DNA of 64,000 nt, from the NCBI GenBank assembly GCA_000182565.2, contig KQ257455.1. One strand, 5' to 3'. The notes below the pieces were generated by a model. That model had not been told where the DNA came from, ran no database searches, and worked only from the letters and a program-made list of their open reading frames with translations. Each line of letters starts with the position of its first letter. The first letter of the stretch is position 1. The DNA is from Spizellomyces punctatus DAOM BR117. Lineage: Eukaryota. Made by a program: the position numbers and the translations under genes. This document shows, piece after piece, positions 1 to 64,000 of the stretch.

Positions 1-2000
1 GACAACAGGGCAGTCGCCAAACACCGTCTTCCCTATCATTTGTCAGAATTGACCGACCGCGAGTCCGGTCGCCCCTTCCTTCCCCTACGTCGGAGAAAGT
101 ACCTGAAGTGCATGATCCGCGCGAATCTCCCACCACCCTCAAGTGTGTTTTTTTATCCCTGTGCGGAAGAATTTCTCGTACTGTTCTGTGGTCCTGACGT
201 GCCATTTATAGATTTTTAGCCACACCTGTCTCGTCTCCGAGTGGACCCATCATTTTAGCGACATCTTCGAAGGATATTGATGGGTCTCCATCTAGCAGGC
301 GAGGGCCTGCATACCGAAGATACCGGCATCTGATAACTCCGGGGAGGAAGCTCATACTGCCCAGCAAATACGAGCTATTAGAGAAGATGTTCCACGGACT
401 CGAGTATACCATTATGTTTATGAAGGGAAGAGACCAGCCTTGTGTATACCACAAGATTCGGAAAGCTGTTGAAAACATGTGCCACAGGTACCTTAGGCTG
501 AACCCTGTAACCTGTAAGTGGCAACTAAGCTAGAAGTTTTATCTTTTTTAGGAATTTTGAACTTCGGAACCTGGCCCAAATCAGAGCGGTGTACCCCGAG
601 GCGTATAGGTATAAAGCGGTCCAAACTGTTGATAGAGGCGTCAAGGTGGCATCTGTTTGCATTGACATTCCCGATGAAAACGAGGAGATCGCCAGTCAGG
701 CCGCACCAGGGAGTGCGGGAGATTCACCCTCAATCATCCGGGGCGGCACACTGGTGGCGCCGAGCGCATCCGCTGTAGATAGTGTTGCAATGCGGAATAA
801 AGCTGCAGGAGCGAGTAGGAGCATGGGCGAACGCAGGAACGAATTTCACAAGAGGTTATTGGAACGGGTGCATATTGAACATGAGGTGAGGCGAAACGAC
901 ATACCAAATTGTGCCTCCGCATTCGGCGCAACTCCTAAGACCTTTCTGCGACAGAAATTTTTGGGGACGCTGCCATACACAATGAACGCAGCCAAAGAAG
1001 GAGAACTGCGCGCATGGCATCCTCAGTTCAATCTAGGCGCTGTACCGGATATTACACCTGCTGAAATGCCAGAATTGAAGGAAGAGACACCAGATTTTAG
1101 GACGGTCGCGCGAAAACGAGCGAACGAGGCTAGTAAGGTAGTTTGGTTCCGTCGCTGTCTCCGTATTATGTCTTCTGTTCTTAGCCCCAAAATCATTTTA
1201 GGCGTCTCATGACGCGACGAGTCCCGCACAAGGAGATATCCCTCCAGAAAATCATAGCCCCAAAAAGTCAGAAGAAGGCAAGGAACACGTTTCCATGAGC
1301 AAAGACGGCTCTGCTGGCCGTCAGGATCAAGCCAGTCCTCTGCCGCTTATACCGGCAGATCCCTTACCGGCTACGTCTGGTCCGCCGACTAAACCAAAAT
1401 CTCGAGCTGCGGCACTCCTCGAAAGGGTATGCCGCATTGGCCGATTGGATTAGGATCAATATTAATACTGTGTGCTTGGTCTCAGATACGAGAGAAGGAA
1501 CGGAAGAAGATGGAATCGGAGATGTACTCCAAGAAGCTGACTCCTGAGGAGATAAGAAAGAAAGCCATGTTATCGAGACTGGGAGACTTGGCCCAAGCTC
1601 TAAATTTGTAAGTTGGTGCGCCAGATGCGTGGTTCTTGTAAATCTCCGCTGATGTGTATGCACACGATCCAGCCTGTATGTTTCTGCTGGGAAAAATGTG
1701 ATGTCACTGAGCGATGTAACAAGCCATCTTGCGACGAGTTTAAGATCTGCATTGTCTGAAGGTGCCCATCAAATTGCTTGAAGAGCATTGCAAGCTTATT
1801 TTGAACTCATCATCTTCTCTTGAAACATAGCGGAAAGCCGCGAGCACGTCGGGCTTCTCGCAGACGTCGCACCAGAGTGGTGCAAATTGTCCATCCTCGA
1901 CATTGGGACATTTGTTAAAATCGATCGGGGTATGGAATTAGCCAAGGTCAAGGAGAGGGTTCAGGAGGCCTTAGCGGAAATGACGAAGTCAGAGACGTAA
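1..2000 (+). CDS. CDT1: DNA replication licensing factor Cdt1 (multi-exon, probably 5'-partial)
   Basis: Spliced translation gives PAYRRYRHL..LILPSKYELLEKMF..NFELRNLAQIRAVYPEAYRY, WHPQFNLGAVPDI, ALLERIREKE..MLSRLGDLAQAL and a C-terminal EHVGLLADVAPEWC..FVKIDR. These match both Cdt1 winged-helix regions. Stop TAA 1998-2000. Confidence 0.88.
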
Positions 2001-2314
2001 AGAGGGCTACGAAACGGACGAGGAACCATGGGTAGATGCGTGTACTATTCAGGAGGACCCCTTGGTTATTTGTTTTTGTGATCTTTGGATTTTTCTGTGC
2101 ATACTTGTGATGTGAATTTGAGATAGGACGTGCGACAGCATACAATTCCTGGAGAAGTGGATGTAAATGTACTGAGGATATGGGCATTGTAATCATAGAG
2201 TTGAATGTAATAGCTGGCGAGAGGATCTAGGACACTAATAAATGAAATGTACATACTATACTCTAGCATGTTGATTGGAATCGCATTTCTCATGCCGTGT
2301 TGATTGGAAAGCAT

Positions 2315-5300
2315 TCAAACACGGGTATAAAAATACATGTACGCCTCCCCAACCGCTTTCCCTACATCTGGTACCTCCACCACCTTATTATCATTGTACA
2401 GCACCCACCGCCCATCCCGGTATACATGAGCAACGTAATGTCCACAGTGCGCGGAAGTACCCTTGTGAGAAATGAAGGCAGTTAGGCGGTACTTGGCTGG
2501 ACGCATGTCCGGTTGGGGAGTGGTTCCCGTTGCTGCCGAGGAGAATGCATATTTCAGTTCTCAAACACGCTATGCTAGCCGACCATTGTGAACCTACCAG
2601 ACGTTTCGGTTTCATCCGCATCCATGGCGTCCGCATGGCTGAAAAGCCAATCTACTGCACGCTCCATGTTGTTGTCCTAATGGAAACAACAGAATAAACA
2701 TCAGCACCGACGAAAACAAATCATTCAAAAGCAAATATATCAGCACCCATACCGTTTCTTTGAGCGCACGCTTTGCTTGCCCCACCGTAAAGCCCATATC
2801 CGTAAGTTGCTGGATCTCCGCCTCCGACGCACCAGATTTGCGTTCATTGAGACTAACAGGTGTGTCTATGTCTAATGCGAAAGGCCATTTTTTAACTTGG
2901 GGCCACAATTATACGTGAACGCAAGTTCGAAATACCTGGATCATCCATATGTTCAAACAACCAACTCATGGCTATCTCGGCCCCATTATTGCCCGTCGCT
3001 AATATGGCCTTGGTGCATCGCACTTCGGGGAATCCCATAGCCATCAGCTGGCTCATGGCAATTGGGTCGACTTGTGGGCCTGCGTCATTGCTGCCTGTGC
3101 GGTAAGATTCGGGAAATGAATGAGTTATGATACAAAAATCAGAAAGACTCAAAATCGAAAGCCATTACCTTCCGCTTCCTCCGGCAAGAGCTCTTCGCCC
3201 TCTTGCTGTCCGTGACCACGCAGTCGCTCCAGGTCCAGTTCAAGCGGTGCGGTTATTGGCGCGTCTGCAGTAGAGAGAGCAGTGTGTCATTTAATAAAAA
3301 CCGATTCGGAACATATGGAAATTGTCCTGCGGATAGCACCTACTTAGTTTCTCCATAACCCAACCAGTTCCGAGTACAAAACGGCTCATTGTGCAGACCA
3401 AGGTATCTGGAAACGTGCTAAATCTCGTCGTGCTGCATAATACAAATGCAAAAGGTGAGGATATAACAAACTATAAACAGCATTTCTTTACTCTTACAAA
3501 GTAGCATTAGTATCGCCGTTATCATGTGGGCATTTGTAATCTCTGATGTCATCGTTGAAGACCGTCGCAAGACATTCGTCGAAGGAAACGGGCATATACT
3601 GCGGTTTGTCTGCCTCTGTTAAGTCCCCATCTTCCACTTTCTTTGCTGGCACGCGCAGCGTTAAAGAACTGTTTTTCTCAGTCCGATACCTCACGCGCTG
3701 GCATTGTAGACATTGTAACCGGTGTTCAACGGTAAATTGAAAGATGGAAGATGGATCTACACCACCAGCTCGCTCTTTTTGTTCAACGACGGAAAGAAGG
3801 TGCTGGAAGAACTCTTGCGCGTCCTAATGTTACAATTGTTGACATGCACTGCGAAACAAGGTTGCGGGGCCACTGTAGACATACCTGCTGCCTCATTGTC
3901 GAAAACTCAGGGTGGCCCTTTCCAATAAAGGTCTTAAACATTGATGGAGCAATGCCATCTTGGCCGCGTTGCTCGCCGTCCTCGCTTATGGTTTCCTTAG
4001 GTTGTGAATAGCGACCACTGAGTAAGCCGTCCGCAAGTTTGGCCATTTGGCAGTGATAGCAATGTGCTGGCCTTTCCCGGCACGTGGCCACGTGGTCCTG
4101 GCCAATTCCCAGATATCTACGGTCGTCCCAATGAGATTCTGCATCTTTCTTCATTGATAGAATGAATCTTCGCCAGCCTTACCGGTTCTCGAACGGGTGG
4201 AAGGAAAAAATAGCTTGCATCACTGACGCCAGGTAACAGCTAGAAATGCGACAATGAGCCTGGAGCCTGGTGGGCACAACGCATATCGCAGGTTACCTGT
4301 TCCCTAGATTTTTAAGGCCGGTGTAACCAGGTCCAAACAGAGGCTCCAGCATTTTCCCATCCTCCGTAGTCATACTGAAGTCAAACTTGAGATTTTGCTC
4401 CAGTTGCTGTCAGTGGATTAGCAAACAATGAGATTAATGAGACTTAACCCACATGTTTTCCGATACTCTGACCTACCAGCTCGGTTATGCTTTTTTCTGT
4501 TTTCTGCTGATTGGCTAAGTTTATACCAAACGTTGATAGATGCTTCCCCAAATGTGGATCCAAGCGGTCTTCGCCACACTGATAGCAAAATACATCTACC
4601 AAACTGTCAGTTTACATCAATCCCTGCAGACACAAAGGTTGGGTCTCACCTGCAGTTCCTTCTGGCGTAATTGTCCCAAGTTTAACCGACACGGGATGCA
4701 TTGTTTCCTCATAATGTTGCATGCCATGTCCATTTCCACCTATGCCACCAAACTGCTGGCGGCCACAGCCAAGATTGCCGCAAGTTAAGCAGAGCCAGAG
4801 GTTCTCTTTCAGATCACATTTGTTACAATGTGCCAAAGCTAATCAAATGAGAACAAAAGGTTAGGCTTTCCGTGCACCATCAGATCGGTCCGGTTCGCGC
4901 TTACTATTTGCCTCCAGTAGACGCGGCTCTCCTTGCTTAAGATTTTCCGTGTGTGTACACGATGTAATTTCCTCTTGCCATGCCTTTACTTCAGATTGCT
5001 TTTTTGCGGAAAGTGCCATCATGACGGAGTCCACAACCACAGGAATCTTCGCAGGGTGTGAAAAAGATACTTAGCGCATGTTTCGTATTACAAACATGAT
5101 TTACGTGTGTACCAACATTCCCAGCACTTCGGTCAACTTCAGCTTCCCCGCATGCGTAGCACTTTACCGTCGTCAAAAAATCGAACAGATCCTCTTCTCT
5201 TTCTTCCTCAATCGCAAGTTTTGTCATCTTTGCAGGGGGTGGAGTTCCGTCTCTCTTAATTCAGGTATCAGTGACTGCAGCTCTTCAAGTCCGGAAGGTC

Positions 5301-5673
5301 ATAATTTCATCATCGTGCGAGGCATTCTAGCATACCTTTTTGGCCTTTGCGATGCGTTTAATGTTCAAAGCTAGTGGATGACTAGTCTTTTGAAAATGTA
5401 GCCGGCCATGTCCTCGATCGTTGCTCAAACACCCTCCATTGAAACAGCTCAAGCAAACATCGATACCCTGAGGAAGATCCTGGTATTGCAAACCACAAAT
5501 GCACTTTGTCAGCAAGACGTATTTCTCTCCGTAGTTCAGGTTAACCGTATGCCCACTTGAACATCTTCACGCACCTGACTGTCAAAACAAAGAGTACATT
5601 CCTCCTTGTAAACTTCACTCGCTGCGGTAGCGGGAACTAACTTGGTGGAAGATGCGTGGGAGCAGATAGCCAT
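2315..5673 (-). CDS. UBP14: Ubiquitin C-terminal hydrolase 14 / isopeptidase T (ZnF-UBP, USP catalytic domain, 2 UBA); about 16 exons
   Basis: VYKEECTLCFD; ZnF-UBP CNKCDLKENLWLCLTCGNLGCGR; Cys box GYTGLKNLGNSCYLASV; UBA MGFPEVRCTKA; His box FISHKGTSAHCGHYVAH. ATG at 5673, TGA at 2315. Confidence 0.95.
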
Positions 5674-6038
5674 ATTCGCTATAGTTGTGTCAACAATTGG
5701 AAAACGTAAGGGTTGACGTTGGGTGATCTACACCTGAGAATATCAACAGTATGACGCGTTGACTAGTTTTGTTCCTGACAGCTTGGATGCTGACTAACCT
5801 CAAGTTTGCTTGCCACCGCGGATGTGACTGCTTTACGCAACGATCTGCTTTCATACGGAAGCGCCTTACAACTTCTACAAACAGGATGCAGGTAAACAGA
5901 ACTGTATTAAAAACGGTCTTTTATTAAACACACGCCGCCTGAAACTTTATCTACAAAACAATGACTGCAAGTTGCAATCACAAATGACGAGGCAGTTCTG
6001 CCAAAGCAAGTATTACAGATGAAAGGAAAAAAAGTTCA

Positions 6039-7345
6039 CTACCACTCAAAATCGCCTTGCGCCTAAAGCCAAGCAACAAATTTAGCTACTATTTAGCAAC
6101 TATCCATTATACGGAAAATTTCGCAAGGGTACCTTATTGAAGACATAATCTCTTCCGTTGACGGTGATAATACCGTCCTTTAGTGTACACTTCCACTTGT
6201 TTTTAACGCGGTTGACCTGACAGATGTGGGAACATTGTTAGAGCCGGGCCGACAAATCCCTGTCCATCACATATCTATAACCTTTGGATGTCTAACCTTT
6301 TCATATTGGCAGAGAATTATATGGGACACATCCGCAGTCTCGTCCTCTGAATCTTCGTCGTCAAGATCGGAGCCGATGCCGTCTTCGTTATCATCCTGTA
6401 TTCTAACGTCAGTGAACTAGATGGCCAATGACCCATGGTACATTGATAGCACCTCATCTTCTTCATCATCGTCGTCATCAACTCCATCCAGCTGCCGGAT
6501 TCGTTGCTTGGCAAGCGAACCTCGTCCCTGTTCTTCTGCAGCCTCCCCCTCTGCGCGATGCCGCTCCTGCCACAAGCGCTGTACTAATTCATCTATTTCC
6601 TGTAAACATTATCAGCATTGGTCTAATTGACATCAAGTGAGTGCTAGATGTACCCTTTGTGATGGTTGCGCCGTTTCAACCACTTTCGAGGTTTCTGCCT
6701 GTGCCTCATCGCCAGCGCCGTCATTTTGCGGGATATGATATGAATCTGGAGCTGTCCCTGTGTCGATAGGGCTCCGTAAGACGTTGACCTTCACAAGTCC
6801 TATATTTATCATCAAGGGCACATACCGTCTCCGCCCACACCCGAGGCCAGCGCTGCCAAGTTAGCAGCAGCGGCAAATGAAGAATCATTATGATCTCCTC
6901 CGTAATACTCTGTCCCATATTGGCCCCCAGCTCCATCGTACACCCCGTAGCCATCATCGAACGATTCTTTGAAATCAAAATCGGCTACTCGCATACTCGC
7001 AATCTTACGCTTCCACGTCTGGAAACGCAAAGTCGTAACAGAGAGATCCAAACATTAATATGCAGGTTGCTGCAAATACAAGACTTAACAATCTGCATGC
7101 AATTGGACAACCACCTGACGCAGTTCGGCAAGGACGTTTTGTCCCACGCCCATCTCAGCAAAGGTTGGCGCAACCTTTTCACAGACCTCGTCGATGACAT
7201 AGGTATATACGCTAGGCTGTGAAATGATGCACATTGAGTTGAGATGTGTTAATTTCCGTGGTGTTTCTTTACAGATTCCAGGAACCAATCCAGCTCAACA
7301 TCTCGCCCACAACTCACAAAAACATACCACAAGCTGGTTGGACAT
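6039..7345 (-). CDS. TOA1: Transcription factor IIA large (alpha/beta) subunit
   Basis: N-terminus MSNQLV-PSVYTYVIDEV..GVGQNVLAELRQTWKRKI, acidic linker, C-terminus IILCQYEKVNRVKNKWKCTLKDGIITVNGRDYVFNKAQGDFEW*. Confidence 0.95.
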
Positions 7346-7576
7346 GCTAGCTGACGTGACAAAAGAACTCTAACAGAATAGGCACTAGAAATAGGAAGAG
7401 GTGGGCGACTCTCGGAAGGTTCTTCTTCGTGTCGCCAAATGGAAAGGAGCTTAAGTCGACTTTCGCTTTTATACTGCCCAAACAGCCCGCCCATTTATAG
7501 TGACACAGCCACACCACGTGATCTATCACACTCGGAGACCAGCAGCCAGCGAGTGCAGAGATCCTTCAAACGACAC

Positions 7577-9305
7577 ATGACACCGCTTCGAATCGCCTTT
7601 GTTCACCCGGATTTGGGAATAGGTAAACTGGCCTCAGTGTCAATTTTATGCACATTGCGTTCTTAAATAACCTGCGCGAGAAGGCGGTGCAGAGCGCCTA
7701 GTCGTCGACGCGGCTGTTGGGCTTCAATCACGGGGCCATAGCGTTGTACTTTACACGTCGCATCATGACCCAACACATTGCTTTCAAGAGACCAGAGATG
7801 GTGTGTGATTTAAATAATATTTCGAGTTCCGTCAGTGCTTGACTTGTTATTTAGGGACGTTGAAAGTTTCTGTGGCTGGAGATTGGCTTCCGCGCCATCT
7901 GTTTGGCAAAGGATACATTCTTTTTGCCATATTACGGAGCGTTGTGCTCTCATTCTCGCTATGTTTGGGTCATTCTGGACAGTACGATTTGCTAGTCGTT
8001 GATCAGTTATCGGCTTCTATACCGGTTTTGAGATTCGCGAACGCCAAGGTTCGTCTGTGTATATGACGACACTAGAGATTAGAACAACCTGACGAGCTTA
8101 TGTTTGCATTAGATCCTATTCTATTGTCATTTCCCGGATAAGCTTCTTACTAAGCGGCAAAGCTTACTGAAGAAAATATACCGGCTACCCGTCGACTTTC
8201 TAGAAGAGCAGACTACCAGTCAGTTTTGACCGCTTATGTCCATCCTCAAATTCTTCTTTGATTTTTAAATTCTTCTGGTTAGCGTTCTCTAGGGATGGCC
8301 GATAAGATTGTTGTCAATAGCAGATTTACGGCAGGGGTCTTCATGAGGGCTTTTCCCTCCATTAAACAAGCGCCAGACGTTCTATACCCAGGGGTACCTT
8401 TAAAGTCTTACTGTAAGGAGGTTAATACAGCTGATCCAACGGTGATACCGCTGATGAGGTACGCATTTCGTGGATATTCTCTGGTCTTCATTTGGTCTAA
8501 TATTCACCGTCCGCATCTTCAGCGAGCAGCAGTTGCTTCTGTCCATAAACCGCTTCGAGAGAAAAAAGAATATCGAGTTGGCAATTTATACATTTGAGCG
8601 CTTACGAGAACAAATACCAGGAAAATTTCCTACTTTGCGCTTAATAGTCGCAGGTGCGTTTGGACGTGCTAGGTTGGTGACCTTCTACTGGGGCTGATGC
8701 AATTGCCTATAATGACATTGGATTTAGGGGGTTATGATACGCGTGTGAGAGAGAACGTGGAATACTTGGAGGAATTAGAACTGCTCGCTATTCAGATGGG
8801 ATTTTTGACGCATGTTTACAATCATGGATCGAAACCGCCGCCGAAGGACGCGCAAGTAGTGTTTATCCCGTCTTTCAATGATGAGCAGAGAACGTTTCTC
8901 TTGGCTAGGTCCCTCTGTCTCTTGTATACGCCCAGCGAGGAGCACTTTGGAATTGTTCCTGTGGAAGCCATGTACGCTGGGCTGCCCGTGATTGCTGTCA
9001 ATAACGGAGGACCAACAGAGACAGTAGTCGACAGTGTAACCGGCTTCTTGCGTAACCCGGATCCTACTGAGTTTGCCGATGCTATCGCCAAACTGGCGAC
9101 TGGGGTTGTGAGGAAGGAAGATTTGGGAAGCAAGGGAAAGACGCTGGTGGAGGAGAAGTTTTCTTCGGAAGCATTAATTGACGAGTTAGAGAGGATTATT
9201 AGTACAATGAGGGGAAAGGAAGACGGAAAAGGAACGTCGGCGTTGTATTCATTTCTGACAGGTTTTTGCATACTTTTGGCTTTGGTCATATGGATTATGA
9301 AGTAA
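7577..9305 (+). CDS. ALG2: Alpha-1,3/1,6-mannosyltransferase ALG2 (GT4)
   Basis: [58 protein letters not shown] and a C-terminal TM helix. Confidence 0.96.
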
Positions 9306-9359
9306 TTTTCGATTATAAACAAATGACTTGAATTGATATCACATTCGAATCAAATCTCG

Positions 9360-11113
9360 ATGTTTCAGCTCTCCCGTCACGGTGGGCAACGACACAGGGC
9401 ATTGTGCACTTGGTCGAACGACTTTGCTCGTGCCCGCACACTTGAGCAGTCTAAAAAGTGGATGGGCTCTTCAATTGGCAAGATTCAATCACCTTCTTTC
9501 AGATCATCATCACCTGTCCGGATTGTCCCGAGATCATCCTCACTTACTTCCAATAGTGTATCACCTCCAGACGTGGTCTTCCACGAAGCGCAGAGCCCTT
9601 CGCCGTTGGGAGAGACAGTTGTGACCGACGGGTCATGGGTAGATACTGATAGACATCAGAACAGGACAGGTGAATTTCTATCGGTGCCGGGACCTTCTGT
9701 AACTGAGGAGGGCAGGTGAGTCTTTCTTCGAATGCTGTAAGGGGCCAGAGGCGCCGGTGCGTGGGGAGAGACTGGACCAGTGGATATTTTGGATCGTACA
9801 AAGTGTTCGCTGATCACCGCCATTCTTGTGAAGGACAAGTGTTTATAAAACGTAGGCTAAAACAGTATTCCAACAGTCCATCGAAACGATCACTGGCTAG
9901 TCGTCGATCCTCTTCTGCTTCTGCAGAATCCGTTAAGCTTCGCGAAAACACACCATCTCTTCAACCACCAAAACTCGACACAACAGGCTTTTCCATTCCC
10001 GTTTTTATACCTGCGTCACCAATGTCCGCAGGAACGCAATTTAGCGATAATATTGTCTCTGTGGGGAATATGCTGGAGCCACAGAATGTTCCCCCTTGGC
10101 TACAGCGGCTACTCGACTCCGGTCCAGCGATACCTTCAATCTTACGGGAAGAGTATCAAGAAATTGACTCCCACGAAGTTACTCGTATCCGCGAGGGCGG
10201 TCGCATTTCGGACCACCCGTATAGCCTTGTCGTTGCTCAACAGCGGCAACATATGCGACGAAATAGATACTACGATATCATTCCATATGATCGTACCCGC
10301 GTGGTATTAGGCGAGGCATCGGCGCCGGAATTGAGCGATTACATCAATGCAAGCCACGTGCAAGGATTACCGGGAACAAGAAGCTACATTGTTTCACAGG
10401 GGCCGATGTCCAATACTTTTGGCGACTTCTGGCAGATGGTATGGGAGCAGCGTTCAGGGCTGATTATCATGCTCACAAAAGAGGAAGAAAGAGGGCGAAT
10501 CAAGTGCCATCGATATTGGCCCAGTCAAGAGGGTGAAGAGCTGGAGTTTGAGAATATTAGCGGAATTTCTGTCAAATTAGTGCAAGAGCAAAATCTATCG
10601 GGTGGAGATGTCATGCTGCGGCAGATGGAAATCGCAACCGGAAATGATCGCGAGAAGAGACGGCGAGTCTGGCAGTTACACTTCGTGGCATGGCCGGATC
10701 ATAAAGCTAGCAGTCCACAAAGCGTCCTGGCCATATTGGACTTGGCTCGGGAGTTGCAGACAAGAGTTGAAGCAGAATCGGAAGCTGGACCAATGGTGGT
10801 GCATTGTAGTGCGGGGTGCGGGAGAACAGGGACGTTCTGCGCCATTGATGGCGTAATTACGTTACTCGAGAACGGCGACGATGCTCGAGGAGAGCTGGAC
10901 GTGGTTCATGCCACTGTCGAGAAATTCAGGGAGCACCGGGTTAGCATGGTACAAACTTTGGAGCAGTACGCATTCTGCTACGAAGCAGTGCTGTACAGAC
11001 TTTTGGAATGGCAGCATGGGGTAGGAAAACCACCGAGTTGGATTACACAGTTTCAAACTGCTGCAGCATTACAAACCGTTGCAGAGAAAGACCCGATCAG
11101 TGGCCCCCCATGA
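9360..11113 (+). CDS. Classical protein-tyrosine phosphatase (start codon uncertain: 9360 or 9462; intron about 9716-9856)
   Basis: RNRYYDIIPYDRTRV, DYINAS, DFWQMVWEQ, WPDH loop, VVHCSAGCGRTG P-loop and MVQTLEQY Q-loop. Confidence 0.92.
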
Positions 11114-11346
11114 CGTAGTAATACGTATAAGTTACAAAGTGAAAAAGAAAAAGCTTTATGATCTTCTAGCAGTTGAAGGCCGGTTCCAGCCCGACCGCTT
11201 TTTACCGTGTTGCGTGAATTACCAATATCCGTCGCTACTACTAACTGAGCAAAAATTGAGCAAGTCCTAGGTACTACAAAATTTACTAATCCTTCGTGTC
11301 TGCCTTAATTGTCTGGTTGCGAATCTTTATTATTCGTTGCTATCCA

Positions 11347-14077
11347 CTATCGCTTCAAGAATGTCTTGTTGAGAAGCGACAGAATTCTGTTAACGCTCAA
11401 CTGAACGTATTCTAAATCCAAAAGCTGCACGCCCATTTGCTGTTTTTCTAGGAGGTCATCCAATTTGAGGTCCATTTCAAGAATAGCCTTTTCGCGTCCT
11501 GAGCACAGAATAAGGTCAGCGCCTCTCTTGGAAGGACCATCGGCTGATCAACGTATCTTACCTTTATAGTGTAGCGCAATAATGAATGTTCCAGGAACAG
11601 GCGACATAATATTGAAGAAAATATTTGCCCGCCTGTTATCTGGGACATTGCTCTCCACGATTATCCCGTCCTTTTCCAGCTGCGAGTGACTAAACTTATA
11701 TGGTCCTTGAACCTGTCCTTTAGAGCTCTTTGTATTCACTAGCCCGCTTTGTATTCGCACGTTTTGTAGGTACGCTTTATAACTCTCGAGCTGACTTCGC
11801 AGGTAGTTGTTGTGATCAAGGATAGTCTTGTAAACAATTTCCAAACTTGCAATCTCCTTATCAACCTTTTCTCGCAGGTTACCGAGATGCACCAGTTCTT
11901 GGCGCACTTCTTCGCACATCAAGGCATGTCCATCAGCACGATCTACGACCTGCATCTCCTCCAGCTGACGGAGCATTTCGCGCACTTTAATTCCCTTTTT
12001 GACCAAAGTCGGGTCTCGGGACGTAGCAGCGGTTTCAGCTACGCGGGGAAGGTTAATCGCAGTGCTGCCATTCGATGATGAATTGACCGCCGCTGCCGCA
12101 AGAACCGGCATGGTTCGGAGAATTTGAACAAAAAGTGCTTTGGTGTCCATGTAGAGGATGTCGCCCTGTGTGAGTTCGCTATCAGCCATTGCTGATGGAA
12201 TGTCAGTGATTGGTTGTTCCCAGCGTGAAAATAGGGGCAACACGATGGCTTTGTTTTCCGCACGCGGAACTTGGGATGGTGCAGGCCCGAGATCATTAAG
12301 ACAAATGCGGAGATGGTGCTTTTCGCTTGGACACTGTCAAGGCAAATAGGAGCACAGAGTTAGCGATTGCACACAATCTTAACCGATCAGGGGACGGCCA
12401 TACCAGAGCATCACGATGCTGAACGAGGAGTGCGTGCGTGTTGTAAATTTCGTTTAGCGTAATGTTCAGCATGATATCCTTTTTGGACAACGCTATATAT
12501 TGATCCATCTAGAACAACGTGAGTATCGCTTAGATATGCCATGAGCCACCCACGTCAGATGTCTCATCACATACCTCCAATGCTTCATAAAAGTCTCCAA
12601 CTTCACACAGGTCATTGAGGAACTTATTGATACGCGACTTGTTTTCCTCCACAAAAGGATTTAGCGAGATCATGTATCCCTCTTTCGAATAGGTTGGTTT
12701 GTTGGCAAGATTTTGCAGCAGTTTGGCTACGAGGGTCAAGGTACGTCTAGGGTTCTTCTTCGGATTGCTCTCTACGAGCATGTACGCGTTGGGTGTGACG
12801 ATAGCCGGATTCACAAAGCGAAGGAAAAAGAAACCTCCAATGAGCGAACATATGTTGAACTCTGTAGCTTCAGGGTATTTTCGCTATTTCCAGTAAGCAT
12901 CAATAACAAGAACAACACATTTGGCTACATTTTCGCTGCGACAAACCTTAGTCAATGATCGGATTTGCTTGCAGATCCATCGAATTCCATAAGGCACCTG
13001 ATCAAGGGACGCGATGATTGTCGTTAAAAAAGACTCTGTGATCTCCATCAGCGTTGTCAAGCGTGGAGCAATGATGGCCTGAACGTCCGGGTTTTGCTGT
13101 GCCTCCTCTTGAGAGATACCCCGGGGTAGGTCGCATGGCTCTCCCGTTTCTGCTTCGATATCACTTATCATTTGTTCATATACTTTCAGCGGATTGATTT
13201 CCAAGTCCAAATCTTGATGCTCGATCAGATTGTTGATCCGCTCCGACAGGACATGTTTAAGATATGTTTGTCCGGGCCCTCGCCTTGTGTACGTTGTCAT
13301 CATCCGAGAAACAGGCGTGTTTGCGCGAAGTAAGCTGCCAAACTCAGTAGCAGTTTCGAATTGTGCGGCAAGGACATTTTGGAACATGGATAGTAGAAGA
13401 TACTCTTCTCGAGAGTCGTATTGGTTTCCATATATTGTAAACATTACTGTTTGCAGGAGGGTGTCGATTTCCGACAAGGTGACCAATCGAGCGAGAGTTG
13501 CAATATGCCGAGGTTCAGATTGCAGGAGGAAAAAGAGATTTCCATAAAGCTGCCGTTTACGGTCATCTGGTAGAAATCCTTCCGATGCATCGATCTCTTC
13601 CAAATGACTAGCGACTTCTTGTTGTTCATCCAAAGCCATGCGGTTTTGAATCAAAAGGGCTATCCGACTGTCAAGATACCGAACATCTCGTTCCAGTAAG
13701 AAATTCTTCTTGGACTGTGCAGATATCCGAGTCTTCAACTCTCGCAGCCGTCGTTGTGCCTTTGTCAGCTCATCGTCCACTTCTACATCGTTTTCAGCAG
13801 CCATAGACCATAACGCCGCCACCGAATACCGTCGGTCTGAGGATGGCGATGTTACATTGTTGCCAAGCGGGACACCATTGGATGCCGCAATAAATGCAGC
13901 TCTTGCCAGGCCCGATGGTTGATAGTTGGCATTCACTCGTGCGTCCCGGAAAATTCTATTTCGTCTCGACCCTCGTGATCCATCGTCCCCTCCATTTTCC
14001 CCTCCCCTGGTACCACTGCCTGCAGAACTCGATGCAGCGCCTGTTGAAGCGGCCCTCCTCACTTCGACGCCGTCCAT
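11347..14077 (-). CDS. Ras GTPase-activating protein, S. pombe Gap1/Sar1-like (RasGAP + RasGAP_C)
   Basis: SLLRANTPVSRMM, PYGIRWICKQI, GGFFFLRFVNPAIVTP, LTLVAKLLQNLAN and C-terminal GPYKFSHSQLEKDGII. Confidence 0.9.
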
Positions 14078-14709
14078 ATACTTGTTCAATGTATGTTCTC
14101 ACACAATGTAGATCCGCCTCCAAATGTGGTAAAACAATAGCAATTTGCCGGATGCGTCAACGAGGGTATGGAATGAGATTGACCTCGCGCGGAATGGAGA
14201 TATGCTTACTCGTGAGTCGGGCTGTGGGATGGGGGAGCGTTGCGAGCAACAAACAAGTTCGTGATGCCCAACAGCGGCAATGGGCGTGAAGGTGGTTGGA
14301 ACGTATTTCGGATGGCTGTGGTTTGCTTTTTGGGGGGCAAAATGGGCGGCTTTTGGCTAGTCTCAGGGGTCGTTGCGTTTCAAAAGTTGGCTCCATTAGG
14401 CACGTGGTTTGGGGATCAATGTGCTTAGTACACACAATACAAGTATAAACAAATGGCATATTATGATTTCTTCGTCTGGATATCCCAAATGACGAGTTTC
14501 TGTATTGTTCTTTAATGCGTCCCATATTGAGTCGGTGGGGTGAATGGCCCCCCAACTACAGACTCTACATATAATCTATAATATACATGTTTAAATCATG
14601 TTTTACTTTTGCCGTACTCGTGGTGGAGTTTGAGAACGAGACTCACGTCTTTTGAAATGATATTAATTTTAGAAAACATACAACTCAACGGTATAAATGA
14701 AAAAATGGC

Positions 14710-17288
14710 TCACCTTTTACGCCGCCTACCATCGCCGCTTCTGGAGCGGACATGTTTTCTATGGCGGGAGCCAGATCGAAATCTACTCTTTACCCGTCTC
14801 CTTTTGCGGCCCTCGCTACTACGATCTCTTCTGTTCGATGAGCCACGGCGTTTATGAACCTTGCGCTCGCGGTTGTAACGAGATCTAGCTCGCGACCTTG
14901 ACCTCGATCGTGAGCGTGACCTTGACCTCCACCGTGAGCGTGACCTTGACCTAGAGCTGCTACTAGACCTAGACCGCGATTCTGAGGACAGACTATACCG
15001 CCTTGATCGAGACAGCGACGACTCCCTCTCGCGCAATCTCGGTCGACGATCCTGCCGACTACAAACATTTCACTATTGATTAAAACGGAGTCGAGATATT
15101 AAAGTTCAGCACACCTACCTATGGCGGGACGGCGATCTTGCTTCAACTGAAGAGGATTGCGACCGCGTTCGCTTCACAGACGGCGAGCGAGATCTTTCGC
15201 GTCTTGTCTGAATCGCTTCTGACCCTGAAAGTGTGTCGGATAGTATACGAATCTCGGATGTGGAGACCACCGACCTACGCATTTACTGTGAGCACATTCA
15301 CACAAAAAAGTCAAACTGCCAAAGTTACTCACGTCGCTTGGTTGGAAGTACTTCCTTCTTTGCGGGACTTCATTTCGCGAAATGCGCTTTGCCGGTCGAG
15401 TTGTTGGAGGCGCTCTTCTTCCACCTTCTTGTGCTGTTTGACTTCATCAGCCCGAACTATTGGAATCGCCGAGTAACATGCATGAAAAGTAAGAGGTCGG
15501 AATATCAGCTGAAAGTGCCTGAAAGCACAGGTGTACACTGATATGCCACCAGTGCTCCCGCTTCCTGAGCATGCGTAAGAAGACACACTGGAAACGATAT
15601 CTGACTTTGCTTTTCCAGTGCCATTTGCGCCTTTTGTTTAAGCCGCTCGAGAGGGGTAAGCTTCTTTTTTGCTACCGTCTGTGGTTTACCGTTCTCCGCC
15701 TGCCTGGCGGAAATAGACGAAGATGACGAGGCTATTGACGGTGAACGGTAAGCAATCTCCGAATCATCTTCCAATCGACTACTTGCAAGCGCAAAAACAC
15801 ACGTTAATACAAGTTTTGCGCAGTGCTGCGCCGAGTACATACCTATAGGATCTGGGGGATCGCGTGTGATTTCCTCCATTATCCTCGGGTTCGACACTTT
15901 CACAGGCAAACTCTGTAATGAACTCGATTGAGTCTTCGCCTTCTCCAATTTCTGGTTCCCGGTTGCGTTCTGGAATAGCAATATCGCTGAAGAGACGAAA
16001 AACGTTAATGGGCCACTATGCATGCAAAACATAAACTTCTGACAGTGCACACCTTGCATACGGTGCATAAGTCGGACTTGCTCGCCGGTTATAGACCGCG
16101 GGTCGTGATATTGGTTCATGAGTTGTAGTGCGTCTTTCCTTGCTCCTCTGCCGTTTTCCACGAGCCCGCTTTCGTTGATTGTGTAGCTATGATTGTAAAC
16201 TTCTCAGAACTCTGGACTATCAGATGCTCCAGTCCAACTCACCCGCAATCCAGCCTCCTCATCTGCGCGATGTGCCTCCTGCTCCTTTTTAACCAGGCGC
16301 ATCCTATAGTAGTAATCATCAATTCCATATGGTTCCGCGATCTGATTTAGGACAGCAATGTCGGCATCTTCTAATTCTTCAATGTTGCTCAAAAGATCTT
16401 CCTGCTGGAGCAGAGGCGTTTCCTGCGGCTCATCGGCTACTCGACCCTCCTCATACGTATATCCAATAGAAGCGCCAGCGGATGGGGTACATGAAGAACC
16501 CTGCTGCTTGTCTTGCTTCGGGTCTCCCCGTTGTTTTGTCAACAGATCGTTCCATTCTTCATCAATACGATCCAGAACAGAACTTTCAACCCCTAATAGT
16601 AGCAGTGTGAGAGGCATTCTGTACCGGATGACAGTCGTGAAACCTACTCTCTAGCCTGTCACTTTCCACTAGATCCCTGTACCGCTCAAAGTTGAGTTCT
16701 TCCACCAGTTCGTCATCTTCAGCAGGTTCTATTGGCTGGCCCGGATTAACAGTCGGGACAAAGTCCAGAAGCCCGCGTCCATCGAATCTAGGAGTCCAGT
16801 CAATAAAACTTCATTGGGTTTGAACTGAAGATCTCACAAACCTGTCAATGCGCGCTTCTTCATCCCCCTGCCATTTCAATCTACAAACAATTAGTTGGTA
16901 CAGGACATGTGTAGTTGGTACAGGACATGTGTTTTCTGACCAACAAGTAGCTTACAAGTTATCCTGATTTTCATGATAATAGAATTGTTGCGCGTCCGGG
17001 TACAGTTTGCCTGGCATCGAGAGTTATCTCATTGGCACCCTAGGTATAAACCTCACCTCCGACAAGGTACTTACAGGATGTCCCAGTGACGCGAAGTAGC
17101 TGTGAGGGATCGACGAGCTTCGACTTGTAGTACTTTGCTCTCCGCTCCGCTCTAGCTTTGTGATCAACCATAACCGCATTCACCTTTCGCTCATGTTGCC
17201 TCTAGAATAGGTAGCCGATTTCAGTTGCCCCCGAGAAGAACTAAAAAAAGCAGCTGGAAATGCCCTCACGTACAGCAGCATGCCACAT
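14710..17288 (-). CDS. CLASRP: CLK4-associating SR-rich protein (SWAP/DRY_EERY N-terminus, C-terminal RS domain)
   Basis: MWHAA-RQHERKVNAVMVDHKARAERRAKYY..WQGDEEARIDRFDGRGLLDF, ELNFERYRDLV, KLTPLERLK and RSRS repeats at 14880-15010. Confidence 0.85.
16892..16931. repeat. Perfect 20-bp tandem duplication inside a CLASRP intron
   Basis: TAGTTGGTACAGGACATGTG occurs twice in tandem. Confidence 0.9.
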
Positions 17289-17419
17289 TCTTCTATGTTT
17301 TTGCTCACACCTTGATATATGGGGAGAGGAAGGTAAACAAACGCATCGACGTGAAGGCAGCCTTTAAATGACATTCACGTGCCTCAGCACGATCAGACCC
17401 ATCCTCCGTTCAATGACTT

Positions 17420-17945
17420 TCCGCTTGTTAGTGTAGAGGTGACAGAAAATGGCACTAGCTACTACACCAGGGAATAAACCGGCGACAACCGGTTCGGAAA
17501 AGCTATCTAACTACTACTAGGCAATTATACACGCAATACGTAACGGTTGGTTCTAACCGGATAATTGCCCACCACCACACGGTCCCTACTAGGCCTTGAT
17601 CCAGAACTCTTGATGGCATTGAAGCCAGAGTCTTCGCAATATTGGGGAGACTCGCAAGCTGGAGGATCTTCAGTGACAAGGCTTGGAGACTAAAGCTGCA
17701 TGTCAGCGACAGAATGACAGAATGAAAAGAGATGATGCCATTGGTACATACCAACCAAGCTCAACTAATGTGGCAGCATAATAGTAGGTTTTGTTATCAG
17801 ATCTGATTGGTTGCAGCTGGTTCTGATCACGGTTGCTGTCGGGCGGACGAGGTCCTCGACACCACCACATCTGTATTCTCATGATTAGACTGACAGTCGC
17901 GATGAGAAGAGTTGCACAGATGCTTTGAGAGTCGAGGAACTGGTG
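17420..17945 (-). ncRNA. Candidate spliced, structured Pol II non-coding RNA (alternatively a small ORF or a long CLASRP leader)
   Basis: Minus-strand TATAAAA at 17975-17981, then a CT-rich tract, a canonical 56-nt intron 17696-17751 (GTATGT..GCTGAC..CAG) and at least ten nested inverted repeats. Confidence 0.45.
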
Positions 17946-18183
17946 AGGAAGGGGAGAGAGAGCAAAGGCCCCCCTTTTATAGACCTTCGGCATGCGCCTC
18001 ACCGCAGTTTAAAAAAAAGTTACATTAGCATGCCACACCACTTTGAGCGATAGAGGGGGTTCTGATTATGCGATATGGTTAACCGGATTAATCCGGAAAA
18101 TAATGGGTCCTAGTGCCATTTTCAATCACCTCCACACTATGCTTTATGCGGTTATTCATGAGATAACGACAGTGGCCTCCGAG

Positions 18184-19548
18184 ATGCCCCCTAAAACAAA
18201 GCGAAGTAACTCTGGAACCCCGCATTCTGAAGTGAAGATCGTTGGCGAGGTGCAGGTTGACAGCAGCACCCCAACCGGTGATAAACGCAAGCTAGATGTC
18301 GTTGAGACAGTGAGCCAAGATGCAGCCACAGGAGAAGATAGAGAGGAACAAGTTAACACTCCTCGTCGAAGTATGCGGTCCAAGGTCACAGCAGTTGCCG
18401 CTTCCAAAACCTCCAGTCACGTCAACACGCCGCGCGCGAAGAGAGTAAAGTTAGATGCCCAAAGTATCGAATATCTCCTTACAAATCGAAAGTCAAAGCT
18501 AGGTAAATCTGGGTTAGATTTAAAGGTACGGAAATTGTCCTCAAAGGTTGGCTGGACGTTTTGTTTTGCTCAGTCTCTCCATTGCATTCTCAAGAAAATA
18601 TTCAGCTTTGAAGTTTTTCAAATGCTTTCGCCAGAAGATCAGGACGAATTGACACAGCTGGTGCCGAGCGTAGATCGTGCGAATGCTAGAGGGATTCACG
18701 ATCCACCATTGACGGAGAGATTCTTCAAATACAGTACGCATTTGCGTGAAAGTATTGGAGTATTTCAAGACATGCTAGCAGGTGGATTTTATGAGCCAGC
18801 TGGACAGGAACAAATGGTGCAGGAAGTCGAAGATACCAAAAAAGACTACGACAGCTGGAAGGTAAAACAGTGTGCGCGACTTACCCTCGGGCTGCGATAA
18901 ACAAAAAAGTGCCCAGGAACAAAATTACGAAGAAGTATGGGGCGACCATTTGGATCAAGAAGTTAGCGAAGAAATTGCCAGGTAGGCTGAGCGATGACAT
19001 ACCTCTAGCTGTGCTTGCATACCAGCATTTTCTCGGTTTACAGCATCGCGAAAACCATCACCTTGAAGGAAATGTGCGAACAGGATATTCTGCGGAGTGG
19101 TGACGAGTTTGTTTATAAGCGAAGTTTCGGAAAGATTGGGGTTACTGTTGAAAAGGCGGTGAAGGTAATCTCCTTACAATGATCTGTCATGAAATAATCG
19201 ACCTTCCCCAGGGTATTTAATTGTTCCATCTGTTAGATTATTTCAGTTGATGGAACCCTTCGGGTTCAAAGCGGGAACGCAACTTGGGCTGATATTGAGG
19301 CTCCCACACGACTGGAAACATTGATTCTCGACCAGGACAAGCGCGTGAGCAAAAACAAACGACCAAACGGGAATGCTTGGAAGGTAAACCATGGCTCGGA
19401 AATCTGTGGAACTGTACCGCATCTTAGCTGATTATGATTGCCGTTACCGCAGAGCATAAGATTGCGACGAAATGGAAAGGATATGGGAAAACTATCTGAG
19501 ATGAGGAATGATCTTGCAATCAGCGGATATGGAAAGGGTATATCATGA
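18184..19548 (+). CDS. Asx-homology (DEUBAD) domain protein with a C-terminal RAMA-like domain
   Basis: EYLLTNRKSKL..DLKKIFSFEVFQMLSPEDQDELTQLVPSVD..FQDMLAGG..YEEVWG fits DEUBAD. C-terminus ITLKEMCEQDILRSGD..APTRLE..PNGNAWKSIRLRRNGKDMGKLSEMR. Confidence 0.7.
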
Positions 19549-19638
19549 AAGATGCGATATGGTCCCCATCAGATTGCTCTGCGAACTGGGCTAGATACTG
19601 CGCTTGATTCATCCCACCCACCGAGTGGAACATGTAAT

Positions 19639-20207
19639 TTATTTTTTTGGATTTAAATGGCCACATTCTTTGCAGGTTCGCAACTCCTCGCTGGCATAAT
19701 ACCGCTCAATGACGGGTTTGAGTTGCGTCCCTAGGTCAACGCAATGAAAGGATTCCTCATACACAATTTTTTTACAATTCTCACAATACCAACGCAACCG
19801 GTCTTAAGGGATGACATGTAAGAGAGCTTACCACACAGATGAATCGATTCGAACTTACCCAAAGCGTCTGGTGGCCGCTTCCTTTCGATAACTATACCCA
19901 CAGTATCAGCGAACCGGACAGGGTTATGTGGAGTGTTTCCGGGAAGCAGAAACATTTCACCCTCTCGTATGGGAATATCCTTGAATTCCCCGTCGTCGAC
20001 AACTTTCAACAGCATGTCCCCTTTGTGCTGATAGAACCATTCTTCTGTTTCATTCCAGTGATAGTCTGTCCTAGCATTCGGTCCACCAACAACCATAACG
20101 GTGAAGTCTGCCGAGTTGTAGAGGCAGAAATTGTTAACGGGAGGTTGTAGAAGATGGTGGTTTTCCTCAAGCCATTTGGGAAAATTTATCGGAGGCAAGA
20201 GTGGCAT
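19639..20207 (-). CDS. BNA1: 3-hydroxyanthranilate 3,4-dioxygenase
   Basis: [69 protein letters not shown]. One intron. Confidence 0.97.
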
Positions 20208-20270
20208 CTTGTTGGAATGCTGGAGAAAAGTTTAGACAGAGGTTGCAACCTCATCAATGATCGCGGAGGC

Positions 20271-20279
20271 ATGACTCAT
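20271..20279. promoter_or_regulatory. Perfect Gcn4/AP-1 site upstream of BNA1
   Basis: ATGACTCAT about 64 bp upstream of the BNA1 ATG. Confidence 0.4.
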
Positions 20280-20451
20280 CACACGGTTGTTATGACCGGT
20301 TGCTAACAGATGAATTCAAGGTTTTGGTCCCACTTACCTTATCGGAGACCTGTGGCAATGCGTTCGGTTCTCCACATGGACCGAAACCTTCGCGTAACGC
20401 AGATATTTCAGGATACTCCGAAAGTAATATTCTTGCAATAACAAGGGAGAA

Positions 20452-22228
20452 ATGCAGTCCGCAACCGATGCCGACGAAGAGCTCACTGCATTTGGCGACT
20501 CGGACAAGACGTCAGAGGACCTACGGTCCCCGCGAAGAGCACAGTCGTTCAAGGTCCGCGCCTTTGCGGCTCTTGCTTTCGGTAATGTTTTGCTCATTTT
20601 CCAATGATCAATAGAAGCCACGAGTGCCAGTTAAACGCCGCAGTGTGCGAGGTATGCGGAAACTACAGATACCGCCAGATGAGGACGAGCTCGATTACGA
20701 TACGGATAGCGCGCTTATCTCACCGAACGCGGGACGCTTCCCAACTGCGACAAGCTCGTCCCCACCCGCAATACAGAGAAGTGCGACTATTGGAAGCTTA
20801 CAATATCTACGAGGCGTGGAACGGGAGCTCGAGCAGACTAGAAATGAAAGGAGAAAGGTACATCATAGGTGCCGAGGTCGGTATTTTCATTGAGATGCTA
20901 ATGCGGTGAGTGTCCGTAGCTGGAAAATGCGCTAAAGGAGTCGGAGTCCGTCGCGAATTCATACGCAGAGGACGCTGAGCGATGGAAGAAGGTCCGCATT
21001 CCTGTTAGAGTTGGAAGTAAGGAAACCCGAACTGTCTATACTTATGATCCATTTCATACAGAAATATCGGGACGCGGACGACGATTTGACTCGTTTGCGA
21101 GAGCAGCAAGATACACAGGAGCTCCGGATTCAACAGCTGCAGGAGATGGTTGATGTACTTCGGCGACAAGTGACACAAGCTGATAAGGACAAGGCTGTGT
21201 TGCGCTCTGAAGCGAACATAGCTGTCACAGCATTGTCCAAGATGAAGGGTGAGCGTTCAGAAACAGAACGGCAGCTTTCCACCCAACTTTCCACTGCAAA
21301 TGCCGCGAACACCGCATTAAGAGGTCATATCCATCTAAGCATGACAACCTTGATGAAAAAACCTAACATCCGCTCCTAAAACGTATGCAGCGGAACTCAA
21401 AGAAACTGAATCTCTGTTTCAAGCCGCCAAGGTGGAATATGAACTGGCGACACGCACATACGAGACAACCCAGCGGGCCCATCTCGTCATGATCAAGACG
21501 CTGGAAAAAGAGCTGCAGGAGGTGGGACATCAGCTGACGCTCTTTAAGGATTTGTGAATGTGCAAGAATCATAATCGCTGTTTCACCTTAGACCCGCCAG
21601 CGTACGCTCGACCATGGCGCGATCCAGCAACTTGTCCGTCGTTCGAGCCTGGAACTGTTGAAAAGAACCGATCGTTTGCACGAGCGATTTGAAAGCGGGA
21701 CAGCCTCTTCCACAACTGATATCACTGATCAGCTACTGTTGCAGCTAGCCGAGCAAAACAGGGCACTTCAAGAAGAGATTGAAATGCTGAGGGCTACGGA
21801 CGTCGCATTGCCGAGTGAGAATAATCTTAATGGTGAGGGGCCCCAGGATCGACCACCCTCACCTATAAAAGGCGTTGCTTTTATGGCGTCTCCACCAGCT
21901 AGTCCTGGTCATCCTCCTGCAGTTACGAAGAAAGGCCCGAGAATTCCAAGAAGAACCTCAAGCGTGTGCGAATTATTGGCTGTTAAAACCGCCAAGACTG
22001 CAAGGACAGAAGATGGGATGAAATCAAAAATGGGCACATTAGCGGCCGAGTTAGCTCACCCACAAACTCCAAATGACGGAGAAGTAGAACGTGAGTCTCT
22101 CTTGCATGTTTGGCAAAGCCCTCAGCCCTCTTGGTGACCGTTTTCAACCGTTAGGCCTTCGGCAAGAGAATATGGCGCTAGTCAGCTATCTGGTGGCAAC
22201 ATTAGATTCCCTCAGTAAGATTCAATAA
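20452..22228 (+). CDS. Uncharacterised multi-exon coiled-coil protein
   Basis: ORFs 20624-20893, 21011-21379 and 21658-22137 join through GT-AG introns; heptad-rich; ends RLRQENMALVSYLVATLDSLSKIQ*. Confidence 0.6.
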
Positions 22229-23201
22229 CGTTGAGCGAATGCCTATCATTAAGAATGGCTTCTCCTCTCAATCTGTACATAGTTTTTCCTTTAAAAGTGG
22301 ATTTGCACCTATCTAGCTATCTAGACGACATAGCGCATTAATTACTATTCCACCCTACCTGTAAACGTGAGATCACCCTCCAATATTGAATCCCCTTATA
22401 CTGAAAAGCACACTGACGGGACGAGCTTGGCTGACACAGCAGTACGAATAATCATTTGGTTCACCAAAATACAGAATAAGGGAATTTGACCTTGAGTGGA
22501 TGGAATAACTAAGCACCATCCCATGTTCCAAACATCGCTACCACATGCAGACAGCGACAAAGCGCCGGAGACGCTGCTGCATCGCCATATTACATTGTAT
22601 CTCAGTGACTTGGTATTGCTTTGTTTGCTACGAGTAGCCTCCCATCGGCGCGGGAGACAATCTCGGCTAACAAGATCCTCTTTGGGGATCATCAGTGGGA
22701 ATGACGCGCAACGCGCGCGATGCAGAGCGTATTGGTAAAAGGATGTGATCACGCGAGGGAGGACGTTCGACGGCTGGAACCCACCGCAAAGCTGCTACGT
22801 TTGGAAGACTGAACGAGGCGAAATCACCTTTTTGGCGTTGCGCATCATTCGACTTGAGAGTATCTTTGTGCGTGTCTATCACAATTAAACCTGAATCTCC
22901 TTCCCAGGGGACATCTCCTTGATTTTCATTTCGCGTCGTTGAACGACATCGTCCCCCCCCGAAAGATCCTCACCCCCTTTCACACTCCCAGCTGACCCGA
23001 CAAATCGCCCGCTTGGATCCCCTTGTTTCCATCGTGCTCCCATTGACCCCACCCCAGGGTTTCTTTGACTCTAGTCTTTGTTCCTGATCTGTACATTTAC
23101 CTCCCATCTCTCTCTACTCCTCCTCCTTTGCACACTAAAAAGAACACTGCGTGTATTTCTGGATTGTCCTCGTTCAAAAACAACCTCGAGGACACGCGAA
23201 A

Positions 23202-26200
23202 ATGCATGACTCGGCGTGCCCCGAGGTGGTGCTGGTCATTGAAGAGGCCGAGGAGGATGCGGGTGATAGAGCTGGGACGGATGTCTCTTTGCTCGTAGGA
23301 ACGGATGACAAGGAAGAGGCAATGAAGACGGAAGCCGCTCTCGTGGCAAGCGCCGTAGCCTCAACAACACTTACAGCTGCCGCATCTGCTGTAGTTGGCT
23401 GCACCGATCTTGCCTTACGCGTTGATACTTCGTCTATTCTTCATCATCACAACCATCGGCCTCTTCTGGATCGTCGCATCGCGGCTCTTATTAGCTCTAT
23501 ATCTACTGGTGCCAGAATCTCGCTTCGTCTTGCTTCCATTTTGGTTGAGGCCATTTTTGAATCATTGAAATTTTCGGCATCAACAAGTTTGGCCATCACA
23601 CGACGGGCAATGGTTGCTGCTGTGTCTTCTGCGCGAACGCTACATTTGATTGCGATGGGCCGCGGGAAAAGGTATGCATCAATAGATTGATTGATATTCT
23701 GAGATGAGTCTAACGAGAACACATCTGGTCCAAATAGTGACAGCGTTTCCTTCTTTAAAGTCTTGGATCGCTATACTTCCGCCGGGGTTTATGTCATCCA
23801 CAACGTCTTTTCTTTGGCAGAGCTGTTAACCCACACAACCTTTCATCTTGCATCCTCTACAATCCGTTTCTCTCTCAACGTAAGTATATTTATATTCATC
23901 GTTATGGCTAAATCAAAGATACTAAGCCTCTTTATTATAGGCGGCGGAGGAATTTGTACAGGTTCTTGACGGATTATTTGGCGAAACAGAGACATCTAAA
24001 GCACTGGCAGCGTTTGTCTGCTTGGTAAAGAAGGAGCTGGAGGGGACGGAGGAAGACTTGTGCTTGGGTTCAAAGTATGGACGAATTTCGGCTCTCGGCC
24101 AAATCACTAAAGCCATGACTGTGAGTATTAAGTTTTCTGTCTTTGGGACGGGGCCATATAAATGACCAGAATTGGTGACAGGCCTACTGCTGCTTACAAT
24201 ATGTAAACCGAAACCGGTGGAGAAACTCGCTGAAGCTCACAGCAATCTTTGAAGGACATATACGTCCCTCCGAGGTCCCAGAGGACAGTGCCGCAAAATC
24301 ATACTCTGGTCTGTCTGATTGTGAGATCAACAGTCCTAGCGACTTGGGAGAAATGGGAATGGCAGAACTTCACGCAATTGCTAGTGGAACCTCACAACTC
24401 CTCGCTCCGCTGACCAGAAATCATATTTTGGGCCCCATGGACCGGCGGCGGATGTCTAACCCAGAGAGGTTTTCCTCCCTAGCGCTTCGGCTCATTGATC
24501 TTGAAGGGGGTCGCAGTGGCGTGCAAACGATGACTCGCGAGGACTCGGGATACGGGGAAGATCCCACAGCTGCTTGGCCAGAAAAGCCCCAAAATCTGGC
24601 AGAGGCGCGCGATAGGAGACGAGAACACCGCCATGGCTCGGTAACTCCCGATGGTCGAAGGCAGCGGGCACATTCAGGACAATCTGGGCAATACAAGCTA
24701 GATCACGCGCAGGTGAATAGCGTTCTCAGAATGCTAGAGTCAGTGCAATTTGGTCGAAGTCAGACCAAAAGCAAGCGCTCTACGAAATGGGAGAACAGTG
24801 CTTCCTTGCCTAAGGCTCACCGCGACGGTCATGGTCGACATGCTCGCCCCAAAAGTGACAACATAGTTTCAACTGATGGATCAGGAGATCCACGACAGAA
24901 GCTCTTCGAAAACATTGCTCGCTACGTAAGGTTTGCGAGCGGTGCATACGGAACCAATTTCTTGAAGATCTTGGGGTACGGCACGCAAAATTCTTTGTCA
25001 TCCTATTCGTTAGAGTTACTTACACGGGTCAACAGCATTGGTCGTGCGCGTGATCTTCTTATAGAAAATTGTACCGAACATCACAACCATCAAAGTTTTG
25101 CCTTCCATACCGATGTTCCCGTAGAGCACATTATAACCTCTTCATTTCGAAAACCGAGCGCATTGCACCCACCTGCCCTGATCGCGCCGGTGCATTATCT
25201 CGTCGTAGATGCCAAGAGTTCTGCCGTGGTAGTCAGTTTGCGTGGAACTTTAGGGCTTTCGGATCTAATCACGGTGAGAACTTGGCGTGGAAATACCCGC
25301 CCCCAAAAATCTGACTGACAAATATTTGAATTTAAAGGATCTTACCAGTAACTATGCTTCGTATGAAACTGTGGATGGTGTTCAAGGCAAAGTCCACGCA
25401 GGTATGCTGGCATCCGCAGAGAAGATCGCCCGAGGACCTGTGCGCGATGCAGTGGTGGAGGCCCTGAACAAGCATCCAAACTTTGGTCTTGTGCTCACCG
25501 GACATAGTCTGGGTGGCGGTGTCGCTGCTTTACTGGCTCTGATATGGTCGCGGAAATGCGTTGGAGATAATGGGGAGGAAAAGTTTTTTACTAGCGAAGA
25601 GAAGGGCTTTCCCAGTCGACCGGTCCATTGTTTCGTTTACGTATGTACACTCTGCAAACATACATATCATGCCCATTCCAGCAACTTTAATTCTGACTGC
25701 TGACAGGGTGTACCGGCGGTCATGTCGTTGAACCTTTCAAGCCACTGTAAAGACCTCATCACGTCCGTCATATACCGTACGTGCGACGCGAAATACCTGA
25801 GGAGCCAAATGAACTGAATTCCTAATGCTCTTACACAGGTCACGATGTTGTTCCTTGTCTTTCACTAGGGCTTATTCGCGATTTCCGGAACGTAGCTGTA
25901 AATCTGTGTAACGAGCAAGGAATGGCCGAACGAGTTATTGGGAAAGTTCTGGGTGTTTTTAAGAATTATCCCGGCGCAAATGTTCCGACAAATGCAGGAC
26001 GTCAAGAGGGCCCAGGACATGAAGATGAGCTCTGGTATTGGGCACTTTTGAAAACTCTTCGAGCAGATATGAGAGCAGAAAAACTTTATCCACCAGGAAG
26101 CGTGTGAGTAGCACTTTCAGTTTGATGGAATGGTATCCGATTCTTAGTTGCTCTCCTCATCCCAGGTATTGGCTTGACGCAACCACGCCAGTCGTGAAAG

Positions 26201-26484
26201 CTGCCGCAAATCCCGTGAGCTCGTCGCCGACCGTGAATGTATCGAAAGCACGAATTGCCACTGCCTTGACGGTCCATGCCGTTGACGACGTCGAAGTAGC
26301 GTTCTCTGAATTTACATTTTCGCGCACCATGTTTATCGATCAGTAAGTTTGCAAGCATTGGTTGGTCTTTCTTCTGTTATCGATGATCAAGACTCATTTC
26401 CATCATTCCACCAGCTCTCCGCACAGCTACGAGAGAGCCCTCCAATCTCTTATGGTCGCAATGAAGACGCATCAATGGGGATGA
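23202..26484 (+). CDS. Class 3 lipase, diacylglycerol-lipase-like
   Basis: YVRFASGAYG, VVVSLRGTLGLSDLITDL, VHAGMLASA, nucleophile motif LTGHSLGGGVAAL, DVVPCLSLG, KLYPPG, MFIDHSPHSYE. Confidence 0.88.
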
Positions 26485-26839
26485 CGGCTCATCCTGGTTA
26501 TTGATTACTATTGACATTTTTATTTTACCGCGAATGTGCGGTCTCTTTATAACTTTTTCAAAGAGTTTATCGATTGGGACGTATATATTGATGGTTTTTT
26601 AAATGGGGTTATTAGGGGACATATGTACAGACAAGAAAATCATGTAAATGGAGTGGAATCTTCTGGTTGTTTATATCTTTTAAAATGGAAATATAATATC
26701 TTTTGTTACACTTGAACGCTGTCCACAAGAACTTCAAGAATCATCGCTTACCATAGATTTGAATGTACGCGTAAAATGGCGATCTACGCGTACCTTACCA
26801 GCGCGCACCAGCACACTGCAAACCCACGGCTTTGACACT

Positions 26840-27376
26840 ATGGGGACCATGATCCCAATAAAGTACATTGCAAAGGTAGCAGACAATTATACCAGCCGCG
26901 AGTTCAGCTTTCCGCATGTCGCCCCGGTGAAGCTGACGGTCAACCCAGCGCCACGAGAAGCAGGAGCCCAATTTGTCGCGAATCTCTCAAACAGTCATTC
27001 TAAAGAGTTACTTGCAGCGCATAGTTGGCAATGTACAGAATGTGACCAACCCGCTCTTGAACTCATCCACAACCCGCTGGCTTACTTGCATGTTCGTCCT
27101 GAACCCTTCGTGTATGACTTGGTAGCACCCGTTTGCAGGGCGGGTGGAGACTGCAGTCGAGAGATACTCAAAGCGTACAAAAAAATGATGGCGCATGTGC
27201 GCAATGGAATGGGATTCCCTAAGGAAAATGAATATGGAGAGAAGCAAAGAGTGACGTTGTGTAATGGGTGCATGAAGGAGGCGAAACGGAAATGTTCACG
27301 GTGTAAAACAGTGTTTTATTGCTCGCCTTCTTGTCAAAAGACAGATTGGAAAGCTCACAAACCAAAATGTGCCTGA
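26840..27376 (+). CDS. Intronless zf-MYND protein
   Basis: CNGCMKEAKRKCSRCKTVFYCSPSCQKTDWKAHKPKC at the C-terminus. Confidence 0.85.
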   Translation: MGTMIPIKYIAKVADNYTSREFSFPHVAPVKLTVNPAPREAGAQFVANLSNSHSKELLAAHSWQCTECDQPALELIHNPLAYLHVRPEPFVYDLVAPVCRAGGDCSREILKAYKKMMAHVRNGMGFPKENEYGEKQRVTLCNGCMKEAKRKCSRCKTVFYCSPSCQKTDWKAHKPKCA

Positions 27377-27539
27377 CATGGATAAGTGGCATCGTTATCT
27401 GACGATTACCGAGATCAGCGCGATGGAGGGCAACTTGCTTAATTGTACGTCAATGGACAATAATTTAAAGACCTAATTGGGAACTATGAAAGAAGTCAAA
27501 AAGATGCACCGCAATCACGCAAAGTTGAGGCAGGCAGGC

Positions 27540-30500
27540 TCATATAGTCTCTGTTGGGTTCGTTCGTTCTAGAGTTGGCGACCTCGTTCCACCTTTCCCA
27601 TAACCAAAAAGCGCGCCAATCCCGCTTCTAGATGCCGACCTGCGGTTCATCCCATTTGGGTGTGATGGTACGCTTATATCAGACGATGGCGTTCGTGATC
27701 TGGTCGGGGAAGCGTCAGACTTCTCTACCGGCATTAATAACATTGTGGATGAGAGATCATCATCATTCTGCAGGTGGCCGCACTGATCTGCGGACTTCCC
27801 TTGCCCATGCCCATCGTCACGCACATCGGGAGGTATATCTCGCGTTGCAGTGCCCAATGTATGAATGGTATTGGCTGCATCCCGTGCTGCTCCGACGCTC
27901 GTCTCCGTGATGGATGTACCCTGGGACTCTAGGGCCCTGGCAAATGCGTGCGCAAACTCGTCAAGATGTCCATCTGGACGCGTCTCTGCCGGAAGAGTCG
28001 ATGGACCTGCTCGGGGAGACGGGAATTCCGACACCGATCCGTACCCGTAGGCCTCATCGGATTCGTCACCGTCAACGTCTCGGTCACTGCACAAGAATAT
28101 CAGTGTTGTTGTCGCAGTTTGGCTACCATGTTTTGGCGCCATTACGTACTCATTCCATCCGCTTACGGCGTCAATAATAGCCTTCAGGTTAGGCAGCGTA
28201 TGGCGAAGATTCGTCACAGTCAGTTGCAAGTGGCCCATAAGCTAAGCGATCCATTTAATGAGCAACAGCAGAGATGCAGTAAGTATCAATGACGTCATGG
28301 AGATCCTACTTGCTCTATGTTCTTGTTCATCAGAAATACGCCGTAATCAAACCGCATACGATCTGCTCCTCTCGAGTATAGAGGAAACCTATAAAAAAAG
28401 GAGAACTTATTAACAACTTTCAAATGAAATGAAAGATAAACGAGTCTACGAACTCTTTACTCCCAGTATAATGTTCTGATACAATGTCCGTAATGGAAGA
28501 GCGGGAAGACATCAGCTTCATGGGATACCGAAGTGGCACGTCGAGGTAGTAAGCAATCATATATAGCAAATGACACACAAAGCCCAGCGCAGCGGCTATT
28601 TTTTCGTCATCGTGTCCTAACACATATGTTTAAGTACGCGCAATCTACTCTAAATCCGATATTTTTTCATACCTGTGTATTCCGAATGTGGCAGTGGAAT
28701 CCCGCGTATAGTGTAGAAGGCAGAATTTAGTGCTGTATCCTTCATGCCCCGCCAAACGTTAGCAACTTGGAGCAGCAATAAAGGCGTTATAACTGCACCC
28801 TACCCGTGCAATCGGGAAGATATTTGCTGCGTCTACTATGAGATCCTTCTGTCGTCGGCGGACTTTCCTACGAATGCGATAAATCTCATCCCTGAAAGCA
28901 TCAGAGTTCCGGTCAATCGTGAGAGTATGTATCAACATTTCACGGTTCAGGATACTCCACCTCCTGACCGCCAGCCCAGCGGCATCCCCCCGGAGTATCC
29001 TTTCGTCAGAATCCTTGGTATCCCAAGCCTCGCGCAGATGCTGTCGGCCAGATTGCAGCAGGTCGCCTGTTTCCTTCAAATGATGACGTGCTAATTGAAC
29101 TGTCAGAGTCCCTTCTCGCAGATTATAACAAATTGCCACGGATAATTTCACCTTTTTTCACGTCTTCGGTCCGCTGCATGATATTGTCTTCAATGAACGC
29201 TAATCGGGCTTTCGTTGTTTTATAATCATGTAACTGAGCCACAGCTGGCATGAGGATAGACCAAATTGACGCCATTCATACACCTTTCAACTCACAAGAT
29301 TCCGGCTGTCCTGTTGTTGAGACAATATGCCTTCGCCTGCATCTATAATAGTGCAGACTGATCTTCGCAGTTCCCAAATCTCCTTCTGCGCTGCAACTAT
29401 TCTGTGAGAGTGCAAATATACTTAGTGCGAAGGAATTAATGCGCAAAGCGCTGCGAATGTGCATACCGCAGAATGGTCTCATATCTATATGAGGGTCGAA
29501 CCTAGAACAATGCGATCAGTGAGAGGAGCGAGCCTTCTACATCTATTCTCCGGAAGTCACCTTATGTGGTGGAACCTTAATACAGGGCACTTCCTCCTCA
29601 TCATTGGCATCCTATGAAACTAACTGGATTGAGAAAATGCATGAAATGCTTTGTGTCATTCAATCAATCACAACTGACCACGTCCATTGAAGGATCAAAC
29701 TGATAGTAACCGTCGTCAAGTGCAATGATGATTGTGGTGGACAAAAATGAGCATGACTCATCAGCAAGCTGTCATCTCATGGTCAGTTACGCTTGGTTGG
29801 AGATGGCATCCCACTAAATCTGATGCAAGTACCTCTTCACCTAGGTATCTCAGCTGCCGCAAGTTAATGACGCGTTCGATGGATAATCGATAGCATGATT
29901 CCCCCAAACATCTAGTGTAAATCTTGAGAATGAAACGTGCATCGTGCCATATGTTAAGGAGTCACCAAATTCAGAAAGCGTAACTTAAAGGATAATGATC
30001 AGTAGAAGGATATTAGACTCATTCAATGGCGCCCAGAGCGCGTAGGACGCCGTGTCCAGAGACCTCCACATAGGGTTCTACGGAAAGGGAAAAGTAAACA
30101 ATCCCGCCCTGGTAAGGATCGACAAGATTGCTTCAATATTTCATACCAGAGATCCTCGAACAACTTCGCTGGTGTAAAAAGGCTCATCTGAAAGAGGAGG
30201 CTTAACCATCGACAGTGTCCTGCATTTCGCAAATAAAGTGGAAACTACCTTGCCTTCCACCATTCACCGCCGTTAAGGTGTAATAAGCGTCAGTTAGTTG
30301 ACTCACAGAGGCCGATGCCACCTGGTCAAATTGTCCGTGAAGATGCCGCTGCGTATTGGCGCGACGTGCATCCGTGTGGTCCCAAAAATCCGCATTGGTG
30401 ACTGCTTTGCCTTTGCCCTTGGTACTGGACACTGCCTCAGGGAGGGGCACGCGGGCAACCAGAAACGATCCTTCACATGAGGGTTCATCGACTCTAGGCA

Positions 30501-30749
30501 CAGTTGTATTGAAATGTCCCTCGGGCTCCCCCCTTTCCAAGAATTGCAGAGATGTTCGACAGTCGGCAGGTGCTAGGTTTCGACCAACCAGTGACTTGAC
30601 ATGCCGGAGCCGCCGCTTCAGTGCGCGAGAGTGAAAGTAACTGAGTCAATCAAAGCAACGGGGAAGAAACTATACAGCACAAGCTGATGACGTTCAGCGC
30701 ATACCGGAGAGGTAAAGCCGTTGGATTTGGTCAAGGATCCGTGGCTCAT
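27540..30749 (-). CDS. UVRAG: UV radiation resistance-associated protein (Vps38; PI3K complex II)
   Basis: RRLRHVKSLVGRNL, C2 region FYTSEVVRGSLNPMWRSLD..INLRQLRYLG, coiled coil, then ALGFVCHLLYMIAYYLDVPLRYPM..FPLYSRG..RFDYGVFLMNKNIEQL..TLPNL. Confidence 0.88.
29937..30013 (-). other. U12-type (minor spliceosome) AT-AC intron in UVRAG
   Basis: 5' ATATCCTT, branch TCCTTAAC, 3' CAC; 77 nt. Removal restores the frame (..LNES-S-FILKIYTR..). Confidence 0.9.
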
Positions 30750-31063
30750 AGCCGCGTTCTTCCGCTCGAGCTCGGCCCTACACACACACGCTGCAACACT
30801 GTTTCCGAAGTGATGAGGATGAAGTTTACAAAGCAATCAGCCTTTCCAATTGGCCAGATATTATAGCATGTCAGTACAGGATCATCGAGTATCGGAATGG
30901 GACCAACTTGTCACTCATGATATCCTCAAGTAATGATGTACACAGCCACCCAAAGGCGTGACATGCCCCATGTCGCGCCTTCTTCGGTGGAATCTCACCT
31001 TTAATCAACATTTATACGGCAAGGTATACGACCAGTTTGTGCCAGATCTCACGGAATTAAAAC

Positions 31064-31804
31064 ATGACGAGTAGAGGACCTCGGGCGCGCTCCTCTAAAT
31101 CCACGCCGAAAGCGACAACCTCGTCGCCTACCTTGACAAATGCCTTCACCCAACGGAAGCTGACGGACTTCAAGAAAAAGGGGAAAAAGATAGAAAGTGA
31201 GACGCGGAAGAGTAACAAACGCAACTTAGCGGAGGCGGTCAAAGAAGTAGTCTTACAGTCGGAGGAACCCGGCGTTAAGGTTGCACGACTGGAACTGCCC
31301 TCAGAAAGTGAAGAGAGCGTCCCCATAGATCTAAAAACTATTGATGCTGAGGACAATGAGATACCAGTACTGGATGCTTCCTCATTAGGTGGGAATGCGA
31401 CTTTATTATGAGCTCAGCTCCAGGAAGCCACTAGGTATCACGGTCTCAACATGTTGGTTCTTGTAGACCCAGAAAATGAGAATGAGTCCCATGTGGAGAT
31501 ACCGGATCGGATCCGCTCACTTGTTGCGGACAAGCCAGCAGTACTAGAAATATTGAAGGACTTTGACCTCAACTATAATGTACGTTGCTTAATTATGCTG
31601 ATTATTTTGCCCATATCATCGCTTTTCTGATGTTTATGATGCATTTAGTACGGTCCCTGCGTTGGTTTGAGTAGAATGGAGCGATGGGAGCGCGCGCAAA
31701 AGCTGGAGCTAGACCCACCAGAGGATATCAGACTGATTCTTCTGACACCGGAAGCCAGGCAAGATGAAGACCTTCGGCAGCCGCTCTGGCATAATGACTT
31801 ATAG
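31064..31804 (+). CDS. POLD4: DNA polymerase delta subunit 4 (p12/Cdm1)
   Basis: LEILKDFDLNYNYGPCVGLSRMERWERAQKLELDPPEDI; N-terminal PIP-like QRKLTDF. Confidence 0.9.
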
Positions 31805-32039
31805 ATGGGACATCATCCCAAGAATGGTATAATTCTTGACGTCCTCTTGCGGGACCTTTTACCGAGTCTTGTAAATAAACCAGTTTTTGAAGCGAAGGTT
31901 GTCGATGAACTAGATGGACGATGACATGTCTGATGTCGAATCTAACGTTCACGTAATCAGGAATTACCATGCCAACGCGTCTGAGTCTGGTCGGATGAAC
32001 CACCTCTGCTCTAGGCACCCATCAGCACTCTTCACAAAC

Positions 32040-32252
32040 ATGTCCCTCGTTCCGGCCCTTCGCACCCTCTTCTCCCCTCTGGTACGACTACCACTTCTAC
32101 GGAGTACACCGCAGCAAGCGCAATTGACACGCACCTACCGGACACGTACCGCCCTGAAACTACGTTGCGAAAACTGTTTCTTTTGCCGACGCCGAGGGAA
32201 GCTGAGGGTTGAGTGTAGGGAGAATCCCAAGCACAAGCAAAAGCAGAAGTAG
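32040..32252 (+). CDS. MRPL36: Mitochondrial ribosomal protein bL36m
   Basis: Basic/hydroxylated presequence followed by YRTRTALKLRCENCFFCRRRGKLRVECRENPKHKQKQ. Confidence 0.92.
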   Translation: MSLVPALRTLFSPLVRLPLLRSTPQQAQLTRTYRTRTALKLRCENCFFCRRRGKLRVECRENPKHKQKQK

Positions 32253-32489
32253 ATGAATCTTACGTGAATGCCTCTACTGGGATAGAAGTGCGTGTTGGGG
32301 ATGAATTTGGAGAGAAATTTGTTATTAGTGGGAACGCTGATTCGACAAGGATGGAGGTGGCTCGTGTGCATGTTGGCGAGTGTTACTCTGTAAATATGAA
32401 TCATATTTCGTGCGTCTTTTGCCATTGCCACAATTGTTCACTATCGCCACCTCCTGTTCAATGGCAATGTCAAAAGGGCACGGTCTATA

Positions 32490-35400
32490 CTAATGGATAC
32501 TTTCACTTTCTAATAATTGCAAGCCGAGCCCAGCAACGGCAACCTGAATATGACTTGGGCTGCAGACAAATCAATGGGTCAACGATAAGGAACCACGGTT
32601 CTTAATAAGCTCAGTGCATACCTAATAACATTGACGTCAAGGTCCGAGATATCGGCTATATCCAGGTAGTAACTCGCAATCAGATCAAACCTGACGCTGC
32701 CCACTTCAGTATTCGTGAGGCTCCAGAAGTTCAGCCGTTGGTCTACTGATGAGCTGATAATGGTGCCGTAGGGGTGAATTTTGATGCCTGTGGATCACCA
32801 ATGTCAGAAGAAATACTGCTACAAATTTAATCATGCGAGCATACGGTAAGTACCTGTAACTCCAGAAGAATGAGCGGATGGGTGCGTTGCGGCTTTTATA
32901 GAATCTATCAATATTGAGTTTGGCCTTGGCCGGACCAGGATTTGCACGATCGATATCGCATTGTCATCGCCTCCAGAGGCAACCAGAATGGAAGAAGATC
33001 CAGGAGTGAAGGTTTTCTGGGAAGCAGTGCGATGGAGCTTTCTCACACTCAACGCATTGACTCCTGACTGGTGCACCTTCTCCGCATGGAAAGGAGTGGA
33101 CAGCTCCGTAACCGGCCTGACGGCGCTGCCTATATCCCCACATCCGTCTCTGATTATCTGGGTGCAGTCCCACACCATCAGGGTGCCGTCAGTTCCAGCC
33201 GTGAAGATGACAATCTTTGGGGCTTCTTCATCCTCTAAAGCCAAGGCGCGACACTTTAGGACGCACCGTTTATGTGTACCAGATCGTGCCAACAATAAGA
33301 ACACGTTCCGACTTTCACTGTACACCCATATCCTGAAGTAAGCATCCGAATATGCAGCTACGACCAGATGTAGCCCTTCAAACTCACTGCCCAATGATCG
33401 TAAGGCGACCGCTCCAACGTCCATGATCCGCGTTTCTGGTATGTCGCTCACCATCGGTGCACTTGCCAGCTCCAGGCACTGTGGCCCACTTGGATTGTCT
33501 GTTTCCATGCGCCAGCATCGTAACTCTTCCCGAGCTCCTGCTGTAAACATGAGCGTTCCAGTTTCTCCTGGTGAAACGGCTATACCTCGTACGACGGAGA
33601 CGTGTTTCCGCACGTTCAATACGCTCTTGAACCCATGGCCGGCATGAGTTGAATCATATTCATGAAAACGTAATACTGAATCTTCTCCTGTGGTCAGCAG
33701 AAGAACGGTATTCTCCTTTTCATAAGGCATATCGAGGAATCGCACGACCCTGGTTTCCAAGCCAGAATAATTCTGCTGCAGGATGGGATCCTTATAAATG
33801 CGGGTCTCCTGGACCTCACGATATACGCAGTGTAATTGTTCAGCGCGGATGAAGCCAAACGTCGCCCGATGCAAGAGCGCATCCGCTATACGGAAATCCC
33901 ACCGCCTATGCCCACCGCCACATGCAACTGAGAACATCTCGTATTTTTTGGTCTCGTTGTAGGCGAAAAATTTCTTATCGTAAAAACCGCACAAGACAGC
34001 CATATCGTCTATGAAGAAAAGCTTTTCGAGCCAGCCTTTTGTGATTTTCGAACGGTGGAGTTGCTCAAGGGACCATCTCGCTGTTGGGTCAGTCTCCGGG
34101 GAAAGCTCGTGTCCCACCACATGGTGACGTCCGTCCAATCGCTTCAACGCGAACCTGCAGTAAGTCCCATCGCGTCCCACACTCCCAAAGATTATTTCTC
34201 CCTCCCAGTCCTTCACGCATCGCATGTCCAAAGCGATAGATGTTACCGAATCTTTGCCATGAACTTTTCGGCTTACAAGCACAGGTTTCAAGAGCGCATT
34301 ACAGGGAGTATCGTCCGAAATGGTAGTGGTATCGTACACCGCTATGGCTCCCTTCCGAGATCCCACGATCAATACCTTCTCTCTGGTCGCATAGGCCACA
34401 TCCGTCACCCAAAAATGATCGGGGAGCTCCCCGGAAGCTACGTGAGTTACGATGCAGTGCTGTTCACGTTCGGATACCACTATATGGTGGATAAACAACT
34501 GCTCACTTTTCTCCGCAAAAGAGAATAGGTACCACGAATGCCTTATCCCCGTGGGTTCTAATATCACCTGATTGACCTTGCCGTCATGAGGGGCGCATTT
34601 TACAGGCAGAAATACCCGCATTGGGCTCAGCACCAGTAGTTGCCCGTTCATCCCACCGACGACGACTATTGTCCCGCAGCTGGAAGCAGTGAGAACTGAA
34701 TATCTTGAAAAATCTGCATCTGCATGAATTTCAAACTGTCGACGGTCACCGTCTCGGTTTGAAATAAGGAAACGCCCAGCACTTGTCGACATTAATGACG
34801 AAGTATAATCCAACCACGCAAATGTCTTCACTGTCTCTGGAGACGCCAACAGCGACTCACAAGGTGTCCCATCACCAGCTGCTTCAAAGCGATCCATTTG
34901 CTCCTCGGAGTCTATTCTATTTCTGTGCAAGGATGATAAATTCCACAGCCGGATACCACCATCATTTCCACCTGTCGCGACCGTATTATGTTGTGGATCG
35001 ATGTCCACACTCCATACATTCTTTCCATCGTGACCTTCCCAACATGCGATACACTCTTCTGTTGTGATGTCCCACACCCGGCATGTCGAATCCTCCGAAA
35101 TACTGACAACGAGATTATCTATGGTTCGACAGTCCCAAATCCGCGCCGCATGACCGTACAAGACTGCGGCCTGCTTCCTGCGGTAATGATGATTATGGTC
35201 ACGTCCGCATGTGTGTTACTCCTCCCTACTCACCGAGAATCCAGTCGTGTGTCCCAGACCCGGATGGTACGATCATCCGATGATGATACCAGTCTGGTAC
35301 CGTCAGTACTAAACCGTATGTTGAAAATTACACCCTATCAAGCCCCTATGAGAGACGGCTCTTAACGACCCTCATAGACTCCAAAGCACCAACCTCGTGC

Positions 35401-36331
35401 CCAACCAACTTTTTAAGCACCACTCCATCTCCATCATCATTTCGTCCGAATATATTCCACAGGAGCACTTGATTAAATACCGTACCTGACGCCAAGAGCA
35501 CTTCTCCAGGTGCCCTCTGAAAGAAGCGAGCGGCATAGCTAATATGGGCGAGTGAGCCTTAGTCAACTTCCTGGTATACTCGCTGCTCACACTTACATTA
35601 TGCATCGCTCCTCGCATTGCACATGATATGTTCGCTTATTCGCCTTATAGTTCCATATGTCCACAAAGTTGTGCGCAAAAGCCAGTGCAAGTAGAGGATG
35701 CCCATTTTCAACCTAAAGTTTGGGTACTCAGTGCTTTGGTGTCAAGACAAGACCGCTTGCGTCGATATCACCCGAAAAACTGACATTGTCACTTATCCAA
35801 TGCACATCTTTTATCCAATCGCGAAAAATAGTAAAACGGCTTTCGTTTATCAAGGTGCTCGAAAGGAGGGTTCCAGTGCGTGGATCGAGGTGGAAGCATA
35901 CCCGAACAACTTTGAGGTATTTGCCGCCCGCTATGGCTAGGCGAACTTCCGATATATTTCCCGTTGAACGGGGTGGATATTCTACAATCAAAAGGTAAGC
36001 AACGACCAATGAATGTGCGGTCGTGGGCAGAGGACAAGCTTACCAGGTTGTATAATATGAACTCGGGCATGGTCAAAAACAGTATATACAGAGACCACCC
36101 TTCCTACTGTTATGTCAAAAACCTTGAGTAGAGGACCGCATCCCGCCACCAATAGAGTTGGCGAAAGGAACGCCAGACAGGTTACTTGTCCAAGGTGGGC
36201 CCGTTTGACCAACTGACGTTCGTCACATATTAGTTAACGTGCGACAAAACTATGACAACAGATCAAATCAAACTTTAAAAATGTGATATGTGTCCCACAT
36301 ACCAGGTACAAACCTTGAAAGACCCGTCCAT
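32490..36331 (-). CDS. WDR6: WD40-repeat protein WDR6/Trm734/Rtt10
   Basis: HEGVIFNIRF..SSSDDRTIRVW, YGHAARIWDC, EGHDGKNVWS, VACGGGHRRWDF, VHQSGVNAL..ASGGDDNAI. Confidence 0.88.
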
Positions 36332-36475
36332 TGAGGCCCGATAATTGCGGATCTGGAGGACGAGCAGAAGATCGTCGCAACAGCAATCGGAATCGTGTGG
36401 TTCGAACCCTTATGATTAACCGCACTCATGGGGCTTAGATAATCCTGCGCCACCGCGATCGATATTTAGCTCATC

Positions 36476-37443
36476 ATGTCCGTTGTACCTTCTAATGGAG
36501 GCCAGCAGCATTACCCTAGCGGCTATCTTTATCCTCTGCCTTGGGCCACACCTCAATGCACAACACAGTCACCTACCTCAGCTGTGTCCACACAGGCCCC
36601 TGTAACGCCGAACGCAGAACCTGTCGTGTCGTCGTCGAGTGACGCTCCCGTTGGATCATCTACTCCTGCTCTATCATTGAATGGGAAAAGGGAAGAACTT
36701 TGGAGTTAGTGAGGATCAGAGACTTTGCCGTGCTTGGATTCAGATTTCAGAAGATCCCACAACGTACACCAAGCAGAGACAAGAGGCTTTTTTGTCAAGA
36801 GTCCACAAGTATTACAACCATAACTCACTGCTAGAAACAAGAATTGCTGATTCTTTGAAGAACCGGTGGGGTACCATATCTCGCAGTGTGACAAAGTTTG
36901 TACGGTATATGAGAGAGGCCGACAGAACACTGCCAAGTGATTCTTCTCCCATAATCCTTGCCCACAACCTATACCAAGCTGCAAAGAAATCCAAATTAGT
37001 GTTGCTCCACGCCTATCGCGTTTTGAGTGATTGTCCATAGTGAGCACCGTGGCATCTACAATGTCACTTTTTTTCTGCGTAATAAATTACGTTAAAAGTA
37101 CGATGCTGAATATCTCAGCAGGTTTATGACCGAAATTGCAGACAAGAAGACCGAACTAACGGAGTGCGAACCTGACAAGTACGATGATGAGGAACGGTCA
37201 CTTGGGGTGAAGCGAGCTAAACGCAAGTGAGAGGAAGACTGTAAGTGGGAAGAGAAAATGGAGTTGCTCATAAAAGGGTTGACCCTTATGGAGTGTGAGC
37301 TGCGAATGAAATAACTTGACACTGCGGTCAAAAGTTTTGAGATCCTTCACAAATAGTTTGGAGACGAGAATCATCCGCATGTCAAAAAGGCGATGCAGCA
37401 ATTGGCTAATGCGTTCGAATCATGCGAACGTGCAGAACAATGA
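36476..37443 (+). pseudogene. Decayed Myb/SANT-like (NAM-associated type) ORF typical of PIF/Harbinger transposons
   Basis: NFGVSEDQRLCRAWIQISEDP..SLKNRWGTISRSVTKF..HAYRVLSDCP** and ERSLGVKRAKRK*. Frameshift near 36690 and five in-frame stops. Confidence 0.75.
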
Positions 37444-37877
37444 CTGAGTGCTATGGCAATAATATATGTTAAGCCAAGAAAAAGCCCGCATTTATTACAA
37501 ATTCACATCAAATAAGCACCTAATTCTTGATGATAGCACCGCAAAATGCGGGGGAATACTCTAAGTTGTGCTGTCTCTGCATTAAACATAATTATAATAC
37601 ATTGACAGCATTTGCTGCAACACCAAATGCGAGCTTGCATATCGCGACCGTTATCTTCTGCTCGAGGGACAGCCGTGGCAACCCCGTACAATCATTATGC
37701 TGCAGAACATTGCGTGAAGCTAAATGGCCTGCAAATGCAATGCATATGATTGTTGTGTGAGATGTTATTAACGTAAGCGCTGTGTCGCCCGTCTGCGACT
37801 GTCCTAAAGATATTTATTGTTCAAAGTACTCATTTATATTACACACATGGCATATCCCTCGCCTGCCCCAGAAGCAA

Positions 37878-40229
37878 TCAAATCTCATTTCCCCATATCT
37901 TGGTAAATCTTCCCAAAGCCCATATTGAAAAGATAAACTTGTAATTAGGATAGGCGATCATCGCATTCCGGTTGAAAACTCCTTCAATTCCTTCTTGCTC
38001 CCACCGCCCATCAGGTTTTTGTCTTGACATGATTAGTCTGATACCACGCTTGATCGGCGTCGGATCAGGATATCCTGCGGCCATGAGCCCCATGCATGCC
38101 CACGCAGTGTTGACCACTTGGGACTTCTCATGATGGTGATAAACATTCGTCTCGCATGACTTGTAAGCTTCGCCCCATCCGCCGTCTGCCATTTGATGGT
38201 CCAGCAGAAAGTGACATGCCCGCTGTGCCCGTTCGCTGTTCTTGTACGTTTCACCCATGTGACTCAAAGCTTCAAGGCCGAACCAAGTACCGTAAGTAAA
38301 GCAGATGGCCCAAGATCCAAACCAGCTCCCATCTTCTTTCTGGGATTTCTTGATATAGCCCAATCCCCTATTGAGAGCTGATTGAATTTCGGCAGAGCGG
38401 TATGCTGGATCCCGCTTTTGAAATGCAAGAAGACCGAGCATGACCGCTGTTGTGCATTCGGGATAGCTGTACTCCACCATGATGTCACCAAACACTTCGG
38501 CAGGGTTGATCCATTCCAAAATTTTGGGACCCCTTGTGAGCTCGTAGGAAGCAAAGCCACCATCCGTATTTTGCATCCTTAAAAGCACATCCACGGCATC
38601 TCTAAATCTCTCCTGTCCGACATTTTTCGTTGTGTACTCCAAGTCCTGCAAATAGAGAACAGATTTCATCCCCTCGGCTGTGCAGTCAGATACGGTATAG
38701 CCTTGGTCTCTTCTACTGAACGGCCATGCACCTTTCGTGGCATCACGATAACATCGCTTTCGGTTGATGGGATCCGTCCGGATTTGCTGGGAATCGAGAA
38801 AATCAAGAGCGCGCTGCATTGTCGTCTGAAATTCCGGCTCTTCAGCCAGACCGGCCTCGCAAACAGCTTGGCTTAGGAACGAGGTGTCCCATACTTGACT
38901 GCCATCGGTACCGTTGAAATGCATGCCGGATTCGGACATCCATAGGTAGTCCAAGCAGTGCTCCTTATGTTTTTTAAACTCTTCCGAGTCCTGCCCAAGT
39001 CGGAAAAAGGTGCAGAGCATGTTGAGGGGGTGATTCACTGAGGCCAGGTTTCCGAATTTTGTGTTCTCATCCTCCATTTGCAGCTGCAACCAGCATTCTT
39101 CGATGGCCCATTTTCGGAGCCGGGATGGGCCAAGCTTTTCGTATAACCAGCAAATGCCATTCAAGCCGTCCAAAAGCCTCGTGTGTGGATAATATATGTC
39201 GCTCTCCGCGACATTGTTACACATCTTACTCCACTTTATACTTTCGTAAGGCTGTGTATACAGTTCTTCCCTCAACTCTCTGATCAAATTCGTTTCGCGG
39301 CAGACGAGACGTTGTCCATAGATGAATCCCATTGGAAGGTAGACCATCCGTGTGTGAATCCACCATTTTCCAGGGTGGATGGGGAGAGCATATGGGAGGA
39401 GCCAGAGCTCCGGGGGTACTGGGTTCATCCCTTCATATGAGTAGACGCCTAGGACTGAGAGCCAAAACTTTCCCCACGCTGGTATCGCCGTTGCTGAGCC
39501 TAAACCGCGTACCGCGTGAATCTTTGTCATTATCGCAGTGAGCTCCTTTCGTCCATATTTCAACTCTTACCAAGTCTGTGAAGAGTCCCGCGAGCTTTGA
39601 TCATGGCTGGATGGTCTCTTTCCACACCCAATATTCGACACGTAACATAATTCAATGCCGTTCCGAAAACTGTTGATCGGCCCTCCACATGTCTGCATCA
39701 GTCACATGGTTAGGACGAGCGCACAGGCCAACCGATGAGCATAAGGTCCAAAAAGGACGAGGGATACGCACATTCCCCATCCTCCATCTTCTTTCGCTGT
39801 TCCCAACAGGTATCTGATCATTTCCACTCTCCGCGCTTCGTCAATCACCTCTCCGCTGATGTACATCGTGATAACGTATCCAGGTGTCAGAAACTGGGGT
39901 CCGCCGTACGCACCGGCGAAGTGGCCATCGGAGCACTGCAGTTGCTTGTAAAACTTAAGACCAGCACGCGCGGCGGCTAGGGGAGTGGCGGGTGGTGGTG
40001 TTATGGGAGAGGTGTCCTTCAAATTTACAGATATATTGGCAACCGGCATATGGGTCAAACAGTAAGGACAACGCATTACCATATCCAGATCCAACCAATA
40101 TTTATCCACAGCTGTCTGGGGCCATTGTTTGGCTTGTTCCTCGGTAAGATATTGCCATACTTGCCTGCCATCCTTCACTTGAAGGCGCCAACGAGTAAGG
40201 TCAGTATAATTCAACGTTAGAGGGGCCAT
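37878..40229 (-). CDS. ERG7: Oxidosqualene cyclase, lanosterol-synthase type
   Basis: [10 protein letters not shown] repeats, [12 protein letters not shown], catalytic [31 protein letters not shown]. Two introns. Confidence 0.95.
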
Positions 40230-40390
40230 TATGGTGGTTTGAACTCTTCGTTGAAGGAGGATGGCATACGGGGGAGGGCTTTAAAGATCTCGTCGGAGTC
40301 GGACCACAGGGGTTGAAGTGCGGCTTGCTTTGTGCTAGCATGGACAGCTGTTTGGATTTGGGGGACACTGCGCGCTCGAGAGTTGGTGGT

Positions 40391-40431
40391 ATCAGACGAT
40401 CACTAAACGCGTCTCGTGCAGGTGGGGTGAG
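40391..40431. promoter_or_regulatory. Two putative sterol regulatory elements upstream of ERG7
   Basis: ATCAGACGAT (40391-40400) and minus-strand CTCACCCCAC (40422-40431), 160-200 bp upstream of the ATG. Confidence 0.5.
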
Positions 40432-40855
40432 GTGCCAAAGAGGACTGAAAGCATCCGAGAACGGGAGAGACTGCACAAGAATGACGAGCTGACAAAGTAG
40501 CGACTTGCTGCGTTGCAGACTTTAGCTTTTGATCCATACAAGTATGTTTGGCTTTCTTAACACCACGGGGGTCAAGCTAGAATGTAGACATTTCATGGGT
40601 GGATTTTGCTGGGGGATTCAAGTGAAGTTGACCATCGTCATTCCACACCAACATCAGATCAGACAGTTTTGTTATTTGTATTTAGGTTTTGTACTAATAG
40701 ATAGTTAGCTATTACTACTTACCATTCTTCATTATCTCAGTAAAACTTGACTTGTCGAGTCCATTTCCATAGTAACAGCGTGAATCATCCAGTCGAGGCT
40801 AGGATGCATTACCCCACTCTCCAGCCAGGGCACACGTTGCTCCCCAAATTTCGCA

Positions 40856-42476
40856 ATGCTTCCCGTCATCCCAGGAAAGCAGGTCCGAGGTCCGACACTC
40901 TCCGACTTGCAGAGACATGTATCCATGTTGTTTGGTGCTCGTAGTTCAAATGGGTATTGATAAGGCACACTTTGCACACCTTGCGCGATACTTGGCAGAG
41001 GTATAACACATGGTCGCAGCTTTCCAGGCGCGCAGCCTATAAGTTTTGCCTCGGTACATTTGAACGAATTGGAGAACGAAAACTATTTTGTCAGCGAAAA
41101 GGCCGACGGCATCCGTTGTCTTATGTTCACAACCACAAATAGAGAAGGCCGAGGCGAAACTTACCTTGTACGTTGCCTATCGCCAAAATATACAGTAGAT
41201 ATCATCCAAGACATTGCGTTAAGGTCGTAAACTATAGATCGACCGCAAAAATCATTATTATTATCTTGATCTTGGCCTTCCAATACCGGGTAAACCGCGA
41301 CAGAGCCACTTTGACACTGTCTTGGACGGTGAACTAGTGTTGGATGAGTACGAGGATGGGAGGGTAAGGAGATTTTCAAAAGAGTACTTGGAGCTTCCTA
41401 GTTAATGTTTGTTTACGGCAGCAAGTCCTCTGGTTTCTCTTGTTCGACTGTATTGTGATCGATGGGAAGACCCTCGTAGATCGACCTTACACCAAAAGAT
41501 TGGGCGTAAGTAGGCGCAATTCCTATCAAATTGCGAAATAGTTGGTCTTGCATTGAACTAACTATTGTTGAACTTTCAGTATTTGAAGGAGAATATCTTA
41601 AAACCCTATAAAGAACTACTGCAGACAGACTGGGAATACGCACAACGTCAGCCATTTCGGTATGCTGCAATCATTTCTGGCGCGGAGTGGACAGTGTTCC
41701 TAATGTCCAACTCGCGTCGGCTGTAGAATGGACTTGAAGGAACTGCAACTGTCTTATCATTTGCAGAAAGTGTTTGAAGTCATACCGACGCTGAAGCACA
41801 AGTCCGATGGAATAATATTCACTTCCTCAGTCGCGCCGTATTCATGTGGGACTTGCGACAAGATGTTAGTGCTCTCTGTATGGAAGATCTTTGATGACCA
41901 CCAAGCTGAGCGGAAAGGCTATTTTTGTTGACTCTGCCTACTAGGTTAAAGTGGAAGCCGAGCGATGAAAACACGGTGGATTTCAAAGTACGTGTAGATG
42001 GGACCCCGGATAACCCCCGCTACTTTCTATCACTTTGGGAAGGACAGAATCAGTATTCGGAATACGGGGAGCTGACCTTGGATGCCGACGACCGAAAGCG
42101 GTAGGCACATGCTTGCACTCTGTTTTTTACCATGTATTTAGTTTCCTCAACTTTTGCTCGCTGCGAAGATGGCTGAACCGACCGCCAGACGGTGCGATCA
42201 TAGAATGCCGATATGATCCAGAATGGCCGGGAAGATGGCGGTTTACACGGTTCCGAGACGACAAACAACATGCTAATCACAGAAATACGTATGTAAAGAT
42301 CATGCAAAGTATCAGAGACGGAGTAGATAAACAAGCGGTATGCGTCATTTTGGCTATCAGAGATCAAGCATATACTGAACCGTCACTTGCATCTATTACA
42401 GTTGGTGTCCCATGCGCCCAAAATAAGAGCGAAGTGGAAAGAACGAGAGGCACAAGAACGGGCGACCCGAGGATGA
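40856..42476 (+). CDS. CEG1: mRNA capping enzyme alpha subunit (stand-alone guanylyltransferase)
   Basis: FPGAQPISF, motif I VSEKADGIRC, TVLDGELV, FLLFDCI, HKSDGIIF, LKWKPSDENTVDF, WRFTRFRDDKQHAN. Confidence 0.95.
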
Positions 42477-42846
42477 TGTGCCAGTATCCTCTGTGTATAA
42501 TAGTACTGATAGACCCGTCCATTTTTCCTTCCGGACATAGTTCGTGTTCCCTTCCCGAACGTTGAGTGGCAAATGTCGAATATGTGTTAGGACAAATGCC
42601 CTCTGTATTATGCGGCTGCACGAAACATTGTACTTTGAGTATATGTGCCTCTACAGTAGTGCTTGCTGTTCACGATTAGAGAGATCTGTTTGATGCGATT
42701 GGCATGTCTAACTGATGGCAGTTTTTTGAATTTAAAAGTAACGGCATTACTGTTTAACTACCTACTTGATGACATCAAGTGGTGCGCTTCGACGCGTCCT
42801 CACAGGGAATCTGCCTCCAAACACACTTTCAGCTGCCGCACCTGTA

Positions 42847-44750
42847 ATGGCGCAACACTCAGAACCTACGTCACCCTACCTCCTCTTCTGTGTTATTGTC
42901 GGGTCGCTGACGGCCTTTCAATTTGGGTACAATTCTGGAGTTGTTAACCAACCAAGAGATGCCATGGTGAGCATTCTTGAATTCGTTCGCAAACGGTCTG
43001 AAATCAAGACGTCGACCGGTGACAAAGGATACCACGCCGTCTATTGAATTGTCTGTTGTCATTCTCCTACCGATGATAGACAAATTGTCCTTCAGCGCCA
43101 GGCGAGTGGCCCCAAAACTGCATTCCTATGGATGACTGGCAGGTAGGGAATTTTACAAGAAAACTGTGGCGAGATAGCCAGCTGAAAGGTTAATATGTGT
43201 CGTTCGAACGTTTACAAGTGGGGTATCTTTGTGTCGATGTTCTTACTAGGCGGCATTATCGGGGGCCTCACCGGAGGACATATCGCGGACAATCTTGGTC
43301 GCCGCCGCACGTTGCTTATACTTAATGTTGGCTTCATCATTGGAGGTGCCCTCCTGGCGCTATCGTCAGCGCCATTTAGTCTATATTTTGGCCGATTTAT
43401 TATTGGTATCGCAGCCGGAACGGGGACGGTCGCAGTCCCGTTGTATATCAGCGAGATCAGTCCGGTAGAGAAGCGAGGCACATTGGGGAGTTTCAATCAG
43501 CTTGCCATTGTTGTGGGCATTCTGGTTAGTGTCTTGGTTGGGATCCCCTTAGCGACTTTGGAGAGGTGGAGGTACATGTTTGGCTTAATATTAGGCAGGT
43601 GTTTCTCAGCTACTTTATTCGCCGGAGCGTCCTCTATTCTAACGTTTATTGGTGATTAGTGCCAAGCATACTTCAGATGCTGCTGATACCATTTTGCGTC
43701 GAGACGCCAAGTTGGCTCACGTCCCAGAGTCTGGTTTTAGATGCAAAAGAGGCTCTTCAGAAACTCAACGGCACTGCACTCGAAAATGACGAGGCTGCCC
43801 GGATGCTTCGCTCTCACTCATCACTCTCACAGGAACAGGACATTGAAGGTGGGGAACAGAATGGAGACGACATAAGTGATGGAGATGGTCCTAGCCAAGA
43901 TGCGAAGATATCTCTGAAGGAAATTATGACAAGACCCGAATTATGGAAGCCTATTGTCGCTGGCCTTGGATTGCATGCGTCCCAGCAATTCAGTGGCATC
44001 AATGCAGCTATCTATTATTCAGTATGTACAAAATGACATTGGCGTACCTTCCTCTAAGAGACCCTCCAACAGTGCTGTTTTCCAGACCACGATTTTTTCC
44101 CAGTCATACAGCCAGTCCACAGCGATCAAACTCACTGTTCTCCTCAGTCTCGTTAACTTGGCGTTCACACTTGTCTCTGGAAATCAAATTGACAAAGTGG
44201 GACGGCGCACGCTGCTTCTTGTATCCCAAGGCGGGATGGCCGCTTGTGCGTTGGGGGCGGTCGGAGCATTTCGGTTACATGCGGATCCCTCCGTGGTCGT
44301 ACTCTTTTTAATGGCCTTTGTGGGAATGTTTGCGGTGGGTCTTGGGAATATACCTTGGTAAGAGGGCCTTGTGAACCCGAACTTGAAATGACGAGAGAAG
44401 TCAATTAATTGGCACACGCTTTTGTCCATCAGGCTGATAATGCCAGAACTAGTTCCATCGTCACTTCTTGGTCCATCGGCATCTGTTGGGACGGCGGTCA
44501 ATTGGTCGTCAGCCTTCATCATTGCACTTGTCTTTCCGCGTGCGATTGCTATACGTAAGTCCCGATAACCATCAAGTACTTGCTGTCGTACATATCTCAC
44601 ACAACACTGTCGAAACATAGTTGGTTACGATATTTTCTACGTCTTCGCTGCCATCCTGGTAGGGTCAAGTTTGTTCACCTACTTGTGTGTTCCAGAAACC
44701 AAGGGCAAAACCCCAGAGGAGGTCGCGAGAACCTTCATGATACGCCATAG
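42847..44750 (+). CDS. MFS sugar-porter family transporter (GLUT-like)
   Basis: FQFGYNSGVVN, DNLGRR, GRFIIG..YISEISP..RG..NQL, SQQFSGINA, DKVGRR, GLGNIPW, VPETKGKT. Confidence 0.93.
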
Positions 44751-45126
44751 AGAGTAAAAGTTTCTCTCTATGTAGCGATGGAATTGCTATGTACTTTTAC
44801 ATATGAAATTGTAGCATGGGAAATTGCGTTGATATTTTGTTCATAATTCTGTATGAAAGCAAGAATGTAAGCGATTTGCCTTGGTCACGGTACAATATCC
44901 GTCGAGGGTGACTATTGTGATGGCAATAAACCGACGGTGCTAGCAAGTAGGATTGTTCCGATCTCATTCGTACTGTCGTGCATGAAACACGCTCATGGAC
45001 AAAATGATCATCATGATTGCTTTACTTCCCATAATAATGAGCAGACAGAAGTATCTACAGAACAGAGGAACCAAAGAATAAAAGCGGTTTCTACACACCA
45101 AGTCGCTTCATCTGTCCCACCGACTT

Positions 45127-48100
45127 TCAACCATTTTTTTCACCAACCGGAGGAGCCACCAGCGTCTTCCCTTTATATTCCACCACCTTATGCAGCCCAC
45201 CATCCTTCTTTCTAATCAAGGCTTCGAGTTTGTCACCATCGCACAGGACGCAAGTATATTTTGCATCAGGTTCTTCCACGAGTTGTTGATATCTCTTCTC
45301 AGTGAGCTCCGGGTCACATCCAACATGAATCCATCTAGCAAAACGGCAGGCGTGAGGAAGTAACCTATGGCAATCAGCTACTGATCCACTTACCGGTCGC
45401 ATGAATCACAACAGGCCATTTCGGTATCATCATCTTCTGAATAGACATGCATGCATAACGGACAAAACTTATCCCGCTCGAATGAAACATAGCAATCCTC
45501 ACAGTATGTGCAAATGTATGTGCCATAGGAGGTCCTTGACTCATGGCGCGCAGGTGGTACGATGGCATGCTTCCAGTTCATTTCCGCAGAAGCCTGGCCT
45601 TTAATTGGCGGTGGCGGTCGAGCTTTGCACGAGATGCAAACAGCACACTGTTCGCACAGCCAGTTGCCCTCTGGTGCCCCATCTAATGGAGGCGTGAGGC
45701 AGTAGGTGTGATAACCTTCATGCCAGGAACAATAATGAGAAGGGAGTGGCAAATGTGTATATCAACCCATGGGACTTAGCCATCATCGATAACCCACCTC
45801 TATCACATGTATCGCAAAACAACAGCTTGTCATCATCGCCTGCTTGGTTGCATATAACGCAGGTCTTACAGTCGCTGCAATGCCACTTGTAAGTCTGTGC
45901 CTTGCAGATTAGAACAGCGTCATCGAAATCAATGCATGAAGGGTGGTGTTTGGTTTTGCAGGAAGCGCATGTGAGCATCGCGACGGGAAGGACCTTTTTG
46001 ATTGGATGCTTTGGCATTATGCTGTGACAATGCACGCAAGCGTCGGGGTTTCTACTTGGCTGTTCGGCCTGACATCAGCACGCAGGAATATATTTAGAAC
46101 GATACTAGACCGAAACTGGACAGTATGATTATTCAAGTACACACCGCTTTGACGTGGTACAAGCATTTCTCTCCTGCATTGTAGACTGGTCTTTTGCATC
46201 CTAGACCAGATCTAGTGATCTCACCGCACACATGCTCCAGGTGTCTGATCCTGCCGGATAGCTGAGGCTTTAACAATGAGACATCAGCTGCGCGGTCGGA
46301 AGGGGATACAAAAGAAACCGGTAGTGTCCTTACAGTGGAAGTCTGTTCAGCCCCGGAAGCTGCATCGCTAGATGCAATGGTTGCGGGAAGCATCCGCAAG
46401 TCATTTCCCACTCCAACTGATAGATCCACGTGTGCGAACCGTTTTTGATAGCTTACAAGAGGCGTAAAATTAGAACTACGTCGGAAAGTCCGTTGTTTGA
46501 ATTTGAAAAGAAGCTTACATGGAGAAAGTGCCCTGATACTGACCAGGTATCACAGCAATGGGAAACTTTTCGTCGAGTTCTGGTATGGGCAAGTTGCACC
46601 ATCCATCACTTGTGACCTCTTTCGAAAGCAGTTGCTGTTCTATTGTGAGAGGCGTCCGTAAGGTGCCTTGTTTGACCTGTACAGATATATGTGTTGGTTG
46701 TGTTAAGCTGGGAATCTGCTCGATATTGGTGTGGCTGTCTAAAAACGTTCGCGGTCGCTGCATAATTAGCCGTCGGTTGAAGTCTGCGGCAGATGCAGCG
46801 CGTCGGTAGAGGTGGTCATCTCCGTTCAACGAGGCGGGAATTTCGACCCGTGAACCAGAAGCAAAGCGATGGAGAACTTCACGTTCCTGAACAGAAAGTC
46901 TGCTGGCTTGACGACGAAGTGCCGTGCTCTCACGTGTTGAGGGCGTTTTAAGCTCTGCTTTGGGTTTAACAGGTTGTTCTTCTGGTTCAGGTTCCGGCTC
47001 TTCTGGAGGCTCCTCCTGATCGCCAACCCAATAATCATCCCGAATAGCCCGACCTCTTTTGATCGCTTTATGCCCAAAAGCGCGAAATATACTACGTGCT
47101 GTCGCAATTGAAACCGGACGACGTCGCAATTGGCCTGGTAGCAAGCCAGCTTCCTCTAGAAATTTTTTGTCTTCATCAGTACCTTGGATCCGGGTGATGT
47201 GAGGGTTTTTGAGAAAGAAAATGTATGTATCCCGGTATTGCAGCGTTTTTGCAATGTCCACAGTCAGCATATATCTTCTTGTGGGGTGACGAGGTAAGGT
47301 AAATGTCTTTATTCTGAAATCTCGGCCTACGGACAAGCGAGCCGTCAGGAATCTGTTCAAGTAAAGCCTAGCACCGAAGTTTGAACAAACTAACCTCCCA
47401 GTAGCTCTCCGTCCTTTGTGATTTTAAGCTCTCCTTTCTCATCACACTCCGATTCTGGATCCTCATCTTCAACATTCTTAACTCCTAGTATATCTCGCGT
47501 ATCGGACGTTTCCTCCTGGGCTCCTTTGGCTGCCTTCACTCTCGCTGCCGAAGTTACAGCAGACGGTCGGCGCCCCCTCCGCGATGGGGTCCCTTCCGCT
47601 TCCGCTAGAGCCTTCACGCGAGTGCCTCGTCTGTTTTCAAATTCCTCATCTCTAAGTTCCTCATCTTTATCCAGTCCGTTGGCAGTAAAATTGTTATCTG
47701 AAAGATCATTCTGGTTTTCCTTCATTTCGTCCATATCCATTGACTCCATGTCCTCCTCGTCACCCTCCACAAACTCGTCCGACAATGAGAAGGCGTCCCG
47801 AATCCTTCTCCCTGCAGTCGCGCCACTCTTCCGTATTGATCTGCGTCCCGGTGAATCGGCGGCACCGTTTTCACTATCATTTTTTCTCCGACCTCGTTTG
47901 CTGGTGGGGGTACTGTCCTCTTCCTCGCTGGTGGCGTTTCGACGCTTTCTCTTGCGCCCGGATGGGGTAACAGGTGTTGACGGGCGAGCTCTACCGTTCT
48001 GATGCGATGATTTATTCTGCGACAAGATGAGATGTTGACGGATGAGATACAGCGATCGAAAATGTTTAAAACATCCCCTAAATCCCCATATTTCTGCCAA

Positions 48101-48452
48101 CTGACTCTTACAGTATCAACCAGGCTACGTGGCTCTTCAGCAGAATTATGCTCTTGCCGGTCCGGAGGTGTCTGAGGAACCTCCGAGTCCGCCGAGGATA
48201 TTTCGTCAACCTACAAAAAAAGGCCATTCACAAAGTCAGAGAATCTCTTTGACACAGAGGCTGACAAGCTGCACGCTGCAAGCGTCTGGCCAAGCGCTAA
48301 TCGGCAACAGAGCGCAGCGGGGAGGAAGCGAAAGCACGGGGTGGCTTTGCTCGTGTGTGGAAGGGAAATACGCGTTCCCCCAACCCGACGCGGTTAACCT
48401 CAACCTGTGCTGATAAAATACTTGCCTCCATCTCCAGGTCTTCCACCGACAT
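45127..48452 (-). CDS. SWI/SNF-RSC subunit: Rsc7/Swp82-type domain, PHF10/SAY-like segment and multiple PHD fingers
   Basis: DEKGELKITKDGELLGGRDFRIKTFTL..YRDTYIFF..ARSIFRAFGHKAIKRG..RDDYW; AADFNRRL..FPIAVIPGQYQ; PHD fingers HPSC..WHCSDCKTC..LLFCDTCDRGYHTYCL and CDSCDRWIHVGC. The 5' exon is inferred. Confidence 0.82.
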
Positions 48453-49702
48453 ACCGATTCACTCGGTAGCAAACACTTGGTTCAACAACGTACTAGCTGT
48501 GAGAGTTACGCTTGGTCCATCCGCTCAGAAGGACAGACAGGAAAGCACAGGACGAAGGAAAGCTTCTGGGGAAGACCAAAGGGGCCTCGTTCTGGTCTCA
48601 CCCATTCACTTTCAAGAGCACGTGATGCGCCTCGTCACGTGATTCGGACAGGGCTGCAGGTTGGCAACTACGAACACAGCACATATCTTTCTAGAGACGA
48701 TCGATTAGAGATGCAAAAGAACGCTCGCTGACAATATTGATTTTGATTAAAAGCACAAGATGTAAGTATGTTATTGGTCAACAACGATCCTATCTCAAAA
48801 TGTCGGCTACACGGGTATTAAAGTCTGCGACATTGGCGGTAACCTTGATACAGTCTCCAATGAAAACCAACGGATCAAAGCACTTGTCCCATTTCTGGTA
48901 AAGTCTTAAACACAAATATACCTTTCCGCGGTGTCCTCTTCGTTCTCGTCCATTCGTGTTCGTTTGAAAAATGTACATAGTGAAAAGGGAAATTGGACGA
49001 TAAATTGAGACACCAATGGGCACGGTTAACCATGGCTCACACAAGTATGGGTGGGCAAACCAGGGACTTTGATGACTGTCAAATCATAATCCATAACCAG
49101 TCCGCTGGGAAAGGTTGGGTGAATCATCATGGGGTGACTGTTGACCGACCTAATTTCGCACTTCTTTCAGCTACTCATCTTAGATGGATGGCCAGTATTG
49201 CGGAGTCCAGTCGGAGAACTAAATGTATTGGACAGCGAACCTCTGTATGACAGAATGTAATTGCATTTTAGTCTTGTTCATTATGGTTGATACAGCGAGG
49301 ATTACTCGCAAACAAATCGCTGAATATGAATCTACAATGGCCACTTGCATGTTGATTACTTTGTGTAACGTGTCTTCAGCATATCTTGGTCTTTGAACGG
49401 CTCCATTCATTTTGCTTGCGGGGCTTACATTGCTCAACTCCAGGATACGTATCCTCCAAATGGAAAGAACAATAGAAGATAATAGAATTCTATTTCGGAG
49501 CTTACAAGTACACTCTCCTGCTTTATTTTGATTTTGCATATGTCACCTATTGATGGGTAGCCCTCATTGGCCTGTATTCAGCATGAGACTAAAAATAACT
49601 GCGGGATACCGTAAGGGTACGGACAATTACCGTGGGCTCTTTTGACCGTTACGCTTCGGAATATCAAGCCTATGGTTGTCTACCTTTGTCAATTGGCGTG
49701 CA

Positions 49703-51741
49703 ATGGCGGAAATTCTGCAATCCAACTACATAGGCGATGAGCACATTGGCCATACAACGAGCGATAGGAAATTAGAGGAGGAGAATGCTGCGACCTGCTT
49801 GAGGTACAAGAACCTTAATCCCTCAAAGGCATCGCTCTTCAAACCTGGTTTCGAGCCAACCCAGCATACCAGAACGTGTGGTACCATCGCAATATGTTTT
49901 GAAGTTTTCACCATTATCGTTTGCCTGGGTACCTATGTCATCGGATCACAAGGCTATCTTAAAGTCGCTGCCTTTGATACTTTTTTCACAAAATCCATAG
50001 GGGGATTTATGGTCGGAGTCGTTGTGCAGATAGCTTTAGTTGCACCATTGAAGCTTGGCCGTAAAATGAGTCAGATATGGTTTGGAAGGCGGCTATTGAA
50101 GGGAGGAATGAAGGTTAGAGAGTTGATTACAGCTTGGAGTCTGATTTATAGCAATTCGTATCGAGGGGTGGAGGATGTTTGGAGGGGTCTTAGCCCTATA
50201 GCTGGATTTCTCCTGCTCTTATACCTTGGTGAGATAATTGTGCTCGGTAGGTGGCCTGGATGTAGCGATTTGCTGTTGTTGAGACTACCCGAGTTATTCT
50301 TATTTTTTTGTTGCGAATTCCAGGCACAATTGGCTCGCTTTACTATACTGTGCCTATCTGGAACATGAAAGCCAGTGGACCTATGCCATACTTCACATTT
50401 CCCAATGTGACTCCTACTACGGTCGATGAAGCCGGTTTTGCAATGGATTGCAGTCAGCGTGCGGGCGTGTCTGTCGGACGCTTGCTGGATCCTCTTGTTC
50501 GACAAGGGATCCTAGTTCCCAATTCCACGTACGCGCAATGCGATTCCACCCACTGCACTGCATCGGAGACTGTGATTGTGTCAAGCTTTACCGTCCCATT
50601 CACCGGGCGAACGGCGGCTCCGGCGCCGATGATGGATTGGACAGATTTAAAACCTGGGAATATAGTGAAAGGGAAAATGACGTCCTTAACCGCCACTGCA
50701 GACTGCCGCCCCTCGAAACTCAACTTAACAGATTACGAATTGTATATTGACGTCGATGAAGGGCCTGCACAGTACTTGTACATCTTCAATCCCTGGGCTG
50801 TCACGAACCCAGCAATGCAAACCCCCCAATTGCAATTGCTGAGCCTTGCTGCAGAACAAACGGATCCATACGTGGCACCGAATGGACAGATGTACATCGG
50901 CATGATGGCCTACAATTTCCCGGAGAGTTTTGCGCATATGACTTGGAATCCTGACGTAGGTGGCAGAAATGCCAGCAGCGTCATCTGCACAATCGGAATC
51001 GAAACTGGCATCGCCAACGTAGAAGTTTTGATGGAACATCTGACCCCAACCCGGGTGGCCCGTATCCTGTCTGTCACGGAGATGTCACCACAGACGCCGT
51101 ATGACATGTCACCTGGCACTCCGGGGTATCTAGGAGCGTACTTCCTTGGGCAAACCTACGGATTCTTCTCGTGCGATATTTCCCCTTGTGATTTCACCGG
51201 TACCACACCACCTCCCTTTGATATGATGACAGGATTCTTCGACAGTACAGACGACGGTCATGGCTTTGTCTTGGATTATGACACTCAGATGGAGAAGTTT
51301 ACCGCGGCGCTGGTGAAGCTTACCGTCTCTGTTATGCCTGTTTTCCTAATTCCCGATGCGGATCCTTTACATGATCAGTCGACGTTAACGGTTTGGAGCA
51401 ACGACGTCGTGTCCATCATATACACAACCCTTGCATGCAACCTTCTCCTCCTCACGGGATCTTTGAGTGGGGTCTGTTTATTGATATTACACATTTTAAC
51501 GGGTTTGTGGACTCGGCGGGGCCCAAACAGTAAATATTGGACCACGTTTGGACCCACTTTCTGGATGACGGAATCTGTATATGCACTGTTGCAAGCATTG
51601 CATTTAACCGAACTCGTTAATCCTCCAAGCTTAACGCAGGTGCCTCCCAAAACCTTGAAAAAGGCACTCACCAATGAGTATTTAATTGTGGGTGCTATCG
51701 ACAGCAGTGGTGCTTTGTCAGTAGATGTTAAACAGAAGTAG
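49703..51741 (+). CDS. Uncharacterised membrane protein (N-terminal TM helices, Cys/Thr/Pro-rich luminal region, C-terminal TM)
   Basis: ORFs 49676-50368 and 50308-51741 join in frame through a GT-AG intron 50229-50323. Hydrophobic segments at both ends. Confidence 0.65.
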
Positions 51742-52216
51742 GTTTAGCGAACATCGACCCAGTGTTTCAATAAACCTGACGCTTGACTAGGAGGGTCAAT
51801 ATATTAGAGAAAAACCATAGATAGGACAAACGGGTATATAATAATAATTTAGAATCGAAATTCTCATGTATACAATGCACACTGAGCGAATCCGGAATGC
51901 AAAGGCACAGTCGTAACGGATATGATACACAGCGGGGTATTCTCTTGCTTTCACAAAAACAGAACAACATACAACAAATGAACAAACACAAACCTCAACA
52001 AGATGCACATTCAAAGAAAAACATTCAAGGAACAACGTGCACTGTCGAGGTCTTCGAATCAATAAATACAATGGAAGAACACAGCAGAAGAAAAAAACAA
52101 AATGTACTGGAGAGCCCTATCAACAAAACATCCACCGACAAGCTCCACTCAAATGAATCACGGAAGTCCTCATGGCCGCCAATCGATTTTGCTTTGACGA
52201 GCGCCGATAATGCTCG

Positions 52217-55200
52217 TCAAGCCGCTGTTTTTGTCGCTGGCAAATGAGGTGATAGACCAGGATGTCCGGAACCAATGACAGGTGTTGGACCGTTCTCCTT
52301 GTCGCTCGGATTGGCGCTATCAGTATTCGGTGGCACCCCTTGGATGACCGTTGACGTCGTTGGCGTGCCAGGAACAGAGGTGCCTGCTTTCGCAAGCTGG
52401 TGCAGTTGGGCCGGAGAGTTGGCTACGCCTGATGTGTTGTCCGTACCTTGACTGGCGGACTGGGCAGCGCTCATTGACGTGTTATAGGCAATCCCGTTGA
52501 TCCCTGCGATACCATTGGCAGCAGGCACGCCGTTGATTCCTGCATCTGAGACCGTTGGCAGAGCACCGGCTGCCACCGCCTTGAGTTTTTGCTGATTCAA
52601 AAGATGCTGTTGAAGGCTGATGGACCCGGGCGATAGATGGCTTTGTTGTTGTTGCTGTTGCTGGTGTTGTTGCTGCTGCTGGGCCAAGTATGCTTGAACC
52701 TGAGCAGGGGTAAGCTGTGTATTCTGAATCGCTCCGAGGGTGGCTTGATTAAGCCCTCCCATCCTGAGACTCGTTTGCATTGCCACTTGGGCTCTGGCTT
52801 GCTGTTGAATAGTGATGGGACTCATTGGACTGTTCAGATGTTGATAGTAAAAGAGCTGCTGCGCGGTGAAGCCGTTGGGAGTGGGTGATATAAGTCCGGG
52901 AGTGAGGTTGGACGCCTGTTGTTGCTGTTGCTGTGGCTGCTGTTGAGTCTGCTGTAGTGCTGGCTGTTGTTGGGTTTGCTGTTGTTGGCGTTGCTGCTGT
53001 TGCTGCTGCGCGATCTGTTGCTGCTGAAGTAGGCGGTATTGTTGTTGCAGGCGCAGCTGCTGCTGCAGGTGCTGCTGCTTGGCCTGGTTGTTGAGAACTG
53101 CGGCATTGAGGTTGTTTGCGACAACCTGTTGTACAGTCGTCCCTTGCATACCGGGATGATTTGCCAAGGATACCGATCCTTGACCCATCATGTTTGTACC
53201 GGTGGCAAATGACGTGGCGAGCCTTGGTGACGGAGAGGCCTGCACATTTGTCGCCGCTGTAACAGAGGTAGTCGGAGCCATCAAAGGCGTTCCCATATTA
53301 CCATTTGGTAAGCTCGTGGCACTCGGAATCGGGGAAACGGTGGAAGCGGACACGGTTGACGCGGCAAGCCCTACGGCTGCGCTGGAAGGCACCGGTGTTC
53401 CGCCATTGGCCGATGCCATGTGCATCTGCTGTTGCTGTTGAGCAAGCGCGGCCTGCTGGGCGGCTTGTATTTGCGCGTAATGCTGTTGTGTTTGCTGCGC
53501 TTGGCGTTGAGCTTGCTGCATCATGGCTTTAATGATCGTTTGCTTGGGATCCAACTGTTCTTGCGCTTTCTTCTTCTGTGCGTTGACACTTGGCGGCTTC
53601 GCCGCTGGATCACCGACCTTAGTGAGCCGCTTCTTGGCCAGTCCATTTACGCCCATTGCACCAACAGCGGAGCCTGGCAACGGTACAGACTGAGTTCGTA
53701 CGACTTGAGGTGGTGGTGGTGGTACTTCCTCAGCACGCTGTGCAGCTGTAAGCGGTTGTGGTGCAATTTGCTTTGGGTGCGCGGGTCGATTCATCAGAGA
53801 AAGAATCTCATCTTCTCCCTTCGGGCCAATGTTAAATACCCGATATGCAATTGCGCTACAGTTGGTCGTTAGAAAAATACAGACTAAGCCGTTGACAAAA
53901 AGCCTGTTCTGAAACAAACCTTGCACTATCATCCAGATCCACGACAGACTCTTCATCAACTTCATCGTCGCTATTGTCAAATCGCCAACGTTGGGCAGAA
54001 GCTCCCAAGGCTTCAACCTCGGCGACCAGTTGCTGTAGTTTCCGATGTCGAAGACGAACACCCATTGGAAGCGTCTTCCCACCTGCATGGGACATCCACG
54101 CCTTCTGCTTCACATGTCGATCCAGTAAAATGCGCCCGCCTCTCCCCAAACGTCGTCGACCATATGCTACCCGGATGCAACTTTCTTCTTCATCTGAGGA
54201 GGCATCGCTGTGGAAAAGTAATGCTTGCAGATCGCGCCGCCAGTAACGTGCCGCTTGACTTCTTCGTGGTGGACGGTATGGGTTCTATGGAGAGCGTGAT
54301 CTAATGGTCAGCACATTTTCCTCAGTCAAGAGATCCACGAATATCGCATCATTACCTCTGTGATATCCGCCCATCCTTGACCCTCTTCCACCACCTTTTT
54401 TCGGCGAGCTTTTCCTTCAGGTGTTGACGAATCATAGTCGGCACCAGACTCATGCAGCTTACTTTCGATGGCCTGCACCATTTGCGCAGCTGACCTGATA
54501 GCGGCCGGAGGTATCCGTATCTTCTTGACAGGTTCGTCTCTGCAAAACGATCATATAAACGTGAGTTTGGAGAATTCGCCTAGCTGGCTCTGTATATCCC
54601 CACATACCGAGAGTCAACCCCCTTCAGCTTTTTACGACGCACGTCCGGACTGACATCGCTTTCCTTCTCGGATGTTACAATACCAAGTTTCTTTTTGAGT
54701 CGTCGAACAAGAACTCTTTGTTCGAATATCAAATGCTCCAGTACGATGCTCTCCTTCCTGGCCGCTTCCCGATTTGTGATCATCTCGAGAATTTGCTTGG
54801 CCCGGTTCATTTCGTCTCGAAGACGACGAAGTTTTTCCAGAGAATGGGTGTCCGTCCGTCGCGGTCGTCGAAGAGTCTTGACTTCTCGTCGCCTAAAGCA
54901 GACGTACGGGTCATTGTCTGGTTTCAACAACCAATCTTCAGAAAGCTGCGTGTATATGCAATTGAGTATTCCACCAAGCCATTTCGCTTCAATAACACAA
55001 AGATTGCTACCTTTAGCTTTGGTTGGACTGCTTGCCCGCCCCGCACAACATAGCGGCGATGTCTCCAATGTGGATATACCGCAGAGATAGCTGCTGTTTG
55101 TGCCATTAGACTCGGCTCCTCCCGGCTAATGAAGCGTTGGCACTCTTCCAACGTCGGTGGCTCGCCAGACACCTGTTTGCGATAAATGAATTCAGTATAC

Positions 55201-55963
55201 AGACAATTGTTGGACAGACATTGGAATTTCGAAATATACCTTATCATCCCCAGCAAGCTCCAGTGCCCACATAATATTTTCAAACTGAGCTTCATCCAGC
55301 TCTGCTTCCGGTGGCAATTCCCCATCGTCAATCTTTTGTCGATGTTCCGAAAGGAAAGTATCATCCACCTCGTCCAAATTGTAAGGACAGCCGATGACAT
55401 CTTCTATCCCAGTCGAAAACCGAATGAGTGACGGCGGTTGATGAAATGTACTAGAGTAAAAGCGACTGTAATCGCTAATGACTCTGGAGGCATCGGGTGT
55501 TGGGATGATAACCTGCTCGTGAATACGGCCCGTTTGATTGGCGATCAAGGCGGCCTGAAGATGGTGCTCCTAAATATGCAAGGTGTCATGTCAATATCCA
55601 TGGCCAACAATATATATTTTCTAATGGTCCAACGATGAAGCATAAATAATTCAACGACCGAACGCGATCATAAAGTCCGACGCGCCACTATGCATGTCAT
55701 CAAAGGGGAAATTTTTTTCCAATGATTGGGCCCCAGCGTGGCAACCAAGGGCGAAATGGCGATGAAGGCAATGCATAAACTCAATTAACAGCAAGACTAA
55801 CCTCTTCCTCCTCCTTCTCTACACCAGTAGCAACTTGTAGTATGGCCCTGTTGAGAGAGGATGACTCGTCCAGGTCGGGAACCTCATGGTAGCGGTAGAC
55901 TAGGAGGGCTTTCTTCACGTCGACCTTACGTGACCTCAGGCCCGCAGTCTGTCCTGACACCAT
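52217..55963 (-). CDS. EPL1: Enhancer of polycomb (NuA4 subunit) with a Q-rich C-terminus
   Basis: LRSRKVDVKKAL..TGVEKEEEEEHHLQ, IPTPDA, CPYNLDEVD, DPYVCFRRRE..LEKLRRLR, RRRLGRGGRILLDR. Confidence 0.93.
52640..53530 (-). repeat. CAG/CAA polyglutamine tracts in EPL1
   Basis: Several (TGC/TGT)n runs on the plus strand encoding polyQ. Confidence 0.85.
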
Positions 55964-56421
55964 GTCGAGGGTAGGGGAAATGTCGCGAGATTACTTTTCT
56001 GGAGGGCTCATGAGATGCGCAGACGGCGTGGCTACTTGGTGCCCTAGGGTATCGAGGGTGGTTATTCTACTCCTGTCCGTGTCAAAATCGGTTGCAAATG
56101 GCGGTTATTCTCGTCGTGTTTTCTTTGGCCGTCGTCGTTTGTTTTGAATATGCGCGGGAAGGCTCTTTTCGTAATAATGATAAGAGAATACAAATCACAT
56201 TGATTGGAGGAAAAAAAAGGGGAGCGCGTTTTTCGTCCTTTGGGGGAAGTTTCAAAGGGTCGAACCGCTCGTTGTTGCCATGGTGATTTGGACGACTGCG
56301 GAGGGATGATAAAGGGGATTGTAAATGAGATGATAAATAGGTGATATTCCTTTTGCCCAACAACAAGGAGAGCTGGTGACTCGGACGGTGGTTGTCTCCA
56401 TCTAACTTTGTCATCGTTTCA

Positions 56422-58633
56422 ATGGAGCAAGATCTCTCCACCGTCTTGAACGACACGACCGACGGCGACGGTGCCATGGCCGACAGCCACTACGACACTC
56501 GGGAGGACAGGGATTCTCGCGATGTGCGCGAGAGAGATAGAGACTCGCGTGATGTACGAGAGAGGGACTCGGGTGCTGGTAGTTCACGCAACGGTTACCT
56601 GTCTCCCAAAAAGGAGGGTGGATCTGGACCTGATGCAGCGCCTGCTCCTCCCGCAGAGCATTATGGCCGATCTCGGTCTCCTGGTCGTGAAAGATATGGA
56701 TCATCTCGTCGAACTCCCTACGACCGGCCCGGTGGTGACAGTGCGTATTGGGCACATTTATCCACTACTGAAAGGATTGGAGCTAACCTGAAAATGACTG
56801 ATAATTCAAGGTCATGGTGGAGGCTCTTCAAAGTATTCCGCTGGACGACGTGATCCAAACCGTCCTCCGTCAAAGAAAGAATGCAGGGTCTATGTTGGAA
56901 ACTTGGCATATGAAGTGGGATGGCAAGATTTGAAAGACTTTATGCGCAAAGGTGTGAATATATTGTCCGGTGAGGCCATTACCTTTGACGCTGATGGATC
57001 GGCAAAATTGTAGCTGGCGAAGTTGTGTTTGCCGATATCCTCACCGGCCCTGGTGGACGCTCAAAGGTGACCCTCGGCAATCGGAGTCTGTGGAGGTGTG
57101 TGTGGAGGCAGGTAAACTGATCATAGAATCACACAATCAGGGTTGCGGTGTGGTTGAATATGCGGCTATTGAGGAAGCTCAAAAGGCAATTAAGGAGCTA
57201 AATGACACTCCTCTAATGGGGCGTCCAGTCTTTATTCGAGAGGTACAGGACATAACGCATTGGAAAGAAAACGTGCAACTGGAACTAAAAGGAGGCTGTT
57301 ATAGGATCGGGAGCAGGAGGCGAAATTTGGCTCCCTTGGTCCTACAAAAAGGATGGATACTGCGGGCCGCCAAATTTTTGTAAATAATGTAAGTCAGCTT
57401 CTTGAAACAAATCTGCGTGTGTCGTTACCTGATAAAGATTCTAGCTGCCATACATTGTTGCTTGGCAAGATTTGAAAGATCTTTTCCGTCAAGCTGGTAA
57501 GTTCACTTTATCTTGATTGCTCGCTGTGTATCTTGTCATAACCTCTTTTCGCTCGGAAACAGGTAGCGTTCTGAGAGCTGATGTAATGGAAGGACCGGAC
57601 CGGCGATCGAGAGGAATGGGTGTTGTCCTGTTCGAAACTGCTGAGGAAGCGCATCATGCGATATGTACGTGTTACGGATAGGGTAACATACCTTGAACCC
57701 GAATAGCTCCCATTAGCCGATCCAAGATTCTCGATTGTCGTCGTAGGACTTTCGCTATTAATGGATGGCCGTGAGGGTGGTCGGTCTGGCAAAAGCGGGG
57801 CTTATGCGACGTCTAGAGATGCTGGTTTTCGGAGGGCGGTTTCGGGTTTGAGTATGGTGGTTTTGGTTTTGGGTCGTGCGCTGGTGATAACATTCTTTCG
57901 GCTTTTCTCTGGGTTAGCTACTTTCGACGGGTACGAATGGCATGGGAGACGGTTGGAAGTGCGTGAGGTGGGCATTTGCAGAATGATGGTTTGGTTTTGG
58001 TTAGGTCCAGGCGCACCGAAGCTTGTTTCGCTTTGAGCGTTACAAGTCCTCGGTTCGCCTGGGATCCTGCAGAAAGTGGCGGGTAATAACTGGCTCTGTA
58101 TTTGTTGGGGGTTGCTTGATATGTAGGATCGACATGGTGGGGCGCCGATGGGGCGAGGTCCTCCGCCGTCGTACGGTGGCCCGCGGGGCTATGACAGACC
58201 TTCACCGCGGGGATATGATTCTAGGGACTATTACGGTGGCGGTTACGATAGTTATGGTCCGCGAGACTACTATGGCGGTGGTTACGATGGCTATGGCGGC
58301 GGCTATGGTGGCTACGGTGGATACTACGACCGAGGCTACGGAGGAGGTCCAGATTATGGCCCGGGCGGTAAGCGTTTCGGGAATACTGTGGACATTGCTG
58401 CTTTCGGGCCCCTTTTTTAATCATTTTATCTGACAGGTTCAGCACCGCCCCACCGGAACGACTATTACAAAGACTACCCTCCCCCACCCCCACCTCCTGG
58501 GACAGGCGCATATGCACCAGAAGGACGCTCCTATGGCGAACGCCCTTACGGTGGAGATGGACGTGGTTATGGTGATCGCTCTGGGTACCATGACCCTTCT
58601 CGTAGCGGTGGCTACGGTGATTACCATCGCTGA
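56422..58633 (+). CDS. Gbp2/Hrb1/hnRNP-M-like RRM protein with RD/RS-rich N-terminus and GY/RG-rich tail (start 56422 or 56476)
   Basis: [40 protein letters not shown] and [34 protein letters not shown]. Confidence 0.88.
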
Positions 58634-59005
58634 ACTCGCTGGTTGCAACGCTTGTACTAATCTTTTGATGTGGAGTTGAATGCTGCTGAGTTTGGGCCCA
58701 TTATTTGGCTAAATGTGGGGATGGCGAACAACCAAAATGCATAGCAATAACTGCGTATATTCCGCTGTCTAAGTGTATGTTTGTTTGATATCTGTTGGTG
58801 CGACTTCTGTGTACTTGTTCCTTGATCTTTTGCAAAATACACACGTTCGTTCAAATCTCAAGCGATATAGTGTTGCCATGTCAACGGAGTACACGTGATC
58901 ACTCCTGGGGTCACATCCAACACGGCAGTTGGTACGACAGGTCTCTCTCTCTTTCCGCGGTTGTTTAGTGAAGTGCCGTCGAGCTCCTCCTAGAATACTG
59001 ACAAG

Positions 59006-59923
59006 ATGGTGAGTATGCGGAAGGAGGACGGGGCTGGTTGTGGTTGACAAAGTGGAGATTGGTGGAAATGGACGGATGGATGGATAGATGGATGGATGGG
59101 TATCCGGGTGGAAGGAATTGACGAGTGATGACTTGCCCATTTTTCATGTGCACATTTCTGGATACGAAACAGAAAGACTGAGTATGACGATCCATGGTGG
59201 TCTGGTTCTTGCTGATGAGGAGAAGACAGCCTTGCCTTTCATCATTTGGAGTATTTTGAGATCTCGAATGCCGCTGAGTTTCTTGTACAAGTCGACGATT
59301 GCTAGTCAAATGTCAGATTTGAGACTTGCCTTTGGACTATCATGACGAATTGGTGGAGACTGATAGAATGATTGGCAGAATATTTATACCTAGCCTTGTC
59401 TTCTTACGGTAAATTCTTCGTTCCTGTCAGGGTCGCGTGCGTACCAAGACCGTGAAGAAGGCCGCTCGGGTCATCATCGAAAAGTATTATCCCCGCCTTA
59501 CCCTCGACTTCCAGACCAACAAGAAGATTGCCGATGAAGTCGCCATCATTGCCTCCAAGCGTCTTCGCAACAAGATTGCTGGATTTACCACCCACTTGAT
59601 GAAGCGTATTCAGCGTGGACCCGTCCGTGGTATCTCTTTCAAGCTTCAGGAGGAGGAGCGTGAGCGGAAGGACCAGTTTGTGCCTGAGGTCTCTGCTCTT
59701 GCTGTTGAGACTATCGAGATTGACCCCGACACAAACGTAAGACATTATTTGTGAGCTACAGTGTGCCGTGGTGCATTTGTTTATTTTTTCAATCTTGCAG
59801 GCGCTTCTCAAGGCCTTGAACATGGAGAACATTCCTGGTCTCCAAGTCAATGCCAGCAACCAGAGCGCTGTTCAGGAGCGTATCCCCGGTGCCAACTTCC
59901 GTGAGAACCGCCGCCGCCAATAG
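59006..59923 (+). CDS. RPS17: 40S ribosomal protein eS17
   Basis: ATG-only first coding exon (59006-59008), intron 59009-59430, then [56 protein letters not shown]. Strong codon bias. Confidence 0.98.
59067..59100 (+). repeat. Imperfect (GGAT)n microsatellite in the RPS17 intron
   Basis: ATGGACGGATGGATGGATAGATGGATGGATGG. Confidence 0.8.
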
Positions 59924-60809
59924 GCGCTTGTTGAATTGTGGAAGTGTTTGGTGGCTGGTTGTTGGACGAGAGTCAACTCAAAAGTGCTAGTGGGGACCTC
60001 GGATTCATCTCATCTAGAGATGGATTTTATTGGCAACTTTTGCGGGGCTCGTAGAATTTGACGATAATGGCGCATTGTACATTTGTCTTTCGAGGTTTTT
60101 TTCCCACATCCGTTGAATACATGCTGTATTGTATTATTTGCCGCTGTCTGTTGCTACTGGTATCCAGTCGTTGACAAGAATGCCTATCGCTATTTCGACT
60201 GGTTCAGCAATGGGAATAGTCGCCACAAGAGAGATTTTGAGCTCGCACCAGTCTTGATATCCATTCTCTTCATTGTAGAGTGAAGGCTGATTGAATGAAC
60301 CCAGCAGCAAATTGCTAATGGGTGTGCATAGATCAACATGTCGTTCCAGTAAGCCCGATCTCTGGTTATGTAAGCATCGGAGAAAATTCATAAACCATTC
60401 CATGCGATGCATTTGCCATATGCTGTGTCGTCATTTCCCCTTTGCTTTTGTGGGGTGCGATCCTCAGTTTGAACATTACACGAGTCATTCAATGTTGGGA
60501 GGTGGGAAATCTAACAGCCAGTCTTTGTGGAAATGAGTTGTTACAAGCTATTAATAGCGAGATAACAATAATGGATGAACCTTTCAGCCCTTCTTATGTG
60601 TTATTTATAGCGTATTCTATTCGTGATCTGCACCCACGACCAAGGTATCCCCATGTTTTCCCCAATTGGGCCCATATCTGCAGGGGCGTTCTTACCGTTC
60701 CTTATTCAACATTTCTCATTAAAGAAAACGCTCTTCATCACCTCAATTTTTCCTTTAACGAGGGGTTTTGTCGACGAACGAGCCATCTGGAGAAAGATCA
60801 GTTTCCACC

Positions 60810-61845
60810 ATGTTAATCCCAGTTCCACAGACGGACCGTCAACTATTCTTGGCAGCTTCGTATGTTTTGGACATGTTTGTGTTTTACGAGTATGCGACCA
60901 CTTGGAAGCGACCACCTCCGCCTATGCGACGGCCGCATACTGAAAAGACTGCCTTGTCGAGATGGATGTTATGGATTCACATAATCGGAGGTTTTGCTGA
61001 GGTTGGTTTACAGTTTTGCTTTTTTTCTTTTGTTGCAAATGGGATAGCAAGTTAACGTTGACATGGGGGTTTTTTTTTTGTTTTAGTTGTATGGAGGTTT
61101 ATTCGCTCTTCTCTTGCCTCGACATTGGCGTAGCGCATACCATTTCACACAGCTCACCTTTTTGTCGGCGGCAATCATTCAAGTGCCAACATCCCTCTTT
61201 TTCGTACCCTCAGTAGCCGGTGTCAAAACACTCATGCATCCCGGCTACATTTGTGTTTCTGCAATGCACATGTACGTTGCAGTGTCCGGTCTATGGCAAA
61301 TGTACACTGGGACAGCGTTCCCTACCGATCAACTGGAGGCTACAGTTGCGATTTTACACACTTATGCATGGGTTCGGATGTTTTACTGGTTGCTAAAGTA
61401 TCTGGTTGGGGACGAGCGTAAACTCTTGACTACGGTCATTTATACATTTTCGGTGACTATGGCGGGGCTTTTGACTGTTTCGCATGTGTTTGGTCCCAAG
61501 GGGAATGGATTGTTGGTCTCAGGGTGGGTGCTATGGGGGGCGATTGGGACGAAATGGTTGGGAGTGTACAGGAAGGAAATGGAAGGAATGACTGGGTCGA
61601 CCGGGCGGATTATTCGAGCGCAAACGAGAAGAGGTAGTCGTCGGGTTTCTACTCTTCACATCTCGTTCCCTGGGCCTATTCGACGGGAACGCCTACGCTC
61701 GAAAACTTCATCGGTGCGCCATTCTCCCATTGACACAGTAGCGCCAGAACTACCATTACCTTCGCCGGCCTCGTCACCAACGGGGATAGACTCGGCGGTT
61801 GACGTTCGACCCACAAAGCCTTTCGACGAGATTCCGCCTTCTTGA
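60810..61845 (+). CDS. Uncharacterised polytopic (about 7 TM) membrane protein
   Basis: ORFs 60768-61055 and 61087-61845 join through intron 61002-61086. About seven hydrophobic helices with intramembrane His residues. Confidence 0.7.
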
Positions 61846-62147
61846 GCCCTATGTCCCATGGGTTTTCCCCTTGTATTTGCCCCGATATAGAGTGTCATAT
61901 AGTTTTCAGTACCTAGAGCTGCTGACAGATGCGCAACCATTAGACAATTCAATACCGTAATATATACCATCTATTAGCATCAACTGTCTCAATTATCTAC
62001 TCCATAATACCTAAATGGAGCGCAACTACACTATGTACGATAAAGCACCCTGATAAAGTGCAAAAAAAAGAGGTCTATATAAAGTCAATTGTCTAACGTG
62101 CGGTGAAAAAACTCTAGTGACGATTGTGGTTTGAAGGGTAAGCGTGA

Positions 62148-62984
62148 TTACAACGACTCTTTGGATCGGTATGCGTTCCATTCTTTGTAGGTTGAGTATG
62201 ACTGTCAAAACAAAAGAAATTATAAGTACCACGATTCAGTGGGACATCCTAGCGCAACGTCAATGCACTTACCCAGAGCGCTGCTGAAAAGTACCCCGCA
62301 ACAATTCCAAATGTCAAACCGGGCAAGCTCTTGCCGTATTTATCCGCAAAACTAGATGAACAGTTTCCCCATCCTTTCTGCCTAAATATCTCGCAAGTTT
62401 CTTTGAGAGAGACAGATACGGACGATGCAGCCCAGAACATCAAGGCCATCATTGCAAGGGAGGCTACGCATTCGGCAATTATGTAGGTACGTTTTCGTGA
62501 TTGGTAGATAATCAAGCTCCGAGCATTGTAGGCCCCGATAACAATGGCCGCGATCGTACAGAAAACAGATTGGGTGATGGGAAGGGCACAGGAGGATTTG
62601 GGTCCTGTGGTGGAGATGTCCATGTTGAGTAGACAGACTATCTCTCCGTTACGTTGTTCCATGCCGTTAACCCCGATGGCAATAGCTAGTGATAGAGCTC
62701 CAATCTACAACATCCAAGGATGCAATCAGATGACCAAAGCCGCAACAAAGGAAACCCAACCCATGTTAAGTAGTAACCACAACCATGACACTTACGACGT
62801 GACCGGCGTGCAAACCAATGGCTTGCCACATTCTTGTCTTGGTGCTGGTGACAACACGCCATCGTGCACTCCACTCCTCCATGTCCGCGTCCGAGTTACG
62901 GTCTTCGGGTCTAGGGTTGAACATTGATGCGGCCTGTTGCTGGGGGGAAGAGGCTTCGTTATCCGTGCCAAATGTGCTGTACAT
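62148..62984 (-). CDS. Small 4-TM membrane protein, MARVEL-like
   Basis: Three exons, four hydrophobic segments, paired Cys in both loops (VCLL..SSCAL; TCEIF..GNCS). Confidence 0.6.
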
Positions 62985-63719
62985 TAGGGCCGTTGTGGAA
63001 TGTGTGACTTTGGAGAGGAGGGAGATATATATATAGACGACTTTTGTAGTCAAGAGGTCGTTGAAGTGGGCAAGACGTAACAAAGGAAGAGTGTAAGGAG
63101 CAAATGGCAGGGCGGAGAGAAGGAGTAGGTGAAATCACAATGTCGAAATGAGGCCTTGACGTCTTCCTCCAAAACTTAGATAAAAATTTGGAATAAAAAA
63201 CAAACGCGACCGTTTCACCACATTTTATGGCATATTGAAATGTATGGCAAGTTATGGCAATTTCTCAAATGTGGGTAATGGAAAGCCGCTCTTTTGCTAG
63301 TTGGCCAACGAGTGTATTTGGGAAGCGATCGTCTATTCAAGATGAGGCATGGGGACGAATGTTAAAAGACTCGATTTGGTCGCAAAACATGCCACCTTGA
63401 AAGGAATCGTCAATACGACCGACTTTCAAAAGTACGGTGCATCCCCGACGGGCATCCGCTTTGGGGCATCCCGCAATGGATATCCCCCAATGGATATCCT
63501 CCAAATGGAAGAGCAAAAACGCTCGAGATGCCAGATCTTAATCGTCGTTAAAATCACAGCCAGTTCATGTGACATCTTGGAACCATCTGCATTAAACACA
63601 TTTAAACCATAAAACCGTCTCTCGTCATCGTCCTCGTTAATGACAAATCCATCTGGGTTTGTAAACGCTCCAGCGTCTCTGGCAGTGCCTTTCGAGCAAG
63701 CGAGTGTCGGTCATCCACA

Positions 63720-64000
63720 ATGTCCAGTGGAACTGCAAATCTTGTGCCCGCAGAACATGGAACACCACTATCCTGTCTCCCTCGCGAGATCTTTCTGCTC
63801 ATATTAGATCACACTTCTGTACACGACCTTCTCCACATCCGCGCGGTTTGCCGCTCATGGTGGACGGACGCGTTGCATACCGCGGCCATCAAAATGAACG
63901 CTGCAAAAGCCGATGCGGCCACAATCTCCGACCGTATTTCGGCGCTGGTCTCCACTGACGGAGAGTGGTACGACGAGCCGCTTAAGCGTGCTAGTCTTGT
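63720..64000 (+). CDS. F-box protein (3'-partial; not in the ORF track)
   Basis: MSSGTANLVPAEHGTPLSCLPREIFLLILDHTSVHDLLHIRAVCRSW matches the F-box pattern LP.EI...I......DL....VCR.W. The frame is open to the window end. Confidence 0.8.
   Translation, partial: MSSGTANLVPAEHGTPLSCLPREIFLLILDHTSVHDLLHIRAVCRSWWTDALHTAAIKMNAAKADAATISDRISALVSTDGEWYDEPLKRASL

Follow-up and report, generated by a model that had tools for sequence, protein, structure and literature searches.

The window analysed here is a 64,000-nt stretch of contig KQ257455.1 of Spizellomyces punctatus DAOM BR117 (GCA_000182565.2), with positions counted from its first nucleotide. A 1-kb spacer between two divergent genes in it holds a compact element bounded by two 30-nt inverted repeats (Table 1). 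The minus-strand neighbour is a DRY_EERY (CLASRP/SWAP-type) gene (ATG at ∼17170), and the plus-strand neighbour is an ASXH/DEUBAD gene (ATG at 18184). The element lies on the same strand as the CLASRP-like gene and ends 259 nt before the ATG of that gene. The two repeats (17429–17458 and 18110–18139) were matched to each other by self-comparison, and such a match appeared in 0 of 100 shuffles. The 711-bp unit has TA at both termini, and a CA dinucleotide precedes the 5′ repeat on the minus strand (18141–18140). The flanks contain no repeat that would represent an 8-bp hAT-type or other target duplication, and the TA reading alone fits; Bao and Jurka (2013; PMC3627910) reported putative TA duplications for SPu-1, along with its terminal inverted repeats. 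The 651 nt between the repeats contain stop-to-stop frames of at most 101 and 85 aa. No Fz (TnpB-like) ORF was found there, the best Pfam result being a sub-threshold NinE (E 0.13).

Table 1. Coordinates of the element, its transcript features and its junctions in the window.
Feature	Position	Strand	Remarks
Whole element, very likely of ghost Spu-1 type	17429..18139	-	711 bp from repeat to repeat; 5′ (left) end 18139, 3′ (right) end 17429
CA dinucleotide directly upstream of 5′ repeat	18140..18141	-	With the initial TA of the repeat gives CATA, the published SpuFz1 TAM
Left (5′) inverted repeat, 30 nt	18110..18139	-	27/30 match to right repeat
Right (3′) inverted repeat, 30 nt	17429..17458	-	Self-comparison
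TATA box TATAAAA, inside the element	17975..17981	-	Sequence; RNA depth rises just downstream
Exon 1	17752..17940	-	5′ end approximate (67-nt bin); holds interrupted 5′ hairpin and ATG 17882; from depth, joint and stems
Spliceosomal intron, 62 nt	17690..17751	-	GTATGT donor, CTGAC branch-like motif, TTTAG acceptor
Exon 2 upstream of scaffold	17503..17689	-	Copy-variable; no fold signal
Spliced ORF, 105 codons, probably not conserved coding	17503..17882	-	Frame comparison, searches
omegaRNA scaffold (very likely), 74 nt	17429..17502	-	Fold and match to named nucleotides
Scaffold stem-loop 1 (8 bp)	17495-17476	-	Predicted fold
Scaffold linker, 6 nt	17475-17470	-	Predicted fold
Scaffold long stem 2 with 3-nt bulge, includes right repeat	17469-17429	-	Predicted fold
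Predicted guide, 15 nt, locus-specific flank	17414..17428	-	Inferred from published 14-15-nt extension; unique in the window

A first-pass annotation of this spacer, made from the sequence, had described a TATA-driven, spliced and densely base-paired RNA; neither the inverted repeats nor the multi-copy nature of the unit appeared in it. X1 contig depth is ∼12–446 over 17404–18140 and 2–3 in the flanks, which indicates that the element is present in many copies; the depth ratio implies that these number in the tens. The interior (17471–18073), with an X1 depth of ∼12–198 against the same 2–3 in the flanks, is expressed from diverged copies, and five X1 contigs part from one another at 18141. 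No second copy of the repeat, the scaffold or the guide was found within the 64-kb window. Metagenome contig L001 (degenerate repeat pattern) was set aside as a chance match; it is AT-rich and bacterial-looking.

In Spizellomyces punctatus, Saito et al. (2023; PMC10432273) counted 42 loci that carry Fanzor (SpuFz1) and 134 ghost Spu-1 elements. According to that study, the ghost elements lack an Fz ORF, have a conserved interior of ∼550 nt and are bounded by 30-nt repeats that deviate from those of the Fz loci at seven positions; the 5′ repeat is preceded by a conserved CA, and 75 nt on the 3′ repeat resemble omegaRNA (PMC10432273). The element at 17429–18139 shares with them the 30-nt repeats, the upstream CA, the missing Fz ORF, the many copies, the scaffold architecture at the 3′ repeat and a flank in the guide position; the interior measures 651 nt here and ‘around 550 nt’ in the published description (PMC10432273). 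It is very likely a ghost Spu-1 element, a non-autonomous relative of the Fanzor1 (SpuFz1) transposon SPu-1 of this chytrid that is without the nuclease gene but retains the right-end omegaRNA scaffold; the assignment is based on the described features of the family rather than on direct alignment to the loci in the literature. In all probability the catalogued 134 include this copy. No SpuFz1-like gene was found in the window among the five ORFs of at least 450 aa, three of which were scanned against Pfam and one, of 623 aa, also against the PDB. This 623-aa ORF (52217–54088) was considered as a Fanzor gene, Fz proteins being 633–638 aa in size, and was rejected with no match in either the PDB or Pfam.

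The element is transcribed, most likely from its own promoter. RNA run X7, which was chosen by its species label and of which ∼6% was read, consists of 60-nt reads that were mapped to 16600–18600 and counted in 67-nt bins. This 2-kb stretch received 146,334 of 26.39 million reads (0.55%), nearly all of them inside the element and nearly all in one orientation. The mapped reads were distributed over three identity classes, 31,413 at ≥99%, 55,512 at 95–99% and 59,409 at 90–95%, with many polymorphic positions and indels; most of the reads derive from other copies, and the activity of 17429–18139 itself is represented by the reads of at least 99% identity and by the read-through into its flank. 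TATAAAA (17981–17975) and a CT-rich tract downstream of it, both recorded in the first-pass annotation, are present on the minus strand. The sense depth below the TATA box rises from 9 (17940–18006) to 1,189 (17873–17939), and the earlier proposal of a TATA-driven transcript was borne out by sense RNA that starts just downstream of the box. Over 17404–17939 the sense depth ranges from 880 to 40,546; it is 6,241 in the final element bin (17404–17470), lower than further upstream, and beyond 17403 it declines to 12.8 (17337–17403), 2.8 and 0.3, reaching 0 by 17202. Read starts and read ends do not cluster at sharp positions in this run, and a mature RNA of 88–90 nt, its ends, a cap or a poly(A) tail are beyond what the 60-nt reads and binned depth resolve. 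X7 depth is 0 over both flanking genes within 16600–18600, which is not read as silence of these genes, as the library may be 3′-biased or mostly foreign.

The transcript is spliced. A joint from 17689 to 17752 is carried by 923 sense X7 reads and by one X9 contig; it skips 62 nt bounded by GT..AG on the minus strand, which fixes the strand of the RNA. DNA-like X1 contigs keep the intron, so the joint results from splicing and not from a DNA variant. The same exon junction is found in two paralogues, P0003 and P0004. The first-pass annotation had correctly called an intron here but had given it 56 nt; the acceptor actually used lies 6 nt further downstream, and no joint for the 56-nt form is listed in X7 at a threshold of three reads. 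The first AG is located only 6 nt beyond the branch-like CTGAC, and an AG so near to a branch motif fits being skipped. The motifs GCTTGG (17760) and CCAAGC (17686), previously reported to bracket the splice junction, do flank the splice site. Many X7 reads depart from this copy within exon 2, at 17503, 17546, 17549 and 17634. Taken together, an internal TATA promoter most likely drives an abundant, spliced, minus-strand transcript; the spliced RNA is ∼450 nt long, with Pol II as its presumed polymerase. Neither ‘intron’ nor ‘TATA’ nor ‘Pol II’ occurs in the main texts (figures and supplements aside) of PMC10432273 and PMC13434818, and the promoter and intron architecture of ghost elements, together with the abundance of their spliced RNA, may not have been described before.

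The 3′ end of this transcript is structured. The minimum-energy and centroid folds of 17502–17429 both begin with stem-loop 1, continue through a linker of 6 nt and end in a bulged stem 2, and the fold is more stable than expected (z −3.71; 0 of 200 shuffles as stable). The published SpuFz1 omegaRNA likewise has two stems and a 6-nt linker, with a 3-nt bulge in the ghost type and no TnpB pseudoknot; it runs 14–15 nt into the flank as a guide, and its TAM is CATA (PMC10432273). When position 17502 is taken as nt 1 and one 1-nt deletion is placed after nt 20, the scaffold agrees with 15 of the 18 nucleotides of SpuFz1 omegaRNA that are named in the published text, an indirect test of homology in which 200 shuffles, with register and indel left free, reach up to 14 of 18. 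The agreeing nucleotides are U5, C6, C7, U16–G20, A29, C32, C34, U35, G37, A72 and A75, and nt 75 coincides with the final repeat base. G22, C40 and G70 are unmatched; C40 and G70 belong to distal stem 2, the region reported to differ in ghost elements (PMC10432273). In about one third of the X7 reads a G-C pair of stem 1 is replaced by A-U (17490/17481) and a C>U change at 17491 turns C-G into U-G, so that all pairs of stem 1 are kept; the changes at 17481, 17490 and 17491 look linked. In all likelihood the structured 3′ end of the transcript is a Fanzor1 omegaRNA scaffold.

These features point to a possible route by which guide RNA is produced. The internal TATA promoter would generate the abundant spliced ∼450-nt RNA ending in the 74-nt scaffold, and a guide of 14–15 nt specific to the locus (17428–17414) would be gained by reading on into the flank. 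The long spliced RNA would in this way be an omegaRNA precursor. SpuFz1 protein, encoded elsewhere in the genome, would bind the guide-bearing RNA, using the scaffold of the copy at 17429–18139, and would cut CATA followed by the guide sequence, which corresponds to the empty insertion site (CA, TA and flank). TnpB cleavage of the empty site promotes retention of its transposon, and SpuFz1 may, by analogy, help the ghost element to persist in this way. We further propose, tentatively and with somewhat less than even confidence, that ghost elements are self-contained Pol II guide-RNA genes rather than deletion remnants, that their interior is an expression module (TATA box, structured 5′ exon and intron), and that they, rather than the Fz loci, supply most of the omegaRNA pool and of the guide repertoire. 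The TATA-driven, intron-containing and very abundant transcript of a nuclease-less element suggests a native source of Fanzor guide RNA. If confirmed, this would bear on the role of the ghost loci, a question raised by Saito et al., and on the natural biogenesis of omegaRNA, which is bypassed in the editing literature by the use of U6 promoters.

An inert, transcriptionally noisy element of ghost type, whose scaffold is not loaded into Fanzor, is the alternative that agrees with much of the same evidence. The RNA data contain no sign of processing or loading, and three named scaffold positions differ in this copy. With greater distance from the canonical scaffold, ghost scaffolds are reported to be poorer at editing (PMC13434818). 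In the text of PMC10432273, moreover, no transposase is found within the Spu-1 repeats and no matching one in the genome, and the role of the ghosts is left open. Against inertness, the variation seen in the stem 1 reads preserves pairing, and the protein-contacting nucleotides of stem-loop 1, U16–G20, all match, as do U5–C7. In human cells SpuFz1 is guided by the ghost scaffolds of four loci (PMC10432273), and of the 126 unique ghost scaffolds of 74–76 nt reported later, several further ones are active (2026; PMC13434818). We regard an inert element as unlikely, and favour a ghost Spu-1 element whose transcript could serve SpuFz1.

The spliced transcript also contains an ORF. The first-pass annotation had noted an ORF of ∼108 codons from 17882 to 17503; the ORF is present, and with the actual intron it has 105 codons. 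Its exon-1 part matches an uncharacterized protein of the same strain, SPPG_08830 (105 aa), at 88% over exon 1, and SPPG_08830 in turn matches a second protein of Spizellomyces punctatus DAOM BR117, SPPG_09412 (80 aa), at 90%; no mention of either protein was found in the literature searched. In tblastn comparisons, P0003, P0004 and the window copy all use the same frame in exon 1. Exon 2, by contrast with exon 1, is read in three different frames in the three copies, and P0004 stops early. X7 reads carry frameshifting indels in the same region: −1 at 17549 (28% of reads), +2 at 17575 (21%) and +2 at 17579 (27%). Among the best-supported variants listed, beyond which there are 33 more, exon 2 has one synonymous and nine non-synonymous substitutions, and exon 1 has six synonymous and four non-synonymous ones (expected synonymous, 23–33%).

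Database searches with the exon-2 peptide gave no candidate among proteins of 33–107 aa in 5.8 billion clusters. The 85-aa exon-2 frame produced three representative matches (E 3e-5 to 5e-5), which were treated as compositional or repeat-driven: each consists of 4–10 short stretches in repeat-rich, architecturally unrelated FAST_1/RAP, DUF842 or RING proteins, and the alignments partly use intron-encoded residues. No Pfam family was found above threshold for the ORF pieces, P0003 or P0004, and a PDB search with P0003 returned weak unrelated matches (E 0.03 and 0.3) and no nuclease.

These data bear on the possibility that the locus is a real gene for a ∼105-aa small protein like SPPG_08830 and that the RNA is its mRNA, a small protein having been allowed for in the first-pass annotation. 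In its favour, ∼60 nt separate the ATG from the start of the transcript, the actual splice leaves the ORF open, two paralogues carry protein annotations, exon 1 is 88–90% identical between copies at the protein level, and the substitutions listed for exon 1 are richer in synonymous changes than expected. This is countered by the three frames of exon 2 and the early stop in P0004, by the frameshifting indels, by the non-synonymous substitutions that prevail among those listed for exon 2, and by the empty protein searches; the ATG, in addition, is located within the arm of a predicted hairpin. Nothing past the first 44 codons behaves as coding sequence, and exon 1 keeps a weak, unproven coding hint. 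The ORF at 17503–17882 is probably non-coding because its frame changes between copies, and a genuine small-protein gene is improbable. SPPG_08830 and SPPG_09412 are explained as frame-unstable ORFs inside ghost Fanzor elements.

The base pairing that had been proposed throughout the exons is real in aggregate. All nine stems proposed earlier are fully complementary when G-U pairs are counted, and a 10-mer reported to occur twice does so, starting at 17869 and 17579. The spliced 455-nt RNA has a z score of −3.05, and 0 of 100 shuffles are as stable, a check that had been set for it; 16 random controls from the window have a mean of +0.32 and a minimum of −2.07. The signal is unevenly distributed: exon 1 is weak (z −1.82), and the part of exon 2 upstream of the scaffold (17689–17503), in which a multibranch domain and a three-way junction had been drawn, does not exceed shuffles in stability (z −0.18). 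Most of the overall base-pairing signal comes from the omegaRNA scaffold. With a z score of −3.55 the antisense strand is just as stable, and the fold signal is therefore not strand-specific.

The first-pass annotation had favoured a structured Pol II RNA of an unrecognised class, which here would mean a new class of ncRNA with a function of its own, unrelated to Fanzor. An Rfam covariance-model scan of 15000–21000 gave no match on either strand of 17400–18140 at E ≤ 1 to any family, those of snRNA, SRP, RNase P/MRP and telomerase RNA included. The stability of the spliced RNA lies beyond all 16 controls, and the 5′ hairpin in exon 1 is not explained by omegaRNA. The fold signal, on the other hand, resides in the omegaRNA scaffold with a featureless middle part and an antisense strand of similar stability, and the transcript belongs to a mobile element that is bounded by repeats, occurs in many copies and agrees with a family already described. 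That family of ghost elements was catalogued in 2023, and a new class with an unrelated function is very improbable. The sole result of the Rfam scan was a sub-threshold hammerhead at 15981–16092.

The CLASRP-like gene lies downstream on the same strand, with its ATG 259 nt beyond the element, and the first-pass annotation had allowed that the transcript might serve it as a uORF leader. Such a role, as 5′ leader or as uORF exon, is scarcely credible: the sense depth falls to 0 between 17403 and 17202, before the ATG is reached, and is 0 over the first exons, no joint connects the element with that gene, and the sequence is a mobile repeat whose copies have many different surroundings.

As a ghost Spu-1 element, the unit can be compared with three known systems. 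The canonical SPu-1/SpuFz1 element has inverted repeats, the CATA junction and the scaffold nucleotides U5–C7, U16–G20, the A..C linker, U35, G37, A72 and A75 in common with it; the canonical element is ∼2.1 kb long with a 633–638-aa nuclease ORF, which is missing here, and stem 2 differs distally. Stowaway-like and Tc1-mariner-type MITEs are similarly short, lack a transposase and have terminal inverted repeats with TA, whereas the element here carries a promoter of its own, an intron and the scaffold of a nuclease guide RNA. Bacterial TnpB omegaRNA systems and nuclease-less IS200/IS605 derivatives have a right-end scaffold, a guide from the flank and a TAM beside the left end. The element described here differs from the TnpB systems in being eukaryotic, in its inverted repeats, and in a transcript that is spliced and TATA-driven.

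The ghost Spu-1-type element, a 711-bp multi-copy sequence, lies between two neighbouring genes. The ATG of the ASXH/DEUBAD gene is only 45 nt downstream of the left end of the element and that of the DRY_EERY (CLASRP-like) gene is 259 nt downstream of its right end. The insertion therefore fills most of the promoter region common to both genes.

Coordinates of the features described in this part
Feature	Positions	Strand
Right end of element to ASXH/DEUBAD ATG	17429-18184	
Non-canonical joint, exon 2	17542-17599	
'Opposite strands' joints	17491-17634	
Scaffold folded with flank	17414-17502	-
Exon-2 frame	17506-17760	-
Plus-strand RNA inside element	17940-18006	+
Left repeat region, minus-strand RNA	18007-18140	-
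Hammerhead type I match	15981-16092	+
Tandem duplication, CLASRP-like second intron	16895-16940	-
623-aa ORF	52217-54088	-

The frame through exon 2 of the element transcript, intron-encoded residues included, bears a weak likeness to a FAST_1/RAP-domain protein, in its repeat unit of ∼38 aa (E of 3e-5 in the library search, a sum over seven stretches). This likeness is probably compositional; alternatively, it could hint at a captured gene fragment as the source of the ghost interior.

Within exon 2, 10 RNA reads skipped 56 nt with non-canonical AC..TG ends, and several joints classed as 'opposite strands' were grouped over 17491-17634. These probably represent a deletion variant carried by some element copies, together with hairpin-driven library artefacts. 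RNA reads were also found inside the element upstream of the main transcript start, on the plus strand at 17940-18006 (depth 171) and on the minus strand across the left repeat region (depth 49-223). Their source may be transcription that is divergent or antisense, or other element copies from which transcription reads in.

When the omegaRNA scaffold and its flank were folded together, scaffold nucleotides 1 to 7-8 formed base pairs with a portion of the predicted guide. Saito et al., 2023 (PMC10432273) mention predicted stem-loops with flanking sequence in them; the pairing at this locus could be due to chance.

Elsewhere in the window, the 623-aa ORF, which starts with ATG, matched no Pfam family, and a PDB search gave no relative at E <= 0.001; it was rejected as a Fanzor. 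On the strand opposite to the CLASRP-like gene, a hammerhead type I match whose stem II carries an insertion of 66 nt scored 20.6 bits (E 0.28), below the gathering score of 34, and probably arose by chance. The second intron of that gene contains a tandem duplication of ∼20 nt.
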